From: Coriobacteriia bacterium
Lineage (GTDB): Bacteria > Actinomycetota > Coriobacteriia > WRKU01
Length of the DNA stretch: 64,000 nucleotides
Assembly (NCBI GenBank): GCA_009777935.1
Contig: WRKU01000005.1
Span: 4,102-68,101, forward strand
Reading direction: 5' to 3'
Part shown: piece after piece, positions 1-64,000 of the stretch
Position numbering within the stretch: the first letter of the stretch is position 1
Layout: each line of letters starts with the position of its first letter
Notes under the pieces: generated by a model
What the model saw: the letters and a program-made list of their open reading frames with translations, nothing else
What the model was told of the DNA's origin: nothing
Database searches by the model: none
Translations under genes and position numbers: made by a program

Positions 1-189
1 CAGGTGGGCTACGCACGGGCAGGGCGCATCATGGACATGATGCAGGAACGAGGGATTGTCGGTCCTCCCGATGGGTCGAAGCCGCGTGAAGTGCTTATCG
101 ACCTTGAGACACTGGCACAGATGAGGTTTACAAGCGAAAATCCTGACGACGAGCTCAATGAGGGGAGTGAGATATCATGTCGCGTGTAG
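1..189 (+). CDS. ftsK: DNA translocase FtsK, C-terminal gamma (winged-helix) fragment; 5' end cut by the window edge
   Basis: The ORF is open from base 1. [28 protein letters not shown] is the conserved FtsK/SpoIIIE gamma-domain tail. Confidence 0.8.
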
Positions 190-656
190 GGGAGACATTG
201 CATGAAGAACGTACTGCGCAGGGGTTAAGTATTCAACAGGTAGCGGAGCGCATTAACATTAAACCGTCGTTCGTTGAGGCAATAGAGGAAGCGGCGTACG
301 ACTCGCTCCCGCCGATAGGGTATACCAAAGGTTTCATTATTTCGTACGCCACGATTCTCGGTCTTGATAGCGCCGAGATGGTTGCCCGCTATCAGGATGA
401 GGTAGCGCAGCACGAAGGTCGCGGTCCGCTCGAACATGCACGTGAAACAAACCGCGCCTCGACCGATACGCACGATATCCCCTGGAAAATGGTGTGGATT
501 CTCGTTGCGATACTGGTGGTGGCCGGAGCACTGGCGTGGATTATGAGCACGTTTGTGTTTACCGATTCGCGTATTGGTGCCCCTCAGCAGACGAGCACAA
601 GCGACGTGGTAATCGATGCTCAGATGCCCGAAGATGAAGAGGAAGAAGGAGAGTAG
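177..656 (+). CDS. RodZ-like XRE-type HTH protein with one transmembrane helix
   Basis: N-terminal HTH ([22 protein letters not shown]), the YTKGFI motif and one TM segment ([21 protein letters not shown]). It sits upstream of pgsA as rodZ/ymfM does in Bacillus. Confidence 0.6.
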
Positions 657-657
657 C

Positions 658-1155
658 ATGGCAAAGGACAGCAGCTTTGATATCGTCTCACAGGTAGATC
701 TGCAGGAAGTCGACAATGCATACAATCAGGCGACACGTGAGTTGGCACAGCGCTACGATCTAAAAGACAGTGGTTCGACGCTTGAATTCGATAAAGGAAC
801 AAAGACGCTGACGCTGACGGCGCCGAGCGATTTTGTAGCCGGGCAGATTAAGGACATCCTTGGTTCGAAGCTAGTGCGTCGTGATGTCGATTTGAAGGCG
901 GTCCGCTGGGGCAATCCGGAAGACGCCTCGGGTATGATGGTGCGTTATCAGGGAACGATTGTTTCCGGCATCGATGATGAGACGATTAAGCGGATTAACA
1001 AAGATATCAAGGCCGAGAAGTTCAAAGCAAAGACGCAAATTGAGGGCGACAAGATACGGGTATCCTCGCCGTCGCGTGATACCTTGCAGGATATCATCGC
1101 GTTCGTCAAACAAAAAGATTACGACGTTCCACTCCAGTTCATCAACTATCGCTAG
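658..1155 (+). CDS. yajQ: YajQ family (UPF0234) nucleotide / cyclic-di-GMP-binding protein
   Basis: MAKDSSFDIVS..DLQEVDNA is the typical YajQ N-terminus. The ATG at 658 follows a GGAAGAAGGAG RBS and the length is about 165 aa. Confidence 0.85.
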   Translation: MAKDSSFDIVSQVDLQEVDNAYNQATRELAQRYDLKDSGSTLEFDKGTKTLTLTAPSDFVAGQIKDILGSKLVRRDVDLKAVRWGNPEDASGMMVRYQGTIVSGIDDETIKRINKDIKAEKFKAKTQIEGDKIRVSSPSRDTLQDIIAFVKQKDYDVPLQFINYR

Positions 1156-1195
1156 TCAAGACGGTGCACGGGAGTATCAGGAAAGGTGTGGTGAC

Positions 1196-1843
1196 GTGAA
1201 GGCTCTCGTACAGCGGCTTGGGTATGCCAATACCGTCACGCTCGTTCGCATCGTGTGTATACCGGTTTTTCTGGTTGTATGGCTCGCCGATTGGCCGGCA
1301 TGGTTCGGTATCCGTACCGTGCTCTATCAGGCGCGCCCGTGGCTCGCGCTTCTGTTATTCGTACTGCTTGCAGTGACCGATCTTCTCGATGGCTATCTTG
1401 CGCGTTCACGCGGCGAGGTGAGCCCACTCGGCGCCTTCATTGACCCACTTGCCGATAAGTTACTTGTGACAGCTGCGCTTCTTGCGCTCATCCAAATCGG
1501 CTTGTTGCCGGCATGGGTTGCCTTCGTGATTATTGCGCGTGAGTTCGTGGTAAGTGGTCTGCGTATGGTCGCTGCCGAGCAGCAGGTCGTTATTGCGGCG
1601 TCGATGTATGGCAAGGTCAAGACAGTATTACAGATAGCTGCGATCGTTCTCTTTATTCCGATGGGCTCACTCTGGTATTTGCGCTTGAGCTTGTCGCTGC
1701 AAGACCTGTACTATACGGGTGCGTGGATAGTGATGTGGGCAGCCGTGGTGATGACGATAGTGTCGATGCTCGAGTATTTTGCAAACGCTATAAAGGTGAT
1801 GGAGGTGCCGTGGAAGCGTACGGCGAACTACACGCAGAAGTAA
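1196..1843 (+). CDS. pgsA: CDP-diacylglycerol--glycerol-3-phosphate 3-phosphatidyltransferase
   Basis: CDP-alcohol phosphatidyltransferase motif D-x2-DG-x2-AR...G-x3-D-x3-D (DLLDGYLARSRGEVSPLGAFIDPLADK). Start is a GTG at 1196 after GGAAAGG. The protein is multi-TM. Confidence 0.85.
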   Translation: MKALVQRLGYANTVTLVRIVCIPVFLVVWLADWPAWFGIRTVLYQARPWLALLLFVLLAVTDLLDGYLARSRGEVSPLGAFIDPLADKLLVTAALLALIQIGLLPAWVAFVIIAREFVVSGLRMVAAEQQVVIAASMYGKVKTVLQIAAIVLFIPMGSLWYLRLSLSLQDLYYTGAWIVMWAAVVMTIVSMLEYFANAIKVMEVPWKRTANYTQK

Positions 1844-2319
1844 ACGAACTATTGGCGATGTGTCGCGCGCAGAATCTAACACTTGCCGTAGCCGAATCGC
1901 TGACCGGAGGGCTTATCGGTGCGACGTTGAGCGCGGTTCCTGGTGCATCGGCCGTTTTTAAGGGTGGCGTTATCTGTTATTCAGCCCACATTAAGCATAA
2001 GGTTCTTGGCGTCAGTGAACATGTTCTTACGGTCGACGGAGTCGTATCCGAGGCGTGTGCATGTGAGATGGCACGTGGGGTGCGACAGCTCTGTGAAGCC
2101 GATATTGCGGTGGCGGTGACCGGCGAGGCAGGACCGATTGCAGCCGATTCTTCGGTGCCGATTGGGACTGTCTGCGTAGCCGTGGCGACCGAGGCAATGT
2201 TCGAATCTCGCACCGTTACGCTCGATGGAGACCGCGATATGGTGCGCCGAAAGACGGTTGCTGTTACTTTGGCGTTACTTTCAGAAACGTTGTTGTCTCC
2301 TCCCCGTGCTAGCGTATAA
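1810..2319 (+). CDS. pncC: CinA C-terminal domain protein / nicotinamide-nucleotide amidohydrolase PncC
   Basis: LAVAESLTGGL..GAS..F.GG...YS...K motif, and the position directly upstream of recA. The start is uncertain (GTG 1810 chosen; the ORF is open from 1723). Confidence 0.8.
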   Translation: MEAYGELHAEVNELLAMCRAQNLTLAVAESLTGGLIGATLSAVPGASAVFKGGVICYSAHIKHKVLGVSEHVLTVDGVVSEACACEMARGVRQLCEADIAVAVTGEAGPIAADSSVPIGTVCVAVATEAMFESRTVTLDGDRDMVRRKTVAVTLALLSETLLSPPRASV

Positions 2320-2365
2320 ACGTAACGAAAACGGCTTGTGACAAGAATGTCCATTCCGTTGACAA

Positions 2366-2379
2366 CGAACAGATGTTCG
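2366..2379. promoter_or_regulatory. LexA operator (Cheo/SOS box) upstream of recA
   Basis: Perfect palindrome CGAAC-AGAT-GTTCG about 53 nt upstream of the recA ATG. It directly abuts a TTGACA hexamer at 2359-2364. Confidence 0.8.
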
Positions 2380-2431
2380 AATACGGTAAGGTAGTACGGA
2401 AGATCGCGTAAGATTTGAAGAGGAGATTGTC

Positions 2432-3502
2432 ATGGATGCCAGTAAAGAAAAAATGCTCGAACTGACACGTGTTCAGATCGAGAAAAAATTTGGTAAAGGT
2501 GCCCTGATGAAGTTTGCCGATGGAGAGGCCTTCGCAGAGATGGGCGTCATCCCGACAGGGTCGCTTGCACTCGATGCAGCGCTCGGTATCGGAGGCATCC
2601 CGAAAGGACGTATCGTCGAGGTCTATGGTCCGGAGTCTTCGGGCAAGACGACGCTCGCATTGCAGATGGTCGCCGAATGTCAGGCCCAAGGTGGCGTTGC
2701 TGCCTTCATCGACGCGGAACATGCACTTGACCCGACCTATGCCGCACGTCTCGGAGTCGATATCGACGAGATACTGATCTCCCAGCCCGACACCGGTGAG
2801 CAGGGTCTTGAGATCTGTGACATGCTCGTGCGTTCCGGCGCTGTCGATATCATCGTCATTGACTCGGTTGCCGCACTTGTGCCACGTGCCGAGATTGAGG
2901 GTGAAATCGGGGATACAACGGTGGGGGTACAGGCACGTCTGATGTCGCAGGCATTGCGCAAGCTTGCAGGGTCGTTGTCGAAGTCGGACACCACCTGCAT
3001 CTTCATCAATCAGCTTCGTGAGAAGATTGGTGTGATGTTTGGCAGCCCTGAAGTGACGACCGGTGGACGCGCGTTGAAGTTCTACTCGACGGTACGTATC
3101 GATGTGCGCCGTATCGACTCCATCAAGCAAGGAGCTGATATCGTCGGCAATCGCGTGCGTGCTAAGGTCGTCAAAAACAAGGTTGCACCACCGTTCCGTA
3201 TTGCCGAGTTTGACCTCATGTACGGTGAAGGCATCAGCAAAGAGGGATCGATTCTTGACCTCGGTGTCGAGCAAGATATCGTCAATAAGTCGGGTTCGTG
3301 GTACACCTACGGCGACGAGCGTTTGGGGCAGGGTCGTGAGGCGGCCAAGGAGACGCTGCGCGCTAACCTGGACTTACGCAATGAGATAGAGGGCAAGGTT
3401 CGTGAATGTCTGGGGTTACCGGGGATACACAACACACCGGCTGAGCCGAACACAAAGGCAGAGAAGCCAGAGAAGCCCAAATCGGCCCCAGAATCGGTGT
3501 AA
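2432..3502 (+). CDS. recA: Recombinase RecA
   Basis: Full-length match to the RecA pattern ([12 protein letters not shown] Walker [20 protein letters not shown]). GAGGAG RBS. Confidence 0.98.
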
Positions 3503-3511
3503 CCGTTTAGC

Positions 3512-3997
3512 ATGGGTGCGCGCATGCCGAACTCCTCGCGCTGCAAAGATGCGTATGAGCGTGCACTCGACCTCACGCTTCGTCGCGACTACACGACGTC
3601 TGAGGTTGAACGCAAACTCCTTCATGACGGCTATAGTCCCGAAGAGGCGCAGAAGGCAATCGGGCGCCTTGTCGAACGCGACCTGCTCAACGATGTGCGT
3701 TATGTCGAGCTGTATGTGCTACAACGTCTCGCAGCGTGTTACGGACCGCGCTACATTGAGGAGAAGCTTTACCTGAAAGGTATCGCGCGTCGAGTGAGCA
3801 TCGAGGTGATCGAACGCTCTATCGCAGAAGAAAGCATCGATCTTGAACGTAATGCACGCCGCTGGATCGAAAAAGTGGACCTTGACAATCAAAGAGAGAG
3901 AACGAAGGCATTGCGTCGTTTGACGGCTCGTGGATACGAATATGGCCTCATACGCCGACTTCTTGAAGAGGAAATACGTGACGACGATTGCCTGTGA
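3512..3997 (+). CDS. recX: RecA regulator RecX
   Basis: About 160 aa helical-repeat protein immediately downstream of recA. AL..L.RRDYT..E...KL and YV.D..Y-type repeats. Confidence 0.85.
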   Translation: MGARMPNSSRCKDAYERALDLTLRRDYTTSEVERKLLHDGYSPEEAQKAIGRLVERDLLNDVRYVELYVLQRLAACYGPRYIEEKLYLKGIARRVSIEVIERSIAEESIDLERNARRWIEKVDLDNQRERTKALRRLTARGYEYGLIRRLLEEEIRDDDCL

Positions 3998-4048
3998 GTG
4001 TATCGTGCAGGAGGGATGGCGGCACAACACGCGGTAGTGGGGGATTGC

Positions 4049-4077
4049 TTGACGATGGGGCGACTTATCGCTACTAT
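4049..4077 (+). promoter_or_regulatory. Putative sigma-70-type promoter for rny
   Basis: TTGACG (4049-4054), 17 nt spacer, TACTAT (4072-4077), about 60 nt upstream of the rny start. Confidence 0.4.
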
Positions 4078-4138
4078 AAACGGTGCGTAAGTACACACCG
4101 TATGAGGGGTCAACACCCCTTCTGAACGATAGATTTGA

Positions 4139-5686
4139 GTGATTGATATGAACACCTTCGCACTTGTAGGCGCAATCGTGGCCGCTATTGTGGGTATCGC
4201 CATCGGGTTCGCCCTTGACCGTTACGTCATCAACACGAAAGCATCTCGCGCAGCCGACGAGGTTGCTCGTGCGCTTGACGAGGCAAAACGTCAGGCAAAG
4301 ACGCTCAAAAAAGAGGCCTTGCTTGAAGCCAAAGATGAAAGTATTAAACGTCGTCAAGAAGAAGAGGCCGAGGCCAAGACACGACGCAAGGAAATCATTG
4401 CGCTTGAAAATCGCCTGGTGACCCGCGAAGAGTCGATCGATCGTCGCGCTGAGTCACTCGATAAACGCGAACACCAGATGTCCAGTGCGGCCGGGCAGAT
4501 CGCTGCCCGTGAGCGTGAGGCTGAGGAGCTCATCGCTAAGCAGACCGAAGAGCTGGCGCGCATGGCGCGTATGACTCAGGAAGAGGCGCGCACCGAACTC
4601 CTGGCCCGGGTGACCGAAGATGTCGCGCAGGAGGCGGCCGCTATCATTCGTGAGAGCGAAGATAACGCGAAGCGTGAAGCCGATAAGAAGGCGCGTTCTA
4701 TCGTCAGCCTCGCTATTCAGCGTGTCGCTGCTGACCACACCGCTGAGACGACCGTAAGTGTCGTGCATCTACCCAACGATGACATGAAGGGGCGCCTCAT
4801 CGGTCGTGAGGGACGCAACATTCGTGCCTTCGAGCAGGCGACCGGCATCAACCTCATCGTCGATGATACGCCCGATGCCGTCACTATCTCAAGTTTTGAT
4901 CCTGTGCGTCGTGAGATTGGGCGTATGACGCTGGAAGCGCTCATTCAGGACGGACGCATCCATCCTGCGCGTATCGAAGAGCTCTTCAACAAGTCAGAGC
5001 GCACCGTTTCAGAGCGCGTGCAGCAAGCCGGCGAACAGGCAAGCTATGAGGCCGATGTGCACAACCTGCACCCCGAGGCCATCAAGACGCTTGGTCGTCT
5101 CAAGTATCGCACGAGTTACGGGCAGAACGTGCTTCAGCATTCGCTTGAGGTTTCGTGGCTTGCCGGCGTGATGGCGGCCGAGCTCGGTGCCGATGTCGTG
5201 TTGGCACAGCGCGCCGGACTCCTGCATGACCTTGGTAAGGCGATCGACCACGAGGTCGAGGGACCGCATGCGGCAATCGGTGCTGATTTAGCACGCCGCC
5301 TCGGAGAGTCGCCCGCCATCGTTCACTGCATCGAGGCTCATCATGGAGATGTCGAGTGTCAGACCGTCGAGGCCGTGCTCGTCATGGCGGCCGATGCCAT
5401 TAGTGCCGCGCGTCCCGGAGCACGCCGTGAGACGCTGGAGAGTTACATCAAGCGTCTCGAAAAACTTGAGGAGATCGCCAACGCACACAAAGGCGTCGAG
5501 AAGACCTACGCTATGCAGGCCGGTCGTGAAATCCGCGTCATGGTGCAGCCCGAGGTCGTCAACGACGACACGGCGGTTGTATTGGCGCGTGAAATTGCGC
5601 AAGAAATCGAATCCGAGATGGAATACCCCGGACAGGTACGCGTCATGGTGGTACGCGAAAGTCGTGCCGTCGAGTACGCGAAGTAG
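4139..5686 (+). CDS. rny: Ribonuclease Y
   Basis: N-terminal TM helix, long charged coiled coil, KH domain ([15 protein letters not shown]) and HD domain (HDLGKA...HH). Confidence 0.95.
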
Positions 5687-5722
5687 CCGTCACTTCGGTC
5701 TTGCAGATTCCGTGCAGCGGCC

Positions 5723-6766
5723 ATGACGGAGACTTCACCCGGCTCGAAAGAGCACACCCTTGATTTTCTGACCCGCGTGACGGGGCGTGACGTGCGTAGT
5801 GTCGAGCGCGATTACGGCAATGGATACGTTCGTCTCTCAACGTCAGAGTCGGCGCGTCGTCAAGCAAAGCATGATATTCGCCGGGTCGAAGATGCCGTCA
5901 TCGAACTCTTGCGCAATGCGCGTGATGCCGGCGCTCACACTATTCTTGTCGCCAGCTCATCGGATGCGAATCGACGCATAATCACGATGATTGACGATGG
6001 AGCCGGTATCGAACCCGAGATGTTTGACGCCATCTTCGAGCCACGTGTGACGAACAAGCTTGAGACGATGCACGTAGACGAATGGGGTGTTCATGGCCGT
6101 GGTATGGCGCTCTACTCGATTAAGGAGAACGCACAGATCGCCCATGTTACGACGAGCCGTAGCGGTTACGGAACATCGATAGGTGTCGAGTTCGACCTTG
6201 AGACAGTTCCCGAGAGAGCCGATCAGTCGACGATGCCGACCCTGCGTGATACCGATAGCGCATCGACAACCGACGCGCCTCTCCTCGGACCTCACAATAT
6301 CATGCGTACCTGTGTGGAGTTTGCGCTTATGCATCCCGACGTTCGGGTTATCGTAGGCTCACCGTCCGAGATCGTCGCCACACTTGTCGATGAAGAGTTT
6401 TCCGCCGTGAGTGTCGATGATAGCGTAGAGATGCTGATTGCATATGCCGCATCGTCGGGCTTACACTTGAGTGAGCGTAACGCATATCGCATTCGTAGTG
6501 GTGACATAGGTCCATGTGCAGACGTCTTAACGGCACTGACTTCTGCAGATTCGTCAACCTCACAGAAGACCATACCTCACGATGACAGAGAGAGGCGTCG
6601 CAACACCAAAATCACGCACCAAGACCGAGAACGAGTGGCACAAGAAGCACGCACATTCTTCGAGAAAACACTTGGTGAACGTCTCTATCTGGAGCTCATT
6701 GAAGAGCCTACGGTGCGTGTGGGGCGCGGGGAAATCTCCCTCAACTTTCAGTTTAGTGAAAAATAA
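5723..6766 (+). CDS. Stand-alone GHKL (histidine-kinase-like) ATPase domain protein, function unknown
   Basis: N-box ELLRNARDAG, G1 box DDGAGI and G2-like GVHGRGMAL. No DHp/HisKA, TM or receiver region is recognisable. There is no clear RBS, so the start is uncertain. Confidence 0.6.
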   Translation: MTETSPGSKEHTLDFLTRVTGRDVRSVERDYGNGYVRLSTSESARRQAKHDIRRVEDAVIELLRNARDAGAHTILVASSSDANRRIITMIDDGAGIEPEMFDAIFEPRVTNKLETMHVDEWGVHGRGMALYSIKENAQIAHVTTSRSGYGTSIGVEFDLETVPERADQSTMPTLRDTDSASTTDAPLLGPHNIMRTCVEFALMHPDVRVIVGSPSEIVATLVDEEFSAVSVDDSVEMLIAYAASSGLHLSERNAYRIRSGDIGPCADVLTALTSADSSTSQKTIPHDDRERRRNTKITHQDRERVAQEARTFFEKTLGERLYLELIEEPTVRVGRGEISLNFQFSEK

Positions 6767-6769
6767 CCG

Positions 6770-6797
6770 TTTACTTTCCGTTTCTTTCCCGTATAAT
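6770..6797 (+). promoter_or_regulatory. Putative promoter for spoVS
   Basis: TTTACT (6770-6775), 16 nt spacer, TATAAT (6792-6797) in the 100-nt gap before spoVS. A GAAGGAG RBS precedes the GTG at 6871. Confidence 0.4.
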
Positions 6798-6870
6798 AAA
6801 CTCTGATAACAGAAGCACGTATACGCAGCAACAACGTTGATAAGTCGTAGCAAGGATGAAGGAGTAAGGC

Positions 6871-7134
6871 GTGCAGACGCTGAAAGTATCTTCCAAGAGC
6901 AATCCCAATTCGGTCGCCGGCGCGTTAGCCGGTATGATAAAGGCGGAGAGCGACGTCGAAATACAGACGGTCGGTGCCGGTGCGCTCAATCAGTCGGTCA
7001 AGGCGATAGCGATTGCGCGCGGGTACATTGCGCCGCTCGGCCTCGACCTTATCTGCGCCCCGTCCTTTGCCGAGATTGAGATTAACGGCGAGACGCGTAC
7101 CGCCATTCGTTTTCGGGTGACGCGTCAATCATAG
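6871..7134 (+). CDS. spoVS: SpoVS family protein (stage V sporulation protein S homolog)
   Basis: 86-87 aa. LKVSSKSNPNSVAGALAG......V.IQ.VGAGA.NQ.VKAIAIARGY is the SpoVS signature. Confidence 0.9.
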   Translation: MQTLKVSSKSNPNSVAGALAGMIKAESDVEIQTVGAGALNQSVKAIAIARGYIAPLGLDLICAPSFAEIEINGETRTAIRFRVTRQS

Positions 7135-7159
7135 TGATATCAGAACCACACCTCTGTTC

Positions 7160-8479
7160 ATGAAGACCTATCATCTCAAAACCTTCGGTTGTCAGATGAA
7201 TAAGCACGACAGTGAGCGTATCGCCGGTATGCTCGATATGCATGGCTGGCAGGCAACGACCGAGCCACATGAGGCAGATGCCATCATCTTCATGACCTGC
7301 TGTGTGCGCGAGAAAGCCGAGGAGCGCCTCCAGGGGCAGGTAGCCTCACTTAAGGCGCTCAACCGGCCTCTCATCGCCGTCGGGGGTTGTATCGGGCAGC
7401 GCGACGGGGAGAAGTTGCGCGCACAGCTTCCTCACGTCGACGTCGTCTTTGGTACCCACAATGTCGCGCGTCTTCCTCTGCTTCTGGAGCGTGCACGAGA
7501 GACGGCCCGTGCGCAGGTAGAGGTTCTCGACGACACCGTTGAGGACTTTGCTGCCGACCTCCCCGCCACACCCGAACACGCCTTTCACGCATGGCTTCCC
7601 ATCACCGTGGGCTGCGATAATCACTGCACCTACTGCATCGTGCCAACGGTACGCGGACGTGAAAAAAGTCGCCCTTTCGAGCGCATCATCGAACAGGCCG
7701 AGAACCTTGTTGCAGACGGCGTCTGTGAGATCACGCTCCTCGGTCAAAACGTCAACAGCTATGGACGTGATCGATATGGTGCACCTCGTTTCGCTGAGCT
7801 ATTGACCGCCGTCGCCGCAACCGGTATCTCACGACTGGGATTTGCCACGAGCCACCCGAAAGACCTGAGCGATGAGACGATACAGGCAATGGCGTCCTCA
7901 TCGGCTCTCCTCGACTATCTGCATCTGCCGGTACAGTCAGGCTCGACGCGTATATTGACGGCGATGAATCGTCGCTATACGAAAGACGAATATCTTGCAC
8001 TCGTCGCGCGCATTCGTGAGGCGATGCCCACTATCGCGCTGACGACCGACATCATCGTGGGATTTCCGGGCGAAACCGATGCCGATTTTGCCGATACACT
8101 TAATGTTGTGCGTACCGCACAGTTTGCCGGAGCGTTCACGTTCCTCTACTCGCCACGTGAAGGGACGCCGGCTGCCGCCATGGACGGTCAGGTACCGGCC
8201 GACCTCGCACAAGAACGATTCGACCTTCTTGTTGAGGAGGTCCAGCGCAGTGCACGAGCATTTAGTGAAACGCTTGTCGGTACCCGTGCCTCGGTGCTCA
8301 TCGAAGGAGCTTCGAAGCGCGATGCTGGTATTCTCGTCGGGAAGGACCGTCACTATCGCACCGTGCACGTCCCCGTGCCACCTCAGAGCACGGCCAACGT
8401 GTGGGAAGGGCGCGAGGTCGAGGTTGACGTAGATGCAGCCTCTACCTGGTATGTCTCGGGTAAGATAGTTACGAGGTAG
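7160..8479 (+). CDS. miaB: tRNA-2-methylthio-N6-dimethylallyladenosine synthase
   Basis: UPF0004 N-domain (TFGCQMN), radical-SAM CDNHCTYCIVP and a C-terminal TRAM domain. Confidence 0.95.
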   Translation: MKTYHLKTFGCQMNKHDSERIAGMLDMHGWQATTEPHEADAIIFMTCCVREKAEERLQGQVASLKALNRPLIAVGGCIGQRDGEKLRAQLPHVDVVFGTHNVARLPLLLERARETARAQVEVLDDTVEDFAADLPATPEHAFHAWLPITVGCDNHCTYCIVPTVRGREKSRPFERIIEQAENLVADGVCEITLLGQNVNSYGRDRYGAPRFAELLTAVAATGISRLGFATSHPKDLSDETIQAMASSSALLDYLHLPVQSGSTRILTAMNRRYTKDEYLALVARIREAMPTIALTTDIIVGFPGETDADFADTLNVVRTAQFAGAFTFLYSPREGTPAAAMDGQVPADLAQERFDLLVEEVQRSARAFSETLVGTRASVLIEGASKRDAGILVGKDRHYRTVHVPVPPQSTANVWEGREVEVDVDAASTWYVSGKIVTR

Positions 8480-8486
8480 AGATAGC

Positions 8487-9443
8487 ATGCACCCCTACGA
8501 TGTCATAGCTATTGTCGGCCCGACGGCGACCGGCAAAAGTGAACTCGCTGATATGCTTGCCAAAGAAGCCGGCTCCTGTGTCGTCTCGGCCGATTCGATG
8601 CAGATCTATCGGGGGCTCGATATCGGGACGGCCAAGGTGCCGCCCACGAAGCGAAGCGTCGAGTACTTCGGTATCGATATCGTCGACATCGACGAGCCCT
8701 ACAGCGCGGCCGAATACCAGCGCTACGCGCGTCGTCACATCGATGCCGTACGTGCGCAGGGCGTGGTGCCGGTCATGTGTGGCGGCACCGGTCTTTATGT
8801 GCGCGCCGCGCTCGACGAGATGGACTTTCCTGCAGGCGAACAGCGCAACAACCCGGTGCGCGAGAAGTGGGAGCAGTTCCTGCACCAACACGGCGCTGAG
8901 GCGCTCCATGCTGAACTCGCTATCCAAGATCCGGAGAGCGCAGAACTCATCGATGTGCAGAACACCAAGCGCCTTATTCGCGCCTTTGAGATGCGTGCCG
9001 CTAGTACCAGCTATGCCGAACAGTATCGCACCTTTCGTATTCGCACCGCCCACTACGAAACGGTCTACCTCGGCCTGACGTGCGCACGCGATGAGCTCTA
9101 CGCGCGTATCGAACGGCGCGTCGATGAGATGATGGCGGCCGGGCTCGTCGATGAAGTACGTGGTCTGATAGAACGCGGGCTTGCCGATACCTACACAGCG
9201 CGTCACGCCATCGGTTATCGGGAGATCATTGCGCATCTTGCCGGCGCCACGAGCCTTGAGCGTACCGTTGAGCTCATCAGGCAGCATACGCGCAACTATG
9301 CGAAACGGCAACTAACGTGGTTTCGTGGCGATCCTCGCATACAATGGATAGACGTGGACGCACGTTCTTCTTCAGAGGTGTTGGCACGCGTCCATGAGGC
9401 GTTAGACACAAAGATCGAGCAACCGCAGGCAGCCGCAGAGTAG
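8487..9443 (+). CDS. miaA: tRNA dimethylallyltransferase
   Basis: P-loop GPTATGKS, DSMQIYRGLDIGTAK and the YAKRQLTWFR motif. Confidence 0.95.
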   Translation: MHPYDVIAIVGPTATGKSELADMLAKEAGSCVVSADSMQIYRGLDIGTAKVPPTKRSVEYFGIDIVDIDEPYSAAEYQRYARRHIDAVRAQGVVPVMCGGTGLYVRAALDEMDFPAGEQRNNPVREKWEQFLHQHGAEALHAELAIQDPESAELIDVQNTKRLIRAFEMRAASTSYAEQYRTFRIRTAHYETVYLGLTCARDELYARIERRVDEMMAAGLVDEVRGLIERGLADTYTARHAIGYREIIAHLAGATSLERTVELIRQHTRNYAKRQLTWFRGDPRIQWIDVDARSSSEVLARVHEALDTKIEQPQAAAE

Positions 9444-9457
9444 GGCGAGGATACGAG

Positions 9458-10381
9458 ATGGCACACGTTGCATTTACTAAGATGGAAGGCCTCGGCAACG
9501 ATTTTATCGTTATCGATGACTTCGCCGACGAACACTGCTTTACTCCAGATGAAATAGTTCGTCTGTGTGATCGCCACTTCGGGATTGGTGCTGACGGAGT
9601 CATCGTGTTGCGCGCACCCGAGAGCTCCGATGCCGATGCCCGGTGGGAGTTCTTCAACGCCGATGGCTCACGTGCCGAAATGTGCGGCAACGGCATTCGG
9701 TGTGCCGCGCGCTTTCTTGCTGAAAGCGACCATCTTTCGAACGATCTTTCGAACAATCTGTCGAACGATACCAAAAAGCACCGTGCAGATGACGTCACCG
9801 AAGTCGCCATCGAAACGGCAGCTGGCGTGCGTCGTGTAGCGATTAATCGTGCTCAGGACGGGACGTTTGAGTCGGCGGCGGTCACGATGGGTGCACCCAT
9901 CTTCGAGCCGGCACAGGTGCCGACGACGTTTGAGGCAAACAGCGCGCATGGTGTGCGTAACTACCCCTTAACCGAAAAGTTTACTATCTCAGCGCTCTCG
10001 ATGGGCAACCCTCATGTAGTTATCGATGTGGCCGAACTGGATATGAAGCTTGAAGAGGTGCCGGTCCACAGTTTTGGCAAACTCATCGGGATGAACGTAG
10101 CCTTTCCCGAAGGCGTGAACGTCGGATTCTATGAGGTGCTGGAGAGTAGGGGAGACTGCATCGCGTTGCGCGTATGGGAGCGCGGCTGCGGTGAGACCCT
10201 TGCGTGCGGTACGGGTGCCTGTGCGGCAGCGGTCACCGCGCTGTTGAGCAAGCAGGTCTCATCTCCGGTTACGGTGATGCTACTCGGCGGTAATCTCACG
10301 ATAGATATTGAGCCCGATATAAGCGAAGTCACGATGACGGGACCGGCTGAGGTCGTATATCATGGTACGATGGTTCTCTAG
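9458..10381 (+). CDS. dapF: Diaminopimelate epimerase
   Basis: GLGNDF N-terminus and both catalytic-Cys motifs (EMCGNGIRC, ETLACGTGA). Confidence 0.9.
   Translation: MAHVAFTKMEGLGNDFIVIDDFADEHCFTPDEIVRLCDRHFGIGADGVIVLRAPESSDADARWEFFNADGSRAEMCGNGIRCAARFLAESDHLSNDLSNNLSNDTKKHRADDVTEVAIETAAGVRRVAINRAQDGTFESAAVTMGAPIFEPAQVPTTFEANSAHGVRNYPLTEKFTISALSMGNPHVVIDVAELDMKLEEVPVHSFGKLIGMNVAFPEGVNVGFYEVLESRGDCIALRVWERGCGETLACGTGACAAAVTALLSKQVSSPVTVMLLGGNLTIDIEPDISEVTMTGPAEVVYHGTMVL
9734..9769 (+). repeat. In-frame 12-nt tandem repeat (x3) inside dapF encoding LSND-LSNN-LSND
   Basis: CTTTCGAACGAT / CTTTCGAACAAT / CTGTCGAACGAT are read directly from the sequence. Confidence 0.9.
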
Positions 10382-10421
10382 CATGGCTTGATAGACACGG
10401 TCGTAACGGAAGGGAAGCACT

Positions 10422-11588
10422 ATGTCTTTTGGCGCTACACGTCTCAACAATCTACCCCCGTATCTCTTTGCTGAGATCGACCGCAAGCGCGATGAGTTGC
10501 TTGCGCAAGGCCACGATGTGATCTCGTTGGGGATTGGGGACCCCGATATGCCCACGTTCGACCATATCGTCGCGCGCATGAAAGACGCTATCGATGATCC
10601 GGCCAACCATCGCTATCCCAGCTATGCCGGTGCGCCACGTTATCGCCAGGCGTGTGCCGAGTTTATGCAGTGTCGTTTTGGTGTGACGCTCGATGCGAAC
10701 AGCGAAGTGCTCGCACTCATTGGCTCAAAAGAGGGCATCGCCAACCTATTTCCGGCCTTCGTCGACCCCGGCCATTACACGCTAATCCCCGGTGTGGGCT
10801 ATCCGGTCTATAGTGGTGGCGGGATCATCAATGACTCGCTCGAACACTGGATGCCAATGAACGAGGAAAATGGCTGGCTCGCCGACTTCGAAGCAACACC
10901 GCCGGCGATATTGGCCAAGGCGCAGATGATGATACTGAGCTACCCTAACAACCCGACGAGTGCGATAGCGCCGGTTGAGTACTTTGACCGCGCGATTGCC
11001 TTTGCGCGTGAGCACGGCCTGCTCCTTGTACACGATAACGCGTACGCCGATATCACCTTCGATGGTTACGTTGCGCCGAGTATCCTCGAGCGCCCCGGCG
11101 CGCGGGAATGCTGCATTGAGCTGTTCTCGACCTCGAAGAGCTACAATATGACCGGATGGCGCGCGGCCTTTGCAGCCGGAAATGCCGAAGCTATCAAGCA
11201 GCTCGGTATCGTCAAATCAAATATCGACAGCGGTATCTTTACTGCGGTGCAAGACGCAGCGATCGAAGCGTTCCTTGGCCCTCAAGATGACGTTGAGCGC
11301 ATGAAAGCGATCTATCAGGAGCGGCGTGATGCTGTGCTGCAGACGCTTGAGGCGATGGGCATTAAGGCCGTTGCCTCGAAGGGAACGATATTTATCTGGG
11401 CGCAGGTGCCGGAAGGACACACGAGCGCAGAGTACGCCGAGAAGGTGCTGATGGAAGCACACGTCATCATCGCACCGGGTACGGCGTATGGACCCGATGG
11501 GGAAGGCTACTTCCGGATTTCGTTGGCGACGCCGACGGAAAGGTTGCTCGAAGCGCTCGACAGGATGAGCGCTCTCGGCTCCGCCTAA
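10422..11588 (+). CDS. dapL: LL-diaminopimelate aminotransferase (class I PLP aminotransferase, DapL-type)
   Basis: N-terminus RLNNLPPYLFAEID..K and PLP-lysine motif SKSYNMTGWR, adjacent to dapF. The substrate assignment is an inference from synteny. Confidence 0.75.
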   Translation: MSFGATRLNNLPPYLFAEIDRKRDELLAQGHDVISLGIGDPDMPTFDHIVARMKDAIDDPANHRYPSYAGAPRYRQACAEFMQCRFGVTLDANSEVLALIGSKEGIANLFPAFVDPGHYTLIPGVGYPVYSGGGIINDSLEHWMPMNEENGWLADFEATPPAILAKAQMMILSYPNNPTSAIAPVEYFDRAIAFAREHGLLLVHDNAYADITFDGYVAPSILERPGARECCIELFSTSKSYNMTGWRAAFAAGNAEAIKQLGIVKSNIDSGIFTAVQDAAIEAFLGPQDDVERMKAIYQERRDAVLQTLEAMGIKAVASKGTIFIWAQVPEGHTSAEYAEKVLMEAHVIIAPGTAYGPDGEGYFRISLATPTERLLEALDRMSALGSA

Positions 11589-11606
11589 ACGCGAGCTCTG
11601 CCCAAC

Positions 11607-12254
11607 TCACAGCTTGGCGCGAATTAAACCCTTCGCAACGCCTGCGATGGAGAAGTCACCGTCGGTGATAATAATCGGCTCGTAGGCATCGTTTTCGGGT
11701 TGCAGACGTATCGTAGAACCCTCGCGGTAGTACCGCTTGACCGTTGCCTCGCCCTCGATGAGTGCAACGACGATTTCACCGTTGTCGGCCGTCTGCTGCT
11801 GGCGTACGATAATGAGATCGCCATCGAAGATGCCGGCCTCCGACATCGAGTCGCCCTTCACCTTGAGTAGAAATGAGGCGCCGCGCACGAGTGCGCTGGG
11901 GCAGGGGATTGTGTCGACGATATTTTCCTCAGCCAAAATGGGAGCACCGGCGGCAACTTGGCCGATGAGCGGAAGTTCGATAATCTCGATAGGAACCTGT
12001 GGCGCAGCGGCTTGCGACACGTTGAAGCGCTCGCGTGGGAACTCAAGAGCACGCGGCTTGTTGGGGTCACGCTTGAGATATCCTCGTGCTTCAAGTGCGT
12101 GAAGATGCGTATGGATCGTGCTCGTAGAGGTCTTATTGAGTCCGGCCATAATCTCGCGCACCGTGGGGGGATAGCCCTTCGCACGTGTCTGCGCCAAGAC
12201 ATAGTCGTAGACCTCTTGTTGTTTGTTGCTCAGTGGTCGGCCGGTGTCTGCCAT
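11607..12254 (-). CDS. lexA: SOS repressor LexA
   Basis: N-terminal wHTH (GYPPTVREI), cleavage site VAAG, and S24 peptidase Ser/Lys motifs (GDSM ... VKR). Confidence 0.95.
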   Translation of the reverse strand: MADTGRPLSNKQQEVYDYVLAQTRAKGYPPTVREIMAGLNKTSTSTIHTHLHALEARGYLKRDPNKPRALEFPRERFNVSQAAAPQVPIEIIELPLIGQVAAGAPILAEENIVDTIPCPSALVRGASFLLKVKGDSMSEAGIFDGDLIIVRQQQTADNGEIVVALIEGEATVKRYYREGSTIRLQPENDAYEPIIITDGDFSIAGVAKGLIRAKL

Positions 12255-12309
12255 CAGAAACTCCTTTCACGCGAGCAATCGAGATAAAACAACGATTGAC
12301 CCCAGTATA

Positions 12310-12321
12310 GAACAAGAGTTC
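12310..12321. promoter_or_regulatory. LexA operator (GAAC-N4-GTTC) in the lexA/nrdR divergent region
   Basis: GAACAAGAGTTC lies 56 nt upstream of the lexA start. Confidence 0.65.
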
Positions 12322-12330
12322 GTAGTGCGC

Positions 12331-12344
12331 AAACAGACGTTCGC
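12331..12344. promoter_or_regulatory. Second, imperfect LexA operator half-matched to the Cheo box
   Basis: AAACAGACGTTCGC has one mismatch to GAAC-N4-GTTC and lies 10 nt from the first box. Confidence 0.4.
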
Positions 12345-12417
12345 AATCTGTTACGGAACCTGAGCTAGACGCTCTCGACAAAACTCGGTATAGTGGTACG
12401 TAACCGAAGGGGGTACG

Positions 12418-12864
12418 ATGCGCTGCCCGCAGTGCGAAGCAGATGATACGAAGGTCGTCGATTCACGTACGACAGAGACGGCCGATGCCATCAGGCGGCG
12501 CAGGGAGTGCCTCACCTGTGCGGAGCGTTTTACCACGTATGAGCGGCGCGAGGACCAACCGCTCACCGTCATCAAAAAAGGCGGCGAGTACGAACCGTTT
12601 GATCGTACCAAACTCATGCGTGGGCTGAGAACTGCGTGTATCAAGCGTCCCGTGACGGCCGAACAGCTTAACTCTCTCATTACCGACATCACCAACGAAC
12701 TCCAGAACGAAGGAACGTCTGAGATTGCGTCGACCGTACTTGGCGACCGGGTGCTCGTGCGCTTGCGAGAGCTCGATGCCGTTGCCTATGTGCGTTTTGC
12801 GAGCGTCTATAGAGATTTTCAGGATATCGATGGATTCACCGATGAGCTTCGAGACCTGCGATGA
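12418..12864 (+). CDS. nrdR: Transcriptional repressor NrdR
   Basis: MRCPQCEADDTKVVDSR zinc ribbon plus an ATP-cone domain. Confidence 0.95.
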   Translation: MRCPQCEADDTKVVDSRTTETADAIRRRRECLTCAERFTTYERREDQPLTVIKKGGEYEPFDRTKLMRGLRTACIKRPVTAEQLNSLITDITNELQNEGTSEIASTVLGDRVLVRLRELDAVAYVRFASVYRDFQDIDGFTDELRDLR

Positions 12865-13313
12865 GCGAGGTGCTCTCGCTACCGATAACGCGCGTCGACA
12901 GCGCGTGCGACGTCGAGCTACCTGCCTACGCGCATGCCGGAGATGCCGGGCTCGATCTGCGCGCTGCACAAGCAACAACGATACCCCCTTTTGAGCGTAC
13001 CCTTATCCCGACAGGCCTCTGCATGGCGATTCCGGCCGGTCACGCAGGGCTGGTGTTGCCACGTAGTGGCCTCGCTATTAAGCACGGGTTGACGCTCATC
13101 AATACGCCCGGCCTCATCGATGCCGGCTACCGAGGCGAAGTCAAGATCGCCGTCGTCAATCTCGACCCTCACACGCCGGTCAAAATACAGGTCGGAGACC
13201 GCATCGCTCAGCTGCTCGTTGTTCCATTTGCGCAGGTCAAGACGGTGCAAGTCGATGCTCTCGACGACACGCAGCGCGGTGGCGGTGGTTTTGGCTCAAG
13301 TGGAATAGGGTAG
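12861..13313 (+). CDS. dut: dUTP diphosphatase
   Basis: Trimeric dUTPase motifs AGLDL, PRSG, GLIDAGYRGE, plus RGGGGFGSSG. 4-nt overlap with nrdR. Confidence 0.95.
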   Translation: MSEVLSLPITRVDSACDVELPAYAHAGDAGLDLRAAQATTIPPFERTLIPTGLCMAIPAGHAGLVLPRSGLAIKHGLTLINTPGLIDAGYRGEVKIAVVNLDPHTPVKIQVGDRIAQLLVVPFAQVKTVQVDALDDTQRGGGGFGSSGIG

Positions 13314-13325
13314 GAGGCTACCAAA

Positions 13326-14693
13326 ATGCTCGATCGTTTTTTTCATATTACTGCGCGTGGCTCAACGATATCGACTGAGTTACTTGCGGGGCTCACCACG
13401 TTTTTAACGATGGTCTATATCGTGTTCGTGAACCCAACGATTCTCAGTAACTTTGGAGGTGCTCTGCAGGCCGAACAGGGTGCGCCCTGGGAGGGCGTCT
13501 TCATTGCGACCTGCATTATCTCGGCGGTATTCACGCTGTTGATGGGGCTTGTGGCCAACCGTCCGGTTGCGATGAGTGTGGCGCTGGGACTCAATGCGGT
13601 CGTCGCATTTGGCATCGTGCTCGGCATGGGCTATCCCTGGCAGGTGGGGATGGCCGTCTGCATGCTTGCCGGTCTGGCCTCGATTGTGCTGATGGCAACG
13701 GGGATACGCACACGCATCATGGATGCGATACCACTGACATTACGTCGCGCGATGGGTGCCGGCATTGGCCTCTTCATCGCCTTCATTGGCCTGCAAAATG
13801 GAGGTGTTGTCGTCCACGATGAGGGCACGCTCCTTGCGCTTGGCCCGCTGAGTAGTCCCGGGGTTATCGTTGCGCTCGTCAGCATTGCAGCAATCGTACT
13901 CCTGTCGGTGCTCAAGGTGCGTGGCGCGTTTTTGATCGGCATTGCGATTGCGACAGCTACCGCGTTTTTGTGTGGTATTGGGGAGCTACCGACCTCAATC
14001 GCGCAGATCCCGTCACTCGATACCGCCTTTACGACGTTTGGGGCGCCGTTTCAACTCGTTGAAGAGGGTACGCTCGCCGTCGTTGTCGTCATCACGAATC
14101 TCTCGCTTATGCTGATGGTCTTTTCGTTTCTGATGGTCGATCTCTTTGAGACGACCGGCACGCTCGTTGCGGTGGGCGAGGAAGCCGGCTTTGTCCACGA
14201 GGATGGCACGATCGAGGACGCCAAAAAGATGTTTTGGATTGACTCGATCGGTTCGTTCTCAGGTGGACTCGTCGGGTCGAGCACCCTAACCTGTTACGTT
14301 GAATCGGGCGCCGGTATCGCCGAGGGCGGCCGCACCGGACTTTCTAACATAGTGGTGAGCGTAGGCTTTGTGTTGACGATACTCTTCATGCCGATTGCCG
14401 GTATGGTGCCGGCAGAGGCGACGGCCGGTGCGCTTGTGATGGTGGGGCTTCTGATGTGTCAGTCCGTCGCATTCATCGATTGGTTCGACCTGGAGACGGC
14501 CGCACCGGCATTTCTCATGATGATTATGATTCCATTGACGAGCAGCATTGCCGTTGGTATCGGGCTTGGTGTGGTGGCACACGTGGCTATCAAGGCGTTT
14601 CGAGGCAAAGCGCGTGAGGTGCACGGGATACTCTGGTGTGTCGCCGCTGCGTACTTGTTACTGTTTATCCTGATGGGCCTCGGGCTTGTATAA
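13326..14693 (+). CDS. NCS2/AzgA-family purine (adenine/guanine/hypoxanthine) permease
   Basis: About 455 aa polytopic protein with the F.I..RGST...E..AG.TTF.TM.YI..VNP N-terminus typical of PbuG/AzgA permeases. Confidence 0.85.
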   Translation: MLDRFFHITARGSTISTELLAGLTTFLTMVYIVFVNPTILSNFGGALQAEQGAPWEGVFIATCIISAVFTLLMGLVANRPVAMSVALGLNAVVAFGIVLGMGYPWQVGMAVCMLAGLASIVLMATGIRTRIMDAIPLTLRRAMGAGIGLFIAFIGLQNGGVVVHDEGTLLALGPLSSPGVIVALVSIAAIVLLSVLKVRGAFLIGIAIATATAFLCGIGELPTSIAQIPSLDTAFTTFGAPFQLVEEGTLAVVVVITNLSLMLMVFSFLMVDLFETTGTLVAVGEEAGFVHEDGTIEDAKKMFWIDSIGSFSGGLVGSSTLTCYVESGAGIAEGGRTGLSNIVVSVGFVLTILFMPIAGMVPAEATAGALVMVGLLMCQSVAFIDWFDLETAAPAFLMMIMIPLTSSIAVGIGLGVVAHVAIKAFRGKAREVHGILWCVAAAYLLLFILMGLGLV

Positions 14694-14819
14694 ATTGCTC
14701 GCGGACGCATGTCATTCCGTTAGCCTTATATAAGATAAATGTCTGATAATGTATGTTATGTGAATTTTATGACTAACGCCAAAGATAAGATCACAGAACC
14801 AACTTCTGCTTCCCGCACG

Positions 14820-15287
14820 TCACAACAAAAATGATGTTCCTTCGTCCTCCAGTGCCGCAACATTCACTCCAAAGTGACGTGCGGCCACCATGGTAAGCTC
14901 ACGTGCCTTACTATAGTAGTTAACAAGCTTCTGCATCGACTCTGCGTCTATACATCGTGCGTCGACCTCCCACACGCCGTCGCTCTGTAGCGCTGCGTCC
15001 CGTATCGCTTCGTAGGTCATGAACTCTGCCCGACATATGCGGGCATCCTCAATACAAGCGATGAGAAGAAAACAGATATCCCCGACGGCATCACGCGCCA
15101 CCTCAAGCTCGCGGACGCGTGTCATCCCGTTAACCTCAGCGAGTACCCCACGCATCTCCTCGAGCGCCTGTATCGCCATCGTTTCTTCCAGATAGCCCTC
15201 TTGGGCAGTGCACATGTCGATGTAGGACCTTACCTGCAAGAGCATTCGTGCCAGCAGCTCGGTCCGGCGCACTCCGGCAGCGGCCAC
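14820..15287 (-). CDS. Hypothetical protein (helical, no recognised domain), translationally coupled to the MerR gene
   Basis: 155-aa ORF whose GTG overlaps the MerR TAG by 1 nt (TAGTG). Codon usage looks native. No motif recognised. Confidence 0.5.
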   Translation of the reverse strand: MAAAGVRRTELLARMLLQVRSYIDMCTAQEGYLEETMAIQALEEMRGVLAEVNGMTRVRELEVARDAVGDICFLLIACIEDARICRAEFMTYEAIRDAALQSDGVWEVDARCIDAESMQKLVNYYSKARELTMVAARHFGVNVAALEDEGTSFLL

Positions 15288-15982
15288 TAGAGCAGCCCTT
15301 GCATGCGCTCGTGGAGTGCCTTGCTCGCAAGACGCGCTTTGAGGCTTGCCGTCAACCCGCCTATCTCGCGCAAGGCTTCGGCGAGTCGCTTTGCGGAGAC
15401 CTCGGTGCGGATATGGTACGTTGGCGCCAGAATCTGATAGTAGTAGTCGGCCTCTTTGTGAGAAAAGTTCGCATAGAGCGTCTTAAGGTGACGCGGTTCA
15501 ACGCCGTAACTCTTGAGCTCCCACGCTTCACGGGCAATCTGCGCGTCGTTACCATCGAGATAGTCACCGCTCCGTCCGCTCTGGACGGTGATTATCGAGT
15601 ACTCGGCGAGTTCACGAATGAACGAATCGGTGATGCCGAGTTCGGTGTGGATGTTGACGAGTAACAGCCGACTCTGCATATCTTCGCGGTATTGATCGGC
15701 AAGATCGGTCTCCGCGGCCTGTGTCTCACCTGCTTCGTCGAGATCGTCGAGGCGCTCACGAATAATTGACAGCGGCAGAAAGTTCTCGCTTTGCCACAGC
15801 AGAATAGTGCGGATGCGTTCGACGTGTTCGCGTGAGTATTTGCGGTATCCGCTCGGGGTGCGATCGGGCGTGACGAGTCCCTCATCTTCAAGGTAGCGCA
15901 GCTTTGAGACGGCGAGATCGGGGTATTCGGGCGCAAGGTGTGCAACGACCTCGCTAATGGTCAGATAGGTGGCATCCGACAT
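15287..15982 (-). CDS. MerR-family transcriptional regulator (FtsR/Rv1828-like position)
   Basis: MerR HTH (LTISEVV......KLRYLEDEGLV.P.RT.SGYR.YS) at the N-terminus. ATG at 15982 after AAGGGTAGGG. It is downstream of an FHA protein and gcv genes, as in Mycobacterium and Corynebacterium. Confidence 0.8.
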   Translation of the reverse strand: MSDATYLTISEVVAHLAPEYPDLAVSKLRYLEDEGLVTPDRTPSGYRKYSREHVERIRTILLWQSENFLPLSIIRERLDDLDEAGETQAAETDLADQYREDMQSRLLLVNIHTELGITDSFIRELAEYSIITVQSGRSGDYLDGNDAQIAREAWELKSYGVEPRHLKTLYANFSHKEADYYYQILAPTYHIRTEVSAKRLAEALREIGGLTASLKARLASKALHERMQGLL

Positions 15983-15989
15983 AGCCGCC

Positions 15990-16442
15990 CTACCCTTTAG
16001 CGTTACGGGAAAATGCGAGGTGAAAGGTGCCGATTTGGATTTCGTCACCGTTATGAAGTTCGGCTTCGTCGACGCAGACGCCGTTGACGTACGTACCATT
16101 GAGCGAACCGGCATCACGAATGATGACGGTGTCACCTCGATGCGCAATCGTCGCGTGCTCGCGGCTGACGGTCATGTCGTTAAGAAAGATGTCAGCATTG
16201 ACATCACGGCCGAGCACAATCTCTTCAGGCTGAATCGTAAATATCTCGCCGACGCTTGGCCCCTTGGTGATAACGAGCATGAAATCATCGTGAACCGGCA
16301 GGTTAATCTGCACATTTCCCGCGCCTACATCCCCCACCGGCGTGAACGTCGTGGTCGACTGCGTGACCTCCTGCGAGCAACGCGCACAGAGCGTCGCGGC
16401 ACCCTCGAAATCAGTACCGCAGGCTTTGCAGATCGCCGACAC
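15990..16442 (-). CDS. FHA-domain protein with N-terminal CxxC...CxxC zinc ribbon
   Basis: CKACG...CARC followed by an FHA core (LGR....DI.L.D..VSREHA.I......I.D.GSLNGT.VNG). Confidence 0.85.
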   Translation of the reverse strand: MSAICKACGTDFEGAATLCARCSQEVTQSTTTFTPVGDVGAGNVQINLPVHDDFMLVITKGPSVGEIFTIQPEEIVLGRDVNADIFLNDMTVSREHATIAHRGDTVIIRDAGSLNGTYVNGVCVDEAELHNGDEIQIGTFHLAFSRNAKG

Positions 16443-16444
16443 GG

Positions 16445-16660
16445 TTACTCCTTGCTGTCAAGCCGCATGGCACGCAGCTCTTCCTCGTACGCGCGCAAGA
16501 GATCCGGATCTTCGAGCAAGCTACTACGCTGCTCTTTAGGGAAGCGGTTACGCACATACGGGTCACAGAGAACATCGAAAAGCTGGCGCCCCTCCTGAAG
16601 CTCGCGGATAATGTAGCCGACGACACGTTCCTCGACGGCGTTATCGTTGAAAATAGGCAT
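16445..16660 (-). CDS. Small hypothetical protein (71 aa)
   Basis: The ORF fits exactly between gcvPB and the FHA gene, leaving a 2-nt gap to the FHA start. No recognised motif. Confidence 0.45.
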   Translation of the reverse strand: MPIFNDNAVEERVVGYIIRELQEGRQLFDVLCDPYVRNRFPKEQRSSLLEDPDLLRAYEEELRAMRLDSKE

Positions 16661-16711
16661 GAGGTTCCCTCCTCGGTGACTTGAGCGAGTTATCTACCCC
16701 TATTGTACCAC

Positions 16712-18049
16712 TCATGAAGGGTTGGTCGCGGGCAAATCTGCCACAACAACATCGCGCGCAGCGGCCGTCTCGTCGAGCCGCCGTACGGGAAGCGTCTGTG
16801 GCGCCGCATGCAGCATCGCAGGATTGCTCGACGCTTCGGTCGCAATGGCCCGCATCGCCTCAATGAACGCATCGAGCGTCTTAAGCGGTTCGGTTTCGGT
16901 CGGCTCGATCATCATGCACTCGTCAACGATGAGCGGAAAATAGACGGTCGGTGGATGAAAACCATAGTCGAGCAGGCGTTTTGCTATATCAAGGGTGCGA
17001 ACACCGGACTCCTTTTTCTGGCGTGTGCCACTTAGCACGAACTCGTGCATGCAGGGACGATCGTAAGGCATATCGAACGCGTCACGCAGCTGGGTGCGCA
17101 CGTAGTTCGCCGAAATAATGGCCTGCTCGCTCACCTCACGCAATCCTTCGGCACCGAGCGCTTTAAGGTAGGCATACGCGCGCACAAGTACGCTAAAGTT
17201 ACCGTACCATGAGCGTACGCGTCCAATGGTGTGCGCAGGCGTCTCAAAGACGTAGTTTTCTTCGCGCAACGCCACGACCGGCGTCGGCAGATAAGGAGCA
17301 AGCTCACTCGTCACGCAGACGGGACCTGCCCCCGGACCTCCCCCACCGTGTGGCGCCGCGAACGTCTTATGGAGGTTGATGTGCAGTGCGTCAAAGCCGG
17401 CCTCTGCGATACGCGTGATGCCCATGAGCGCGTTGAGGTTTGCGCCGTCACAGTAGGCAAACGCACCGACGTCGTGCGCCATCGCGGTGATTTTACCGAT
17501 ATCGGGTTCGAAGAGGCCGAGCGTATTCGGGTTCGTAAGCATGAGTGCAGCTACGTCGGTGTCGAGCACCTCGCGTAGTGCATCGAGGTCAATCGTGCCG
17601 TTTTCGTTCGAGGCGACCGTTATCGTCTTGTAGCCGCAGAGTGCGACCGTCGCCGGGTTCGTGCCGTGAGCCGTGTCGGGAATAATAACGGTTTGGCGGG
17701 CATCACCGCGTGCTTCGAGTGCTGCGCGAAACATCATGAGTGCGGTGTACTCGCCGTGTGCACCGGCCGCCGGTGCGAGCGTCGTTGCGGCAAAGCCGGT
17801 TATCTCGGCAAGATCGGCTGCAAGCTCGTACATAAGTCTCAGCGCGCCCTGAGCGGTGGCGATTGGCTGGGCTGGGTGGAGCGCGGTAAAGCCCTCAAGG
17901 CGGCAGAGATCCTCGTTAACGCGCGGGTTATACTTCATCGTGCACGATCCGAGTGGATACATGCCGGTATCGAGACCAAAATTGCGCGATGCGAGATACT
18001 GGTAGTGGCGCATGACCTCGATTTCAGATTTACCGGGCGGAAGCGGCAT
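16712..18049 (-). CDS. gcvPB: Glycine dehydrogenase (decarboxylating) subunit 2
   Basis: PLGSCTMKYNP and the PLP site HINLHKTF..PHGGGGPG. Confidence 0.95.
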   Translation of the reverse strand: MPLPPGKSEIEVMRHYQYLASRNFGLDTGMYPLGSCTMKYNPRVNEDLCRLEGFTALHPAQPIATAQGALRLMYELAADLAEITGFAATTLAPAAGAHGEYTALMMFRAALEARGDARQTVIIPDTAHGTNPATVALCGYKTITVASNENGTIDLDALREVLDTDVAALMLTNPNTLGLFEPDIGKITAMAHDVGAFAYCDGANLNALMGITRIAEAGFDALHINLHKTFAAPHGGGGPGAGPVCVTSELAPYLPTPVVALREENYVFETPAHTIGRVRSWYGNFSVLVRAYAYLKALGAEGLREVSEQAIISANYVRTQLRDAFDMPYDRPCMHEFVLSGTRQKKESGVRTLDIAKRLLDYGFHPPTVYFPLIVDECMMIEPTETEPLKTLDAFIEAMRAIATEASSNPAMLHAAPQTLPVRRLDETAAARDVVVADLPATNPS

Positions 18050-19406
18050 AGCGGTTCACCCCCTCGACAAAACGGTCAAGTTCGGCAGCGTTGCGACGCT
18101 CGGTTACGGCAACGAGCAAGACATCGTCGGCCACCACGATACCCGGCAAAATGCCCTGTACCACGAGTGTATCGTAGAGCTCCGCGAGACTGCCCGGCCC
18201 CGTATAGCGCACCGCAAACTCGTAACTGCGCACAGAAGCTTCATCGGTATCGACCGAGGAGATATTAAACGGCGCAAAAGAGTCCGTTGCAATAAGGCGC
18301 TCATAGAGACTCCGAGCACCCTCGACGCATCTCTGTGCCACGGCGGCAAGCCCGTCGGCCCCGTGAAACGTCAGGTATGCGCCGGCTGCGAGTGCATTGA
18401 GCGCATGGTTAGAGCATATATTTGAGGTCGCCTTTTCGCGTCGAATGTGCTGTTCGCGCGTCGCAAGTGTCAGGACAAATCCGTCAGCACCATCTGCATC
18501 ACAGGTGCGCCCTACGATGCGTCCGGGCATCAAGCGCATCAGCCTTTCGGTCGCACAGAGATATCCGAGTCCCGGTCCCCCAAAGCTCATCGGCGAGCCA
18601 AAGCACTGCGCTTCCCCACACACGATATCGGCACCGAGCACGCCCGGACTCTCCCCGAGTGCAAGGAGCAAAGGATTAGCACACACAATCGCAAGCGCCC
18701 CTATCGCATGCGCGGATTCGACGACCTTCGCAACATTTTCGTAGATGCCATAGTAGTTCGGATAGCCTATGAGTATCGCTGCAACGGTGTCGGAATCGAC
18801 GACGCCATCGGCACTGTCTGTGCCTATCGCACACATTTTCTCGATTGAGGCGACGTGCGTCTGCATCAGTCCGCTCTGCGCATAGGTTGTGAGCACCTCA
18901 AGATACTGCGGATTGAGCGTCTCGGCGGCTACCACTACCGGGCGTTTGCCACGCGCGTGACGCACGGCCATCAGTGCAGCTTCGGCGAGCGCCGTCGCAC
19001 CATCGTACATCGACGCATTCGAGACGGCCATCGCGGTCAGACGACACATCGCCGTCTGATACTCATAGATTGCCTGCAGCGTCCCTTGGCTCGCTTCAGG
19101 CTGATAGGGCGTATAGGCCGTAAAGAACTCAGGACGGCGCACAATATGGTCGATAAACGCCGGAATATGGTGGTCGTAACATCCACCGCCAGCAAAGCAT
19201 ACAAGCTGTTTGTTTTCAGCGGCCAGCTCCCCCACGTGGCACACGAGCGCAATCTCGTCCATGCCACCTTCGATAGCGAGCGCTTCGTGCAGGCGAATCT
19301 CGGAGGGTATGTCGGCGATAAGCTCGTTACACGATGCGACACCTATCGCATTGAGCTGCACAGCGCGCTGCTCGTCGGTGATACTTCTATAGTCCAGGCG
19401 GCTCAT
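18030..19406 (-). CDS. gcvPA: Glycine dehydrogenase (decarboxylating) subunit 1
   Basis: F.GGG.Y.H.IP and EFFTAYTPYQPE.SQG motifs. Start ATG 19406 is preferred over the TTG at 19460. Confidence 0.93.
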   Translation of the reverse strand: MSRLDYRSITDEQRAVQLNAIGVASCNELIADIPSEIRLHEALAIEGGMDEIALVCHVGELAAENKQLVCFAGGGCYDHHIPAFIDHIVRRPEFFTAYTPYQPEASQGTLQAIYEYQTAMCRLTAMAVSNASMYDGATALAEAALMAVRHARGKRPVVVAAETLNPQYLEVLTTYAQSGLMQTHVASIEKMCAIGTDSADGVVDSDTVAAILIGYPNYYGIYENVAKVVESAHAIGALAIVCANPLLLALGESPGVLGADIVCGEAQCFGSPMSFGGPGLGYLCATERLMRLMPGRIVGRTCDADGADGFVLTLATREQHIRREKATSNICSNHALNALAAGAYLTFHGADGLAAVAQRCVEGARSLYERLIATDSFAPFNISSVDTDEASVRSYEFAVRYTGPGSLAELYDTLVVQGILPGIVVADDVLLVAVTERRNAAELDRFVEGVNRYAASAR

Positions 19407-19447
19407 AGGGCAAGGTTCATGTGAGAAGGTACATTCGACGCGACGAC

Positions 19448-19834
19448 CTATGCCTCGCAAAGCTCGCAGTAGGCAGGAGTGTCGAGCAGCTCGTCGAGTG
19501 CAAGATCACTAAACTTAATGCGCGCAATCCAACCCTCGCCATAAGGATCGCTATTAATGAGATCAGGCGTCTCCTCAAGTGCCGTGTTTACCTCGACGAC
19601 GACGCCGTCACCCGGCATAAAGAGCTCGCTGACGCTCTTAACGCTTTCGACCTCGCCGAACGGTTCACCCGCGCTCAAAGATGCACCCTCATCGGGTAGT
19701 TCTATGTAGACGATGTCGCCGAGCTGCTCTTGCGCAAACTCGGTGATGCCAACACGTGCAGTATCGTCCTCAATCTTAACCCACTCATGATCGCTCGTGT
19801 AGAGACGATCGTCCGGGTGCGTCGAAGTTGCCAT
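19448..19834 (-). CDS. gcvH: Glycine cleavage system protein H
   Basis: YT.DHEW and lipoyl-lysine motif EVESVKSVSEL. Confidence 0.95.
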   Translation of the reverse strand: MATSTHPDDRLYTSDHEWVKIEDDTARVGITEFAQEQLGDIVYIELPDEGASLSAGEPFGEVESVKSVSELFMPGDGVVVEVNTALEETPDLINSDPYGEGWIARIKFSDLALDELLDTPAYCELCEA

Positions 19835-19903
19835 GTGCGTCGTGCTCCCTTCGCGTGTTTCATCCTACGTGCGTCGCGCCTACGTGTATTGCGCGGTCCC
19901 TCG

Positions 19904-21031
19904 CTATCTAGTATACGGCGGTTTCACGACAACGCCGGTAACCGATTTTTTACGGATATCGACCGTGACCTCAGTATCGGGCTCGGCAAAGCGGGTCGGC
20001 AGATACGCCGTTGCCATACCAAAACCGTACGTCGGCGAATGTGAGCCACTCAAAACACGGCCAATCTCTGTACCGGCCCCATCTGTGACATCGTTCGCAC
20101 GCACGATGCTCCCCTGTCGCGGAATGCCACCCTCGACCTTAAGGTGCACCAGTCGTTCCTCGACGGTCTCGGCGCGTGCACGGGCGACGGCCTCAGCACC
20201 GATATAACCGGTCTTGTCGGCCGGGCAAACCCACCCGAGGCCGGCTTCTATCGGATTGCGGGTTTCATCCATATCGGTACCATAAAGCGGATAGCCCATC
20301 TCCAGCCGCAGAGTATCACGCGCCCCCAGCCCAACCGGAGTGACCTCGGGAAAGGAGAGAAGGGCGCGCCATAACGTCGCTGCATCATCGGCGCGTACGA
20401 TAAGCTCGACGCCGTCCTCGCCCGTATATCCTGTGCGCGCTACGAGCGCCGGTATGCGCTCATCGAGCATCGCTGCCACCAGATGAAAACGTGCCGGTGG
20501 CTCAAACTCCTCGCCGATAAGTTCACTGAGAATACGCAACGCCTCTGGCCCTTGTAGCGCAAGAAGCGCGGTACGGTCCGATTCATCGACGATCTCGACG
20601 TCATCGGGTGCGTGATTACGCAGCCACGCAAGGTCGATGACACGGTTTGCTGCATTCGCAATAATCATATACTCGGCGCCGGTATGGTAGACGATGAGGT
20701 CATCGAGGATACCGCCCTCGTCATCGAGCATCAGGGTGTACTGCGCGGCACCGACATCGGCGATACGCGCGAGATCGTTAGTAAGGAGCCGCTGCAAGAA
20801 GGCATATGCACCCTCACCGCTTATACGAAACTGCGCCATATGTGAGACATCGAAAAGCCCGGCACTCGTTCGCGTTGCATTGTGTTCCTCTATAAGTGAC
20901 GTGTACTGAAGCGGCATCTCGTAGCCGGCGAATTCCACCATACGTGCGCCAAGCGCAATGTGCTCGTCATAGAGCGGTGTGCGTTGAGGTTCCGTGATGG
21001 CGTGTGCTCCCGCGTCTGTGGTAGCGCTCAT
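19904..21031 (-). CDS. gcvT: Glycine cleavage system aminomethyltransferase T
   Basis: RTPLYDEH...GA.MV.FAGYEMP..Y and GLFDVSHM motifs. Confidence 0.95.
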   Translation of the reverse strand: MSATTDAGAHAITEPQRTPLYDEHIALGARMVEFAGYEMPLQYTSLIEEHNATRTSAGLFDVSHMAQFRISGEGAYAFLQRLLTNDLARIADVGAAQYTLMLDDEGGILDDLIVYHTGAEYMIIANAANRVIDLAWLRNHAPDDVEIVDESDRTALLALQGPEALRILSELIGEEFEPPARFHLVAAMLDERIPALVARTGYTGEDGVELIVRADDAATLWRALLSFPEVTPVGLGARDTLRLEMGYPLYGTDMDETRNPIEAGLGWVCPADKTGYIGAEAVARARAETVEERLVHLKVEGGIPRQGSIVRANDVTDGAGTEIGRVLSGSHSPTYGFGMATAYLPTRFAEPDTEVTVDIRKKSVTGVVVKPPYTR

Positions 21032-21033
21032 CG

Positions 21034-22257
21034 TTACCCCTCCCCGTTTTCACCGAAGATTGAGCGATAGGTATGGACAAAAAACGCTCCGATGCGCTCG
21101 AATATGCCGGGCTTCTCGATATCTTCAAGTGACACCAGCGGAAGACGTACGAGTGCTTCACCGTTCTGGCTCAAATCGATCCACCCGACGACAGTGCCGG
21201 TCGAGACCGGCGCGCGTGCAAAGGCCGGATCGACGACAACCTCATGCTCGACCGGCCCAAGAAGATCGTTGGAGGCAACGATGACCGGTTCCTGTACCCC
21301 CGCGCGCAGTGCACGATCACGATAGTTACGAACCGGCACCTTCGTCAACTCGGTATCGGCCCCAAAGACCTCGCGTGGGGCATAGTGGGCGAAGCCGAAC
21401 TCAAGGAGCGTCGCCGACTCAGCGAAACGCTCGGTGCTCGTCATCGCACCGAGCACCACGCCATAGAGTTCGATCTCACCGCGTGTTGCGCTTGACGCGA
21501 GACAGTATCCAGCCGCATCGGTTGAGCCCGTTTTAACTCCATTGGCGCCGTCAAACATAAAGAGCAGCTCGTTCGAACTTCTGAACGGGGTACCGGCTTG
21601 GTCGTTGAGATACTGAAGTGCAACAATACGACGAAATTCGTCATTTTGCATCGCATGCGTAACTAGCGTAGCCACATCACGGGCCGTCGAATGGTTGCCG
21701 CCTTCATCGAGCCCATGCGGGTTAGTGAAAAGGGTATCGTTCATACCGATCTCAGAGGCCTTGTCGTTCATCAGCTCGACGAATGCCTCTTGTGTCCCCG
21801 CAACGGCCTCAGCAACGGCGGCGGCCGCATCGTTACCCGACCACACTATCGTCATCTCGATAAGCTCGCGCAACGTGAGCTTCATGCCGGGTGTAAGCCA
21901 CGCCGTTGACTCGACAGACGAGCGCGTCGTTGCCGTAGATGAAATCGTATACGTCGTGTCGAGAGTGCCACGCGCCTCCCCCACCTCGAGCGCAACGAGT
22001 GCGGTCATTACCTTCGTGATGCTTGCGATGGGTAGTTTTTCGTCGGGAAGGCGGCTCCATATGAGCGTGCCGTCGTCGGCAACAAGAATGCCGGCAACGA
22101 CATCGAGGTCGGGCATTTGGCTAGCATCGAGACCTCGCTCAGCATAAGGGATGCCATCGATGGCATCGCCGGAATCGACCTGCGCAAAAGCTGCGGCCGG
22201 GATACTCGCGCATAGCAATAAGCTGGCAAGAACAATCGTCGCAAAGCGTCTAGGCAT
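21034..22257 (-). CDS. Serine-type D-Ala-D-Ala carboxypeptidase (S11, PBP5/6-like)
   Basis: Signal peptide (MPRRFATIVLASLLLCASIPAAAFA), SxxK (SITKVMT), SGN and KTGST motifs. ATG 22257 follows a GAGGA RBS. Confidence 0.85.
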   Translation of the reverse strand: MPRRFATIVLASLLLCASIPAAAFAQVDSGDAIDGIPYAERGLDASQMPDLDVVAGILVADDGTLIWSRLPDEKLPIASITKVMTALVALEVGEARGTLDTTYTISSTATTRSSVESTAWLTPGMKLTLRELIEMTIVWSGNDAAAAVAEAVAGTQEAFVELMNDKASEIGMNDTLFTNPHGLDEGGNHSTARDVATLVTHAMQNDEFRRIVALQYLNDQAGTPFRSSNELLFMFDGANGVKTGSTDAAGYCLASSATRGEIELYGVVLGAMTSTERFAESATLLEFGFAHYAPREVFGADTELTKVPVRNYRDRALRAGVQEPVIVASNDLLGPVEHEVVVDPAFARAPVSTGTVVGWIDLSQNGEALVRLPLVSLEDIEKPGIFERIGAFFVHTYRSIFGENGEG

Positions 22258-22669
22258 TAAAATCCTCAAGCTCCACGATACGGTAGCCTGCCGTTTCAAG
22301 CACGACGGTCGCCTCCGAATCACTCAAACGAAAGACGGTAACGGCGTCGCTGCAGCTTGGGTGCACAAAACAGTAGCAGTATGAGATATCGATAGAGGCC
22401 TCGGCAATCGTATCGAGCAGATCGCTTAAGCCCCCCGGACGGTCGGGAACGGCGACGGCGCAGACCTCGTGAACCTGCGCAGTAATGTCACGGTCACGTA
22501 ATGTCTGCGCCGCGGCATCCGGGTCGTCACAGATGACACGCACCACGCCGTAGTCGGCGGTATCGGCCGTCATGAGTGCGTACATATTGTGTCCTGCTTC
22601 ACCGAGCAAGCGCGTCATGCGTGCAAGATGACCGGGGGCATTCTCCAAAAAGACCGAAAGTTGCTTCAT
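22250..22669 (-). CDS. ACT domain-containing protein
   Basis: Two ACT-like halves (LSVFLENAPG.LA......). This is the usual partner gene downstream of paaK-type ligases. It overlaps both neighbours by a few nt. Confidence 0.75.
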   Translation of the reverse strand: MKQLSVFLENAPGHLARMTRLLGEAGHNMYALMTADTADYGVVRVICDDPDAAAQTLRDRDITAQVHEVCAVAVPDRPGGLSDLLDTIAEASIDISYCYCFVHPSCSDAVTVFRLSDSEATVVLETAGYRIVELEDFNA

Positions 22670-23988
22670 CGCTTCTCGCCCTCCTCTTCTGCGTTGCGCA
22701 GATCGACGAGGCGCTGTGCCTTGCCTTCGCTACGCGTAATAGTACCGGACTCGACGAGTTTAACACGCACACTGATAGCGAGTGCCGAGGCCAGCGCATC
22801 CTTGACGATATTTGTAATACGTTCGAGCGAACGTATCTCATCGAAATCGACCTGTGGGTCAAGTTCGACACGCACTTCAACGTCGTCAAGTGCACCTTTT
22901 TTGCTCAGCACGATCTGATAGTGTGGCGCAACCTGTGCAACATCAAGGAGTACCTGCTCAATTTGAGACGGATAGACGTTTACCCCACGAATAATGAGCA
23001 TATCGTCGCTACGTCCGGTAATACGTTCGAGCCGTCGTGTCGTACGCCCACAGGCGCAGTCGCCGGCAACGATGCGACTGATATCACGCGTCCGATAGCG
23101 TAGAAGCGGAATCCCTTCTTTGGTGAGCGTGGTAAACACAACTTCGCCGTAGGTACCGTCGGCAACCGGTGCAAGCGTTTCAGTGTCGAGTATCTCGATA
23201 AGGAAATGGTCTTCGTTGATATGAAGTCCGTCGTGTTCGTGGCACTCGAACCCGACCCCGGGACCGAGTATCTCAGAGAGTCCATAGATGTCGAACGCTT
23301 CGAGCCCAAACGCTTCCTCAATCTGAGCACGCAGAGCGTTACTCCATGGTTCGGCACCGAAGATGCCAAAGCGAATGGGCAGCTCGCGTAGATCTACGCC
23401 CAGTTTTTGGGCAGTTTCGGCGATGAGCACTGCGTAGCTCGGCGTGGCCGCGATGCCGGTGACCCCAAAATCACGCAGAATCTGAATCTGGCGCTGCGTG
23501 TTACCACCCGAGACCGGGATGGCTGTCGCGCCCAGATGCTCGGTACCGTAATGGAGGCCAAGCCCCCCGGTGAACAGGCCATATCCGTACGAAATCTGCA
23601 TAATATCGGCAGCCGTCGCCCCGGCAGCGTCGAGTGCGCGCGCCACGAGACGCGACCACATATCGAGATCACGCTGAGTGTAGCCAACGACGCTAACCTG
23701 CCCTGTCGTACCGCTTGAGGAATGAACGCGCACGATATCATCCATCGGTGCGGCAAACATCTTGTAGGGATATGCGGCGCGCAGATCGTCTTTTACGGTA
23801 AAGGGCAGCGATGCGATGTCACCGACCGTGTTTATGCTGGCCGGATCGATGTCAAACTCATCGAACTTCTTGCGATAGGTATCAACGTGGTCATAGACGT
23901 GCCTACAGAGTTTGTGTAAAAGATCGGCTTGCACCACGTCACGTTCTTCGCGTGACAGGCATTGCTCGCGTTCGTCCAGCATCTGCAC
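22666..23988 (-). CDS. paaK: Phenylacetate--CoA ligase family protein (PaaK / F390 synthetase-like)
   Basis: AMP-binding SSGTTG, YGLSE, the TRDI..... motif, and [11 protein letters not shown]. Confidence 0.9.
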
Positions 23989-24006
23989 TCCTTCATGTAC
24001 GAAAAA

Positions 24007-24083
<77 letters not shown>

Positions 24084-24157
24084 ACGCTGAGGTATTAGGA
24101 TAGCACAGACTCTTTTCTTGCAAAATTTTTCTGCAACTTTTCTGCATCGCTCTCTTG

Positions 24158-24168
24158 TGTGTTATACT
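24158..24168 (+). promoter_or_regulatory. Putative extended -10 promoter (TGT-TATACT) for the riboswitch-led operon
   Basis: TGTTATACT lies just upstream of the riboswitch. The -35 is weak. Confidence 0.35.
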
Positions 24169-24171
24169 CGG

Positions 24172-24405
24172 ACCCACAAGAGAGGACATCTCGGTCAAGG
24201 GAAGTCGGGTGTAAGTCCCGTGCGGTACCGCCACTGTGATGCGGCTCAGAACTATCAGGAGCCGCTAAGCCAGAGAACTTGTCGAGAAACGTGTTGCACA
24301 GGCAGCGAGTTACTGTAGGTGCGGCTTGGGGACCGGTGTCAAATGGTTCCCAACTTATGAAGTAGCAAAAACGGGCTGCGTATCTTTCGAGGTGCGCAGT
24401 TTTTT
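24172..24405 (+). promoter_or_regulatory. Cobalamin (adenosylcobalamin-type) riboswitch with terminator expression platform
   Basis: Conserved core GGTCAAGGGAAGTCGGGTGTAAGTCCCGTGCGGTACCGCCACTGT, hairpin GCGGCTC...GAGCCGC and B12 box AAGCCAGAGAAC. This is followed by CTGCG...CGCAG + TTTTTT. Confidence 0.8.
24376..24405 (+). terminator. Candidate riboswitch-controlled intrinsic terminator
   Basis: CTGCG(24376-80)/CGCAG(24395-99) stem followed by T6. The stem is short and the loop long, hence moderate confidence. Confidence 0.45.
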
Positions 24406-24473
24406 GTTGACACGGTCTTCTGCTTGGCGTCAGGTACCCGCTAGGGTACAACGGAAACGACAGGAGGAAGACT

Positions 24474-26705
24474 ATGGAATTCGACTGCAGGAAAAACCGT
24501 CGCAAAAAAACTACGGCACTTATGATTATGCTGGTGTTCTGCATAAGCCTATTGCCCTATGGAGCATGGACCGAAGTGGCCGTTGCGGGTTCGGGCGATG
24601 GTGAAGCCACACTTACCATCGTATTTGGTCTCGGTCTCGACGGATCACCCGACGTAGCGGTCAACAAAACCTATAGCTTTGAGGAAGGTGCCACGATTGA
24701 GGATTTGCTCGATGCAGCGGTTGTCGCCGGCGACCTTACCGGCTACGCACTTGACAGTGGCGGGTTTCCTCACTACTTCACCAAAACAGGAGGCACTACG
24801 CTCCAAAATGCCAGTAATTTTGCTACTTATTGGGCAACCTTTATCGATGGTGGTTATTTTACCGGCTCGGGCAATCTGAGGACAATAAAACTCGTCGATG
24901 GTTCTGCTTATCAGTTTGCTTGGGATAGTTTCCCGACGGCCACCGCGCCCAGCTGGAATTTGCTCGACCCACCCGATATTGATATCTGGGATGTTGTAGG
25001 CGGTGGAGCAGCGGTAGGGCGCGCGACTGCCACAGTCGTCTACGGTATCGACAGCACCGATATGCCCATGTTTGCCGGTCCTGGCCTGCCTATCGTAATC
25101 ACTAACATAAGCTACGAATTCTCTGACGGTGCAACAGTCGCCGACTTCTTTGAGCTACTCGAAGAAGACGGAGAAATCAACAGCTATACGTTTGACAGCA
25201 ACGGATATCTCAGTTCGCTATCGTTTTATGGGGGCATATTCTCTGCCACCAATGCTGCTGATTTTTCGACTTATTGGTCAACGTACGTTAACGGTGATTA
25301 CTTCGGCGGCGGTACCGGGGGTATTGAGGCAACAGAACTTCAGGATGGATACGTCTACCAGTTTGCCTGGGAGAGCTTCCCCACCGCCACTCCCCCTCAA
25401 TGGAACACGATCCCCGCACCTACTCCTGGTGGTGGCAGCGCGCATGGTGGCACGGGTGGTTTACCGGATACGCCACCTGCCTCTCTACCTGGTAGTGCTC
25501 AAGCGACGTTCAACACCTTGCTTGCCAACATCTCGACACGTTTTGCCTATACCGGTGATGACTGGAAAGCACTGAGCATGGCGGCCATCGGCAACGCCGA
25601 TGCTGTTAACCAAAACGCTATCATCGCTAACGCCGTTGCGGCCTATAATGACCCGGATGCCACCAATCTCCAACGCAGTATTCTCGCGGTCACGGCGCTC
25701 GGTATCGATGCTAGGAACGTCGTGAGTGACAACACCAGCTATAATCTCATCGAGGCACTTGCTAACTCAAGTACATCCTTCAGTGGCCCGAATGCACAAA
25801 TGTTTGCGCTACTTGCCTACGCCAGCGGCCCCTATGTGCCATCGGTAACGAGCAATCCCGGAGTTGAAGAACTCATTGACAATATTCTCGCCGCCCAGAA
25901 CACTGACGGTGGTTGGACGTGGTTCGGGAGCACCTCTGATGTCGATATGACTGCGATGGGAATTTTGGCTCTCGAGCCGTATCGCGCGGACGATCCACGC
26001 ATAGAAGAGGCAATTCAGACGGCGCTTGTTACCCTCTATGACATGCAGGCCGAACATGGTGGTTTTGAGTCGATGTGGAATCCCGGCGAGATTGATGTGA
26101 GCTCAACAGCGATGGCCATCATCGCACTCTCGGCCATCGGTGTCGATACGCAGTCATGGGTAGTCGGTGCAGGTGCGCACCTACCCACCTGTCCTCACCG
26201 CGCTCCGGAACATTCGCTCGTCGCTGCACTCGACGCAGCCTTCGAGGCGATGCGCTCGACCATACAGATCTCGGTCGCCGGTGCGAGTACCGGCGCACAG
26301 ACACCACTCAGTGCGCTGCTCTCCCAGGCAAACACCTCACTAACCGGTTTTCTCTTCAACGGTGCGACGAACGATATGGCAACCGAGCAAGGCTTTCTTG
26401 CCCTCGTTTCTTATCAGGGCTTTCTGAACACCGGTCAGCCCTTCAACATCTACACGCAGGCACGTTCGGGTGCGGCAACGTTTCCCATAAACGTCACGAC
26501 CGATACGACCAATACCATCGTTGTCGAGAGCGCGGTGCTTGATGTCGACAGCTCGAACGGCGTGAACCCTGTGACGGGTGACAACCTGCTGCCTCTCATG
26601 ATGGCGCTGCTCGTTCTTGCGATTGGCTCATCGTTTCTGGTAGCGGGCACGGCGCGTCGTACCGCCCTGCACCCTCTCGGACAGAGAGAACACGGAGACA
26701 TCTGA
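24474..26705 (+). CDS. Secreted, probably wall- or membrane-anchored protein: 2x DUF4430-like beta domains + prenyltransferase/terpene-cyclase-like alpha/alpha toroid; putative surface cobalamin-binding protein
   Basis: AGGAGGAAG RBS and signal peptide. Two about 125-aa repeats end in Q(F)AW(D/E)SFPTAT.P.WN. Toroid repeats include QNTDGGWTW, QAEHGGFES and DVSSTAMAIIAL. The C-terminus has NPVTG, a hydrophobic helix and ARR. It is the first gene after a B12 riboswitch. Confidence 0.75.
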   Translation: MEFDCRKNRRKKTTALMIMLVFCISLLPYGAWTEVAVAGSGDGEATLTIVFGLGLDGSPDVAVNKTYSFEEGATIEDLLDAAVVAGDLTGYALDSGGFPHYFTKTGGTTLQNASNFATYWATFIDGGYFTGSGNLRTIKLVDGSAYQFAWDSFPTATAPSWNLLDPPDIDIWDVVGGGAAVGRATATVVYGIDSTDMPMFAGPGLPIVITNISYEFSDGATVADFFELLEEDGEINSYTFDSNGYLSSLSFYGGIFSATNAADFSTYWSTYVNGDYFGGGTGGIEATELQDGYVYQFAWESFPTATPPQWNTIPAPTPGGGSAHGGTGGLPDTPPASLPGSAQATFNTLLANISTRFAYTGDDWKALSMAAIGNADAVNQNAIIANAVAAYNDPDATNLQRSILAVTALGIDARNVVSDNTSYNLIEALANSSTSFSGPNAQMFALLAYASGPYVPSVTSNPGVEELIDNILAAQNTDGGWTWFGSTSDVDMTAMGILALEPYRADDPRIEEAIQTALVTLYDMQAEHGGFESMWNPGEIDVSSTAMAIIALSAIGVDTQSWVVGAGAHLPTCPHRAPEHSLVAALDAAFEAMRSTIQISVAGASTGAQTPLSALLSQANTSLTGFLFNGATNDMATEQGFLALVSYQGFLNTGQPFNIYTQARSGAATFPINVTTDTTNTIVVESAVLDVDSSNGVNPVTGDNLLPLMMALLVLAIGSSFLVAGTARRTALHPLGQREHGDI

Positions 26706-27457
26706 TGCGTGCGCCTATCGAAACCCTAAAAGCATCCTTTGCGCCCGAACGCCGAAAGTACACGCTCTTCATCTTGGGACTTGTGCTTCTTTTGGTATGC
26801 TTCGCGTTGCTCGGCGTTACGAGTACCTTTCAGCGGCGTGCCGAAGCACACAATCGAGCGCAGGAAGCCGCTGAACGTCACAAACAGGAAGTACGTAATC
26901 GCGCAAAGGAAGATATATCGGCCGTTGACTCAGACGAAGAAGGTATGCATCCCGATTCTTCGGCAGACGAGATGGCCGATAGTTCAGCCGACAGCGCACG
27001 TAGCTCGCATGTTGACGGCAGTCGTGGTGCTTCGGCCTCGGGCGGCAGTGCGCCAGATACGGCCAGCGGCACTACACCGTCCGGTGGTGGCGACTCCGCT
27101 TCGGCCTCGGGCGCTTCGTCTGCTCCCCCACCGGCACCGGCAACTATTACCGTCTCAGTGACCGTCGACGGCTCTCGTGCGGCGGGCTATTCTGCCACGA
27201 TGGTCTCCCAGTCGGTTACGATACGGCAAGGGGCATCGGTCTACGATGCACTTGCCGCAACGGGTATCGCGGTCGGCTGGTCAAGTGGCTATGTACGTGC
27301 TATCGGAGGCCTTGCCGAGTTCCAGTTTGGTGCAGGCAGCGGCTGGGTATACTTCGTCAACGGTTCGCGTCCGGGTATCGGTGCGGGATCATATATCCTT
27401 CATGGAGGCGAGAGTATTCGATGGGTCTATACGCTCGACTTCGGAAACGACCTGTAG
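26705..27457 (+). CDS. Membrane-tethered DUF4430 domain protein (putative cobalamin-binding)
   Basis: N-terminal TM anchor, about 90-aa Ser/Ala/Gly/Asp-rich linker, and a C-terminal DUF4430 pattern (ITVSVTVDG...YDAL...GYVRAIGGL.E...G..SGWVYFVNG...G.GAGSY.L..GE.I.W.YT.D.G.DL). Its ATG overlaps the upstream TGA (TGATG). Confidence 0.8.
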   Translation: MRAPIETLKASFAPERRKYTLFILGLVLLLVCFALLGVTSTFQRRAEAHNRAQEAAERHKQEVRNRAKEDISAVDSDEEGMHPDSSADEMADSSADSARSSHVDGSRGASASGGSAPDTASGTTPSGGGDSASASGASSAPPPAPATITVSVTVDGSRAAGYSATMVSQSVTIRQGASVYDALAATGIAVGWSSGYVRAIGGLAEFQFGAGSGWVYFVNGSRPGIGAGSYILHGGESIRWVYTLDFGNDL

Positions 27458-27470
27458 AAGCTACATCTCC

Positions 27471-28235
27471 ATGATGCTCCTCGGCGAAAAAAAGTGTGTA
27501 CCGTATCTCTTCGATGCCGTTCACCCAACGGTTCTGTTTGGCTCCTTTGCGGCGGTCATCGTCCTCACTATGGCGACGATGAACCTGCTCCTCTTGCTCG
27601 TCTCCTTTGCAGGGGCACTCGCACTGAGCGTATGGGTGCGCGGGTGGCGCGCCACCGGTACGACACTGGTCTGGCAGATTCCGCTCGTCGTACTTTGCGC
27701 TGTCATTAACCCTCTGTTCGCCTCGACCGGATCCATCGAACTCTTTCGTATTGGTACGAAGGCAATATATCTTGAAAGCGTGGTGACAGGTGCGGCGACG
27801 GGGCTTATGCTCGTCTCAATCATGCTGTGGTTCTCTCTTGCGAGCCAGATACTCACCTCAGATAAGATACTAACGATTATCGGAAAACGAATGCCTACCA
27901 TGGGGCTGATAATTTCCATGACGCTGCGTCTCGTCCCCCGGCTCGTCGAGCGCGGCAGGCATATCGACAGTGCGGTGCGGGCTACCACTGTGATAACACC
28001 GCGCACCATCATCGAGCGAATCGCCGCACGGCTACGTATTGTTTCGGTCCTCATGGGATGGAGTATGGAGGACTCGCTTGAGACGGCCGACGCTATGCGC
28101 GCGCGCGGATGGGGCGCTGTACCGTACCGAACGAGCTATCGGCCCTATCGATTTCGTATATTCGATGCGGCAATCGGTATCGCCATACTGGCCATACTCA
28201 TCACACTCGTTGTTCTGATAAGAGGGATATCGTGA
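27471..28235 (+). CDS. ecfT: ECF transporter transmembrane (T) component, CbiQ/EcfT family
   Basis: Polytopic protein with the C-terminal coupling motif (LETADAMRARGW). The start is uncertain because there is no clear RBS. Confidence 0.8.
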   Translation: MMLLGEKKCVPYLFDAVHPTVLFGSFAAVIVLTMATMNLLLLLVSFAGALALSVWVRGWRATGTTLVWQIPLVVLCAVINPLFASTGSIELFRIGTKAIYLESVVTGAATGLMLVSIMLWFSLASQILTSDKILTIIGKRMPTMGLIISMTLRLVPRLVERGRHIDSAVRATTVITPRTIIERIAARLRIVSVLMGWSMEDSLETADAMRARGWGAVPYRTSYRPYRFRIFDAAIGIAILAILITLVVLIRGIS

Positions 28236-28948
28236 GCACATCAAATATCTCGTATACAGCGGCGCCAATCGCACTCCGCTTTGTCGACTTCAGTTTCTCC
28301 TATCCGGAAAACGCTGCATTATTCTCTGATGTTTCGTTTACCCTCGCATCCGGCTCGTTCACCGTCCTGATTGGGGCGACCGGAAGTGGCAAGACGACGC
28401 TTCTGCGCTCGTGCAAGCCAGAACTAGCACCCGCCGGGAACCATACCGGAACAATCGAAGTCTTTGGGCGCGCCTGTGCTGATTTTGATACCGCCACATC
28501 GGCAACGTTGATTGGCTACGTCTCGCAAAGTCCTGAAAACCAAATCGTGTGCGATACCGTATGGGCTGAACTCGCCTTCGGTCTGGAGAATCTTGGTGTC
28601 GCACCCGATGCTATGCGCCGTCGCATCGCTGAAGTGGCATACTTTTTCGGTATCGAATCGTTGATGCATACACCGACGGCTCAACTTTCAGGAGGACAGA
28701 AACAGGTGCTGACGCTCGCCAGTGTGCTTGTGATGCAGCCACGGCTTTTGCTACTCGACGAGCCAACGGCGCAGCTCGATCCTATCGCCGAGAAAAACTT
28801 CCTGCATGCGCTCTTCCGCATCAATCGTGAGCTCAACATTACCATCCTTGTGGCGACTCACTCCCCCGGAGCGATGGCTGACTACGCAACCGGCATGTTA
28901 CGTCTGGAAGGAGGATGCCTTGAGCATGAGCACCTTGATGTCAAATAA
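28232..28948 (+). CDS. ecfA: ECF transporter ATPase component A
   Basis: Walker A GATGSGKTT, signature LSGGQKQ, Walker B LLLLDEPT. The GTG overlaps the ecfT stop (GTGA). Confidence 0.88.
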   Translation: MSTSNISYTAAPIALRFVDFSFSYPENAALFSDVSFTLASGSFTVLIGATGSGKTTLLRSCKPELAPAGNHTGTIEVFGRACADFDTATSATLIGYVSQSPENQIVCDTVWAELAFGLENLGVAPDAMRRRIAEVAYFFGIESLMHTPTAQLSGGQKQVLTLASVLVMQPRLLLLDEPTAQLDPIAEKNFLHALFRINRELNITILVATHSPGAMADYATGMLRLEGGCLEHEHLDVK

Positions 28949-29615
28949 ACGACCATCCTGTGTCGTCTCTTTGCGCGACGTCTGGGTGCGCTATGGCTCC
29001 GATGAGCCTTGGATACTGCGTGGTACCGATCTTGACGTAACACCTGCCACTATTCATGCTATCATCGGTGGAAACGGTTCGGGAAAGTCAACTCTCCTTC
29101 ATGCGATTGCCGGCACACTCAAGACGCAACGAGGCAAGATTGAAAACCGCCTTGCGTCGACACAGGCACTCTTACCACAAAGTCCAAAGGCCTTGTTCGT
29201 GTGCGATACGGTCAGGGAAGAATTGCAAGAATGGCAACGGCGATGTGGTTACCATGACAGCGAAGTCGCTGACATGACGGCACGCTTTAATCTTGGAACA
29301 CTAGGGGAACGTCATCCCTACGATCTGAGCGGAGGCCAGCAGCAAAAACTTGCGCTGGCAAAACTTCTCCTTACGCAACCAACCTTACTCTTGCTCGATG
29401 AGCCCACGAAAGGACTCGATGCCGCCTCCAAAGAAGACCTTGCGCGTACGTTACTGATTCTCCGGGAAGTGAAGGTGACGATGGTTCTTGTCACCCATGA
29501 CCTTCCCTTCGTCTCCACCGTTGCCGACACCGCGACGATGCTCTTTGATGGACAGGCGGTCTGCACAGAGCCAACGGCGGACTTTTTTGCCCATAACATC
29601 TTCTATCGGTTCTGA
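28926..29615 (+). CDS. ECF transporter ATPase component A'
   Basis: Walker A GGNGSGKST, signature LSGGQQQK, Walker B LLLLDEPT. It overlaps the preceding ATPase gene. Confidence 0.88.
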   Translation: MSTLMSNKRPSCVVSLRDVWVRYGSDEPWILRGTDLDVTPATIHAIIGGNGSGKSTLLHAIAGTLKTQRGKIENRLASTQALLPQSPKALFVCDTVREELQEWQRRCGYHDSEVADMTARFNLGTLGERHPYDLSGGQQQKLALAKLLLTQPTLLLLDEPTKGLDAASKEDLARTLLILREVKVTMVLVTHDLPFVSTVADTATMLFDGQAVCTEPTADFFAHNIFYRF

Positions 29616-29618
29616 GGT

Positions 29619-30311
29619 GTGACCGTGAAAAAACTCTTAACGCTCCTTGAGGTTCCTCTGCTCCTCGCCGTGCCGCTCACCCTGATTGTCTGTGCTTTCT
29701 TTCAGGTGACGCAGACGGCGTTGCTCACTCTGCTTGTTACGAGTATCGTGCTTGTATTGTTTTGTACGGGATTTGAGATGAGCCGCCCCCCTTTGCGTCA
29801 GATTATGCCGACGATTGTTCTGGCTGCTCTGGCCGCCGCCGGCCGCATATTGTTCGTGATGGTTCCTAATTTCAAGCCGGTCTCGGCGATATGCATCGTT
29901 GCGGGGGTCGTTTTTGGCCGACGTACAGGCTTTATGGTTGGCGCGTTGGCTGCGCTTATCTCAAACTTTTTCTTCGGACACGGACCCTGGACACCGTGGC
30001 AGATGTATGCGTGGGGCACCGTCGGTTATCTTGCGGGTCTCTTTGCCGAACACGAACTCTTTAAGCACACGGTTGTGCTCTATCTCTATGGATTCGTGTC
30101 GGCGTTCCTCTATGGATTGCTCCTAAATACCTGGTATATCGTTGGGTTCATACATCCGCTCACGTGGCAAAGCGCACTCATTGCTTACGGAGCTTCGTTG
30201 CCGTTCGACCTCTTACAAGGCATCGCAACCGTCATCTTCTTGCTGCTCATCTTTGCCCCTTGGCAACGAAAGCTCAAGCGTATCAAAACAAAATACGAGC
30301 TCATCGCATAG
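29619..30311 (+). CDS. ECF transporter substrate-specific (S) component, candidate cobalamin-specific (CbrT-like by context)
   Basis: About 230-aa, 6-7 TM protein with NFKPV....I.AG..FG...GF.VGAL.ALISNFFFG.GPWTPWQM.AWG. It is the last gene of the riboswitch-led ECF operon. Confidence 0.7.
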   Translation: MTVKKLLTLLEVPLLLAVPLTLIVCAFFQVTQTALLTLLVTSIVLVLFCTGFEMSRPPLRQIMPTIVLAALAAAGRILFVMVPNFKPVSAICIVAGVVFGRRTGFMVGALAALISNFFFGHGPWTPWQMYAWGTVGYLAGLFAEHELFKHTVVLYLYGFVSAFLYGLLLNTWYIVGFIHPLTWQSALIAYGASLPFDLLQGIATVIFLLLIFAPWQRKLKRIKTKYELIA

Positions 30312-30314
30312 AAC

Positions 30315-30980
30315 CTATTTCTTCCGAGATCTGCCTCGCAACGTGCGCAACGTCGGCGTATCGGGTGGTGGCGCCAGCATGAATCTTTTGGCGCGCGTCG
30401 CCAAGGCAGCACCAGTCGGTGTGGTCCACTCCCCGTCCGTAATGCGACTCGCTGATGCTTCCGGAAGATCGAATCTATCGACGATATACTGTGTCGCCGG
30501 AGTCGGCACCGAAAGCTTTCCGTGTGAACAGCGCACCGTGCCGCGTCCGAGCACCAGTGGAGACGCAAACCACTCTCGTGCACCAAGCTCCTCAAGTGCA
30601 GTAAATATCCCCATCACACGCGCCACATTTGCTATGCGGCCAATCTCGTGGAAGTGTATATCAACGATGTTCGTATCGTGTGCGACAGCCTCGGCATCGG
30701 CAATCGCAGAAAAGACGGCATGGGCTTCATAGCGCACGTATTCGCTGTCGGCACACTCATCTAAGATGCGTCGCACTTCACGATACGAACGGGTCATGGC
30801 GCCGGACGAGGTGTGATCAGGGTACTGCTCGATAACCGTTGCGACAAGCGTGTCGTTCACGACCTCGGGATACACCACTCGTAATGCATCGAGGAACTTC
30901 TCACTCGTCAAGCCATTCTCGCAATCAAGCCAGAAGAGTGGCTTGATGCCAACTGCCGTTTCGTCAACGTGGCCAACCAT
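30315..30980 (-). CDS. LarC/DUF111-family N-terminal domain-only protein (degenerate)
   Basis: HFHEIG, SPLVLGRGTVRCSHGKLSVPTPAT and TPTGAAL match the LarC N-domain. The N-terminal SGISGDM motif is replaced (NGLTSEKF) and the C-terminal domain is absent. Confidence 0.6.
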   Translation of the reverse strand: MVGHVDETAVGIKPLFWLDCENGLTSEKFLDALRVVYPEVVNDTLVATVIEQYPDHTSSGAMTRSYREVRRILDECADSEYVRYEAHAVFSAIADAEAVAHDTNIVDIHFHEIGRIANVARVMGIFTALEELGAREWFASPLVLGRGTVRCSHGKLSVPTPATQYIVDRFDLPEASASRITDGEWTTPTGAALATRAKRFMLAPPPDTPTLRTLRGRSRKK

Positions 30981-30985
30981 GACCG

Positions 30986-31789
30986 TTAGAAATCCTTACG
31001 CGCCATAAGAGCGTACGCACATACGAGCGTTATCAATGCAATGCCACAGCCAAAGGCAGTATAGCCCACGTTGAGCGAGCCATTGGCAATAACTTCGGCC
31101 GGATTGAAGTACTTGAACGGCGCAAAGATACGAATGATATCGGTGCCCTTCGTTGCGATGTCATAGAAAATACCCGCGAGATAGGTGGCGAGCAACATAA
31201 TATAGGCGATAAGTCCCCCGTGCTTAGCGGTGACGGCGCCGGTCCACGCGGCGATCGCGTAGTAGATAAGCGCAACGGGAATGAGCGCAATGCTCAGAAG
31301 TAATACCTCGGTCTGGACATCGTTATGTGCGTTCGAGAGCGCAATCCCCCCGATGGTGAAGCCGTAACTTGCCGCCGCAAAAGCAACGATGTAGACAAGA
31401 TGTGCAGCGGTTTTGTAGAGCAAAATCGAGGTGCGTGACTTGGGTTTAGCGTAGACGAAATCGGTGTTCTTTTCGCTGACCTCGAGCGTCGTGAGGCGTA
31501 CGCCAAGACCAATCGCATAGACCGCGATGACGAGCGCCGCGTACATCCACATCATGCCAAAATAACCCGAAAGCGTGGTAATATCCAGACCGACCCCACC
31601 AAACATGGCCATTACGGCCTTCGGCCAGCTGGCAAAGAGCGCGTTGATTGCTTGAGGATCGGCTGCCATAGCACTGAACTTTTCCATGCCGGCGAACATC
31701 AAGAACCCGAGTCCAATCATCCAAAAGATGAACGCCTTCAGGCCTTGCTTGAGCTCTTCGAAGAAAATCGCCATAGTACTCTCCCCCAA
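30986..31789 (-). CDS. ABC-2 family transporter permease
   Basis: 267-aa, about 6-TM protein paralogous in layout to the upstream permease, in an operon with an ABC ATPase. Confidence 0.7.
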   Translation of the reverse strand: MGESTMAIFFEELKQGLKAFIFWMIGLGFLMFAGMEKFSAMAADPQAINALFASWPKAVMAMFGGVGLDITTLSGYFGMMWMYAALVIAVYAIGLGVRLTTLEVSEKNTDFVYAKPKSRTSILLYKTAAHLVYIVAFAAASYGFTIGGIALSNAHNDVQTEVLLLSIALIPVALIYYAIAAWTGAVTAKHGGLIAYIMLLATYLAGIFYDIATKGTDIIRIFAPFKYFNPAEVIANGSLNVGYTAFGCGIALITLVCAYALMARKDF

Positions 31790-31798
31790 GACTCTCGT

Positions 31799-32596
31799 TT
31801 ACGTGCTCTCGACGTCTTTGCGCACATACCAGATCATCGATACCGCCAGCGGCACCACAATGACGGCGACGCACAGACCCAACCACGGCCAGTCATAACG
31901 CGAATGAGCCATGATAAAATCTGAGCTCAAATACTGAAACGGCGCGACAAAACGCACCACATCATCCTTGATAATCCCGTAGAGCATACCGGTGATAAAG
32001 AGACCGAATCCTACCCCGCTCGCAATCCCCGAGGGAACCCGTACCTTAGGTGCAAGGGTACCGATTGCCGCACCGATTGAGAACATCATAAACTGGATAA
32101 TGACCAAGTTGAGAGCGAGCAAAACATAGACGGTGTAGCTCGCCCCCGTGTGATCGAGTACATGATACATGAGGAGCAGAAAGCCGACAAAGACGATGTT
32201 TATCCCCACGAGCGCCAACCATCCCGCTGCAAGTTTCTGAAGGTACATGTTCATGCGGCTCTCGGGCTTGGCGAGCAAAAAGTCGCTCGTCTTTGCGATC
32301 TTTTCGCGCGCAAAGATAGAGACTCCGAAGTAACACGCCATAATCGCCGAAGCGAGCATCACATACATCGAATAGAATGCAAAGAAGCCATTGAGCGTAA
32401 ACATCGAGGCAACATCCATGTTGAGGGCTTCACGCATCTGCTCCGGAAAACTGTTAAGGAGCTGAGTGAACTGGTCGGAAGCCGACTGAAACGTAGGAAA
32501 GAGGAGCGAGAAGCACCAGAATATAGCGCAAAGCACCACCGTCCAGACGATCGACGGGATTAAGAGTCGCCGTGCTTCAAACTTGAAGACGCTCAT
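31799..32596 (-). CDS. ABC-2 family transporter permease
   Basis: 265-aa, about 6-TM protein with a 4-nt overlap with the ATPase gene. Confidence 0.7.
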   Translation of the reverse strand: MSVFKFEARRLLIPSIVWTVVLCAIFWCFSLLFPTFQSASDQFTQLLNSFPEQMREALNMDVASMFTLNGFFAFYSMYVMLASAIMACYFGVSIFAREKIAKTSDFLLAKPESRMNMYLQKLAAGWLALVGINIVFVGFLLLMYHVLDHTGASYTVYVLLALNLVIIQFMMFSIGAAIGTLAPKVRVPSGIASGVGFGLFITGMLYGIIKDDVVRFVAPFQYLSSDFIMAHSRYDWPWLGLCVAVIVVPLAVSMIWYVRKDVEST

Positions 32597-33534
32597 GCTG
32601 CGACCTTCTTATGTGATGCGGGAGCCGCCGACACGTTGTCTGTAGCGTTCGGCCCGTCGCTACGGTAGTAGTGCATAAAGACCTCTTCAAGGTCGGGTTC
32701 GGCGATATGGACATCGATCGCTGCTGAGGCCGCAATCGCCGTCACGAGTAGATGAATATCGCCACGATAGATGCAGTTAAACGTATTGTCGTGTACCTCG
32801 ACCCCATCGCTTCCGGCAAGCGTAAAGGCCTTCGCCTCCTCGGGCGTCTTGAAGGTAAGTATCACCTTTTTGTACGACTCTTTTTGCATCTCGGCCATCG
32901 TCTCGGTTTTGATGATGTTGCCATCCTTAATGATAGCGATACGCGAGGCCATTTTTTGTACCTCACTCAAAATATGCGAACTAAAGAGCACCGTCGCACC
33001 TGCCTGATTTTGTTCACGAATAATCTGGAAGAACGTCTGTTGCATCAAGGGGTCGAGGCCGCCGGTCGGCTCATCGAGGATAATGAGCTTGGGTGAATGA
33101 AGGAGTCCCTGGATAATACCGACCTTCTTACGATTTCCGTAGCTGAGATCATCGATCTTCTTATGGAGATCGAGGTCGAGCCTGTCGGCTAGCTCCTTAA
33201 TGCGCGGCTTGGCATCAACGCGATAGAACGACGCACTGTAGGTAAGGAGGTCGATAGCACGCATGCCGTCGTAATAAAAAACCTCACTGGGGAGGTAGCC
33301 GACATCTTTAAGTATTTTGACCTTATCCTTGACGACATCGAGCCCAAAGATCATGGCCGAACCGCTCGTAGGAAAGATGAGATTGAGTAACGTGCGAATC
33401 GTGGTGGACTTGCCCGCTCCGTTCGGGCCGATGAAGCCGAATATTTCGCCTTCTTCTACCGCAAGGTTGAGGTTTTCGATACCACGCGTCTTGCCATAGT
33501 ACTTGGTGAGATCCTTCGTTTCGATGACCGCCAT
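32593..33534 (-). CDS. ABC transporter ATP-binding protein (ABC-2/DrrA-like exporter type)
   Basis: Walker A GPNGAGKST, signature LSYGNRKK, Walker B LIILDEPT. ATG 33534 follows a GAGGGAAGG RBS. Confidence 0.88.
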   Translation of the reverse strand: MAVIETKDLTKYYGKTRGIENLNLAVEEGEIFGFIGPNGAGKSTTIRTLLNLIFPTSGSAMIFGLDVVKDKVKILKDVGYLPSEVFYYDGMRAIDLLTYSASFYRVDAKPRIKELADRLDLDLHKKIDDLSYGNRKKVGIIQGLLHSPKLIILDEPTGGLDPLMQQTFFQIIREQNQAGATVLFSSHILSEVQKMASRIAIIKDGNIIKTETMAEMQKESYKKVILTFKTPEEAKAFTLAGSDGVEVHDNTFNCIYRGDIHLLVTAIAASAAIDVHIAEPDLEEVFMHYYRSDGPNATDNVSAAPASHKKVAA

Positions 33535-33568
33535 AACGCCACCTTCCCTCTCGTAGGAATCATTCCCT

Positions 33569-33597
33569 ATAGTACCCCTATTTCGCTCACATGGCAA
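33569..33597 (-). promoter_or_regulatory. Putative promoter of the ABC-2/LarC-like operon
   Basis: On the minus strand: TTGCCA (33597-33592), 17 nt spacer, TACTAT (33574-33569), in the gap after coaBC. Confidence 0.4.
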
Positions 33598-33628
33598 AGT
33601 ATCACAAAAAGATTGGTCCCTTTTGACA

Positions 33629-34858
33629 TCATGAGACGATATCGAGAATACGGCGGGCAATAACGCGTTTGGGTGCGCGCGAAAGAGTGATGTCATCGGC
33701 AGCGTCGGTACCGGTCAGAACGGTCACTTCGTTGTCAGAGGAACCGAAGCCAATATCACTGCGTGAGACATCGTTGACGACGAGATAATCGACGTGCTTG
33801 GCATCATATTTGGTGCGCGCATTCTTAAGCACATCGTCAGTCTCAGCCGCGAAACCAACGAGCGTAGCGTCAAGGGTACCCGCAGCCCTACGCGTGCCGA
33901 GCTCGGCGAGGATATCCTGAGTCGGCTCGAGTTCGATAGTGAAAGGTGTGTTCGTCTCGGTCTTTTTACGTTTGCGTGTCGCCGGAGGTGTTACCGGTCG
34001 CCAATCGGCGACGGCCGCAGCACAGATGATGAGGTCGGGCTTCACCTCAGAATCGGCCTCAGAATCGACGGCCTTGAGCATTGCATCGTACATATCCGCG
34101 GCCGTCGTCACCGTGATGACCTGCGCATGTTCGGGCGGGCGCAATGCCGTCTGTCCACTCACGAGGGTGACCTCAGCGCCACGCGTCAACGCTTCAGACG
34201 CAAGCGCATAGCCCATCTTTCCACTCGAGTAATTCGTGAGTGCACGGACGGCATCGATGGGCTCGTATGTTGGCCCGGCCGTTATCAGCACATGCTTGCC
34301 GCTAAGCGAACCTGCTCGTGCCAGTTCGGCCTCGATTGCCTCGACAATCGTATCAATCTCAGCGAGACGACCGGTGCCCTCCGTACCACAGGCAAGGTAG
34401 CCGGTGCCGGGCTCGACGATAACAACACCACGCGCGCGCAACGTCTCAAGGTTCTCACGCACGGTCCCGTCATGCCACATCGCATCATTCATCGCAGGCG
34501 CCACCACGAGCGGCCCGCGACGCGCTCCCTGATAGGCAAGAGTGGTCGTCGTCAGAAGATCGTCGGCAACGCCGTGGGCAATCTTTGCGATGACGTTCGC
34601 CGTTGCCGGTGCGATGACGAACAGATCAGGTTCGTCGCTCAGCGAGATATGATGAATGGGCGCTGCGGGATCGACGAACAGGTCGCGTGCAACTTCGTGT
34701 CCCGTAAGAGCACGAAACGTCGCGGCCCCGACAAGCTCGGTGGCATGCTCGGTCATGACAACCTTGACATCAAGATTACGCTTTTGAAGTGCGCGTACCA
34801 CATCACAGCTCTTGTATGCCGCAATCGAGCCGGTTACTCCCAGTAGTATTTTTTTCAT
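33629..34858 (-). CDS. coaBC: Bifunctional phosphopantothenoylcysteine decarboxylase / phosphopantothenate--cysteine ligase
   Basis: Flavoprotein N-domain (ILLGVTGSIAAYK) and CoaB domain (ITAGPT.E.ID.VR...N.SSGKMG). ATG 34858 forms an ATGA overlap with the thiI stop. Confidence 0.93.
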   Translation of the reverse strand: MKKILLGVTGSIAAYKSCDVVRALQKRNLDVKVVMTEHATELVGAATFRALTGHEVARDLFVDPAAPIHHISLSDEPDLFVIAPATANVIAKIAHGVADDLLTTTTLAYQGARRGPLVVAPAMNDAMWHDGTVRENLETLRARGVVIVEPGTGYLACGTEGTGRLAEIDTIVEAIEAELARAGSLSGKHVLITAGPTYEPIDAVRALTNYSSGKMGYALASEALTRGAEVTLVSGQTALRPPEHAQVITVTTAADMYDAMLKAVDSEADSEVKPDLIICAAAVADWRPVTPPATRKRKKTETNTPFTIELEPTQDILAELGTRRAAGTLDATLVGFAAETDDVLKNARTKYDAKHVDYLVVNDVSRSDIGFGSSDNEVTVLTGTDAADDITLSRAPKRVIARRILDIVS

Positions 34859-36033
34859 CGATTGCATCTATAGGTCCGCTCCGTCATTGCATCGAACGCC
34901 TGCTCTACCAGTAGATCGATGTCGAGCATCGCGCACGCTTCCTCCATACGTTCGAGTGTAACACGCGTTTCAGGTTGACGGGGCATAAAGAGCGTACAGC
35001 AGTCCTCGGCTGCGCGTGACGACAGATCGAACGTGCCGATGCGCTGAGCATCGCTCACAATGTCATGCTTATCATCGCCGATGAGTGGACGAAATATCGG
35101 CAGCTCGATACCGTGGGAGGTCGCAACAATGTTTTCGAGCGTCTGTGAAGCCACCTGTCCGAGCGACTCGCCGGTCACCAATGCCGCAGCTCGTTCGCGC
35201 ATCGCAAGTGCAGCCGCAACCTTCAGCATCACACGCCGATAGACGAGCACGCATAGACCAGGATAGACGGTCGAGGCGATCTCACGCTGAATATCGCCGA
35301 ACGCAACGGCATAGATAGTTGCAAGCCCTCCGGTATGTTCGAGCACCTCACCAATCTCATGTACGAGGCGTATCGAGGCATCGGTGAGCACCGGTGCGCC
35401 AGAGAAGTGTAGACCAATACAAACAGCACCACGTCGCATCATGCGCCAGGTGGCAACGGGGCTGTCGATGCCGGTCGACAGAAGCGAGATGAGTCGCCCG
35501 CTTGAGCCGACGGGCAGACCGCCAGCCCCGGCAATCTTTTCAGCTGAGATGTAGGTCTTTCCCCCCACGACCGTCACGCGAATTTCTAGGTCAGGCTGGG
35601 TCAGGTTGACCTTGAGGCCGGTCTGCAGTACGACCGCGCTTCCGAGCCGCTCGTTAAGTTCCCGGCTCGTGAGCGCAAAGTCTGTATTAGAGCGCTTAGC
35701 CGTGATACGAAAAGTCTGGGCATTAGTTGCTTGAATAGCGGTTCGAGCCACGGCAACGACACGGGCCGTAATCTCATCGAAGCTGCGCCCGACAACATCT
35801 GCAACAGAGACACTCGCCACGCCCGGCACCTGCGCAATACGCTGTGCCAGTGCTGGTATGTCCACCCCTTCCGGAGCTTCACATATGAGTCGTCCCGATA
35901 TCTTGCGCACCTTCGTCCGGTCATCGTCGACGACAAAACGTACGTTTTCGACGAGGCGCTGGACAAAGACCGAACGGTTTTTGCCTTTGAGCCCTAATTC
36001 ATGATATGAGATGAAGCAGACGCGTGAGTACAT
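34855..36033 (-). CDS. thiI: tRNA 4-thiouridine(8) synthase ThiI (no rhodanese domain)
   Basis: The N-terminus aligns with ThiI (Y.ELGLKGKNR). THUMP region and PP-loop LLSTGIDSPVA. An alternative upstream start is at 36069. Confidence 0.85.
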   Translation of the reverse strand: MYSRVCFISYHELGLKGKNRSVFVQRLVENVRFVVDDDRTKVRKISGRLICEAPEGVDIPALAQRIAQVPGVASVSVADVVGRSFDEITARVVAVARTAIQATNAQTFRITAKRSNTDFALTSRELNERLGSAVVLQTGLKVNLTQPDLEIRVTVVGGKTYISAEKIAGAGGLPVGSSGRLISLLSTGIDSPVATWRMMRRGAVCIGLHFSGAPVLTDASIRLVHEIGEVLEHTGGLATIYAVAFGDIQREIASTVYPGLCVLVYRRVMLKVAAALAMRERAAALVTGESLGQVASQTLENIVATSHGIELPIFRPLIGDDKHDIVSDAQRIGTFDLSSRAAEDCCTLFMPRQPETRVTLERMEEACAMLDIDLLVEQAFDAMTERTYRCNR

Positions 36034-36082
36034 AGTGCGCCTTAGGTGTTGTTTTTCTTGTGCGCGCATGACTCCCTACGGT

Positions 36083-36355
36083 CTACGCTGCACCTTCGCC
36101 TATGCTCGCCGACACGGGTACCGTCGAGGTCGTTGTCACATCACCCTTGGCGATCTCCTCCATTGCCAGAGAGAGCGGCTTAGCGCTTTGCAGCTTCGCA
36201 ATCTCACTGTACGCCATCGCATCAAGCGCCTGAGAGCGAGCACCGTGAATCATATCGTTGATCTGCCGTGCGCGCTTGGCAGCCAACGTGCAGAGTGTAA
36301 ATTTTGAATCGACCCGCTTCATAATCACGTCGATCTCAGGCTGTACTACTGACAT
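36083..36355 (-). CDS. rpoZ: DNA-directed RNA polymerase subunit omega
   Basis: 90 aa. VDSKF.L...AAKRARQIN motif. Confidence 0.9.
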   Translation of the reverse strand: MSVVQPEIDVIMKRVDSKFTLCTLAAKRARQINDMIHGARSQALDAMAYSEIAKLQSAKPLSLAMEEIAKGDVTTTSTVPVSASIGEGAA

Positions 36356-36454
36356 CGTGTTCCTTTCACTATTGCAGTCACCCGTTCGACCGCGTTTTCG
36401 AGAGTATTATCCCGATATGACAAAAAGACGCCTCGGTGCTGGCGAAGACGATAC

Positions 36455-36763
36455 TTATCCGAGGAGCGCGAGAAGCTCTTCGCGTTGGCGCTTGCCGAGA
36501 CCTTGGATACGGCGCGTCGGAGAGATACCGACCTCGACCATAATCTTCTTTGCCTTGGCCGGCCCAATCTTCGGCAGCGACTCGAGCAGCAGGCGCACCT
36601 GCAAGCGTCCGACTATTGGGTCATCGGCGCGATTAAGCGCCTCCTTCAGCGTGACCTTGCCATTCTTGACCTCTTCACGAAATGCTGCACGCTTGACGCG
36701 CTGTTCAGCGGCCTTGCGCAGATTCGCTTGACGTTGCTCAGGCGTTAGTTCTGGAATTGCCAC
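36455..36763 (-). CDS. mihF: Actinobacterial integration host factor mIHF
   Basis: P.LT.EQR..NL.KAA..R..RA and LP.IG..KA..IM....I...RR..GLG.RQR..LL motifs. GTG 36763 follows GAAGGGG. Confidence 0.88.
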   Translation of the reverse strand: MAIPELTPEQRQANLRKAAEQRVKRAAFREEVKNGKVTLKEALNRADDPIVGRLQVRLLLESLPKIGPAKAKKIMVEVGISPTRRIQGLGKRQREELLALLG

Positions 36764-36811
36764 GTAAATCACCCCTTCTTACGCCGTACTCATCCCTCTA
36801 CACACAGGTTG

Positions 36812-36840
36812 ATTTTAGACATGTTATGTGTTTTTTGCAA
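36812..36840 (-). promoter_or_regulatory. Putative promoter for mihF
   Basis: On the minus strand: TTGCAA (36840-36835), exactly 17 nt, TAAAAT (36817-36812). It overlaps the last codons of the upstream truB-ribF ORF. Confidence 0.5.
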
Positions 36841-38521
36841 TCAACGTGCAACAATCAGTACACAAAGCAGTTTTGCGTGTGCTCGCTACGATGTCGGCAG
36901 CAATGACAGTGGTGAGCATATCCTCATCTGATTCCGCAATATTATCGCGTAGGCGACGCTCAAAAATAACGGTTACTATGGTGCCCTGCAGATCACCGGT
37001 GAAGTCGAGAAGATGTGCCTCAAGGGTGCGTACCGCGGTCGTTGCATTCGTCGGGATGCCAACAAAGATAGCGGCATCATAATGACGAGTGCCCACGATG
37101 ACCTGCCCGGCATAGACGCCATCGTCGAGCACCGACAGCGTAGGGGTGTCGGTAACGTTAATGGTAGGACGCCCATGTGCGGCGCCGATGCCACGGCTCT
37201 TCGTCACGACACCAGAGAGTGCGAAGGGTCTGCCAAGTAACGTGGCCGCCCCCTCAACATCGCCGTCACCGAGAAGGCGACGTATACGAGTCGAGGCAAT
37301 TGGTTCGGCGTCTCCGTCCGTCATCGCTTCGACAATCTGCACGCGTGTTCCACCCGCGTCATCTGCTTCATCGAGAATCTCAGCGAGTTTTGTTGGGGTT
37401 CCCTGTGCGCCGATACCAAATCGAAAGTTCTCACCGACAAAGACTCGCAGAGGGTTAACGCGTGTCAGGAGTTCTTTGCGCACAAACTCCTCGGGTTCCA
37501 TCTGTGCAAGTTCTGAGGTAAACGGCACGACGAGCACCTCATCGATACCGTATTCCTTTGCGGTGGCGATGCGATCTTCGCGTGTCATAAGTGGCTGAGG
37601 CGCGCGCGTCGGGCTCATCACTACCTCAGGAAACGGGTCAAACGTCATCATAACCGCCGCACGATCGTTTGCGCGCGCGTCCTCAACACACCGTCGTAGG
37701 ACTTCCTGATGTCCCCTATGACAGCCATCGAAGACGCCGATTGCAACGCTTGCCGGCATACGTCGTCTCAACGGCCCGTATGATATAAAGTAGTCGGCAA
37801 GCTCCCAGGGGCGACGTACTGTTTCCTCCAGCGCCTCAAGCGTGACAGCGTCTTCAACCGCAAACTCCCCACAGCGCATCCTCCGTAACGCACTCAGATG
37901 TGCGCCACATCCCAGCCGTGTACCGAGATCACGCGCGATGGCCCGGATATACGTTCCCTTTGAAACGGTCAGCTCGATATCCCAGCTTTGGGTAGCGGTA
38001 TCGATAGCGAGAAGCGTTGCGTCTTCGATAACGATACGGCGCGGCTCGAGCTTAAGTGGGTGCCCTTTACGCGCCTCACGGTACGCCTTTTTTCCACCTT
38101 GTTTGATGGCGCTGTACGCCGGCGGCACCTGCTCGTGAGCGCCCACCAGCCCTGCGATAATTGTCCGCGCATACGCCTCATCGGAAACCTGCGCGACCCA
38201 CGCATCTTCGACGGCCGGTGCCGTCTCGATGACTGCACCTTCGGCATCGTCGGTATCGGTCGTTACGCCAAACGTAATAGTTGCTCGATAGGTCTTTTGT
38301 GTCGCCGTCAACTCATCGCTGTATCCGGCAGCCTTACCGACCATCATAACGAGGAGGCCGGTCGCCATCGGGTCGAGGGTACCGGCATGTCCGATACGTT
38401 TCTCACCGGTCAGCCAGCGAAGCCGATTGACGACATCATGGCTCGTTATCCCCGCCGGCTTATCGACGAGCACGATTCCCGTAAGCCCACTCGCGCCCCG
38501 GGCATACCGCGGTGGCGACAC
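36824..38521 (-). CDS. Fusion protein: tRNA pseudouridine(55) synthase TruB (N-terminal) + riboflavin kinase/FAD synthetase RibF (C-terminal)
   Basis: Single uninterrupted 565-aa ORF. TruB motifs: G...VDKP.G.TSHD, GHAGTLDP.ATGLL, KGTYIR. RibF motifs: GVFDG.HRGHQ, NFRFG, the S.RIR-type motif, GRP....G.V..G...G. Confidence 0.85.
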   Translation of the reverse strand: MSPPRYARGASGLTGIVLVDKPAGITSHDVVNRLRWLTGEKRIGHAGTLDPMATGLLVMMVGKAAGYSDELTATQKTYRATITFGVTTDTDDAEGAVIETAPAVEDAWVAQVSDEAYARTIIAGLVGAHEQVPPAYSAIKQGGKKAYREARKGHPLKLEPRRIVIEDATLLAIDTATQSWDIELTVSKGTYIRAIARDLGTRLGCGAHLSALRRMRCGEFAVEDAVTLEALEETVRRPWELADYFISYGPLRRRMPASVAIGVFDGCHRGHQEVLRRCVEDARANDRAAVMMTFDPFPEVVMSPTRAPQPLMTREDRIATAKEYGIDEVLVVPFTSELAQMEPEEFVRKELLTRVNPLRVFVGENFRFGIGAQGTPTKLAEILDEADDAGGTRVQIVEAMTDGDAEPIASTRIRRLLGDGDVEGAATLLGRPFALSGVVTKSRGIGAAHGRPTINVTDTPTLSVLDDGVYAGQVIVGTRHYDAAIFVGIPTNATTAVRTLEAHLLDFTGDLQGTIVTVIFERRLRDNIAESDEDMLTTVIAADIVASTRKTALCTDCCTLIAKNT

Positions 38522-38523
38522 CT

Positions 38524-39531
38524 TTACCCCTTAGTTTCGGCCGGTGTTCCGGGCAGTAACGGCAGTACCGCATCGAGTATGTCTGAGAGGCTGGCGTTCT
38601 TGTCAGGCCACGTAACGCCACTTGCACCGCGATGTCCTCCCCCACCGAAGCGCTCCGCTACGGCGGCTACATCAAAATCGGTCTTCGAGCGCAAAGACAC
38701 GCGTGTTCCGGTATCGCCAAACGTGATAAAGACCGCAACTTCACTGCCTTTGAGCGAACGAATGAGATCGGCGATGTTTTCAACTTCATCGCGCTGCGCC
38801 TCACGTGTCGTGAAGTCGGCCTGTGTGAGCCACGAGACCGTTACACGCTCATCGTTAAGTACCATCATACGCTCAAGCACGAGCCCCTCAAGGGCAAGGG
38901 CCGCAGCGCTTTTTTGTGCATAGAGCGCAACGTTTATCGCTGCATTATCGGCGCCTGCCTCGACCATCTCGGCGGCATCGCGCAGCACAGCAGGTGTCGT
39001 ATTGTCGTGCATGAAGCGTCCCGTGTCGCTCGCCAGGCCCACGTAACAGGCCGTCGCAATCTGTGCCGTGCGCTCCCAATTAAGCGTGTCGAGCAGCTGC
39101 CAGATAATCTGGCTGCACGCTGCCGCTGACTCGTCGATGTAGCGCACGTCACCGTATGGCTCAAGCGCACGATGATGATCGATAATGAGGGTGCGTGAGG
39201 CCTCCTCAAGCAGCGGGAGCGCCGCGTTCAGACGCGAAGCGACCGGTGTGTCGACGGCGATAAATGCGTCGGCCGGCCCAAAACGCGCCGCCTCTGTCGG
39301 CATCAGGTACGTATCAACGCCGGCAAGCCACGCATACGTCGACGGCTTCGGTTTATTATCAGCCAGCAGCGGGTATGCTTTGACACCACGCCCGTCCAAT
39401 GCGGCGACAAGCGCAAGAACCGAGCCGATTGCGTCACCATCGGGACGCACATGCCCACACACGAAGACGGTCTGACCCGGCTCAATATTTTCAAGAAAGG
39501 TAGTTGCTTCTCGTCTATCCGCTGCGCACAT
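38524..39531 (-). CDS. nrnA: DHH-family phosphoesterase (NrnA-like oligoribonuclease / pAp phosphatase)
   Basis: DHH motifs H..PDGDAIGS, DHH and GGGH..ASG. The start is uncertain (the ORF is open to 39594 and would overlap rbfA). Confidence 0.8.
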   Translation of the reverse strand: MCAADRREATTFLENIEPGQTVFVCGHVRPDGDAIGSVLALVAALDGRGVKAYPLLADNKPKPSTYAWLAGVDTYLMPTEAARFGPADAFIAVDTPVASRLNAALPLLEEASRTLIIDHHRALEPYGDVRYIDESAAACSQIIWQLLDTLNWERTAQIATACYVGLASDTGRFMHDNTTPAVLRDAAEMVEAGADNAAINVALYAQKSAAALALEGLVLERMMVLNDERVTVSWLTQADFTTREAQRDEVENIADLIRSLKGSEVAVFITFGDTGTRVSLRSKTDFDVAAVAERFGGGGHRGASGVTWPDKNASLSDILDAVLPLLPGTPAETKG

Positions 39532-39550
39532 CTGCGCTACTCGCACATCT

Positions 39551-39913
39551 CTAGCGCGTCTGTTCTTGCTCGATGACAGCATCGATACGCGCACCGGCGT
39601 CGATGGCTGGGTCTATCTTAAAGCGCAACTCGGGCATCTCGCGCCACCCAAGCGCGTGTGCCGCCAACGAGCGAATACGCCCATGTGCACTCTCAAGGCC
39701 GGCAAGTGCCGCATCGTAGCGGTCAGGATCGGTACTCACGAAGACGTCGGCGACGCTGCGGTCACTATTAAGATCGACGCTCGTGATGACGACAAACTCG
39801 ATACGTGGGTCATTAATCTCTTGCATCAAGATGATTGAGAGTACTTCGCGCAACTGCTCGTCGCTCTTGCGAATGCCCTTGCTCACGTGGTTCTCTTGGT
39901 TTCTCCTCGTCAT
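39551..39913 (-). CDS. rbfA: Ribosome-binding factor A
   Basis: About 120 aa. DPR...V.IT.V....D...A.V.V and P.L.F..D motifs, downstream of infB. Confidence 0.9.
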   Translation of the reverse strand: MTRRNQENHVSKGIRKSDEQLREVLSIILMQEINDPRIEFVVITSVDLNSDRSVADVFVSTDPDRYDAALAGLESAHGRIRSLAAHALGWREMPELRFKIDPAIDAGARIDAVIEQEQTR

Positions 39914-39972
39914 GATGTTGCGTCTCCTCTCGTTGTCACAGATGGCCCCGTAATGGCCTTCAGCGACGTGTA

Positions 39973-42609
39973 CTATTCCGTACGAGCAACCTCATTGATA
40001 CGGAATCCTTCGATAACATCGCCTTCTTTGAGGTCTTGGTAGCCCTCAATACCGACACCACATTCGTAACCGGCCTTGACCGACTTAACGTCCTCTTTGA
40101 AGCGACGCAATGAGCCAATCTTGCCTTCGAAGATAACGGTGCCGTCGCGCACAATACGTACCTGATCGTCTCGATTAATCTCCCCTTCGGTCACATACGA
40201 GCCGGCGATAACGCCCATCTTGGGTACCTTGAAGAGCTCGCGTACCTCAATGCGCGCCGTATCCTCCTCGACGAATTCAGGCGCAAGCATGCCAACACGT
40301 GCGGCGTTGATATCCTCAATCGCTTGATAGATGACACGATACATGTGCATGTCAACGCTTTCGGTCTCTGACATTTTCTTGGCACCGGGTGTCGGGCGCA
40401 CATTGAATCCAATGATGACCGCGTTACTTGCAGCAGCCAGCTGTACGTCGTTTTCGGTTATCCCACCGACGGCTGCATGGATGATATTGATGCGCACTTC
40501 ACTCTGATCCATCTTTTCAAGTGCGTCGCGCAGCGCTTCAATCGAGCCGACAACGTCGGCCTTAACGATAAGGTTGAGATCTTTGATTTCGCCGGCCTCT
40601 ATCTGGTGGAAAAGATTGTCAAGTGAAACGTGATTGCGCGTCGCCTCATGAGCCCGTAAGCGTGCCTTCATCGAACGTTCATCGGCCAGCGTACGTGCTG
40701 CACGCTCGTCGGTAAATACCTTGAAGTCATCGCCTGCACTCGGAACGCCATTGAGACCAAGCACTTCGACAGGGTCAGATGGTCCTGCCGTCTCAACGGT
40801 GGTGCCGTGTGGCTCAATCAAAGCGCGTACGCGGCCATACGCAAGACCCGCAACGAGCGTGTCGCCCACCTTGAGAGTACCGCGACGCACCAACACCGTC
40901 GCAACAGGGCCACGACCTTTATCGAGGTGCGCTTCAACGACGGTACCGTACGCCTCAGCATGTGGGTTGCCTTTGAGTTCAAGTACATCGGCCTGTAGTA
41001 GTAGCATCTCGAGCAAATCATCGATACCGGTACGTTTCTTGGCACTTACGTTAACGAATATGTCGGTGCCGCCCCACTCCTCGGGAACGAGGCCGTGTTC
41101 GGTCAACATTTGGCGCACCGTATCGGCGTTCGCTGTGTCCTTATCGACCTTGTTGACGGCGACAACTATCGGTACGCCAGCCGCTTTTGCATGATTGATC
41201 GCTTCAATCGTCTGGGGCATAACACCATCGTCCGCTGCCACCACGAGAATAACGACATCGGTAATATTGGCGCCACGCGCACGCATTGCCGTAAAGGCTT
41301 CATGGCCAGGCGTATCGATAAACGTAATCTTACGTCCATTCTTCTCGACAACGCTCGCACCAATATGTTGTGTGATACCACCGGCTTCACTATCGGCCAC
41401 GCCTGTCTCACGAATCGCATCGAGCAACGATGTCTTACCATGGTCAACGTGGCCCATTACCGTCACAACCGGCGAGCGCTCAACGAGGTCTTTCTCATCG
41501 TCTTCGTAGGTAAACGCCATCTCATCTTCGAGGCGCGCAATAACAATCTCGCGTTCAAGATCGACTGCGATAAGCTCAATCGTTTCGTTATCCATCGGTT
41601 GGTTGACGGTCAACATACTCCCCAGCATGAAGAGTCGCTTGATGATATCGTTCGTCGATACGCCAAGTAACTCGGCAAACTGGCCGACCGTGCATGCCTC
41701 AGGAATCTCAAGAACCTCACCGCCGTGTGGCAGTTCCACTTCAGCAATCGTGCGCTCGGCCTCAACCTCTTCGATACGAGCAGCCTTCCCGCCCCGTCCC
41801 TTGCGCGCCTTTTTAGTGGGCTGCGCGGTAGCGCCCCCGCGATCTTTGCGTTGTTCCTTAGCGCGCTCGATATCGGCAAGCGCCTTGCCCTTATCAAGCT
41901 TGGCGGCTTCCTGCGCCATCTGGCGATAACGCTCTTCTTCGGCACGCTTGGCCTTTTCAGCACGCGCTGCTTCACGCTGAGCCTGACGCGCCGCCTTCTT
42001 CTCAGCCGCTTCGGTCTCAAGACGTTTTGCGGCGGCTTCGATGTTGTCGGCAAGCGACGGGCGCTTAGAAGGAGTTTTCTTGGGCGTGTCCTCGTCGGTT
42101 GGTGCAGACGCCACATCTGTGTCCGTGGCTGGAGTATCGACATCGGCAGACGAGGTCACCTCACCGTCGGCAGCAGTGGCTTCAACGAGCGCCTCCTCGA
42201 CAGGAGCGGCCGGCATCTCGGTGCCGACAGCGTCCTCGGCAACACGCTCTTGAGCTTCGGCTTCGAGGCGCTGGCGCTCGGCATCGCGCTCGGCACGCTC
42301 TTGTTCGCGTTTTCTGCGCTCGGCCTCTTCGGCCGCCTTACGCGCCTCGGCCTCGGCCTTGCGCCGATCAGCTTCCTCAGCCGCTACTTTTTCTTCTTCG
42401 GCGCGCTTAGCCTCTTCCTCGGCAGCAAGCACTGCCTGTCGCTCAGCAATCTCGTCACTGAGCTGCGCCTTTATAAGATCAACGTACGCCTCAACGAGCG
42501 ACGTTGAATGTGATTTCGCCGGTATTCCCAGCGCAGCAAGGTGTTCCATGAGCTCCTTGCTGGACATGCCAAACTCTTTGGCAAGTTCGTGTACCTTGAT
42601 TCCAGCCAT
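39973..42609 (-). CDS. infB: Translation initiation factor IF-2
   Basis: G-domain [26 protein letters not shown]. Long Ala/Glu/Lys-rich N-terminal region. Confidence 0.98.
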
Positions 42610-42627
42610 CGTTTGCGCTCACCTCAC

Positions 42628-43860
42628 TTACGCTTTCTCGTTTGTCTTGGCCTTAGCGGCCTTGTTTTTATCGTCTTTCCCTGTGGACTTTTTTGCCGCT
42701 TTCTTGGCGGATTTTTCATGGACGCCACAGTACTGCGAGCCGGGGCGTGCGTGGTTACGGCACCGGTGTCCGTCGGCGTTCTCGGCAATACACTGTGTAT
42801 CAATCTCACCGAGGTCTTCCATCGCAGTCACATCGGGTGTAAGCCCTGCGGCCGAAGCCATCTCGAGCGACTTGATATCGATACGCCAACCCGTCAGTTG
42901 AGCGGCGAGTCGTGCGTTCTGCCCTTCCTTGCCGATGGCAAGCGAAAGCTGGTCAGGTGCCACGATAACGTTTGCCGTGCGCGTGTCCTCGTCGATAATA
43001 ACGCGCTGCACCTTTGCCGGCGAGAGCGCCGATGCGACAAACTCGGTCGGGCTCTCCGAAAACGGGATAATATCGATTCGCTCACCGCGCAACTCATGCA
43101 CGACGTTGCGCACGCGTGATCCTGCCGGACCGACACATGCCCCAACCGGATCGAGATTGTCTTGACGGCTTGAGACGGCGACCTTCGAGCGTACACCGGC
43201 CTCACGAGCGATTGAGCGAATCTCAACAATGCCGTCGGCGATCTCGGGTACTTCGATTTCGAAGAGACGCTTAACGAGTCCCGGATGTTTGCGTGAGACG
43301 ATGATTGAGGCTTCGTTGGCCTTACGTGTTTGGCGTACTTCGGTGATGTAGACCTTGATACGATCATTGTGATGATAGCGTTCGTTGTTGGGGCGCTCGC
43401 GTTCAGGCAACTCAGCCTCGACGTCATCGGATAGTTTGATGATACTGAAGTTGCTGCGTGAATGCTGAACGGGGCCGGAGACCATGTCGCCCACACGATC
43501 GATATACTCGTCGAAGATTCTTTCGCGCTTAGCTTCGCGCACCATCGAATTGATGACCGACTTAGCCTGATGTGCTGCCAGACGGCTGATGCCGTCGGGC
43601 GTTACATCGCGCTCCTCGTACGTTGGTTCCTCGTCTTCGGCAGCATTAACCCAATCAAAGTCGGGATCAGGTATCAGCTCATAGACGTAGATTGCGCCGG
43701 TATCACGATCAATCGTGACGCGACAGTCATTTTCGAGACGTAATGTGCGCTCATATGCGCCGGCGAGCGACTGCTCAAGCCGATCAAGAAGCTCGTATTC
43801 GTCGATGCCGCGCTCATCTGCAATTTCTTTGAGCGCCATCATCAAGTTCATCTCAGCCAC
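42628..43860 (-). CDS. nusA: Transcription termination/antitermination factor NusA with Cys/His + Lys-rich C-terminal tail
   Basis: NusA N-domain, S1 and two KH domains (GACVG..G.RV, AIGK.GQNARLA..LTGW.IDI). There is an extra about 59-aa tail. Confidence 0.95.
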   Translation of the reverse strand: MAEMNLMMALKEIADERGIDEYELLDRLEQSLAGAYERTLRLENDCRVTIDRDTGAIYVYELIPDPDFDWVNAAEDEEPTYEERDVTPDGISRLAAHQAKSVINSMVREAKRERIFDEYIDRVGDMVSGPVQHSRSNFSIIKLSDDVEAELPERERPNNERYHHNDRIKVYITEVRQTRKANEASIIVSRKHPGLVKRLFEIEVPEIADGIVEIRSIAREAGVRSKVAVSSRQDNLDPVGACVGPAGSRVRNVVHELRGERIDIIPFSESPTEFVASALSPAKVQRVIIDEDTRTANVIVAPDQLSLAIGKEGQNARLAAQLTGWRIDIKSLEMASAAGLTPDVTAMEDLGEIDTQCIAENADGHRCRNHARPGSQYCGVHEKSAKKAAKKSTGKDDKNKAAKAKTNEKA

Positions 43861-43876
43861 TGCCGTGCCTTCCTCG

Positions 43877-43903
43877 AAAAAAAGAAGCGGGAAATCCCAC
43901 TTC
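43877..43903 (-). terminator. Rho-independent terminator after proS (immediately upstream of the nusA RBS)
   Basis: The minus strand reads GAAGTGGG-ATTT-CCCGCTTC followed by T7. Confidence 0.65.
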
Positions 43904-43953
43904 TCAAACCTACCCTTCAGTTAACGTACGAGGCCAGTATAGCGCAACGAAAG

Positions 43954-45258
43954 CTATGTGTCGAGGGTGCGTTTGACGGTGGTAGCGGCCTCGGCAAGTG
44001 TTGCCGTGCTACGCTCCCCTGTTTTGCGCAGCTTGAGCTCGACCTCGCCGGCCTCAAAACCGCGTTTACCGACGATGACCTGCAGGGGTGTGCCGATAAG
44101 ATCGGCGTCGGCAAACTTGACGCCGGCACGCTCGTCACGATCATCAATCAGTACTTCGATACCGCACGCAGCGAGCTCTGTGGCAAGTGTTTCGGCAAAG
44201 GCTGCGGCTTCGTCACCTTCACTCAGCATGAGAATCGCTACCTGATACGGCGCGATACTGCGCGGCCACATGATGCCATCGTCATCATGATGTTGTTCAA
44301 TAACGGCCGCGAGCGAACGCGAGATACCTACGCCATAGCAGCCCATCAAGGGGTAGCAGTCGGCGCCGGATTCATCCTGATAGACAAGTCCCATCGTGCG
44401 TGAATATTTATCGCCGAGCTGGAAGACCTGCGAAACTTCGATGCCGCGTGCAATCTGCATCGGAGCGCCGCAACGCGGGCATGCCGGCAGATTATCGCGG
44501 TCGAAGTCATCGCCGTACGTCTCGGTGTTTGCCGCATAACCACACCGGCAGTAGATGAGTTCGGCCTCACCGTCGTCGGCAAGCGCCAGGAACTCGGTCG
44601 AGACGCTACCGCCAATCTGACCATTATCGGCGTCAACGGCACGATACGCCAAGCTTAGGCGATCGCAGATGCGCGCATATGCTTCGCTCTGGGCGCGATA
44701 ATGTTCGTCGAGCGACTCCTGCGAAGCATGAAACGAGTACGCATCTTTCATGATGAATTCGCGCCCCCGCAGCAATCCAAAGCGTGGGCGAATTTCGTCA
44801 CGAAACTTTATCTGGAGCTGATAGAGCGTAAACGGCAGATCTCGATAGCTGCGAATCTCGCCGCGTACGAGGTCGGTGATGATCTCTTCGTGGGTCGGTC
44901 CGAGGCAGAACATGCGCTCGTGTCGGTCCGCAAGACGCGCAAGTTCGGGGCCGTAATCGTCCCAGCGTCCCGACTGCTGCCATAACTCAGCTGGCTGCAC
45001 GACCGGAAGAAGAACCTCCTGGCAGCCAATCGCATCCATCTCCTCGCGGACGATTCGCTCGATATTTTTGATGACGCGATATCCCAACGGGAGAAACGAG
45101 TAGATACCGCTCGCAGACCGGCGAATAAGACCGGCGCGCAAGGCAAGTTTGTGGCTGGCAAGTTCGGCATCGGCCGGAAGTTCCTTGAGTGTTGGTGCAT
45201 AGAGCCTGCTCATACGCATGATAGCAGCAGGGGTATTCTGGCGAGCATTATCGGCCAT
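43954..45258 (-). CDS. proS: Proline--tRNA ligase, bacterial-type lacking the INS editing domain
   Basis: Class II motifs (FRDE.RPR.GL.R.REF.MKDAYSF; GCYG.GISR) and an anticodon-binding C-domain. Only about 100 aa separate motifs 2 and 3. ATG 45258 follows GAAAGG (alternative starts at 45219 and 45213). Confidence 0.9.
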
Positions 45259-46321
45259 GATGACCTTTCTGTGTTCCGACGGCAATTTCGGCGAATAGCT
45301 CCTTGACCATATCAGGTTCGGCCACTTTGCGCAATGGCTCTCCCTGTGCAAAGAGCATGCCGGTACCCTTGCCGCACGCGATACCGTAGTCGGCTTCGCG
45401 CGCCTCACCCGGTCCGTTAACCACACAGCCCATTACCGCGATAGTCAGATGTGCCGGTACAGCAGATGCGGGATCATTAATGCGTGCGGTAACTTCATTG
45501 GCGATTGCGATAAGATCAACCTGACAGCGCCCACACGTCGGACAGCTGACAACTGCGGCGTTTCGACGACGAATATCGAGTGCGGCAAGTATCTCGTAAG
45601 CGACCGCAACCTCTTCGACGGGGTCGGCCGTCAACGAGACGCGTAGGGTGTCACCGATGCCTTCCGCCAGCAAAATGCCGAGGCCAACCGCACTTTTTAC
45701 GGTACCACCCTGTAGCGTACCGGCCTCAGTTATGCCGATATGCAAGGGGTAATCGGTCTTTGCCGCAATGAGGCGATATGCTTCGATGGTAGCCGGTACG
45801 TTCGAGGCTTTGACCGAAAGTGCAAGATCGTAAAAGTCACGATTCTCAAAGTGCTCGACGAAAGCGAGAGCGCTCCGGGCAAGCTTCACGGGAAGTGCGT
45901 CATTACCAGCGGCTATCTCGCGCTCAAGCGAACCGGCGTTAACGCCGATACGAAGGGGAATGTTGGCGGTGCGTGCCGCATCGATAATGGCGTCGAGATG
46001 CGCGGCACCGATGTTGCCCGGATTGATACGCAACTTCGCTGCTCCGCGCTTTGCCGCCTCAACGGCAAGACGATAATCGAAGTGGATATCGGCGACGACC
46101 GGCAACGGACTCCGCGCGGCCACCTGCTCAAAGCCGTCGAGCGTTTCCGTGCTCGGAATGGCACAGCGCACGATTTCGCAGCCGGCTTCGGCAAGCCGCT
46201 CGATCTGTGCGAGCGTTGCATCTGTATCGGCCGTATCGGTGTTTGTCATCGACTGCACAACCGGTAACGCGCCGCCCCCAACGACCACGTTGCCTACGAG
46301 GATATGTCGTGCTGAAGCCAT
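45248..46321 (-). CDS. ispG: 4-hydroxy-3-methylbut-2-en-1-yl diphosphate synthase (flavodoxin)
   Basis: [15 protein letters not shown] and CPTCGR ... GCVVNGPGE motifs. Confidence 0.95.
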
Positions 46322-46331
46322 CTGCTATCCC

Positions 46332-47615
46332 CTATCCTGCCATCAGCCGACCAACATCAACGTACATAAGGTAGATCATCAGCGAAAAGAGCAGCGCAAA
46401 ACCAACGACTGAAAACCCAAGGTTCACGTTCAAGGGAAGCGGCTTGCGACGAATTTTCTCGACAAGCTCAAGGACAATCTTGCCACCATCAAGCGGTGGG
46501 ATTGGCACGAGATTGATAAGTCCGAGTGAGAGCGAAATTGCGGCAATGAGCCACGCGTATTCAATCGCGCCGGTGCTTGCAGTCTGAGCAGCAATGACCG
46601 AAATTCCGATGACGCTCGACGAGTTAGCGACGGACTCGGTAAACCGCGTCGGAATAAAGAAGCCCGCAATACCTTCGACCGTCATTCCGACGTAATGAAA
46701 CGACTCTCTGATAGCGTCAAGAGGCGTGAGCGGTCTTTGCTCGAATTGAGGCACGATACCAAGCATCGTCGCGCCGGTCTCAGGGTTGGTACCAAGCGTA
46801 ACTTCAACCTCACTTGTCGTACGATAGATTACTCCCGGCGACGTATCGCGCTCCTCTTCATGCACATACTCGACTAAGACAACATCACCCGGCGCGTGTA
46901 GCGGTATCTGGGCAGCGAGTTCATTAAAATCTTCGACAGCGATTCCCGCAAACACCGTGATGCGCACATCGTGAGGAAGCCCCGCCTCAGCGGCCGGCCC
47001 TCCTTCCAGCGGGCTGACCATGCCGGTATCGGCATAGAGTCCAACGGTGGTAAGCACAACGAAGAAAACGAGTAATGCGGCCGCAACATTCAATACCACG
47101 CCCGCACTAAGGATGACGAGTCGTTTATAAGTTGGTAACGTGATATACGAATCACGTTGTGCCTCCTCGAGAAGCTTGGCGGGCTTAGCGGCACGCGCAG
47201 AAGGAAAGACTGCGTGTATCGTCCCGTCATCGTCTTCGGTGACGGCCTGGAAGTCTTTCAGTGCCATGAGACAGACGGCAACGGTGCGCTCATCGATATC
47301 AAAGTGCTTCTCAAGCTCTTCATAGGTCGCTGTTTGATGCTTAGTGATATGAGCCAGCATCGGTGCGAGTAGCGGGTTATGAACATCGCCCTCCATACCG
47401 ACAATCTTGACGTAGCCACCAAGCGGTATCGCGGTTACCCCGTACCTGATGCCCTTACGAGTGAACGAAAGCTTTGGCCCCGGCAACCCAATCATGAACT
47501 CGCGCACCCGCACCCCAAGGGCACGCGCCGCGAAAAAGTGACCTCCTTCATGTAACACAATAAGAAGAGAGAGAGTAATAATCCCCCAGATTATCGCCGA
47601 AATGCCCAGACTCAT
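46332..47615 (-). CDS. RIP site-2 metalloprotease (M50, RseP/Rip1-like)
   Basis: HEGGHFFAA zinc motif, PDZ-like middle region, the NL.PIPPLDGG motif, and multiple TM segments. Confidence 0.9.
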   Translation of the reverse strand: MSLGISAIIWGIITLSLLIVLHEGGHFFAARALGVRVREFMIGLPGPKLSFTRKGIRYGVTAIPLGGYVKIVGMEGDVHNPLLAPMLAHITKHQTATYEELEKHFDIDERTVAVCLMALKDFQAVTEDDDGTIHAVFPSARAAKPAKLLEEAQRDSYITLPTYKRLVILSAGVVLNVAAALLVFFVVLTTVGLYADTGMVSPLEGGPAAEAGLPHDVRITVFAGIAVEDFNELAAQIPLHAPGDVVLVEYVHEEERDTSPGVIYRTTSEVEVTLGTNPETGATMLGIVPQFEQRPLTPLDAIRESFHYVGMTVEGIAGFFIPTRFTESVANSSSVIGISVIAAQTASTGAIEYAWLIAAISLSLGLINLVPIPPLDGGKIVLELVEKIRRKPLPLNVNLGFSVVGFALLFSLMIYLMYVDVGRLMAG

Positions 47616-48772
47616 TGCTTCTCCATTCTGCGGTACGCAGCTTCGCGCGTAATGGCACGCGCCTGTATGTCGATCTCTTCTATGTGTTCGATCGATTCAA
47701 TCGCCACATGTGGTGTCATGTTGAGCACATCTTCAACGAGCTCTGCAATATCAAGCAGGCCGATATAGTTTTCCAAGAACAGATCAACGGCGACCTCGTT
47801 GGCCGCGTTGAGCGCAACCGGTGCGCTGCCCCCAACTCTACCTGCTTCGTAGGCAAGCTTGAGTGCACGGAATACCTTGGTATCGACCGGTTCGAAGGTC
47901 AGATCGCTCAGGTGAGTCAGGTCGAGGGGCTTGAGCGGTGCGCTCCAGCGACTCGGATAGCTCAGCGCGTACTGGATAGGGATACGCATGTCGGTCGGGC
48001 CGAGGTGCGCAAGTACTGTGCTATCGACAAACTCGGCCATCGAATGGACAACACTCTGTGGATGTACAACAACCTCGATATCATCGTAATTAATCTCGAA
48101 CAGATGGTGTGCCTCGATGACCTCAAGTCCCTTGTTCATCATCGTGGCCGAGTCTATCGAAATCTTGCGTCCCATCGACCATGTGGGATGTGCAAGTGCC
48201 TGTTCAGGCGTGACCGTACGAAGCTCGTCACGGGTATAACCACGAAACGGCCCGCCGCTTGCCGTCAGCCAAAGACGCGAAATCTCCTGCGAACTCTCGC
48301 CTCGCAGACACTGAAAGATAGCGCTGTGTTCACTGTCGACGGGCAGTAGCTGCCCCGGTTTTGCCTGTGCCATGACGAGTTCGCCACCTGCGACGAGGCT
48401 CTCCTTATTGGCAAGCGCTAACGTAATGCCGGCCTCCAGCGTTGTCATCGTCGCACGCAGACCGGCTGCACCGACGAGCGCGTTGATAACGATGTCGGGC
48501 GCGGTCGCCTCAATGAGCTCGATCAAAGCGTCGGTGTCGGTGAGTATCTTCACGCTGTCATCTAGTGCTTGTCGTGCCTCAGCAACGGCCTCAGCGGTGC
48601 CAAGTGCAACATGCTTGACGCCAGCGAAGCGATGAGTCTGCTCGACGAGTAACTCTACGCTCGTGTGAGCAGCCAGCCCTACAACTTCAAGCTGTTCGCG
48701 TTCTTTTGCGCAAACCTCAAGTGCTTGGCGGCCAATTGAGCCGGTCGAGCCAAGGATAACGACACGCCTCAC
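47612..48772 (-). CDS. dxr: 1-deoxy-D-xylulose 5-phosphate reductoisomerase
   Basis: ILGSTGSIG, LANKESLV and PVDSEHSAIFQC motifs. Confidence 0.96.
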   Translation of the reverse strand: MRRVVILGSTGSIGRQALEVCAKEREQLEVVGLAAHTSVELLVEQTHRFAGVKHVALGTAEAVAEARQALDDSVKILTDTDALIELIEATAPDIVINALVGAAGLRATMTTLEAGITLALANKESLVAGGELVMAQAKPGQLLPVDSEHSAIFQCLRGESSQEISRLWLTASGGPFRGYTRDELRTVTPEQALAHPTWSMGRKISIDSATMMNKGLEVIEAHHLFEINYDDIEVVVHPQSVVHSMAEFVDSTVLAHLGPTDMRIPIQYALSYPSRWSAPLKPLDLTHLSDLTFEPVDTKVFRALKLAYEAGRVGGSAPVALNAANEVAVDLFLENYIGLLDIAELVEDVLNMTPHVAIESIEHIEEIDIQARAITREAAYRRMEKQ

Positions 48773-49641
48773 AGCTGAATCACCCCCAGAAACGTTCCGA
48801 GGACCGAGAGTAGTATGAAGAGCACAAGCGAGACAGCGAGCATCGAGTCGATGCGGTCGAGAATACCACCGTGCCCGGGTAGCATAGTACCGGAGTCTTT
48901 GACACCTGCTTCGCGCTTGATGCGTGATTCATACAGGTCACCGACGAGTGCCGCGACCGAAACAAGCACACCGATAACGATTGAGCCGAGCACCGTTGGC
49001 CCAACCTCAAAGACAAGTGGTAGTATCGCCCACACCGCAATCGCCCCAAGTGTGCCAGCGGCAAAGCCTTCCCATGTTTTCTTCGGCGAAATCGTTGGCG
49101 CAATCCTATAGCGTCCAAATAGCGAGCCGCCGAGATATGCGAAAATATCGGCCGCCCACACGCTCACCACAATCATGAGAGAGAGTACGATGCCGTGCTC
49201 CATCTCACGAATTAACACGAGTGAAGCAAGAGGAATGCCCAGATAAAGTGCACCAAACAATGCAAGTGCACTGTCTTTGACCGAGCTCGTCGGCGTAAAG
49301 GCCGACCACACCATAATGACGAACGTACCGACAACGATGGCATAAAAGAGCGCGATGAGTCCGGCGAGTCCACCCGTCCCGATGACGGGGATCTGCTTGT
49401 GATGAATCTGGGCTGCGGCAGCAATGAGCGGTAACGACATGCCCATCACCGTACCGATGACCTGTAGAATCTTGTTCATGTGAGGCGAGGTGATTCGGTA
49501 ATACTCACGACAGCCAAGCATACAAAGTACGCAGCAGAAAAGCGGCAAGATGAAGAACATGTTACCGGCAACGATACTGCCAAAGACCACCGCTCCGTAG
49601 ACGAGAGAGGTCAGGGCGCGTGTGACGAACGTGTTCATCAC
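48769..49641 (-). CDS. cdsA: Phosphatidate cytidylyltransferase
   Basis: CTP-transferase signature S..KR..GVKDSG...PGHGGILDR.DS. Polytopic. Confidence 0.92.
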   Translation of the reverse strand: MMNTFVTRALTSLVYGAVVFGSIVAGNMFFILPLFCCVLCMLGCREYYRITSPHMNKILQVIGTVMGMSLPLIAAAAQIHHKQIPVIGTGGLAGLIALFYAIVVGTFVIMVWSAFTPTSSVKDSALALFGALYLGIPLASLVLIREMEHGIVLSLMIVVSVWAADIFAYLGGSLFGRYRIAPTISPKKTWEGFAAGTLGAIAVWAILPLVFEVGPTVLGSIVIGVLVSVAALVGDLYESRIKREAGVKDSGTMLPGHGGILDRIDSMLAVSLVLFILLSVLGTFLGVIQL

Positions 49642-50357
49642 ACACCGCCGTATCGGCGTGCACGCGCTTGATACTCGGCCACACAGGCAAAAAACTCATC
49701 ATGGTCGAAGTCGGGCCATAGGGTATCGGTCACCACAATTTCTGTGTAGGCAATCTCATAGAGCAGGAAATTCGAAACGCGCAGCTCTCCACTCGTGCGA
49801 ATCAGCAGATCAGGATCGGGAATACCGGCCGTGCTCAGATGCGCGGCAAATATTTCAGGAGAGACGTCGGCAGGTTGCAGGGCGCCGTCCTGTACCTCGT
49901 GTGCGATAGCTTGCACCGCATGAACGATATCGGCGCGTGCGCCATAGTTAACGGCAACGATAAGCGTCAGGCCTGTGTTGCAGCTCGTTTCGGAGACGCA
50001 GTTTTCAAATGCCGCGCGTGTCTTTTCGGGTAACGGTGCGAGATCACCGATAATACGTACGCGGACATTTTGTTCTTGTAGGTTTTGCAGTTCACGAGAC
50101 AGCACCTCAACAAAAAGTGCCATGATACCGCTGACTTCATCCTCCGGACGAGTCCAATTTTCGGTCGAAAACGAATAAATCGTTAGGTACTTGATATCTA
50201 AATCGATGGCAGACGCGATTGTTTCGCGCACCATAGCGGCGCCGGCCTTGTGGCCAAACAGACGTGGTTTGCCTCGGGCCTTTGCCCAACGCCCGTTGCC
50301 GTCCATGATAATCGCCACATGGCGCGGAATCTGTTCGGCATCGAGGTCATGCAGCAT
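49638..50357 (-). CDS. uppS: Isoprenyl transferase (undecaprenyl-diphosphate synthase family)
   Basis: HVAIIMDGNGRWA, FS.ENW.RP and RTSGE.R.SNFLL motifs. Confidence 0.95.
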   Translation of the reverse strand: MLHDLDAEQIPRHVAIIMDGNGRWAKARGKPRLFGHKAGAAMVRETIASAIDLDIKYLTIYSFSTENWTRPEDEVSGIMALFVEVLSRELQNLQEQNVRVRIIGDLAPLPEKTRAAFENCVSETSCNTGLTLIVAVNYGARADIVHAVQAIAHEVQDGALQPADVSPEIFAAHLSTAGIPDPDLLIRTSGELRVSNFLLYEIAYTEIVVTDTLWPDFDHDEFFACVAEYQARARRYGGV

Positions 50358-50363
50358 CTCGCA

Positions 50364-50921
50364 CTACACTTCCATAATTTCTACTTCTTTAGCCGCCAGC
50401 GAAGCATCGATTGCACCGATAGCGTCGTCGGTCATCGTCTGCACCTCTTTCTCGGCACGCGCGATGTCGTCTTCACCGACCCCACCTTCTTTTTTAAGCG
50501 CCTCAAGCTTATGATTGGCATCACGGCGCACGTTACGTACAGCAATACGCGCTTCCTCGGCAAAGTGATGGCACTGCTTTGAAAGCTCGACGCGACGTTC
50601 CTCGGTAGGTGTGGGGAAACTCACGCGCAGTACGATACCGTCGTTATTAGGCATAATGCCGAGCTCAGATGACTGGATCGCCTTGTCGATGACATCGAGC
50701 ATCGATTTATCCCATGGCTCGATAACGAGCGTGTGTGCATCGAGAGATTTGATGCCGGCAAGCTGATTGATAGGCATAGGACTGCCGTATGCATCAACGG
50801 TGACACGATCAAAAACCGCACCGGTCGCACGCCCTGTGCGCACCGTGGCAAATTCGTGCATCAAAACCTCGTGCGTCTTGTGCATGTGATCCTTAGTGAC
50901 CTTGAGAATATCGTTAATCAT
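50364..50921 (-). CDS. frr: Ribosome recycling factor
   Basis: 185 aa. R.GRA....DR..V..YG and NDG...R...P.LTEERR motifs. Confidence 0.95.
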
Positions 50922-51634
50922 TCCTCGCTCCCCTCTACAATAGTGCCGACGCGATCGCCGTTCAAGGCGCGCGCAATATTTCCTTCTGTGTGCATATTGA
51001 ATACGAGAATCGGGAGATCGTTTTCCATACAGAGAGTGACTGCCGTCGCATCCATAACCTTGATGCCTTCTTGAAGTACCTCAAGATAGGTCAACGCATC
51101 AAACTTAACGGCATCATCGTAACGCTTAGGATCCTTGTCGTAGACACCATCGACGTTCGTTGCCTTCATGACGCAGTCGGCACCAATCTCGCAGGCACGC
51201 AGCGCGGCCGTCGTGTCGGTTGTGAAGTACGGATTTCCGGTACCGCCGGCAAAGATAACGGTGCGCTTATTTGCAAGATGGTGCATGGCTCGACGCCGGA
51301 TATATGGTTCGCAGACCTGACGCATCGATATCGCGCTCATTACGCGCGTTTCGATGCCGGCTCGTTCGAGACCGTCTTGGAGGGCAAGTGCATTCATCAC
51401 CGTAGCGAGCATGCCCATATAGTCGCCCGTAGAGCGATCCATACCGTTGGCGCTTGCGGCTAAACCGCGAAAGATGTTACCACCACCCACAACGATGGCG
51501 AGCTCGAATCCACCATCGACGGCCTGTCTAATCTGAACAGCAAGCGAATCAATGACCCGTGGGTCGACACCGTAGCCACGATCCCCCATCAGGGCTTCGC
51601 CGGAAAGCTTAAGCAATACTCTCTTGTATGGCAT
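50918..51634 (-). CDS. pyrH: UMP kinase
   Basis: [13 protein letters not shown] and [13 protein letters not shown] 51634 follows a GGGAGG RBS. Confidence 0.95.
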
Positions 51635-51662
51635 TACGTCCTCCCTTGACGAACTACTCGCT

Positions 51663-52541
51663 TTACTCACCCAGGTCAAAACGTTCGAAGCGATCGATCG
51701 TGATTTCGTCGCCCACCTCTTTCGATACCTGTGCAGTCAAATCGGCGATAGAGATGTCCATGTCCTTGACGAACGCTTGCTCGACAAGTGCCTGCTCCTT
51801 AAAGAACTTTTGCAGGCGGCCTTCGGCCATCTTCTCCTGAATCTGTTCGGGTTTACCACTTTCGGCTGCTTGTGTCTTGTAGATAGCACGTTCACGCTCG
51901 ACGACTGCGGGGTCAAAATCATCTCGACTAACGGCGATCGGACCGGCGGCCGCGACCTGCATCGCCACATCGCGTGCATATGCCTTAAAGGTGTCGTTGT
52001 CAGTAGTCGCCTCATTGGTGAATGAGAAGACCACTACGATACCGATCTTGGCCCCACTATGAACGTAGGTTGCGAGTGCGCCGGTTGTCTTAAGCGCAAT
52101 GCGCTCAAAACGCGCGATTGCCATATTCTCACCGAGACGCCCAACGATCTCACCGAGCTGGTCGTTAACGGTCAAGTTGCTGTCTTTGTATGGTAACGCC
52201 ATCAAGGCATCGTTGTCGGCAGGGTCATTCTCGGTGATAATCTGTGCAAGGTCGCCCACAAACTCGGTGAAGACCGCGTTCGTTGCCACAAAATCGGTCT
52301 CACAGTTGACCTCGATAAGCGCGCCGGTCTTGGAATCAGGTGTCACATATGTGGCGATTGCGCCCTCATTCGTTGCACGACCCGCCTTCTTTGCAAGCGA
52401 CGCCAATCCGCGCGTACGCAAAATATCGACGGCTTCCTCGACTTTACCTTCGGCCTCACCAAGCGCCTTCTTGCACTCCATCATTCCTGCGCCGGTGATG
52501 TCGCGCAGCTCTTTTACCATAGCGGCGGTGATGTTTGACAT
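51663..52541 (-). CDS. tsf: Translation elongation factor Ts
   Basis: [22 protein letters not shown]-terminus. Confidence 0.96.
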
Positions 52542-52568
52542 AGTGGTTTCCTTTCTCTTGTGAGCGGT

Positions 52569-53384
52569 CTATTCGGTGACCGGGGTCTCTTCGATAAGCG
52601 CCTCTTTGGCCACAACTTCTTCGGCCGTTGGCGCTTCGCTATCCGTAACGGTTGGCGCAGGCGCTTCCTGCTCTGCAGGCTGCTGTCCCTTGTTGAGCGT
52701 AATTCCCCCGTTGCCTTCAAGTACACCCGATGCGATGACATCGGCTACGAGCGCGATTGCACGAATCGCATCATCGTTGGTCGGAATCGGGTACTCGACC
52801 TCATCGGGATCGGCGTTCGTATCGAGCATCCCGATAATCGGGATGTTAAGGCGACGTGCCTCATTGACGGCATTAATCTCGCGTTTGGTATCGACGACAA
52901 ACAGCGCCGCCGGCTTACTGTTCATGTCACGGATGCCGTCGAGGTTCATCTGCAGCTTGGCAAGTTCCTTACCCTTAAGGATCTGTTCCTTTTTAGGAAA
53001 GGTCGCCATCGTACCGTCCTCGATCATCTGCTCAAGTCTTTGCATATGGGTAACGCGTGCGCGAATGGTATCCCAGTTGGTGAGCATACCGCCAAGCCAC
53101 CGATTCGTCACGTACGGCATGCCGGCACGCGTCGCAGCACGTTCGAGTGGCTCCTGAGCCTGTTTCTTTGTGCCAACAAAGAGTATCTCACCGCCGCGCT
53201 GGCCAACGGTACAGGCAAAATTATATGCCTTTTCCAGTTCGGCAAGGGTTTGTTTGAGATCGATAATATGGATGCCGCCGCGCTGAGCAAAGATATACGG
53301 CTCCATCTTCGGGTTCCATCGACGGGTCTGATGCCCAAAGTGAACACCTGCTTCGAGCAGGTTTTGCATGGTAACAGTTGCCAT
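52569..53384 (-). CDS. rpsB: 30S ribosomal protein S2
   Basis: LLEAGVHFGHQTRRWNPKM. ATG 53384 follows AAGGAAGG. Confidence 0.96.
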   Translation of the reverse strand: MATVTMQNLLEAGVHFGHQTRRWNPKMEPYIFAQRGGIHIIDLKQTLAELEKAYNFACTVGQRGGEILFVGTKKQAQEPLERAATRAGMPYVTNRWLGGMLTNWDTIRARVTHMQRLEQMIEDGTMATFPKKEQILKGKELAKLQMNLDGIRDMNSKPAALFVVDTKREINAVNEARRLNIPIIGMLDTNADPDEVEYPIPTNDDAIRAIALVADVIASGVLEGNGGITLNKGQQPAEQEAPAPTVTDSEAPTAEEVVAKEALIEETPVTE

Positions 53385-53525
53385 TATGGCCTTCCTTTCG
53401 GTTCCGCTTCTGGGTACTTCATCCCTTCGCACCACCCGCTGTCTCGCAGGCACCAAGGCGCTCCGGTCCACACCCATGTAGATTAATGTGACCCAGCCAT
53501 GATAGCACAGATTATATCTGAGTGC

Positions 53526-54401
53526 TCAGGCTCGAGGATGAGTTCTCTTGTGAACTTCTTTCAGATGAGCAGCGCTAATGTGAGTATATATCTGCGTTGT
53601 TGAAAGGTTTGCGTGACCGAGCAACTCCTGCACGCTACGCAGATCTGCCCCACCGGAAAGTAGGTCGGTCGCAAATGAGTGGCGAAACGTATGAGGGCTG
53701 ACAGGTGTCGTAATCCCGGCAGCACGCGCATGCGTCTTTACGATACGTCGAATCGCATCTTCACTTAAGCGATTGCCACGCGTCGAGAGGAAGACTGCCT
53801 GCGATGCCTTGCCTTGCAGCACCTCACGTGCCTGCTTAAGGTAGACATCTACCGCTGCGGCCGCAGCAGGATAGAGCGGAACGAGTCGTTGCTTATTGCC
53901 CTTCCCCTCCAACAGCACCAGGTTATTTTGTAGATCGATGCGGTCAACGTTGAGTCCTGATAGCTCGGCAACGCGTGCGCCGGTCGCGTACATGAGCTCA
54001 AGCAATGCGGCATCGCGCATTCCTTTTGGCGTGCTGTCATCAGGGCTTTCCAACAGCGTAGTGATGTCATCTTGCGTTAACGTTTTCGGCAACGTCCTCC
54101 CTTGCTTAGGCGCCTGTAACAACAGCGCGGGGTTGTCCTCAATCGTTCCCTTTTCGACGAGGTAATCGTAGTAGGTGCGCAACGTCGTCATCGCACGTGC
54201 GATGGTGGCGCGCGCATAGCCGGCTGCAGTCAGCTCGCCCAAGTAGAGTCGTAACTGTCGATGAGTCGCTTCATGCGAACTAATCTCATTGCGCTCACAC
54301 CAACGGGAAAATGCCGTCAGATCGTTGTGATACGCACGACACGAATGTGCTGATAGTCCTCGCACCAGTTCGAGATGACGAATGAATTCATCTACGTGCA
54401 C
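53526..54401 (-). CDS. xerC: Tyrosine recombinase XerC/XerD family (chromosome dimer resolution)
   Basis: Catalytic R..., H.LRHSFAT.LL..GADLR.VQELLGH..L.TTQIYTH. Conserved dprA-xerC-rpsB synteny of Actinobacteria. Confidence 0.88.
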   Translation of the reverse strand: MHVDEFIRHLELVRGLSAHSCRAYHNDLTAFSRWCERNEISSHEATHRQLRLYLGELTAAGYARATIARAMTTLRTYYDYLVEKGTIEDNPALLLQAPKQGRTLPKTLTQDDITTLLESPDDSTPKGMRDAALLELMYATGARVAELSGLNVDRIDLQNNLVLLEGKGNKQRLVPLYPAAAAAVDVYLKQAREVLQGKASQAVFLSTRGNRLSEDAIRRIVKTHARAAGITTPVSPHTFRHSFATDLLSGGADLRSVQELLGHANLSTTQIYTHISAAHLKEVHKRTHPRA

Positions 54402-55270
54402 GCCACAAACCGTCCGTCATCGAGACGCTGAACAAGACCCTTGACTTCAAGAATGTTGATAGCAACCATGCTCTCGATGAGCGGCACATCAAGACATTGT
54501 CCAACGGCCTCAATCGAAAGCGAACCGCTACGCAATGCGTGCATGATTTTGCGTGAATTGCTATCCAATGCCTGTAACTCCCAATCCTCTATTGCGAGAG
54601 GCTCACCTGTATCCTCGTAGTCAATGCTAAGGGCAAGTGCACTCATGAAGTCATCTTTTGAAGCAATGGGAACCGCACCGTTACTCAAAAGGTGGTTCGG
54701 TCCTGTTGACTCCGGCGAAAAGATTGAGCCGGGAACTGCGGCAATATCGACGTTGAGTTGATCGGCCCAGTTTACCGCCGAAAACGTACCGCTTGGCATG
54801 CGTCCTTCAACGACGACGAGCAGATACGACATCGCCACGATGAGCCGATTACGTTCGACAAAAGACTGTTTGCGTGGTTTGGCACCCCATTCCATAAGCG
54901 ACGCAACACAACCCTGTTCGACGATACGATCGATGAGATCACGCGCACTTGCCGGATAGTAACGGTCAGCCCCACAGCCCAACACGGCGACGGTGTCTCC
55001 ACCGGCCTCAAGTGCGCCGCGATGCGCCGCTTGGTCACAGCCCATCGCCGCACCTGAATAGACGGGAATATCGAACTCGGCACACCATGAGGCGACGATA
55101 CGCGCAGCCTCCTTCCCATACGGCGTTGCCTTACGTGCGCCGATAATGCCAACGCCGCGCCGAAACGTCCGTATGTCACCACGCAGGTAGATACGCTCGG
55201 GGCACCAGGCAAAATGACGCAGATGTGGAGGAAAATCACGGTGTTCTTGCGTAAGCTCAAAACTATTCAT
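54392..55270 (-). CDS. dprA: DNA-processing protein DprA (Smf)
   Basis: Rossmann-like core G.RKATPYG......L......SG.A.G.D..AH.GAL. C-terminal wH domain. Confidence 0.88.
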   Translation of the reverse strand: MNSFELTQEHRDFPPHLRHFAWCPERIYLRGDIRTFRRGVGIIGARKATPYGKEAARIVASWCAEFDIPVYSGAAMGCDQAAHRGALEAGGDTVAVLGCGADRYYPASARDLIDRIVEQGCVASLMEWGAKPRKQSFVERNRLIVAMSYLLVVVEGRMPSGTFSAVNWADQLNVDIAAVPGSIFSPESTGPNHLLSNGAVPIASKDDFMSALALSIDYEDTGEPLAIEDWELQALDSNSRKIMHALRSGSLSIEAVGQCLDVPLIESMVAINILEVKGLVQRLDDGRFVACT

Positions 55271-56753
55271 AATCAGATGCTCCTCGGTAATTTAAGGCTT
55301 CGGCCACATGTTCGACCGTAACCTCATCGGCGTGTTCGATATCGGCAATCGTGCGCGCCAAGGCAACGGTTTTGGCGAGTGAACGTCCTGAAAGTTTGAG
55401 CGATTCGCCAGCATCCTCAAGAAAACGCGCTGCTGCACCGGAAAACTGAGAGCACGCGATACGTTCAGTCAACGCTCCCGTGACCGGGCCTTCCGCCATG
55501 CGCGCTTCACGAAACCGCATCGACTCGGCAACGGTAGCGCGTACCTCTTCCGTCGTATGGGTGCCACGATGACGTGTTAGCCGTTCGGTCGAAGGACGCG
55601 TCACCGGAATCGTTATGTCGATGCGGTCAAGCAGTGGCCCGCCGATTCGGTTGCGATAGCGTGAAATGGTCTGCATTGTGCAGCTGCATTCTTTGTGTGT
55701 GGAGCCATAAAAGCCGCACGGACATGGATTGGCGGCTGCGACGAGTTGGAAGTGTGCCGGCATCGTTGCCGTCTCTTTTGAGCGCACGATCGTTACTCTG
55801 TGGTCTTCAAGTGGTTGACGAAGCATCTGTAGAACCGAGGGGGCAAACTCAGGTAGTTCATCGAGAAAAAGTACTCCGTTGTGCGCAAGTGAAACTTCGC
55901 CGGGGCGCACGGGGGTGCCACCCCCGATGATACCGGCCGCCGTGGCGCTGTGATGCGGACTGCGGAACGGCCGGGCCGCTGTCGGCTCGTAGTGCGGATC
56001 GAGAATACTATGAATCTGTGCGACCGTGACAATCTCATCGATATCCATCGCACCCAAAATACCGGGAAGTCTTCGCGCAAGCATCGTCTTACCTGTACCG
56101 GGCTCCCCTATCATAAGGATATTATGGCGCCCCACAGCCGCGATGGTGAGCGCACGAACTGCCGCCTCCTGATCGACAATTTCGAGCAAATCTGCGTGGG
56201 CGTCGCGTGCGTCACCTGCATCGAGAACACCATCGCCATTTTGGGGTATCAACCCTGTTTCAGCGAGTTCGCGCACCTGCATCAATGATGTCAACTCCGC
56301 ATAGGGAGTCATCACAAACTGGCCGAGTCTGCCCAGCGGCGCACCGGCCATGTTGAGCTTCATCTCGCGTGCACGATTGGCAATCGCAATCATGCCTGAG
56401 ACGGCACGGATTTTCCCGTCGAGCGAGAGCTCACCGACGACGAGGTAGTCGTCGAAGAGTGCCTGTGGAATGGTGCCATTTGCCACCATGATTCCCAGTG
56501 CAATGGGCAGATCGAGCCCGGTACCACTCTTGCGCACATGTGCCGGTGCAAGATTAACGGTCACACGCTCGGCAGGAAGGCTCATACCGGTCGACTTGAA
56601 CGCGGCACGTACACGTTCGCGCGACTCAGCGATTGCTGCATCGGGCATACCGACAATCTGAAACGACGGGAGTCCCGGCGAAATCTGTACCTGAACCTCA
56701 ATGGGAATAGCATCGACGCCGCTAATCGTCGCTGATCTCGTCAGTGAAAGCAT
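55263..56753 (-). CDS. YifB/ComM family Mg-chelatase-like AAA+ ATPase
   Basis: Lon-like N-domain, Walker A GEPGTGKTMLA, Walker B LFLDELPEF, and the Cys cluster CPCG. Confidence 0.92.
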   Translation of the reverse strand: MLSLTRSATISGVDAIPIEVQVQISPGLPSFQIVGMPDAAIAESRERVRAAFKSTGMSLPAERVTVNLAPAHVRKSGTGLDLPIALGIMVANGTIPQALFDDYLVVGELSLDGKIRAVSGMIAIANRAREMKLNMAGAPLGRLGQFVMTPYAELTSLMQVRELAETGLIPQNGDGVLDAGDARDAHADLLEIVDQEAAVRALTIAAVGRHNILMIGEPGTGKTMLARRLPGILGAMDIDEIVTVAQIHSILDPHYEPTAARPFRSPHHSATAAGIIGGGTPVRPGEVSLAHNGVLFLDELPEFAPSVLQMLRQPLEDHRVTIVRSKETATMPAHFQLVAAANPCPCGFYGSTHKECSCTMQTISRYRNRIGGPLLDRIDITIPVTRPSTERLTRHRGTHTTEEVRATVAESMRFREARMAEGPVTGALTERIACSQFSGAAARFLEDAGESLKLSGRSLAKTVALARTIADIEHADEVTVEHVAEALNYRGASDYE

Positions 56754-57122
56754 CTAGCCTTCTCCAAAGGCATCGGGGATAAAACGGAGCGTGGCATGTG
56801 CTCTGTCTCGAGAGTTTTGCGCATAGATTGCAACGACATCAAACCGCACACGCTGATACGAGACTCTCGTTTTTTTGCAAAAGGTCTGTGCACAACGGAT
56901 ATAGCGTTCTTGCTTCTTGCGTGTGACCTGTTCTTCAGGTAAACCGGCACGTGTTGAGCGGCGTGTCTTGACCTCAACAAACACAAGGGTATCGTCTTCC
57001 TTGGCGATGAGATCGACCTCACCGAAGGTACAGGTCCAGTTCGCCGCGACGATGTCGGCGTTGCGTGATTCGTAAAATGCACGCGCCGCAATCTCACCAC
57101 GTTTTCCTATCGACAAGCTCAT
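56754..57122 (-). CDS. yraN: YraN family (UPF0102) endonuclease-like protein
   Basis: About 120 aa. GE..A..F......I...NW.C..GE.DLIA........FVEVK.R. Confidence 0.85.
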   Translation of the reverse strand: MSLSIGKRGEIAARAFYESRNADIVAANWTCTFGEVDLIAKEDDTLVFVEVKTRRSTRAGLPEEQVTRKKQERYIRCAQTFCKKTRVSYQRVRFDVVAIYAQNSRDRAHATLRFIPDAFGEG

Positions 57123-57239
57123 ACAGCCACCTCCTACTCACTATCGTGACAGAAGGTTCTTACCAATCTATTACCCCACGAGGCACCCTATGATTACCTC
57201 ATGGGGTACCGATTTTTTAATTTTTCATGTCTTTAGCGC

Positions 57240-57270
57240 AAAAAAAAGGCGTCTGTTTCCCCAGACGCCT
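57240..57270 (-). terminator. Rho-independent terminator after rplS
   Basis: The minus strand reads AGGCGTCTGG-GGAAA-CAGACGCCT followed by T8 (an A8 run at 57240-57247 on the plus strand). Confidence 0.85.
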
Positions 57271-57306
57271 GTGAGCAAAAGAATAACTTCTTAAAACTGT
57301 GGATTA

Positions 57307-57654
57307 TTACGATCGACTGCGTTCCTTAAGGCGTGCGCTCTTGCCGGCCTTATCACGCAGGTAGTAGAGTTTGGCACGACGCACCTTGCCTTGACCGGTA
57401 ACTTCAATCTTCTCAATTTTGGGTGAGTAAACCGGAAACGTACGCTCAACCCCGGTACCAAAGCTTATCTTGCGCACCGTGAACGTCTCACGATTCATAG
57501 CGCCATGACGGCGAATAACGCGTCCTTCAAAGACCTGCGTACGTTCGCGGTTGCCCTCAATAATACGATAATGAACCTTAACGTTGTCCCCCACCTGAAA
57601 TGGAGTGACGTCGTCGTTCATCTGCTGTTTTTCAAGTGCTGCAATGACATCCAT
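57307..57654 (-). CDS. rplS: 50S ribosomal protein L19
   Basis: F.VGD.V.V...I.EG.RER.Q.FEG.VI and TFTVRK motifs. ATG 57654 is preferred to 57678. Confidence 0.95.
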
Positions 57655-57734
57655 GTAAGTCGTTCCTTTCGCACGCAACGTATCAGTCTAGCAAAGAGTC
57701 GCCTCGTGTGCAAACGAGTCTGCGCCCACGTGCA

Positions 57735-58346
57735 TTACTCAAGAGAGCCAAAACGAGCGAGTGGCCAGTACGTCCAAAACGCGCGACCACGCACCTCATC
57801 GGTAGGTATTGGGCCAAAATAACGGCTATCTGCACTGTTTGTGCGGTTGTCTCCCAGAACAAAGACCGCATCGGCGGGAACGGTAAACGGCAGCTCGACA
57901 CCATTAAGCGGATAGGTCGGCTTATCGTGAACGTATGGCTCATCGAGCAGCTCGCCATTCAGATAGACCATCCCCTCGCGCAGGTCAACGGTATCACCGG
58001 CAACGGCAATAACACGCTTTATGAGCTGCGGAAATTCGTTTGTCGGATCATCAAAGACGACGATGTCGTTGTGCTGAGGTTCACGTCCTGTAAGAAAGAC
58101 AAGTTTGTTGGCGAGCACACGATCGTTAATCTCAATCGACGGAATCATCGATCCGGTCGGAACGAGATACGGCTCGATAAGCGCAAACCTGATGACCTGC
58201 GCCAGCAGGAAAGCGAGCGCAATAAGGATAACGGTTTCGACGATGTGGCGCGTGAGAGATTTCTTACGCGTGCTTTCGTCGTCTATGAGATGCTCATCGC
58301 CTAGGCGAGAGTTACACTCGTCATCCACGAGGTGCTCATCGCTCAC
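57735..58346 (-). CDS. lepB: Signal peptidase I
   Basis: The TGSM-type motif ([10 protein letters not shown]), KRVIAVAGD and GDNR.NS.DSR. GTG 58346 follows AAGGGGG. The longer ORF to 58475 would overlap trmD by 140 nt. Confidence 0.88.
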
Positions 58347-59067
58347 TCGTTGCCCCCTTTTCACTTCCCTCTTTTGTAAGATTCGCTGCACCGCTCGACA
58401 CGAGATCAGGGCGTAACTGTGTTGTTCGCTCCCATGATTGTTCGCGGCGCCACCGCTCAATCTTTGCGTGGTCACCCGATAATAACACGTCAGGCACGCT
58501 CATGCCACGAAACTCCGCCGGACGCGTGTAGTGCGGATACTCGAGTAGCCCATCGACAAAAGATTCGTCAACGGTGCTCTCAGCGTCACCAAGCACCCCG
58601 GGGATGAGGCGCGTCACAGCGTCGACGATAACCATTGCGCCAAGCTCTCCCCCGCTCATAACGTAGTCGCCAATCGAGATGATCTCATCGGCAAGCGTCA
58701 AGACGCGCTCATCGAAGCCTTCGTAGCGCCCACAGACGAGCAAGATGCGCTCATGATGGCTCAATTCGCGTGCGGCAGCATGGGCAAACGGAGTGCCGAT
58801 TGGCGCAAGAAAGATGATATGCGGTGGGACAGGCGCCATTTTGCTAATCGCTTCGATCGCCTCGAATATCGGCTCGCACTTCATGACCATGCCCGGACCT
58901 CCGCCATACGGAGCATCGTCGACGGTGCGATGGAGATCATGCGTCCAGTCGCGCAAGTCGTGGACATGGAGATCGAGAAACCCGCGTTCCTGCGCAATCC
59001 CCGTCATCGACTCACCGAGCACAGGCGCAAACATAGAGGGAAATATCGTGAGAACGTCTACGCGCAT
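58336..59067 (-). CDS. trmD: tRNA (guanine37-N1)-methyltransferase
   Basis: [19 protein letters not shown] and CGRYEG.DERV motifs. Confidence 0.95.
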
Positions 59068-59591
59068 GAAGGAGGCTCCTCGTCAATGAGCCCGTTCGGG
59101 ATATGGACGGTAGCCGTAGTTTCATCTTGCGCGATACAGACATCGTCGATGACCGGTATAAGTACCTCGCCATACGGACCGTCGACGACCCAGACGTCGT
59201 TAGCGCCGGTTACGATGATGTCTTGTACTGTACCAAGATCGCCGTAGCGCGCATCACGCACCTGCAGTCCGCGTATCTCGGGCGCGTCTTCGGTGAGCAG
59301 CACCCAGCTTTCATCTACGTCCTCGACGGCAACGACAAGATGTGTGCCGACAAGTTGCTTGGCTTCATCGATGCTCACAAGACCTTCGATTGTGAGCACC
59401 ACGCCGTCACCTTGTTCCCGTGCATCGGTCACCACACCGCTCCGCCAGACAGATGGTGGCGGCGTGACCCATATCGTCGTTCCGATAAGATTGCAGACAG
59501 ATACTCCCGCATTACAATCTGCGAGAACCTGACCATGTGTACCGATGCTCTTCTTGATGCGTCCGATGGTTACGAAACGTTGCGTAACCAC
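59058..59591 (-). CDS. rimM: 16S rRNA processing protein RimM
   Basis: G.I.K..G..G.V N-terminal barrel plus a PRC-barrel C-domain, in the conserved rpsP-KH-rimM-trmD order. Confidence 0.85.
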
Positions 59592-59597
59592 GAGCGA

Positions 59598-59858
59598 TTA
59601 CCCTTCGACGCTGACGTGGTAACTACGTCCAGCCACCGCACGTACGAGCGTGCGAATCGACTTAATAGTACGCCCTCCGCGCCCAATGATCTTACCAACA
59701 TCGTCGGGATGCGCATTGACCCTAACGAGCATGCCATCCGGGCCTTCCTCGGCCTCAACGACGATTTCATCGGGATTATCGACAAGCGACGTCACAAGAA
59801 AGGTAACGAGCTCAACCGGTGAGCGCTCTTCGTGATCGGTGTGTTCCTCGTGCTCCAT
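59598..59858 (-). CDS. KH domain RNA-binding protein (YlqC/UPF0109 family)
   Basis: About 85 aa. LV..LVD.PD.V.V...E........V...P.D.GK.IG..GR....IRT.V. Confidence 0.85.
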   Translation of the reverse strand: MEHEEHTDHEERSPVELVTFLVTSLVDNPDEIVVEAEEGPDGMLVRVNAHPDDVGKIIGRGGRTIKSIRTLVRAVAGRSYHVSVEG

Positions 59859-59861
59859 CGG

Positions 59862-60398
59862 TTACTCCGCGGCTTCCTCGACAGCAGGCTCTTCGACCGG
59901 AGCTTCGTCTTCTGCAGGCGCCTCTTCTTCTGCCGGAGCTTCGTCGGGAGAAGCTTCTTCATCGGCCTCAGACGACGCGTCCTCACTCACCGCAGCTTCG
60001 TCTTCCGTAGCAGGCTCCTCCGCAGGCGCAGGCTCTTCTGCAGGTGCGGCCTTTTCTTCCTCGGCCGCGGCCTTCTTAGCCTCAGCCTCAGCGGCCTCAG
60101 CTTCTGCCTTGGCAATGGCGCGCTTCGAGGGTTTTGCTTCCTTCTTCGGAGCCTCTTTCTCGCCACGCGCAATCGCAATCAGCTTTGCGGCGGCCTCTGT
60201 CGGCTGAGCACCCTTTCCGAGCCACCTGTCGACCTTCTCAAGGTCAAGATCGATGACCGATGGATCCTTAAGCGAATCGTAGCGTCCAACGAGCTCTAGG
60301 TAGCGTCCATTACGACGCGAGCGTTCATCGACGACGACGACGCGGTAAAAGGGCACCTTTTTCGCGCCATAACGCGCAAGACGAATCTTAACTGACAC
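59862..60398 (-). CDS. rpsP: 30S ribosomal protein S16 with long acidic Ala/Glu/Pro-rich C-terminal extension
   Basis: VKIRLAR.GAKK.PFYR.VV.D.R..R.GR..E..G.YD core. GTG 60398 follows GGAGGTG. About 95-aa low-complexity tail. Confidence 0.92.
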   Translation of the reverse strand: MSVKIRLARYGAKKVPFYRVVVVDERSRRNGRYLELVGRYDSLKDPSVIDLDLEKVDRWLGKGAQPTEAAAKLIAIARGEKEAPKKEAKPSKRAIAKAEAEAAEAEAKKAAAEEEKAAPAEEPAPAEEPATEDEAAVSEDASSEADEEASPDEAPAEEEAPAEDEAPVEEPAVEEAAE

Positions 60399-60503
60399 AA
60401 AAACACCTCCGGCTATACAGGCCGCACCGGTGACGGTCACGACCCTGTTGTTCATACCAATCGAATATGATACGCGAAAATTACCTAATTGTGTAGCAAC
60501 TGT

Positions 60504-61859
60504 CTAAAAAGAGGGGAAGTTTTTCGGGATGCCGGCCGGCATTTTGCCCGACTTGCCACCCGACTTCGACATGAGCTTCATCATTTTGGCCGCCTCGGCA
60601 ACCTGCTTAACGAGCCGGTTAACGTCACTCACCTGCACGCCAGCACCGGCTGCAATACGCGCGCGCCGCGACCCGTTGAGAAGCTTTGGATTTTGGCGTT
60701 CCTGCGGCGTCATCGACAGCACGATAGCTTCACTACGTGCGACCGCCGACTCATCCATCGCACCGGCAGCATCCTTAAGTGCGCCACCTCCCGGCAGCAT
60801 TTTGGCGACCGCACCCAACCCGCCGAGCTTGCGCATCTGTTTGATGCTCTTGAGAAAATCATCAAAAGTAAACTTGCCCGCCTTGAGACGGTCGGCGTCA
60901 GACTCCGAGAAATCGTCCTCAAACTCAAGCTCGCCAGCCTTCTCGACCAGTGAGACCACGTCACCCATACCGAGTATACGCTTAGCGATACGATCGGGAT
61001 AAAATTCCTCAAGCGAATCGGGCTTCTCACCGGCAGAGGCAAAGAGGATTGGCTTGCCCGTCACCTCACGAATCGAGAGCGCTGCACCACCACGTGCATC
61101 ACCGTCGAGTTTCGACATAATGAGGCCGTCGAAATCGAGTCGTTTGCTGAATGCTTCGGCGACATTGACGGCATCTTGGCCCGTCATGGCATCGACGACC
61201 ATGAGGATTTGGTCAGGTCGCACCGCCTTTTTAATAGCTTCGGCCTCGCCCATCATCTCGTCGTCGATATGAAGGCGACCTGCTGTATCGATGATGACGA
61301 CGTTGCAGAGTGTGTCGATTGCCTCACGGACACCGGCGCGAGCGATTGCAACCGGATCGTCGTGTGCGTCGTCAGCACCGCGAGAGACCGGTATCTGGAG
61401 CTGGCGGCCAAGTGCCTCAAGCTGGTCGGCCGCCGCCGGACGATGAACGTCACACGCGACCATCAGCGGTTTCTTGCCCTGCTTGCGCAGGAGAAATGCG
61501 AGTTTGGCGGCGGCCGTCGTCTTACCGGATCCCTGCAGACCCACAAGCATAATAACATTCGGTACGCGCGACGATAAGACGAGCTTCGTCGGCGTCGTGC
61601 CAAGCAGCTCGGTCAGCTCATCGAGAACGATCTTGACGACCATCTGGCCGGGTGTGAGCGATGAAAGCACGTCGGCGCCGAGCGCGCGCTCCTTGACCCG
61701 TGCGGTAAACTCTTTGACGACACCAAGATTAACGTCGGCCTCAAGGAGCGCACGCCGAATCTCGCGCATCGCCGTATCGATATCTTGTTCGCTCAGACGT
61801 CCTTTGGCGTTCAGCCCTCTAAAGACCGACTGCAGACGACTGCCAAGATTCTCAAACAT
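60504..61859 (-). CDS. ffh: Signal recognition particle protein Ffh
   Basis: NG domain (GLQGSGKTT, DTAGR) and a Met-rich M domain. Confidence 0.97.
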   Translation of the reverse strand: MFENLGSRLQSVFRGLNAKGRLSEQDIDTAMREIRRALLEADVNLGVVKEFTARVKERALGADVLSSLTPGQMVVKIVLDELTELLGTTPTKLVLSSRVPNVIMLVGLQGSGKTTAAAKLAFLLRKQGKKPLMVACDVHRPAAADQLEALGRQLQIPVSRGADDAHDDPVAIARAGVREAIDTLCNVVIIDTAGRLHIDDEMMGEAEAIKKAVRPDQILMVVDAMTGQDAVNVAEAFSKRLDFDGLIMSKLDGDARGGAALSIREVTGKPILFASAGEKPDSLEEFYPDRIAKRILGMGDVVSLVEKAGELEFEDDFSESDADRLKAGKFTFDDFLKSIKQMRKLGGLGAVAKMLPGGGALKDAAGAMDESAVARSEAIVLSMTPQERQNPKLLNGSRRARIAAGAGVQVSDVNRLVKQVAEAAKMMKLMSKSGGKSGKMPAGIPKNFPSF

Positions 61860-61895
61860 TGCTATCCCACTTCATCGTTACCCTGTTTCGTCTCA

Positions 61896-62822
61896 TTATC
61901 CCACCAAGGCTTCGGCAAACTCACGTGCGTCAAATGCACGCAGATCATCGATTGTCTCACCCACGCCAAGACGGACGATGGGCAGATTGAGCTCCTTGCT
62001 GATAGCGAGCGCAATGCCCCCTTTAGCCGTCCCGTCGAGCTTCGTCACAATCAACGCATCGAGGCCAAGCGTCTTATGAAACTCGCGTGCCTGAATGAGG
62101 CCGTTTTGTCCAGTCGTCGCGTCGAGTACAAGCACGGTAAAGACCGGCATCTCGGCAGCATCGGCGACACTACTCTCACCACGCTCACGCGCTACACGCT
62201 GAATCTTCTCAAGCTCGCGCATGAGATCCGGTGAAGTGTGTAGACGCCCGGCGGTATCGATGATGGCCAGATTGACCCCGGCGCTGTGAGCTTGCTCAAT
62301 GGTCTCGTAAGCAACCGAGGCCGCATCGGCTCCTTGCCCTCGTTTAACGAGCGGCACATCGGCGCGCTGCGCCCACGTCTCGAGCTGCTCGGTCGCGGCC
62401 GCGCGGAAGGTATCGGCGCTGCCAAGCACCACTGTTTTGCCGACATCAACGGCCTGTTTGGCCAGTTTGCCAGCCGATGTCGTCTTACCGGTACCGTTGA
62501 CACCGACCATCAAAATCGCCGCACGCGGCTGCTCAAACGGGTCAACACCGTCGGCAAACTCATCGGCAATAGTCTCGACGAGGTGCGCTTTGACTTCGGC
62601 AAGCGTCTCATGCGCGCGCGCCGGTATCTCGCGCTTCATACGCGCAACGATAGCGGTGGCGGCATCGAGGCCAAGATCGGACACAAGTAACGCGTCTTCC
62701 ATGTCATCCCAAAACGCATCGTCAAACTCAATTCCGCGTCCGACAATCGTATTGAGCTGCCCGGCGAGCAGGTCACGACTCTTGCTTAAGCCATCGGTGA
62801 GGCGCTGAGTCCACGTGCTCAC
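61896..62822 (-). CDS. ftsY: SRP receptor FtsY (NG domain only)
   Basis: GVNGTGKTT, DTAGRLH, TKLDGTAKGG. Confidence 0.96.
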   Translation of the reverse strand: MSTWTQRLTDGLSKSRDLLAGQLNTIVGRGIEFDDAFWDDMEDALLVSDLGLDAATAIVARMKREIPARAHETLAEVKAHLVETIADEFADGVDPFEQPRAAILMVGVNGTGKTTSAGKLAKQAVDVGKTVVLGSADTFRAAATEQLETWAQRADVPLVKRGQGADAASVAYETIEQAHSAGVNLAIIDTAGRLHTSPDLMRELEKIQRVARERGESSVADAAEMPVFTVLVLDATTGQNGLIQAREFHKTLGLDALIVTKLDGTAKGGIALAISKELNLPIVRLGVGETIDDLRAFDAREFAEALVG

Positions 62823-64000
62823 GACGTCACATCTCCCGCGCCACTCACACGGCCGTCCGACGTCGAACTCGTGTCGTAACCGAGCTCCTCAAGCGCCCCT
62901 TCGAGCTTCTGGCTGACGAGCTTCGAGATGCCGTCAGACTGCATCGAGACCCCGTAGAGCACATCGGCCATCTCCATCGTGCGGCGCTGGTGAGTCACTA
63001 TCAAAAATTGCGTGGTGGCACGTAGCGAGTTGATGAACATAACAAAACGTCGCAGGTTCGCGTCATCGAGTGCCGCCTCGACCTCGTCAAGCACGAAAAA
63101 CGGGCTTGGGCGCACGCGGTTCATCGCAAAAAGAAGCGCCAGTGCCGAAAGCGAATTCTCCCCACCGGAAAGCAGTGACATCTTGCGCAATTTTTTACCC
63201 TGTGGCTGCACGAGATACTCGATACCGCTCTCATCGAGATTTTCGGGGTCGGTCAACACAAGCTGAGCCGAGCCTCCGGGAAACAGTACGCCGAAGACGC
63301 TCTGAAAATGCATATCGACCTGCTCAAACGTCGAGATAAAGCGTTCACGCATCTTACGGTCGATGGCGCGTACGACTTTGCCGAGCGTCACGCGAGCTTC
63401 GTTGATGTCGGCAATCTGTGCCTGCATAAAATCACTGCGTTCTTTGAGCTGTTCGTATTCGCGTGCAGCGATCGGGTTGACGGCACCGAGAGCCGAAAGC
63501 TTTTGACGTAGTGCCATCGCCTCATTTTGCGCGCGTGTCCGGTCTTCGAGCGGCGGCAGTTCAAGTGCGGTTTCAAGCGGGATACCGAGTTCATCGGTGA
63601 TCGTCTTCACGGCAGCGTTAACCTGGATATCGAGCTGCCCCTTCTCAACACGCACCTCCGCAAGTTTTTCACGTTGCTGTGTGAGCTGTGTGGCGAGCGC
63701 GCGTAACTTCTCCTGTGCCTGACCGATCGTATCGCGGAGACCCGTTGCATCGGTCTGCTCAAACTGGGCACGATCGTTGAGCATCGTCTGGACGTTTTGT
63801 GCATACTCGGTAAGCAGACGGCATATGTCAGCGAGCGGCGTAAAACGTGTCCGTATCGTCTCGAGTTCAACCTCGATTTCATCAGAGCCGGCGATAATCC
63901 GCTCCAACGAAGCGAGTTCGGTCGAAGCCTGTGTGCTCATGCGCTTAAGGTGTGAATCGCGCTCGGCGACCTGCGCAATCTCAACCTGACACTCGTTGAG
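62819..64000 (-). CDS. smc: Chromosome segregation protein SMC, C-terminal part (5' end beyond the window)
   Basis: Coiled coil followed by the ABC signature LSGGE and Walker B FFVLDEVEAALD. The ORF is open to the window edge. Confidence 0.92.
   Translation of the reverse strand, partial: LNECQVEIAQVAERDSHLKRMSTQASTELASLERIIAGSDEIEVELETIRTRFTPLADICRLLTEYAQNVQTMLNDRAQFEQTDATGLRDTIGQAQEKLRALATQLTQQREKLAEVRVEKGQLDIQVNAAVKTITDELGIPLETALELPPLEDRTRAQNEAMALRQKLSALGAVNPIAAREYEQLKERSDFMQAQIADINEARVTLGKVVRAIDRKMRERFISTFEQVDMHFQSVFGVLFPGGSAQLVLTDPENLDESGIEYLVQPQGKKLRKMSLLSGGENSLSALALLFAMNRVRPSPFFVLDEVEAALDDANLRRFVMFINSLRATTQFLIVTHQRRTMEMADVLYGVSMQSDGISKLVSQKLEGALEELGYDTSSTSDGRVSGAGDVTS

Follow-up and report, generated by a model that had tools for sequence, protein, structure and literature searches.

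A cobalamin-riboswitch-controlled operon of a Coriobacteriia bacterium encoding transcobalamin-like surface proteins and an ECF importer, a probable corrinoid uptake system

The analysed stretch of DNA (the window, 64,000 nucleotides from a Coriobacteriia bacterium, GCA_009777935.1) contains a regulatory leader followed by six genes, all on the plus strand. ORF1 (24474-26705, 743 aa) shares an ATGA overlap with ORF2 (26705-27457, 250 aa), which is separated by a 13-nt gap from ORF3 (27471-28235, 254 aa). ORF3 shares a GTGA overlap with ORF4 (28232-28948, 238 aa), ORF4 overlaps ORF5 (28926-29615, 229 aa) by 23 nt, and a gap of ~3-9 nt leads to ORF6 (29619/29625-30311, 228-230 aa), with which the operon ends. 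The start codons matched those called independently on a metagenome contig that has the same DNA, and Shine-Dalgarno sequences were present upstream of the ORF1 ATG at 24474 (AGGAGG) and the ORF5 ATG at 28926 (GGAGG). The initial annotation had described six packed or overlapping genes behind a B12-riboswitch leader, encoding a secreted multi-domain protein, a DUF4430 protein, EcfT, two ATPases and an S component. The gene coordinates and an Rfam RF01482 match bore out this arrangement, and the six identities were recovered with Pfam or, for EcfT, with a family profile. Neither a sortase gene nor a B12-dependent enzyme was found among the window genes scanned.

Within the leader, a candidate extended -10 promoter element, TGTTATACT, was read by eye at 24160-24168 on the plus strand, and its position would fit a transcript start near 24175-24176. 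A single promoter had been proposed before the operon; the consensus scan of the leader reported no promoter, missing TGTTATACT because the -35 is weak, and the putative element read by eye is what stands of that proposal. The aptamer of an AdoCbl riboswitch was identified at 24176-24327 (plus strand; Rfam RF01482, 54.2 bits against GA 50, E 3.6e-7, full model 1-149), and a purpose-built covariance model matched the leader at 24168-24335 with 154.5 bits. The cobalamin-clan riboswitch that had been expected was therefore present, but as RF01482 and not as the named family RF00174, both of which belong to clan CL00101. Compensatory changes were observed in 23 of the 39 base pairs across 14 orthologous leaders. 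In this alignment, which had been fitted to the model, paired cells amounted to 94.7%; slid controls gave 35-46%, and none of 500 shuffles reached the observed values. That the riboswitch recurs, with compensatory changes, at orthologous positions in 14 loci shows that it is more than a chance match.

Between the aptamer and ORF1, a terminator scan located an intrinsic-terminator-like hairpin and U-run at 24373-24408 (plus strand; hairpin 24373-24402), with a 13-pair stem followed by TTTTTTGTTG. Folding of the leader (z = -4.15) gave the hairpin in the minimum-free-energy and the centroid structure alike, and it is likely the expression platform, which from these predicted folds would act as a transcriptional OFF switch. 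A further predicted helix, in which GGUCUUCUGC pairs with the Shine-Dalgarno region AGGAGGAAGAC (24411-24476, plus strand), was seen in the minimum-free-energy and centroid folds only and may add translational control. B12 riboswitches also govern non-corrinoid transporters, such as cobalt importers, and the cargo is therefore not fixed by the riboswitch alone.

The last four genes encode the ECF module. ORF3 alone scored 10.7 bits against Pfam CbiQ (cutoff 25, E 0.42), with an alignment spanning its full length. A profile built from eight ORF3 orthologues was searched against the PDB and matched EcfT chains only (E 2e-11 to 2e-9), namely 5d3m_D/6fnp (2e-11), 4huq_T and 4hzu_T. Four of the eight orthologues matched CbiQ (best 2.3e-7). 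A Firmicute orthologue matches CbiQ directly, and the AMRARGW coupling motif was conserved in the family with its arginines invariant. The EcfT (CbiQ) claim for ORF3 thus failed in a plain Pfam scan and held with the family profile, and on this sequence evidence ORF3 is a divergent EcfT, the T component.

The two expected EcfA ATPases were identified in ORF4 and ORF5. ORF4 is an EcfA-type ABC ATPase (ABC_tran, 4e-24, 86 bits) that matched NCBIfam ECF_ATPase_1 at 1e-47, under the equivalog cutoff, and ORF5 is a second ABC ATPase, EcfA' (ABC_tran, 6.5e-26, 92 bits). ECF_ATPase_1 and _2 were the best or near-best NCBIfam families for both proteins, under their equivalog cutoffs, and both contain Walker A and LSGGQ motifs. 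ORF5 is a separate gene here but is fused to ORF4 in relatives (482-553 aa).

ORF6 matched the Pfam families ECF-ribofla_trS, DUF6580 and ECF_trnsprt, with 47.5 bits against a cutoff of 26.7 for PF07155 (ECF-ribofla_trS) and 44.8 against 27 for PF20221. Its best PDB sequence match was CbrT (6fnp_A, E 7.6e-10, aa 59-225), followed by matches from 1e-3; the S component of 4HZU was also among the PDB matches. Pfam and NCBIfam returned no CbrT-specific family. An N-terminal extension of ~55 aa is conserved in relatives. As judged from these matches, ORF6 is an ECF S component, as had been proposed, and is probably of the CbrT type, with CbrT its nearest solved relative.

The structure 6FNP is that of ECF-CbrT of Lactobacillus delbrueckii, a proven B12/cobinamide importer (Santos et al., 2018, PMC5997447). 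In comparative genomics the name 'CbrUVT' is established, and Rodionov et al. (2019, PMC6593275) list it among B12 ECF transporters. The window operon shares two ABC ATPases with ECF-CbrT/CbrUVT, its ORF6 is homologous to CbrT, and its ORF3 to the EcfT of that complex. Its ECF module is dedicated and operon-encoded (group-I-like), whereas the L. delbrueckii module is shared with other S components. Unlike ECF-CbrT, it has an S component with the conserved N-terminal extension, a T component too divergent for Pfam CbiQ, and two co-transcribed extracytoplasmic TC-like (transcobalamin-like) proteins.

The smaller of these two proteins, ORF2, consists of an N-terminal membrane anchor (aa 17-44, by hydropathy), a linker of ~105 aa that is rich in A, S, D and G, and a C-terminal TC-beta-like DUF4430 domain (aa 176-243; Pfam PF14478, 48.5 bits against a cutoff of 23.8, E 1.2e-12). 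The domain expected from Pfam was present, although the accession given for it, PF16165, was wrong. ORF2 presumably faces outward, and a DUF4430-type gene occupies its position in all related loci.

ORF1 is the 743-aa secreted, multi-domain protein that the initial annotation had described as wall-anchored and had expected to contain a prenyltransferase-like repeat; its putative anchor is of the sortase type. A signal peptide (aa 1-~35) is followed, all on the plus strand, by a TC-beta-like SLBB domain (24600-24992), a second SLBB domain (25017-25436) with a G/P linker after it, an alpha/alpha toroid (25500-26477; Pfam SQHop_cyclase_N and Prenyltrans), a non-canonical NPVTG sorting motif (26565-26579), and a TM helix (~26589-26666, aa 706-731) that leads to a basic RR tail. 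Most of the full-length homologues have, at the equivalent place, an LPxTG/LAxTG-like motif followed by a TM helix and an RR tail; the anchoring modules vary among homologues (LPxTG, ChW, SLH), and the core is retained. The two N-terminal domains form an internal repeat with 38% identity (E 2e-26).

A structural comparison was performed on predicted models of ORF1. The AF2 model of the whole protein had a pLDDT of 79.7, with an uncertain inter-domain arrangement (pTM 0.49), while domain 1 was modelled with a pLDDT of 86.8. The Foldseek search with domain 1 returned, at ranks 1-19, exclusively the beta domains of TC, haptocorrin (HC) and intrinsic factor (IF) or the DUF4430 crystal structure 3u7z (E 1e-4 to 5e-3, TM ~0.65 on target); generic beta-grasp folds began only after a gap, at E 0.13. 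Judged from its model, domain 1 is a beta-grasp with a TC-type insert, nearer to the TC/IF/HC beta domains than to generic beta-grasp folds. The toroid matched TC and IF alongside generic toroids, class II terpene cyclases and prenyltransferases. Taken with the DUF4430 match of ORF2, these predicted models support the earlier claim that the extracytoplasmic proteins resemble both halves of transcobalamin and intrinsic factor.

At the sequence level, the N-terminal repeats did not reach the Pfam cutoff for DUF4430 (best 14.8 bits, E 0.039), and hhalign gave E 0.027 and a probability of 1.8% for the same comparison. No TC, IF or HC chain was found among the PDB sequence or profile matches of ORF1, and Pfam returned only the two toroid families, with no cobalamin-carrier family at E <= 0.01. 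The likeness to cobalamin carriers is purely at the level of the fold, and ORF1 was therefore not filed as a carrier-family member. It shares with mammalian TC, IF and haptocorrin an alpha6/alpha6 toroid and a beta-grasp domain with a TC-specific hairpin (Foldseek, both parts), with a structure-aligned identity of just 10-20%. The domain order is reversed relative to the mammalian carriers and the beta domain is duplicated. Furthermore, ORF1 is predicted to be covalently wall-anchored where the carriers are soluble, and it would deliver to an ECF transporter instead of an endocytic receptor.

The NCBI name of ORF1, 'terpene cyclase/mutase family protein', raises the alternative that ORF1 is an enzyme whose location beside a B12 ECF importer is unrelated to corrinoid binding. 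SQHop_cyclase_N was matched barely at its cutoff (26.3 vs 26.2), the best PDB sequence matches of ORF1 were drimenyl diphosphate synthases, and class II cyclases stood among the top Foldseek matches of the toroid. However, of the NCBIfam cyclase models, TIGR01787 reached 19 bits (cutoff 322) and TIGR01507 17 bits (cutoff 431), and ORF1 lacks the DxDD motif (only DVDMTA was found) and has one toroid, not a beta-gamma didomain. On these grounds, a class II terpene cyclase or squalene-hopene cyclase identity was rejected. The toroid is also fused to two TC-beta-like domains in a protein predicted to be secreted and wall-anchored; the gene lies behind a B12 riboswitch, and its synteny with ECF genes is seen in 31 loci. 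We regard a catalytic role as highly improbable.

Conservation of the operon was assessed in 80 fetched genome loci from Eggerthellales and Clostridia. The order toroid, DUF4430, T, A, A, S was complete in 31 of these, and nine more were cut by contig ends. Wherever an Eggerthellales locus included upstream DNA, a cobalamin riboswitch preceded the orthologous operon, and most Firmicute orthologues had one too. The co-occurrence of this architecture with B12 riboswitches that had been suggested for Coriobacteriia and Firmicutes was thus found, with an Rfam riboswitch upstream in 14 of the 23 complete loci tested and weaker core matches in most others. The beta-beta-alpha order with two tandem SLBB domains was confined, among the 80 loci, to Eggerthellales.

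This architecture has been described before, and the initial annotation's view of a largely undescribed system was overstated in light of a 2007 prediction, the CbrUVT name and genetic work in L. sakei. Burroughs, Balaji, Iyer and Aravind (2007, PMC1796856) described bacterial TC-like SLBB and toroid surface proteins with Gram-positive anchors, reported a second paralogous SLBB protein and CbiO/CbiQ-like genes in the same operon, and independently predicted scavenging of B12 or its precursors. The window operon resembles that clade in its SLBB-toroid fusion, signal peptide, Gram-positive anchor, paralogous SLBB protein and CbiO/CbiQ-like neighbours. The clade comprised low-GC Gram-positives, planctomycetes and euryarchaea, whereas the window operon is from Coriobacteriia (Actinomycetota) and differs from it in the tandem beta-beta-alpha order. 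The riboswitch and the CbrT-type S component are present here and absent from the 2007 description.

The one operon of homologous type with a genetic test is lsa1836-1840 of L. sakei, which was deleted and phenotyped, and for which heme uptake was claimed (Verplaetse et al., bioRxiv 10.1101/864751). By the description in that paper, one operon encodes an S component, a fused ATPase, a T component, the TC-beta-like Lsa1839 and the TC-alpha-like Lsa1840, the same components as found here; L. sakei has one protein for each of the alpha and beta parts, which are combined in ORF1. The cargo of the window operon could by this analogy be heme or another tetrapyrrole, given that the deletion lowered heme uptake and that, in docking, heme came to lie between the models of the alpha and beta proteins (bioRxiv 10.1101/864751). 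Set against this are the cobalamin riboswitches at the Eggerthellales and most Firmicute orthologues, the lack of heme-related genes nearby among the window genes scanned, and the L. sakei paper itself, which makes no mention of a riboswitch. A heme or other tetrapyrrole cargo is therefore very unlikely.

We consider it likely that the operon is a cobalamin-repressed corrinoid uptake operon of an Eggerthellales-related Coriobacteriia bacterium; the class of the cargo is implied by the B12 regulation of the operon. The system would probably capture corrinoids at the surface, hand them over to an ECF-CbrT-type importer and be shut off by AdoCbl. At low intracellular AdoCbl, the leader would be read through the terminator and all six genes would be made. 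ORF1 would be secreted and anchored covalently to the wall by sortase, displaying two TC-beta-like SLBB domains and the toroid. On the model of transcobalamin and intrinsic factor, the corrinoid could be captured at the cell surface, sandwiched between one beta domain and the toroid. ORF2, with a third beta-like domain (DUF4430) on a flexible tether of ~100 residues, would most likely shuttle or concentrate the corrinoid between the wall layer and the membrane. The CbrT-type ORF6 would then take the corrinoid, and ORF3 with ORF4/ORF5 would drive import at the cost of ATP. We infer both the corrinoid binding by the ectodomains and the order of the hand-over.

The Bacteroides proteins BtuG and BtuH have, to our knowledge, folds unrelated to those of ORF1 and ORF2. 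The likeness to BtuG/BtuH/BtuJ lies in riboswitch-controlled surface cobamide capture that feeds a membrane transporter (PMC6143338, PMC8941943, PMC13616437). Unlike the proteins encoded in the window, the Btu proteins reside in the outer membrane as lipoproteins and supply the TonB-dependent transporter BtuB. Biochemical and structural characterisation exists for them but not for a Gram-positive counterpart (PMC13616437). A 2026 review describes Gram-positive extracellular cobamide capture as 'entirely uncharacterized' (PMC13616437), and we found in the literature no biochemical demonstration of corrinoid binding by toroid/SLBB-type ectoproteins. The earlier statement that a Gram-positive or actinobacterial corrinoid capture layer lacks biochemical characterisation is still true. 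A more specific and distinctly tentative proposal is that the three beta-like domains and the toroid form a true extracellular relay, from wall-anchored ORF1 through tethered ORF2 to CbrT, in which the paralogous beta domains differ in their selectivities for cobamides or precursors. If real, such a relay would be functionally like the mammalian haptocorrin, intrinsic factor and transcobalamin series and like Bacteroides BtuJ/H/G.

Capture and hand-over must also be weighed against an arrangement in which the ECF module imports corrinoids and the ectoproteins serve as a surface reservoir, as a means of competitive sequestration from neighbours or the host, or as selectors of cobamide analogues, with no obligatory relay. 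Of 11 loci with toroid and SLBB proteins but no ECF genes next to them, five are likewise controlled by cobalamin riboswitches, and the toroid is also found within giant multidomain surface proteins of up to ~3500 aa. L. delbrueckii ECF-CbrT, moreover, functions without such partners (PMC5997447). Nevertheless, the tight and often overlapping arrangement with T, A, A and S is kept across two phyla, and the membrane-tethered DUF4430 protein always adjoins the T gene. These observations render the reservoir arrangement unlikely, and surface capture with hand-over to the importer remains our preferred reading.

Competition for cobamides shapes gut and other anaerobic communities, and extracellular capture has been worked out for Bacteroides only. 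The relay, if true, would be the first characterised Gram-positive or actinobacterial corrinoid capture layer and, among living bacteria, a counterpart of the proposed ancestors of the animal B12 carriers. Testing ectodomain function would inform the hypothesis that transcobalamin and intrinsic factor are of bacterial origin, would correct the misleading database name of ORF1, and could settle the heme-versus-B12 question from the L. sakei study. The operon type is common in gut anaerobes and was present in Raoultibacter massiliensis, Adlercreutzia agrestimuris and Clostridium ljungdahlii; its presence in culturable species makes the 2007 prediction directly testable. The toroid itself was found in ~1,450 representative clusters at E <= 1e-10.

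An AdoCbl riboswitch aptamer was identified on the forward strand at 24176-24327 (Rfam RF01482, clan CL00101), scoring 54.2 bits against a gathering threshold of 50 (E 3.6e-7), and this confirmed the cobalamin riboswitch that the initial annotation had placed ahead of the operon. At the Rfam gathering threshold, the 64-kb window held one other RNA, a tRNA-Pro(GGG) at 24007-24083 on the opposite strand, ~80 nt upstream of the operon's candidate promoter. A scan for sigma-70 consensus promoters upstream of the riboswitch found none; visual inspection pointed to TGTTATACT (24160-24168) as a plausible extended -10 element. In the stretch separating the aptamer from the first gene, a terminator scan located a 13-pair hairpin on the forward strand (24373-24402) with TTTTTTGTTG directly behind it, together resembling an intrinsic terminator. 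The hairpin was present in both the minimum-free-energy and the centroid folds of the leader, with z = -4.15. In the same predicted fold, the Shine-Dalgarno region of the first gene was paired with the upstream GGUCUUCUGC, and AGGAGG precedes the ATG of this gene at 24474. AdoCbl binding would be expected to terminate transcription at 24373-24408.

The leader is followed by six forward-strand genes (ORF1-ORF6), which are tightly packed as previously proposed, with overlaps, or with gaps of at most 13 nt. ORF1 (24474-26705; 743 aa) shares an ATGA overlap with ORF2 (26705-27457), and a 13-nt gap leads to ORF3 (27471-28235; 254 aa), which in turn shares a GTGA overlap with ORF4 (28232-28948; 238 aa). 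ORF4 overlaps ORF5 (28926-29615; 229 aa) by 23 nt, and GGAGG lies before the ATG of ORF5 at 28926. After about 3-9 nt, the operon ends with ORF6 (29619/29625-30311), which is 228 aa long in the metagenome gene call. For ORF3-ORF6, all four lengths agree with those called on a JGI metagenome contig carrying an identical protein.

ORF1 has a signal-peptide-like N-terminus, followed by two internal repeats of ~125 aa (38% identical, E 2e-26), a toroid region and a C-terminus composed of NPVTG, a hydrophobic helix and an RR tail. Most full-length homologues carry an LPxTG/LAxTG-like motif, a transmembrane helix and an RR tail in the same place, while ChW repeats replace this anchor in one homologue and SLH domains are found in distant Firmicute relatives. 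The means of attachment is therefore exchangeable around a conserved core. The AlphaFold2 model of ORF1 (pLDDT 79.7) presented two beta-rich domains, a helical toroid and a C-terminal transmembrane helix.

At the sequence level, the N-terminal repeats showed a weak relationship to DUF4430 (Pfam E 0.039) and to the ORF2 domain (hhalign E 0.027, probability 1.8%), and neither beta-domain alignment, used as a profile against PDB, found a transcobalamin (TC) chain. The clear answer came from the predicted structure only. When repeat 1 was modelled separately (pLDDT 86.8, pTM 0.82), Foldseek ranks 1-19 were occupied exclusively by the beta domains of TC, haptocorrin and intrinsic factor together with 3u7z, a DUF4430 crystal structure, whereas generic beta-grasp folds appeared only from E 0.13. 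Foldseek matches of the whole ORF1 model also included TC and intrinsic factor, along with 3u7z and the TC beta domain on its own. All three beta domains of ORF1 and ORF2, as well as the toroid, are TC-like as predicted folds.

A rival explanation is that ORF1 has an enzymatic role. The protein is 100% identical to the NCBI entry 'MAG: terpene cyclase/mutase family protein [Coriobacteriia bacterium]', its toroid region matches SQHop_cyclase_N and Prenyltrans in Pfam, and the Foldseek matches of the whole model included class II terpene cyclases and prenyltransferase beta subunits. A terpene cyclase was nevertheless rejected, given that ORF1 has no DxDD motif, contains a single toroid and is secreted; the NCBIfam cyclase models reached 17-19 bits against cutoffs above 320. 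In all likelihood the database name is wrong and was prompted by similarity among toroid repeats in general.

ORF2 combines an N-terminal membrane anchor, a linker of ~105 aa rich in A, S, D and G, and a significantly matching DUF4430 domain, in agreement with its description as a membrane-tethered DUF4430 protein. The remaining genes form the ECF module, and the assignments made from the DNA alone held for each of them. For ORF3, a plain Pfam/NCBIfam scan of the single sequence returned nothing at E < 0.01, Pfam CbiQ aligned over the full length at E 0.42, and phmmer gave no match in PDB. A profile of ORF3 and seven positional orthologues, on the other hand, matched only EcfT chains in PDB (best 5d3m_D/6fnp at 2e-11), with which the AMRARGW coupling motif of ORF3 aligns. 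The EcfT identity was resolved only because the family profile was used. A hydrophobic C-terminal segment of ~50 aa (consensus FYPxMSxLxVWWGYAPYALL...), found in 7/7 aligned relatives and extending past the end of canonical EcfT, is missing from the window EcfT.

ORF4 and ORF5 are both ABC ATPases, with ECF ATPase families as their best NCBIfam matches. They are encoded by two overlapping genes in the window (28232-29615) and by one fused gene of 482-553 aa in all relatives examined (L002, L003, L005, L007, L008 and L009); a natural split or a frameshift could account for the separate genes. ORF6 scores above the cutoffs of the Pfam ECF S-component models, and among solved structures its closest match is 6fnp_A (E 7.6e-10), CbrT from the B12 importer of L. 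delbrueckii, followed at only 1e-3 by the S component of 4HZU. CbrT of 6FNP has 182 aa and lacks the N-terminal extension of ORF6, which comprises ~55 aa (29619-29790) with extra hydrophobic helices and is conserved even in a Firmicute locus (L009). A CbiMNQO-type cobalt importer was rejected on two grounds: Pfam detected no CbiM or CbiN family in any of the six operon proteins, and the S component is CbrT-like.

The gene order of toroid protein, DUF4430 protein, T, fused double ATPase and S was the same in 7/7 genomic contexts of ORF1 homologues, and a cobalamin-clan riboswitch lay upstream in all seven. A genome scan for relatives yielded 80 loci, which were sorted by an HMM pipeline. Complete toroid-DUF4430-T-A-A-S operons were present in 31 loci, 9 were cut by a contig end, and the other 40 held a toroid, with or without DUF4430/SLBB, and no ECF genes within up to ~6 kb on each side, some of these contigs being cut. 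Across the 80 loci, full-length beta-beta-alpha relatives were found only in Eggerthellales, including Raoultibacter massiliensis, Adlercreutzia agrestimuris, 'Bacterium D16-34' and several MAGs. Toroid relatives range across Clostridia, and the Firmicute versions usually combine one alpha-beta fusion in TC order with an additional toroid and a stand-alone beta protein. Culturable carriers include R. massiliensis (L013), A. agrestimuris (L017) and C. ljungdahlii (L031). The toroid family is a large one, counting 3149 representative clusters at a cutoff of E <= 1e-3 and 1455 when this is tightened to E <= 1e-10, and the toroid also occurs inside giant predicted proteins of ~3400-3600 aa (P0050, P0091, P0104). 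Three loci come from contigs assigned to Gram-negative taxa: L040 (Bacteroidaceae) and L079 (Alloprevotella) have complete Firmicute-style operons, and L074 ('Sutterella') has a toroid+SLBB gene; these placements could reflect mis-binning or horizontal transfer into Gram-negatives.

Using Rfam, an upstream cobalamin riboswitch on the same strand was detected in 14 of the 23 complete loci tested and in 5/11 toroid+SLBB-only loci. At the gathering threshold the riboswitch was missed in L010 and several Firmicute loci. A custom covariance model built from five Eggerthellales aptamers recovered that of L010 in full and matched over its full length wherever an Eggerthellales locus included upstream DNA. 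For most of the other Firmicute operons, its upstream matches covered only part of the core, and riboswitches there are probable, not proven. Among 14 orthologous leaders, compensatory changes were observed in 23/39 pairs, and 94.7% of cells were paired, compared with 35-46% in slid controls. Two cobalamin riboswitches lie in series upstream of the L024 operon (711-902 and 1466-1664), and in L045 one (13657-13777) lies directly downstream of the S gene, with none detected upstream.

The operon is real, and its reading as a corrinoid-uptake system is well supported. In the proposed mechanism, ORF1 would capture the corrinoid in a TC-like manner, with a beta domain on one side and the toroid on the other, the tethered beta domain of ORF2 would shuttle it to the CbrT-like S component, and EcfT and the two ATPases would power import. 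A rival is that the ectoproteins form a sequestration layer; against it, the conserved synteny places their genes beside those of a transporter. At five loci (L027, L048, L053, L055 and L071), toroid genes, some with SLBB, lie without adjacent ECF genes downstream of strong same-strand cobalamin riboswitches (54-114 bits); their TC-like products may act on their own or together with other transporters. Heme uptake is a further rival: the L. sakei operon lsa1836-1840 has the same parts and is a heme importer in its authors' interpretation (bioRxiv 10.1101/864751), while the window operon combines a cobalamin riboswitch with a CbrT-like S component.

The suggestion that the system is largely undescribed did not hold. 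Burroughs et al. 2007 (PMC1796856) described bacterial TC-like SLBB domains fused to the N- or the C-terminal side of a toroid, signal peptides and Gram-positive anchors on these proteins, and operons with a second paralogous SLBB protein and CbiO/CbiQ-like genes, in hosts usually without B12 synthesis, and predicted B12 scavenging. ECF-CbrT has been characterised in function and structure (PMC5997447), and 'CbrUVT' is listed as a B12 ECF transporter by Rodionov et al. 2019 (PMC6593275). The window operon is an actinobacterial, beta-beta-alpha, putatively sortase-anchored member of this widespread, long-predicted operon type. No biochemical test of corrinoid binding by the TC-like surface proteins of these operons was found in the literature searched, and according to a 2026 review, the extracellular capture of cobamides by Gram-positives is entirely uncharacterised (PMC13616437). 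The value of the window operon is as a clean, testable example for this biochemical question.

No B12 biosynthesis genes or B12-dependent enzymes were found among the window genes scanned, and the scanned neighbours are housekeeping genes (recA, rny, miaA, miaB, glycine cleavage genes, nusA-infB-truB/ribF, frr, pyrH, tsf, dxr, ispG and proS). A reverse-strand gene of 221 aa (30315-30980) runs towards the end of the operon; its LarC/Ni_insertion match covers only profile positions 53-204 of 375, so that it is either a truncated or a split LarC. A forward-strand ORF of 308 aa (52560-53486), without a Pfam match at E <= 1e-5, is the sole gene of its orientation within a long reverse-strand housekeeping run and adjoins a XerC/D-type recombinase gene (53526-54401).

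Follow-up and report, generated by a model that had tools for sequence, protein, structure and literature searches.

The locus described here raises the question of whether a bacterial protein with the fold signature of a terpene cyclase is an enzyme, as its public name implies, or a surface receptor that captures corrinoids for import. The window, i.e., the whole stretch of 64,000 nucleotides that was analysed, contains an open reading frame (ORF) coding for 743 amino acids. The encoded protein is identical in sequence to P0001, which stems from a Coriobacteriia MAG and carries the public name “terpene cyclase/mutase family protein”. The original prediction, in contrast, read the ORF as a secreted chain that unites both halves of transcobalamin (TC) or intrinsic factor (IF) in the order beta-beta-alpha and acts as an extracellular corrinoid trap. 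The ORF is indeed open over its entire length, all motifs quoted at the time are found in its translation, and an SD sequence (GGAGGA, at ~24463) lies ahead of it. In the following we argue that the 743-aa protein is most likely the cell-wall-anchored, outermost corrinoid receptor of a B12-repressed, ECF-CbrT-type uptake system of Coriobacteriia (Table 1).

Table 1. Positions of the features of the locus within the window, and the evidence on which each assignment is based.
Feature	Position	Strand	Evidence
AdoCbl (cobalamin) riboswitch aptamer, operon 5' leader	24176..24327	+	Rfam RF01482
Intrinsic-terminator-like hairpin and T-run	24373..24408	+	consensus scan only
743-aa surface protein, beta-beta-alpha, sortase-type anchor	24474..26705	+	ORF and translation
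Predicted signal peptide, aa 1 to ~38 (cleavage site approximate)	24474..24587	+	sequence and model
Beta module 1 (aa 44-166), SLBB / transcobalamin-beta-like	24603..24971	+	internal repeat, pLDDT, Foldseek
Beta module 2 (aa 183-314), SLBB / transcobalamin-beta-like	25020..25415	+	as module 1, plus sub-cutoff Pfam DUF4430
Gly/Pro-rich flexible linker (aa 314-340)	25413..25493	+	sequence, low pLDDT, variability
Single alpha/alpha toroid, SDxDMTAM replacing DxDD (aa 340-668)	25491..26477	+	Pfam, PDB profile, Foldseek
45-aa loop insertion, this protein only (aa 565-609)	26166..26300	+	alignment and pLDDT
Cell-wall sorting signal: NPVTGD, hydrophobic helix, RR tail (aa 698-731)	26565..26702	+	alignment and model
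250-aa membrane-tethered DUF4430 protein	26705..27457	+	Pfam PF14478, E 1.2e-12, aa 176-243
EcfT-type transmembrane component, divergent	27471..28235	+	family profile of six loci
EcfA ATPase	28232..28948	+	Pfam ABC_tran E 4e-24
EcfA' ATPase; GGAAGGAGGA precedes ATG	28926..29615	+	Pfam ABC_tran E 6.5e-26
CbrT-like ECF S-component, substrate-binding membrane subunit	29619..30311	+	Pfam and PDB

The N-terminus of the 743-aa protein comprises a basic stretch (RKNRRKK) and a hydrophobic helix (aa 5-25 in the AF2 model), after which an LLPxxAWA cleavage context is conserved among the aligned homologues; together, these traits suggest a signal peptide. The two beta modules are connected to the toroid by the linker PAPTPGGGSAHGGTGGLPDTPPASLPG, which varies in sequence across homologues and shows a pLDDT <50 at aa 324-333. 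The toroid harbours the motifs QNTDGGWTW (aa 475-483), DVDMTAMGILAL (aa 489-500), QAEHGGFES (aa 525-533) and DVSSTAMAIIAL (aa 541-552), as well as a 45-aa insertion that is missing or far shorter in 14 homologues and has a pLDDT <50. The whole architecture is kept in these 14 aligned proteins at 33-51% identity.

At the C-terminus, the homologues share the consensus (L/I/V/M)(P/A)xTG(D/E), with a TM segment and then RR behind it. T701 of the sorting signal is invariant across the alignment of 14 homologues, and the model places a helix at aa 706-731. Pfam Gram_pos_anchor yields weak matches only, in two of the 15 family members, and no sortase gene was found within the 64-kb window; the conserved signal points to anchoring of the protein by a sortase. 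The first description of this DNA mentioned neither the sorting signal nor the riboswitch ahead of the gene nor the ECF operon behind it.

The tandem beta modules had been predicted from the outset, and they are a genuine internal duplication: module 1 and module 2 align with 38% identity (BLASTP, E 2e-28), and the conserved motif set of module 1 is retained in module 2. The term “DUF4430-like”, which had been applied to both modules, holds at the level of the fold, yet at the level of sequence it finds weak support. Over the beta modules the pLDDT amounts to 85-97 (85-93 in module 1), and Foldseek pairs them with the transcobalamin beta domain (5np4/5no0, TMt 0.66, probability 1.00) and with a bacterial DUF4430 structure from R. 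gnavus (3u7z, TMt 0.61); 5np4 represents the isolated TC beta domain, solved with cyanocobalamin bound. Pfam DUF4430, on the other hand, does not match the whole 743-aa protein or module 1, and its match to module 2 alone (14.7 bits, E 0.044) stays under the cutoff of 23.8. At E<=1, DUF4430 matches occur in six of 15 family members (best 4.8e-4), and hhalign aligns the modules collinearly with the bona fide DUF4430 domain encoded by the neighbouring gene (92 columns, E 0.01). TC and IF are not reached by sequence with the beta-module profile.

The toroid has a core of ~290 residues, modelled mostly with a pLDDT >90, and its nearest relatives depend on whether sequence or structure is compared. 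The toroid family profile, run against the PDB, finds squalene-hopene cyclase (SHC) and class II terpene synthases nearest (E 3.6e-16), the SHC match being confined to the repeat segments; no TC or IF chain appears at E<=10 in this search, nor does Pfam PF01122 (Cobalamin_bind) match the 743-aa protein at E<=10. Foldseek, in turn, has TC and IF among its top matches and also matches the toroid to RabGGTase-beta. The E-values for TC (4zrp_B) are 8.3e-5 with the first and 2.4e-4 with the second model, and the IF alpha chain (2pmv_B) attains a TMt of 0.58. Since prenyltransferase beta subunits (TMt 0.46-0.54) fit equally well, the TC/IF match is a match at the fold level only: as modelled, the toroid fits both groups about equally and is not specifically transcobalamin-like. 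With fold matches to TC/IF and to the isolated TC beta domain, obtained by the structure comparison that had been proposed, and with the module duplication, the reading of a single beta-beta-alpha chain built from transcobalamin-like halves is upheld.

The public annotation suggests a different function, namely that the toroid is an active enzyme of the terpene cyclase or prenyltransferase type, to which the N-terminal modules are accessory. In addition to the SHC profile match, Pfam SQHop_cyclase_N (PF13249) just passes its cutoff (26.3 versus 26.2 bits), the best Foldseek E-values with the second model go to class II terpene synthases, and D489 and D491, which represent two of the three Asp positions in the catalytic DxDD motif, are invariant in the family. 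In the alignment of SHC D374-V-D376-D377-T-A with the family's S-D489-V-D491-M492-T-A, however, the third Asp corresponds to position 492, where 14 of the 15 members have Met and the remaining one has Val. Moreover, the SDxDMTAM motif aligns to several non-catalytic SHC repeats and is therefore a repeat signature. The NCBIfam squalene cyclase models score far under their cutoff (19 versus 323 bits), and the terpene synthases superimpose poorly (RMSD ~17 A, TMt 0.25).

Class II cyclases use a beta-gamma pair of toroids, whereas the 743-aa protein has only one. The prenyltransferase Zn2+ site (Asp/Cys/His) is likewise lacking, as no Cys or His is conserved across the family alignment, and the sole Cys of the toroid (573) sits within the 45-aa insertion specific to this protein. 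A chain that is secreted and wall-anchored, as predicted here, would also be remote from isoprenoid diphosphate pools, and its operon appears to be B12-regulated and dedicated to transport. An active cyclase with a DxDD or DDxxD motif was the alternative that the original prediction itself had named; in view of the single toroid, the broken motif and the missing Cys/His ligands, we regard an enzymatic function as extremely improbable. The name “terpene cyclase/mutase family protein” is probably wrong for the 743-aa protein and has probably spread across thousands of relatives, a public annotation that the locus serves to correct.

The genetic context argues for corrinoid uptake. The operon leader matches the full cobalamin riboswitch model RF01482 (positions 1-149) with 54.2 bits (gathering score 50). 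Behind the aptamer, but still ahead of the start codon, a stem of 13 pairs followed by TTTTTTGTTG forms the terminator-like hairpin, which is probably the expression platform. In four of five other loci (L001, L003, L004 and L005), the homologue likewise has a cobalamin riboswitch ahead of it at gathering score, while the match in L006 is below threshold (34.3 bits). In all six loci, including L006 with its sub-threshold riboswitch, the gene for the 743-aa protein or its homologue is the first cistron after the riboswitch.

The five genes downstream complete what resembles a vitamin transporter, and their order is identical in the five homologue loci (L001, L003-L006). The 250-aa product of the second gene starts with a TM anchor, continues as a low-complexity tether of ~100 aa and ends in a DUF4430 domain, a design common to the six loci with tethers of varying length (247-395 aa in total). 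As a single sequence, the EcfT component retrieves just CbiQ from Pfam (E 0.42); a profile of the six loci, however, matches the EcfT structures 5d3m_D/6fnp with E 3.4e-8 (profile 17-245 of 307, chain 19-261 of 265). The ATPases match NCBIfam ECF_ATPase_1 (EcfA, E 9.7e-48) and ECF_ATPase_2 (EcfA', E 3.1e-32), in both cases under the equivalog cutoff, and judging from the homologue alignment and the sequence, EcfA likely starts at a GTG that overlaps the ecfT stop codon.

The S-component matches Pfam ECF-ribofla_trS (E 2.6e-12) and DUF6580, and its best PDB relative is chain A of 6fnp (E 7.6e-10, 167 residues aligned), which, given its length of 182 aa and its S-component Pfam matches, is presumably CbrT. 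The 6FNP structure is that of ECF-CbrT, a vitamin B12 transporter (PMC5997447). The AdoCbl riboswitch and terminator upstream, the CbrT-like ECF operon and the equal layout of five homologue loci thus lend support to the extracellular corrinoid trap that had been postulated.

The same list of parts has been connected to another tetrapyrrole. In Lactobacillus sakei, a single operon (Lsa1836-1840) codes for a homologous system made up of separate TC-alpha-like and TC-beta-like proteins along with an ECF module, and on the basis of docking as well as uptake assays it was reported to serve the uptake of heme and not of B12 (bioRxiv 10.1101/864751). ECF-type heme transporters have been reported (PMC7299338), and the surface beta/alpha proteins of the Coriobacteriia locus might accordingly bind heme or another tetrapyrrole for ECF-driven import. 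Yet, a cobalamin-riboswitch leader is found at all six loci (sub-threshold in L006), and CbrT, the best solved relative of the S-component, was shown experimentally to be a cobalamin/cobinamide S-component, with which hemin does not compete (PMC5997447). The L. sakei S-component, according to its authors, is devoid of the cobalamin-binding residues of CbrT (bioRxiv 10.1101/864751). On this evidence we give little credence to heme scavenging by the present system.

The family of the 743-aa protein is large and diverse, comprising 2,140 related representative clusters. Among 168 relatives, 35 are beta-beta-alpha proteins, and in most a beta module is paired with a toroid, the order and the number of copies varying widely. 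P0060 and P0056 have, next to the toroid, a DUF4430 domain that is significant in Pfam. The relatives include giant multidomain surface proteins with SLH, FIVAR, Big_2 and ChW domains. Such company would suit an adhesin, a protease-trap-like protein with a toroid of the alpha-2-macroglobulin TED type or a wall-polysaccharide binder, in which case the gene would be co-transcribed by chance and the tethered DUF4430 protein alone would bind B12. The toroid profile matches alpha-2-macroglobulin TED domains (E ~2e-5), and polysaccharide tethering has been raised as a possibility for the partner domains (Burroughs et al. 2007, PMC1796856). As no Cys is conserved, however, a thioester CGEQ motif is impossible. 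The first-cistron position in six loci, together with the persistent pairing of beta module and toroid across the family, as in transcobalamin, speaks for a corrinoid receptor and renders these surface functions improbable.

For the proposed corrinoid receptor, the following sequence of events can be envisaged. At low intracellular AdoCbl concentrations the riboswitch would permit read-through of the leader terminator, and the six genes would be expressed. The 743-aa protein would be exported via Sec, and a sortase would then link its (L/N)(P/A)xTG signal to peptidoglycan, thereby displaying two transcobalamin-beta-type modules and one toroid on the wall, with the flexible Gly/Pro linker between them. 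By analogy to transcobalamin, the toroid and one beta module may enclose a corrinoid between them; the pTM values of the two AF2 models (0.49 and 0.56) mean that no confident inter-domain packing is predicted. Two candidates might carry the ligand through the wall to CbrT: the other beta module, and the DUF4430 domain encoded by the next gene, which sits on a membrane-rooted tether of 100-250 aa. EcfT and EcfA/A' would finally drive import.

Spelled out further, these steps could amount to a three-station corrinoid relay across the monoderm wall, an extension that we put forward tentatively and consider rather doubtful. One beta module would close on the toroid and capture the ligand with transcobalamin-like affinity, the spare beta module would then take it over, and the tethered DUF4430 domain would shuttle it to CbrT. 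Isd/NEAT is the sortase-anchored heme relay of Gram-positive bacteria, and if true, the corrinoid relay would be a bucket brigade of the Isd or BtuJ/H/G kind, made from transcobalamin parts. It would also provide the first mechanistic account of Gram-positive cell-surface B12 competition, and would model in bacteria the ancestor from which the B12 carriers of animals arose.

The novelty implied by the original prediction was overstated. A paper of 2007 (PMC1796856) already contained the reversed domain order, the Gram-positive anchors, the paralogous SLBB neighbours and the operons with CbiO/CbiQ, and this architecture is widespread. Since this type of protein had been predicted then and is common in bacteria, the locus is a clean example rather than a discovery, and it reveals no new kind of system. 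Gram-positive extracellular cobamide capture is “entirely uncharacterized” according to a 2026 review (PMC13616437). In the literature searched, we found neither direct binding evidence for any member of the bacterial family nor tests with B12 of the 2007 SLBB+toroid prediction, and the only experimental paper found on a related system argues for heme (bioRxiv 10.1101/864751). The value of the locus is that of an unusually clean test case, in which a riboswitch, a predicted wall-anchored beta-beta-alpha protein, a tethered beta protein and a full ECF-CbrT module are combined in one operon.

The closest precedent is the study by Burroughs, Balaji, Iyer and Aravind (2007, Biol Direct 2:4; PMC1796856), who showed that bacterial proteins fuse SLBB and toroid in either order, bear Gram-positive anchors and are encoded in CbiO/CbiQ operons together with a second SLBB paralogue; the role they predicted was B12 scavenging. 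Secretion and anchor signals, an SLBB domain (by fold) with a C-terminal toroid, a paralogous SLBB neighbour and CbiO/CbiQ-like genes are all matched at the present locus. In contrast to the proteins described in 2007, the SLBB domain is tandemly duplicated and diverged below the Pfam DUF4430 cutoff, and the host is a Coriobacteriia actinobacterium instead of a low-GC Gram-positive. The link to corrinoids is made explicit here by the riboswitch and the CbrT-type S-component; the word “riboswitch” is absent from PMC1796856.

Among ECF transporters, ECF-CbrT of Lactobacillus delbrueckii (6FNP; Santos et al. 2018, PMC5997447) likewise combines a homologous S-component with EcfT and two ATPases. 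The characterised transporter works without an extracellular binding protein, whereas the ECF module described here is co-transcribed with two extracytoplasmic binder candidates, and its EcfT is divergent, without a Pfam match on its own. L. sakei Lsa1836-1840 shares the grouping of a toroid protein, a beta protein and S/T/A components in one operon (bioRxiv 10.1101/864751). There, alpha and beta are separate secreted polypeptides and the system is assigned to heme, while the present locus features a beta-beta-alpha fusion plus an extra beta protein, a cobalamin riboswitch and a CbrT-like S-component.

In Bacteroides thetaiotaomicron, a B12-riboswitch operon encodes a surface cobamide relay from BtuJ/BtuH/BtuK/BtuG to BtuB (reviewed in PMC13616437). 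The proposed logic is alike, as several surface binders would hand the ligand inward to a membrane transporter, a scheme that is conjectural for the Coriobacteriia locus. The two sets of binders are not related in fold (beta-propeller, jellyroll and BtuH domains versus SLBB and toroid), and the Bacteroides binders are lipoproteins on the outer membrane, whereas the 743-aa protein bears a sortase-type anchor for a monoderm wall. With class II terpene cyclases, SHC and prenyltransferase beta subunits the protein shares the alpha/alpha-toroid fold and the QW/PFTB-type repeat signature (DGGW..., DxDxTA...), but it differs from them by its single toroid, DxDM in place of DxDD, the lack of Zn ligands, a predicted extracellular location and a transport operon.

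Finally, in the eukaryotic proteins transcobalamin, IF and haptocorrin, too, a flexible linker connects an alpha6/alpha6 toroid with a beta-grasp (SLBB) domain. Compared to these carriers with N-terminal alpha and C-terminal beta domains, the order is reversed and the beta domain duplicated in the 743-aa protein, which would be anchored to the wall instead of being soluble, and whose proposed recipient is an ECF transporter, where the eukaryotic carriers deliver to CD320 or cubilin.

The 743-aa open reading frame is genuine, all motifs quoted in the original prediction are found at the expected positions, and an identical sequence is publicly available as P0001, a protein from a Coriobacteriia MAG that carries the name “terpene cyclase/mutase family protein”. 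A single architecture is common to 14 aligned homologues, which are 33-51% identical. A basic/hydrophobic N-terminus with an AWA-type site is followed by two beta modules, a variable Gly/Pro-rich linker, a domain of ~290 residues, a short stalk and finally the motif (L/I/V/M)(P/A)xTG(D/E), a hydrophobic helix and an RR tail. The motif reads NPVTGD in the window protein, where T701 is invariant throughout the family, and this ending is predicted to be a sortase-type cell-wall sorting signal. The domain layout proposed originally was correct, yet it overlooked the stalk and the C-terminal signal. A crude scan found no convincing sortase gene within the window. Lipoprotein formation via a conserved Cys in the signal peptide core was rejected by inference, since position -1 is occupied by L/V/I instead of G/A/S and the AWA site lies downstream.

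The two modules (aa 44-166 and 183-314) represent a true internal duplication, as had been proposed (38% identity, E 2e-28), and share an identical set of conserved motifs. Their classification as “DUF4430-like” is weak by sequence, but holds by fold. Pfam detects no DUF4430 match in the whole 743-aa protein, module 2 alone reaches 14.7 bits (below the cutoff of 23.8), and 6 of 15 family members yield DUF4430 matches at E<=1. The best match of a 30-sequence module profile among all PDB chains is the hypothetical protein 4ghb (E 0.036), and transcobalamin (TC) and intrinsic factor (IF) are absent from its matches. An hhalign comparison with the bona fide DUF4430 domains of the neighbouring gene is collinear and matches the landmarks at only E 0.01 and a probability of 4%, which suggests homology, short of proof. 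In Foldseek searches with the AlphaFold2 models, the modules correspond to the isolated beta domain of human transcobalamin (5np4, TMt 0.66), solved with cyanocobalamin bound according to the structure description, and to a Ruminococcus gnavus DUF4430 structure (3u7z, TMt 0.61). The models support a DUF4430/TC-beta-type fold.

Across the family, the identity between module 1 and module 2 of the same protein ranges from 29% to 88% (alignment A2; e.g., the relatives P0017, P0011, P0018 and P0012). In several lineages the within-protein identity exceeds that between orthologous modules (mean 40-45%), and therefore, gene conversion or repeated independent duplication is suggested.

Domain by domain, the AlphaFold2 models carry high confidence (mean pLDDT of 79 over the full-length chain, 88 over aa 42-668) and, together with Foldseek, define the C-terminal domain as one alpha/alpha toroid. 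The top Foldseek match of the first model is transcobalamin (4zrp_B, E 8.3e-5), while the second model ranks class II terpene synthases first by E-value with poor superposition (RMSD ~17 A). The toroid fits equally well on TC/IF (TMt 0.43-0.58) and on prenyltransferase beta subunits (TMt 0.46-0.54), and the second Foldseek run left this ranking no sharper. By sequence profile the nearest PDB relatives are terpene cyclases, with squalene-hopene cyclase (SHC) first (E 3.6e-16), and TC/IF go undetected among PDB chains; a specific “TC-alpha” assignment by sequence was therefore dropped. Since the folds of TC/IF and prenyltransferases fit alike and the sequence profile is nearest to SHC, the toroid is assigned to the superfamily only.

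The public annotation implies an active terpene cyclase, a reading that is contradicted by motif, domain count, location and operon. The original prediction had named an intact DxDD or DDxxD motif as the mark of such an enzyme; SHC D374-V-D376-D377-T-A aligns with the family signature S-D-x-D-M-T-A-M, where the third Asp is replaced by Met (14/15) or Val (1/15). The signature also aligns with several non-catalytic SHC repeats and is thus a repeat motif. The protein has one toroid, as opposed to the beta-gamma pair of class II cyclases, and the family alignment (window protein and 14 homologues) contains no conserved Cys or His, which precludes both a Zn site and a thioester. A thioester reading of the toroid, modelled on the thioester domain (TED) of alpha-2-macroglobulin, was rejected on the grounds of the missing Cys. 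Judged by the absence of DxDD, the single toroid, the lack of conserved Cys/His and the export of the protein, the toroid is predicted to be a non-enzyme.

The name of P0001 derives from a Pfam score just 0.1 bit over the cutoff, most of its homologues are unnamed or “hypothetical”, and the name is probably a misannotation. A 45-aa insertion in a surface loop of the toroid (aa 565-609; window 26166-26300) is found only in the window protein, as homologues have 0-20 residues there. The insertion has a pLDDT <50 and contains the sole Cys of the mature toroid.

At this locus, the beta-beta-alpha protein, which is secreted and bears an anchor, is accompanied by a beta protein tethered to the membrane and by a complete ECF module whose S-component is of the type of CbrT, the vitamin B12 S-component of an ECF transporter. 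The five genes 3' of the 743-aa gene are closely packed on one strand.

Features of the riboswitch operon in the window
Feature	Position	Strand	Evidence or remark
AdoCbl riboswitch aptamer	24176-24327	+	54.2 bits, cutoff 50
Hairpin of 13 pairs plus T-run	24373-24408	+	between aptamer and GGAGGA Shine-Dalgarno/start codon of the 743-aa gene
743-aa beta-beta-alpha protein	24474-26705	+	
Type II membrane protein, ~100-aa acidic/Ser/Gly tether with DUF4430 at its end	26705-27457	+	Pfam E 1.2e-12
EcfT, divergent	27471-28235	+	family profile vs 5d3m/6fnp, E 3.4e-8
EcfA	28232-28948	+	
EcfA'	28926-29615	+	
CbrT-like S-component	29619-30311	+	6fnp chain A, E 7.6e-10

The gene order is preserved around five homologues from different assemblies (loci L001 and L003-L006). 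A cobalamin riboswitch lies 5' of the operon at gathering score in four of the five loci, and a partial one (34.3 bits) in the fifth. By homology and position, the operon is predicted to be under B12-riboswitch control. The remaining window is otherwise housekeeping chromosome and contains no corrinoid biosynthesis genes. Heme uptake, as proposed for the split Lactobacillus sakei system, is disfavoured, since the riboswitch and the CbrT-like S-component speak against it; ECF-CbrT (6FNP) transports cobalamin and cobinamide, and hemin is no competitor (PMC5997447). A role as an adhesin or TED-like module is at odds with the lack of a conserved thioester Cys, with the position of the 743-aa gene as first cistron after the riboswitch and with the beta/alpha pairing maintained across the family.

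In the window, the two ECF ATPases are encoded by distinct genes that overlap but have individual starts and Shine-Dalgarno sequences; in 5/5 homologue loci, they are fused into one protein of 482-525 aa. A frameshift-split ecfAA' fusion in the window was rejected, as the second ATPase has its own Shine-Dalgarno sequence and ATG. The tethered DUF4430 protein and its homologues (alignment A4) measure 247-395 aa in total; their DUF4430 domains are 53-71% identical, whereas tether length and composition are highly variable, which fits a spacer tuned in length to wall thickness.

Just 5' of the riboswitch operon, three loci carry a HI0933-like/FAD-dependent (DUF8436) gene pair (L001 3979-7112, L003 3823-6692, L005 2511-5614), where the window instead harbours an AMP-binding (LuxE-like) gene and a tRNA. 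Given these different upstream neighbours, the operon appears to move as a unit between contexts. The tRNA-Pro(GGG) (24007-24083, -) adjoins the riboswitch leader upstream on the opposite strand. An antisense ORF of 149 aa (24095-24544, -) overlaps both the riboswitch and the start of the gene; it lacks Pfam matches and is probably spurious. Convergent with the operon end is a LarC-like “Ni_insertion” ORF (30315-30980, -; 221 aa), a truncated or split gene, as its match is confined to profile positions 53-204 of 375. Further along, a 565-aa ORF (36824-38521, -) combines TruB_N and TruB_C_2 with FAD_syn and Flavokinase, in this order, and represents an apparent fusion of truB and ribF or else a read-through of two neighbouring genes.

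The riboswitch, the tethered beta protein and the complete ECF module with its CbrT-type S-component support the corrinoid trap envisaged from sequence, and the 743-aa protein is likely an extracellular corrinoid-binding accessory of an ECF-CbrT importer. By analogy with transcobalamin, the wall-anchored protein might hold a corrinoid clamped by its toroid and one of its beta modules, and the remaining beta module and the DUF4430 domain on its tether might hand this ligand across the wall to CbrT. Since isolated TC beta domains bind cobalamin (5np4 description), beta modules on their own could plausibly serve as intermediate carriers. We put forward clamp and relay as hypotheses, and the three-station relay from the beta-beta-alpha protein via the tethered DUF4430 to CbrT is the tentative, rather doubtful part. 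With a pTM of 0.49 for the full-length protein and 0.56 for a trimmed construct with a deeper alignment, AlphaFold2 gives no fixed inter-domain packing, and Foldseek alignments, being sequential, cannot span a permuted beta/alpha pair.

In an exhaustive profile search, the related representative clusters numbered 9,745 at E<=1e-3, falling to 2,140 at the stricter threshold of E<=1e-30. The architectures among 168 retrieved relatives (up to 3.5 kaa) include alpha-beta-alpha (47), beta-beta-alpha (35), beta-alpha (21), alpha only (17) and beta-alpha-beta-alpha (8), plus others, and beta-to-alpha adjacencies (145) occur beside alpha-to-beta adjacencies (85). In view of these counts, and of Burroughs et al. 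2007, the reversed order and the duplication, implied to be novel in the original prediction, are both ordinary in bacteria. In members anchored by SLH or FIVAR, Pfam-significant DUF4430 adjoins the toroid.

Outside the window, the relatives P0056, P0060-P0062, P0070 and similar ones are surface proteins of 1.1-3.5 kaa, in which several toroid copies are interleaved with DUF4430 and combined with SLH/FIVAR anchors; P0062 (3,494 aa) is arranged alpha-beta-alpha-beta. These giant proteins may be multivalent corrinoid binders.

The literature search returned no B12-binding study of any bacterial SLBB/toroid protein, and the L. sakei heme preprint (bioRxiv 10.1101/864751) was the only experimental study it yielded on such putative binders. 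According to a 2026 review on the Bacteroides relay, the extracellular capture of cobamides by Gram-positive bacteria is uncharacterised (PMC13616437). The analysis corrects the probably misleading “terpene cyclase/mutase” annotation; the locus belongs to a known, predicted kind and would hold no surprise for the specialist.

The SLBB superfamily, a beta-grasp superfamily, and its transcobalamin-like clade were defined by Burroughs et al. 2007 (PMC1796856). These authors described bacterial proteins with signal peptides, Gram-positive anchors and an alpha/alpha toroid either N- or C-terminal to SLBB, found operons that contain CbiO/CbiQ-like genes along with a second SLBB paralogue, predicted a role in B12 scavenging and suggested that animals obtained the carrier from Gram-positive bacteria (PMC1796856). 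The window locus provides a well-resolved test case for this prediction, and it fits the bacterial SLBB plus toroid systems of 2007 point by point.
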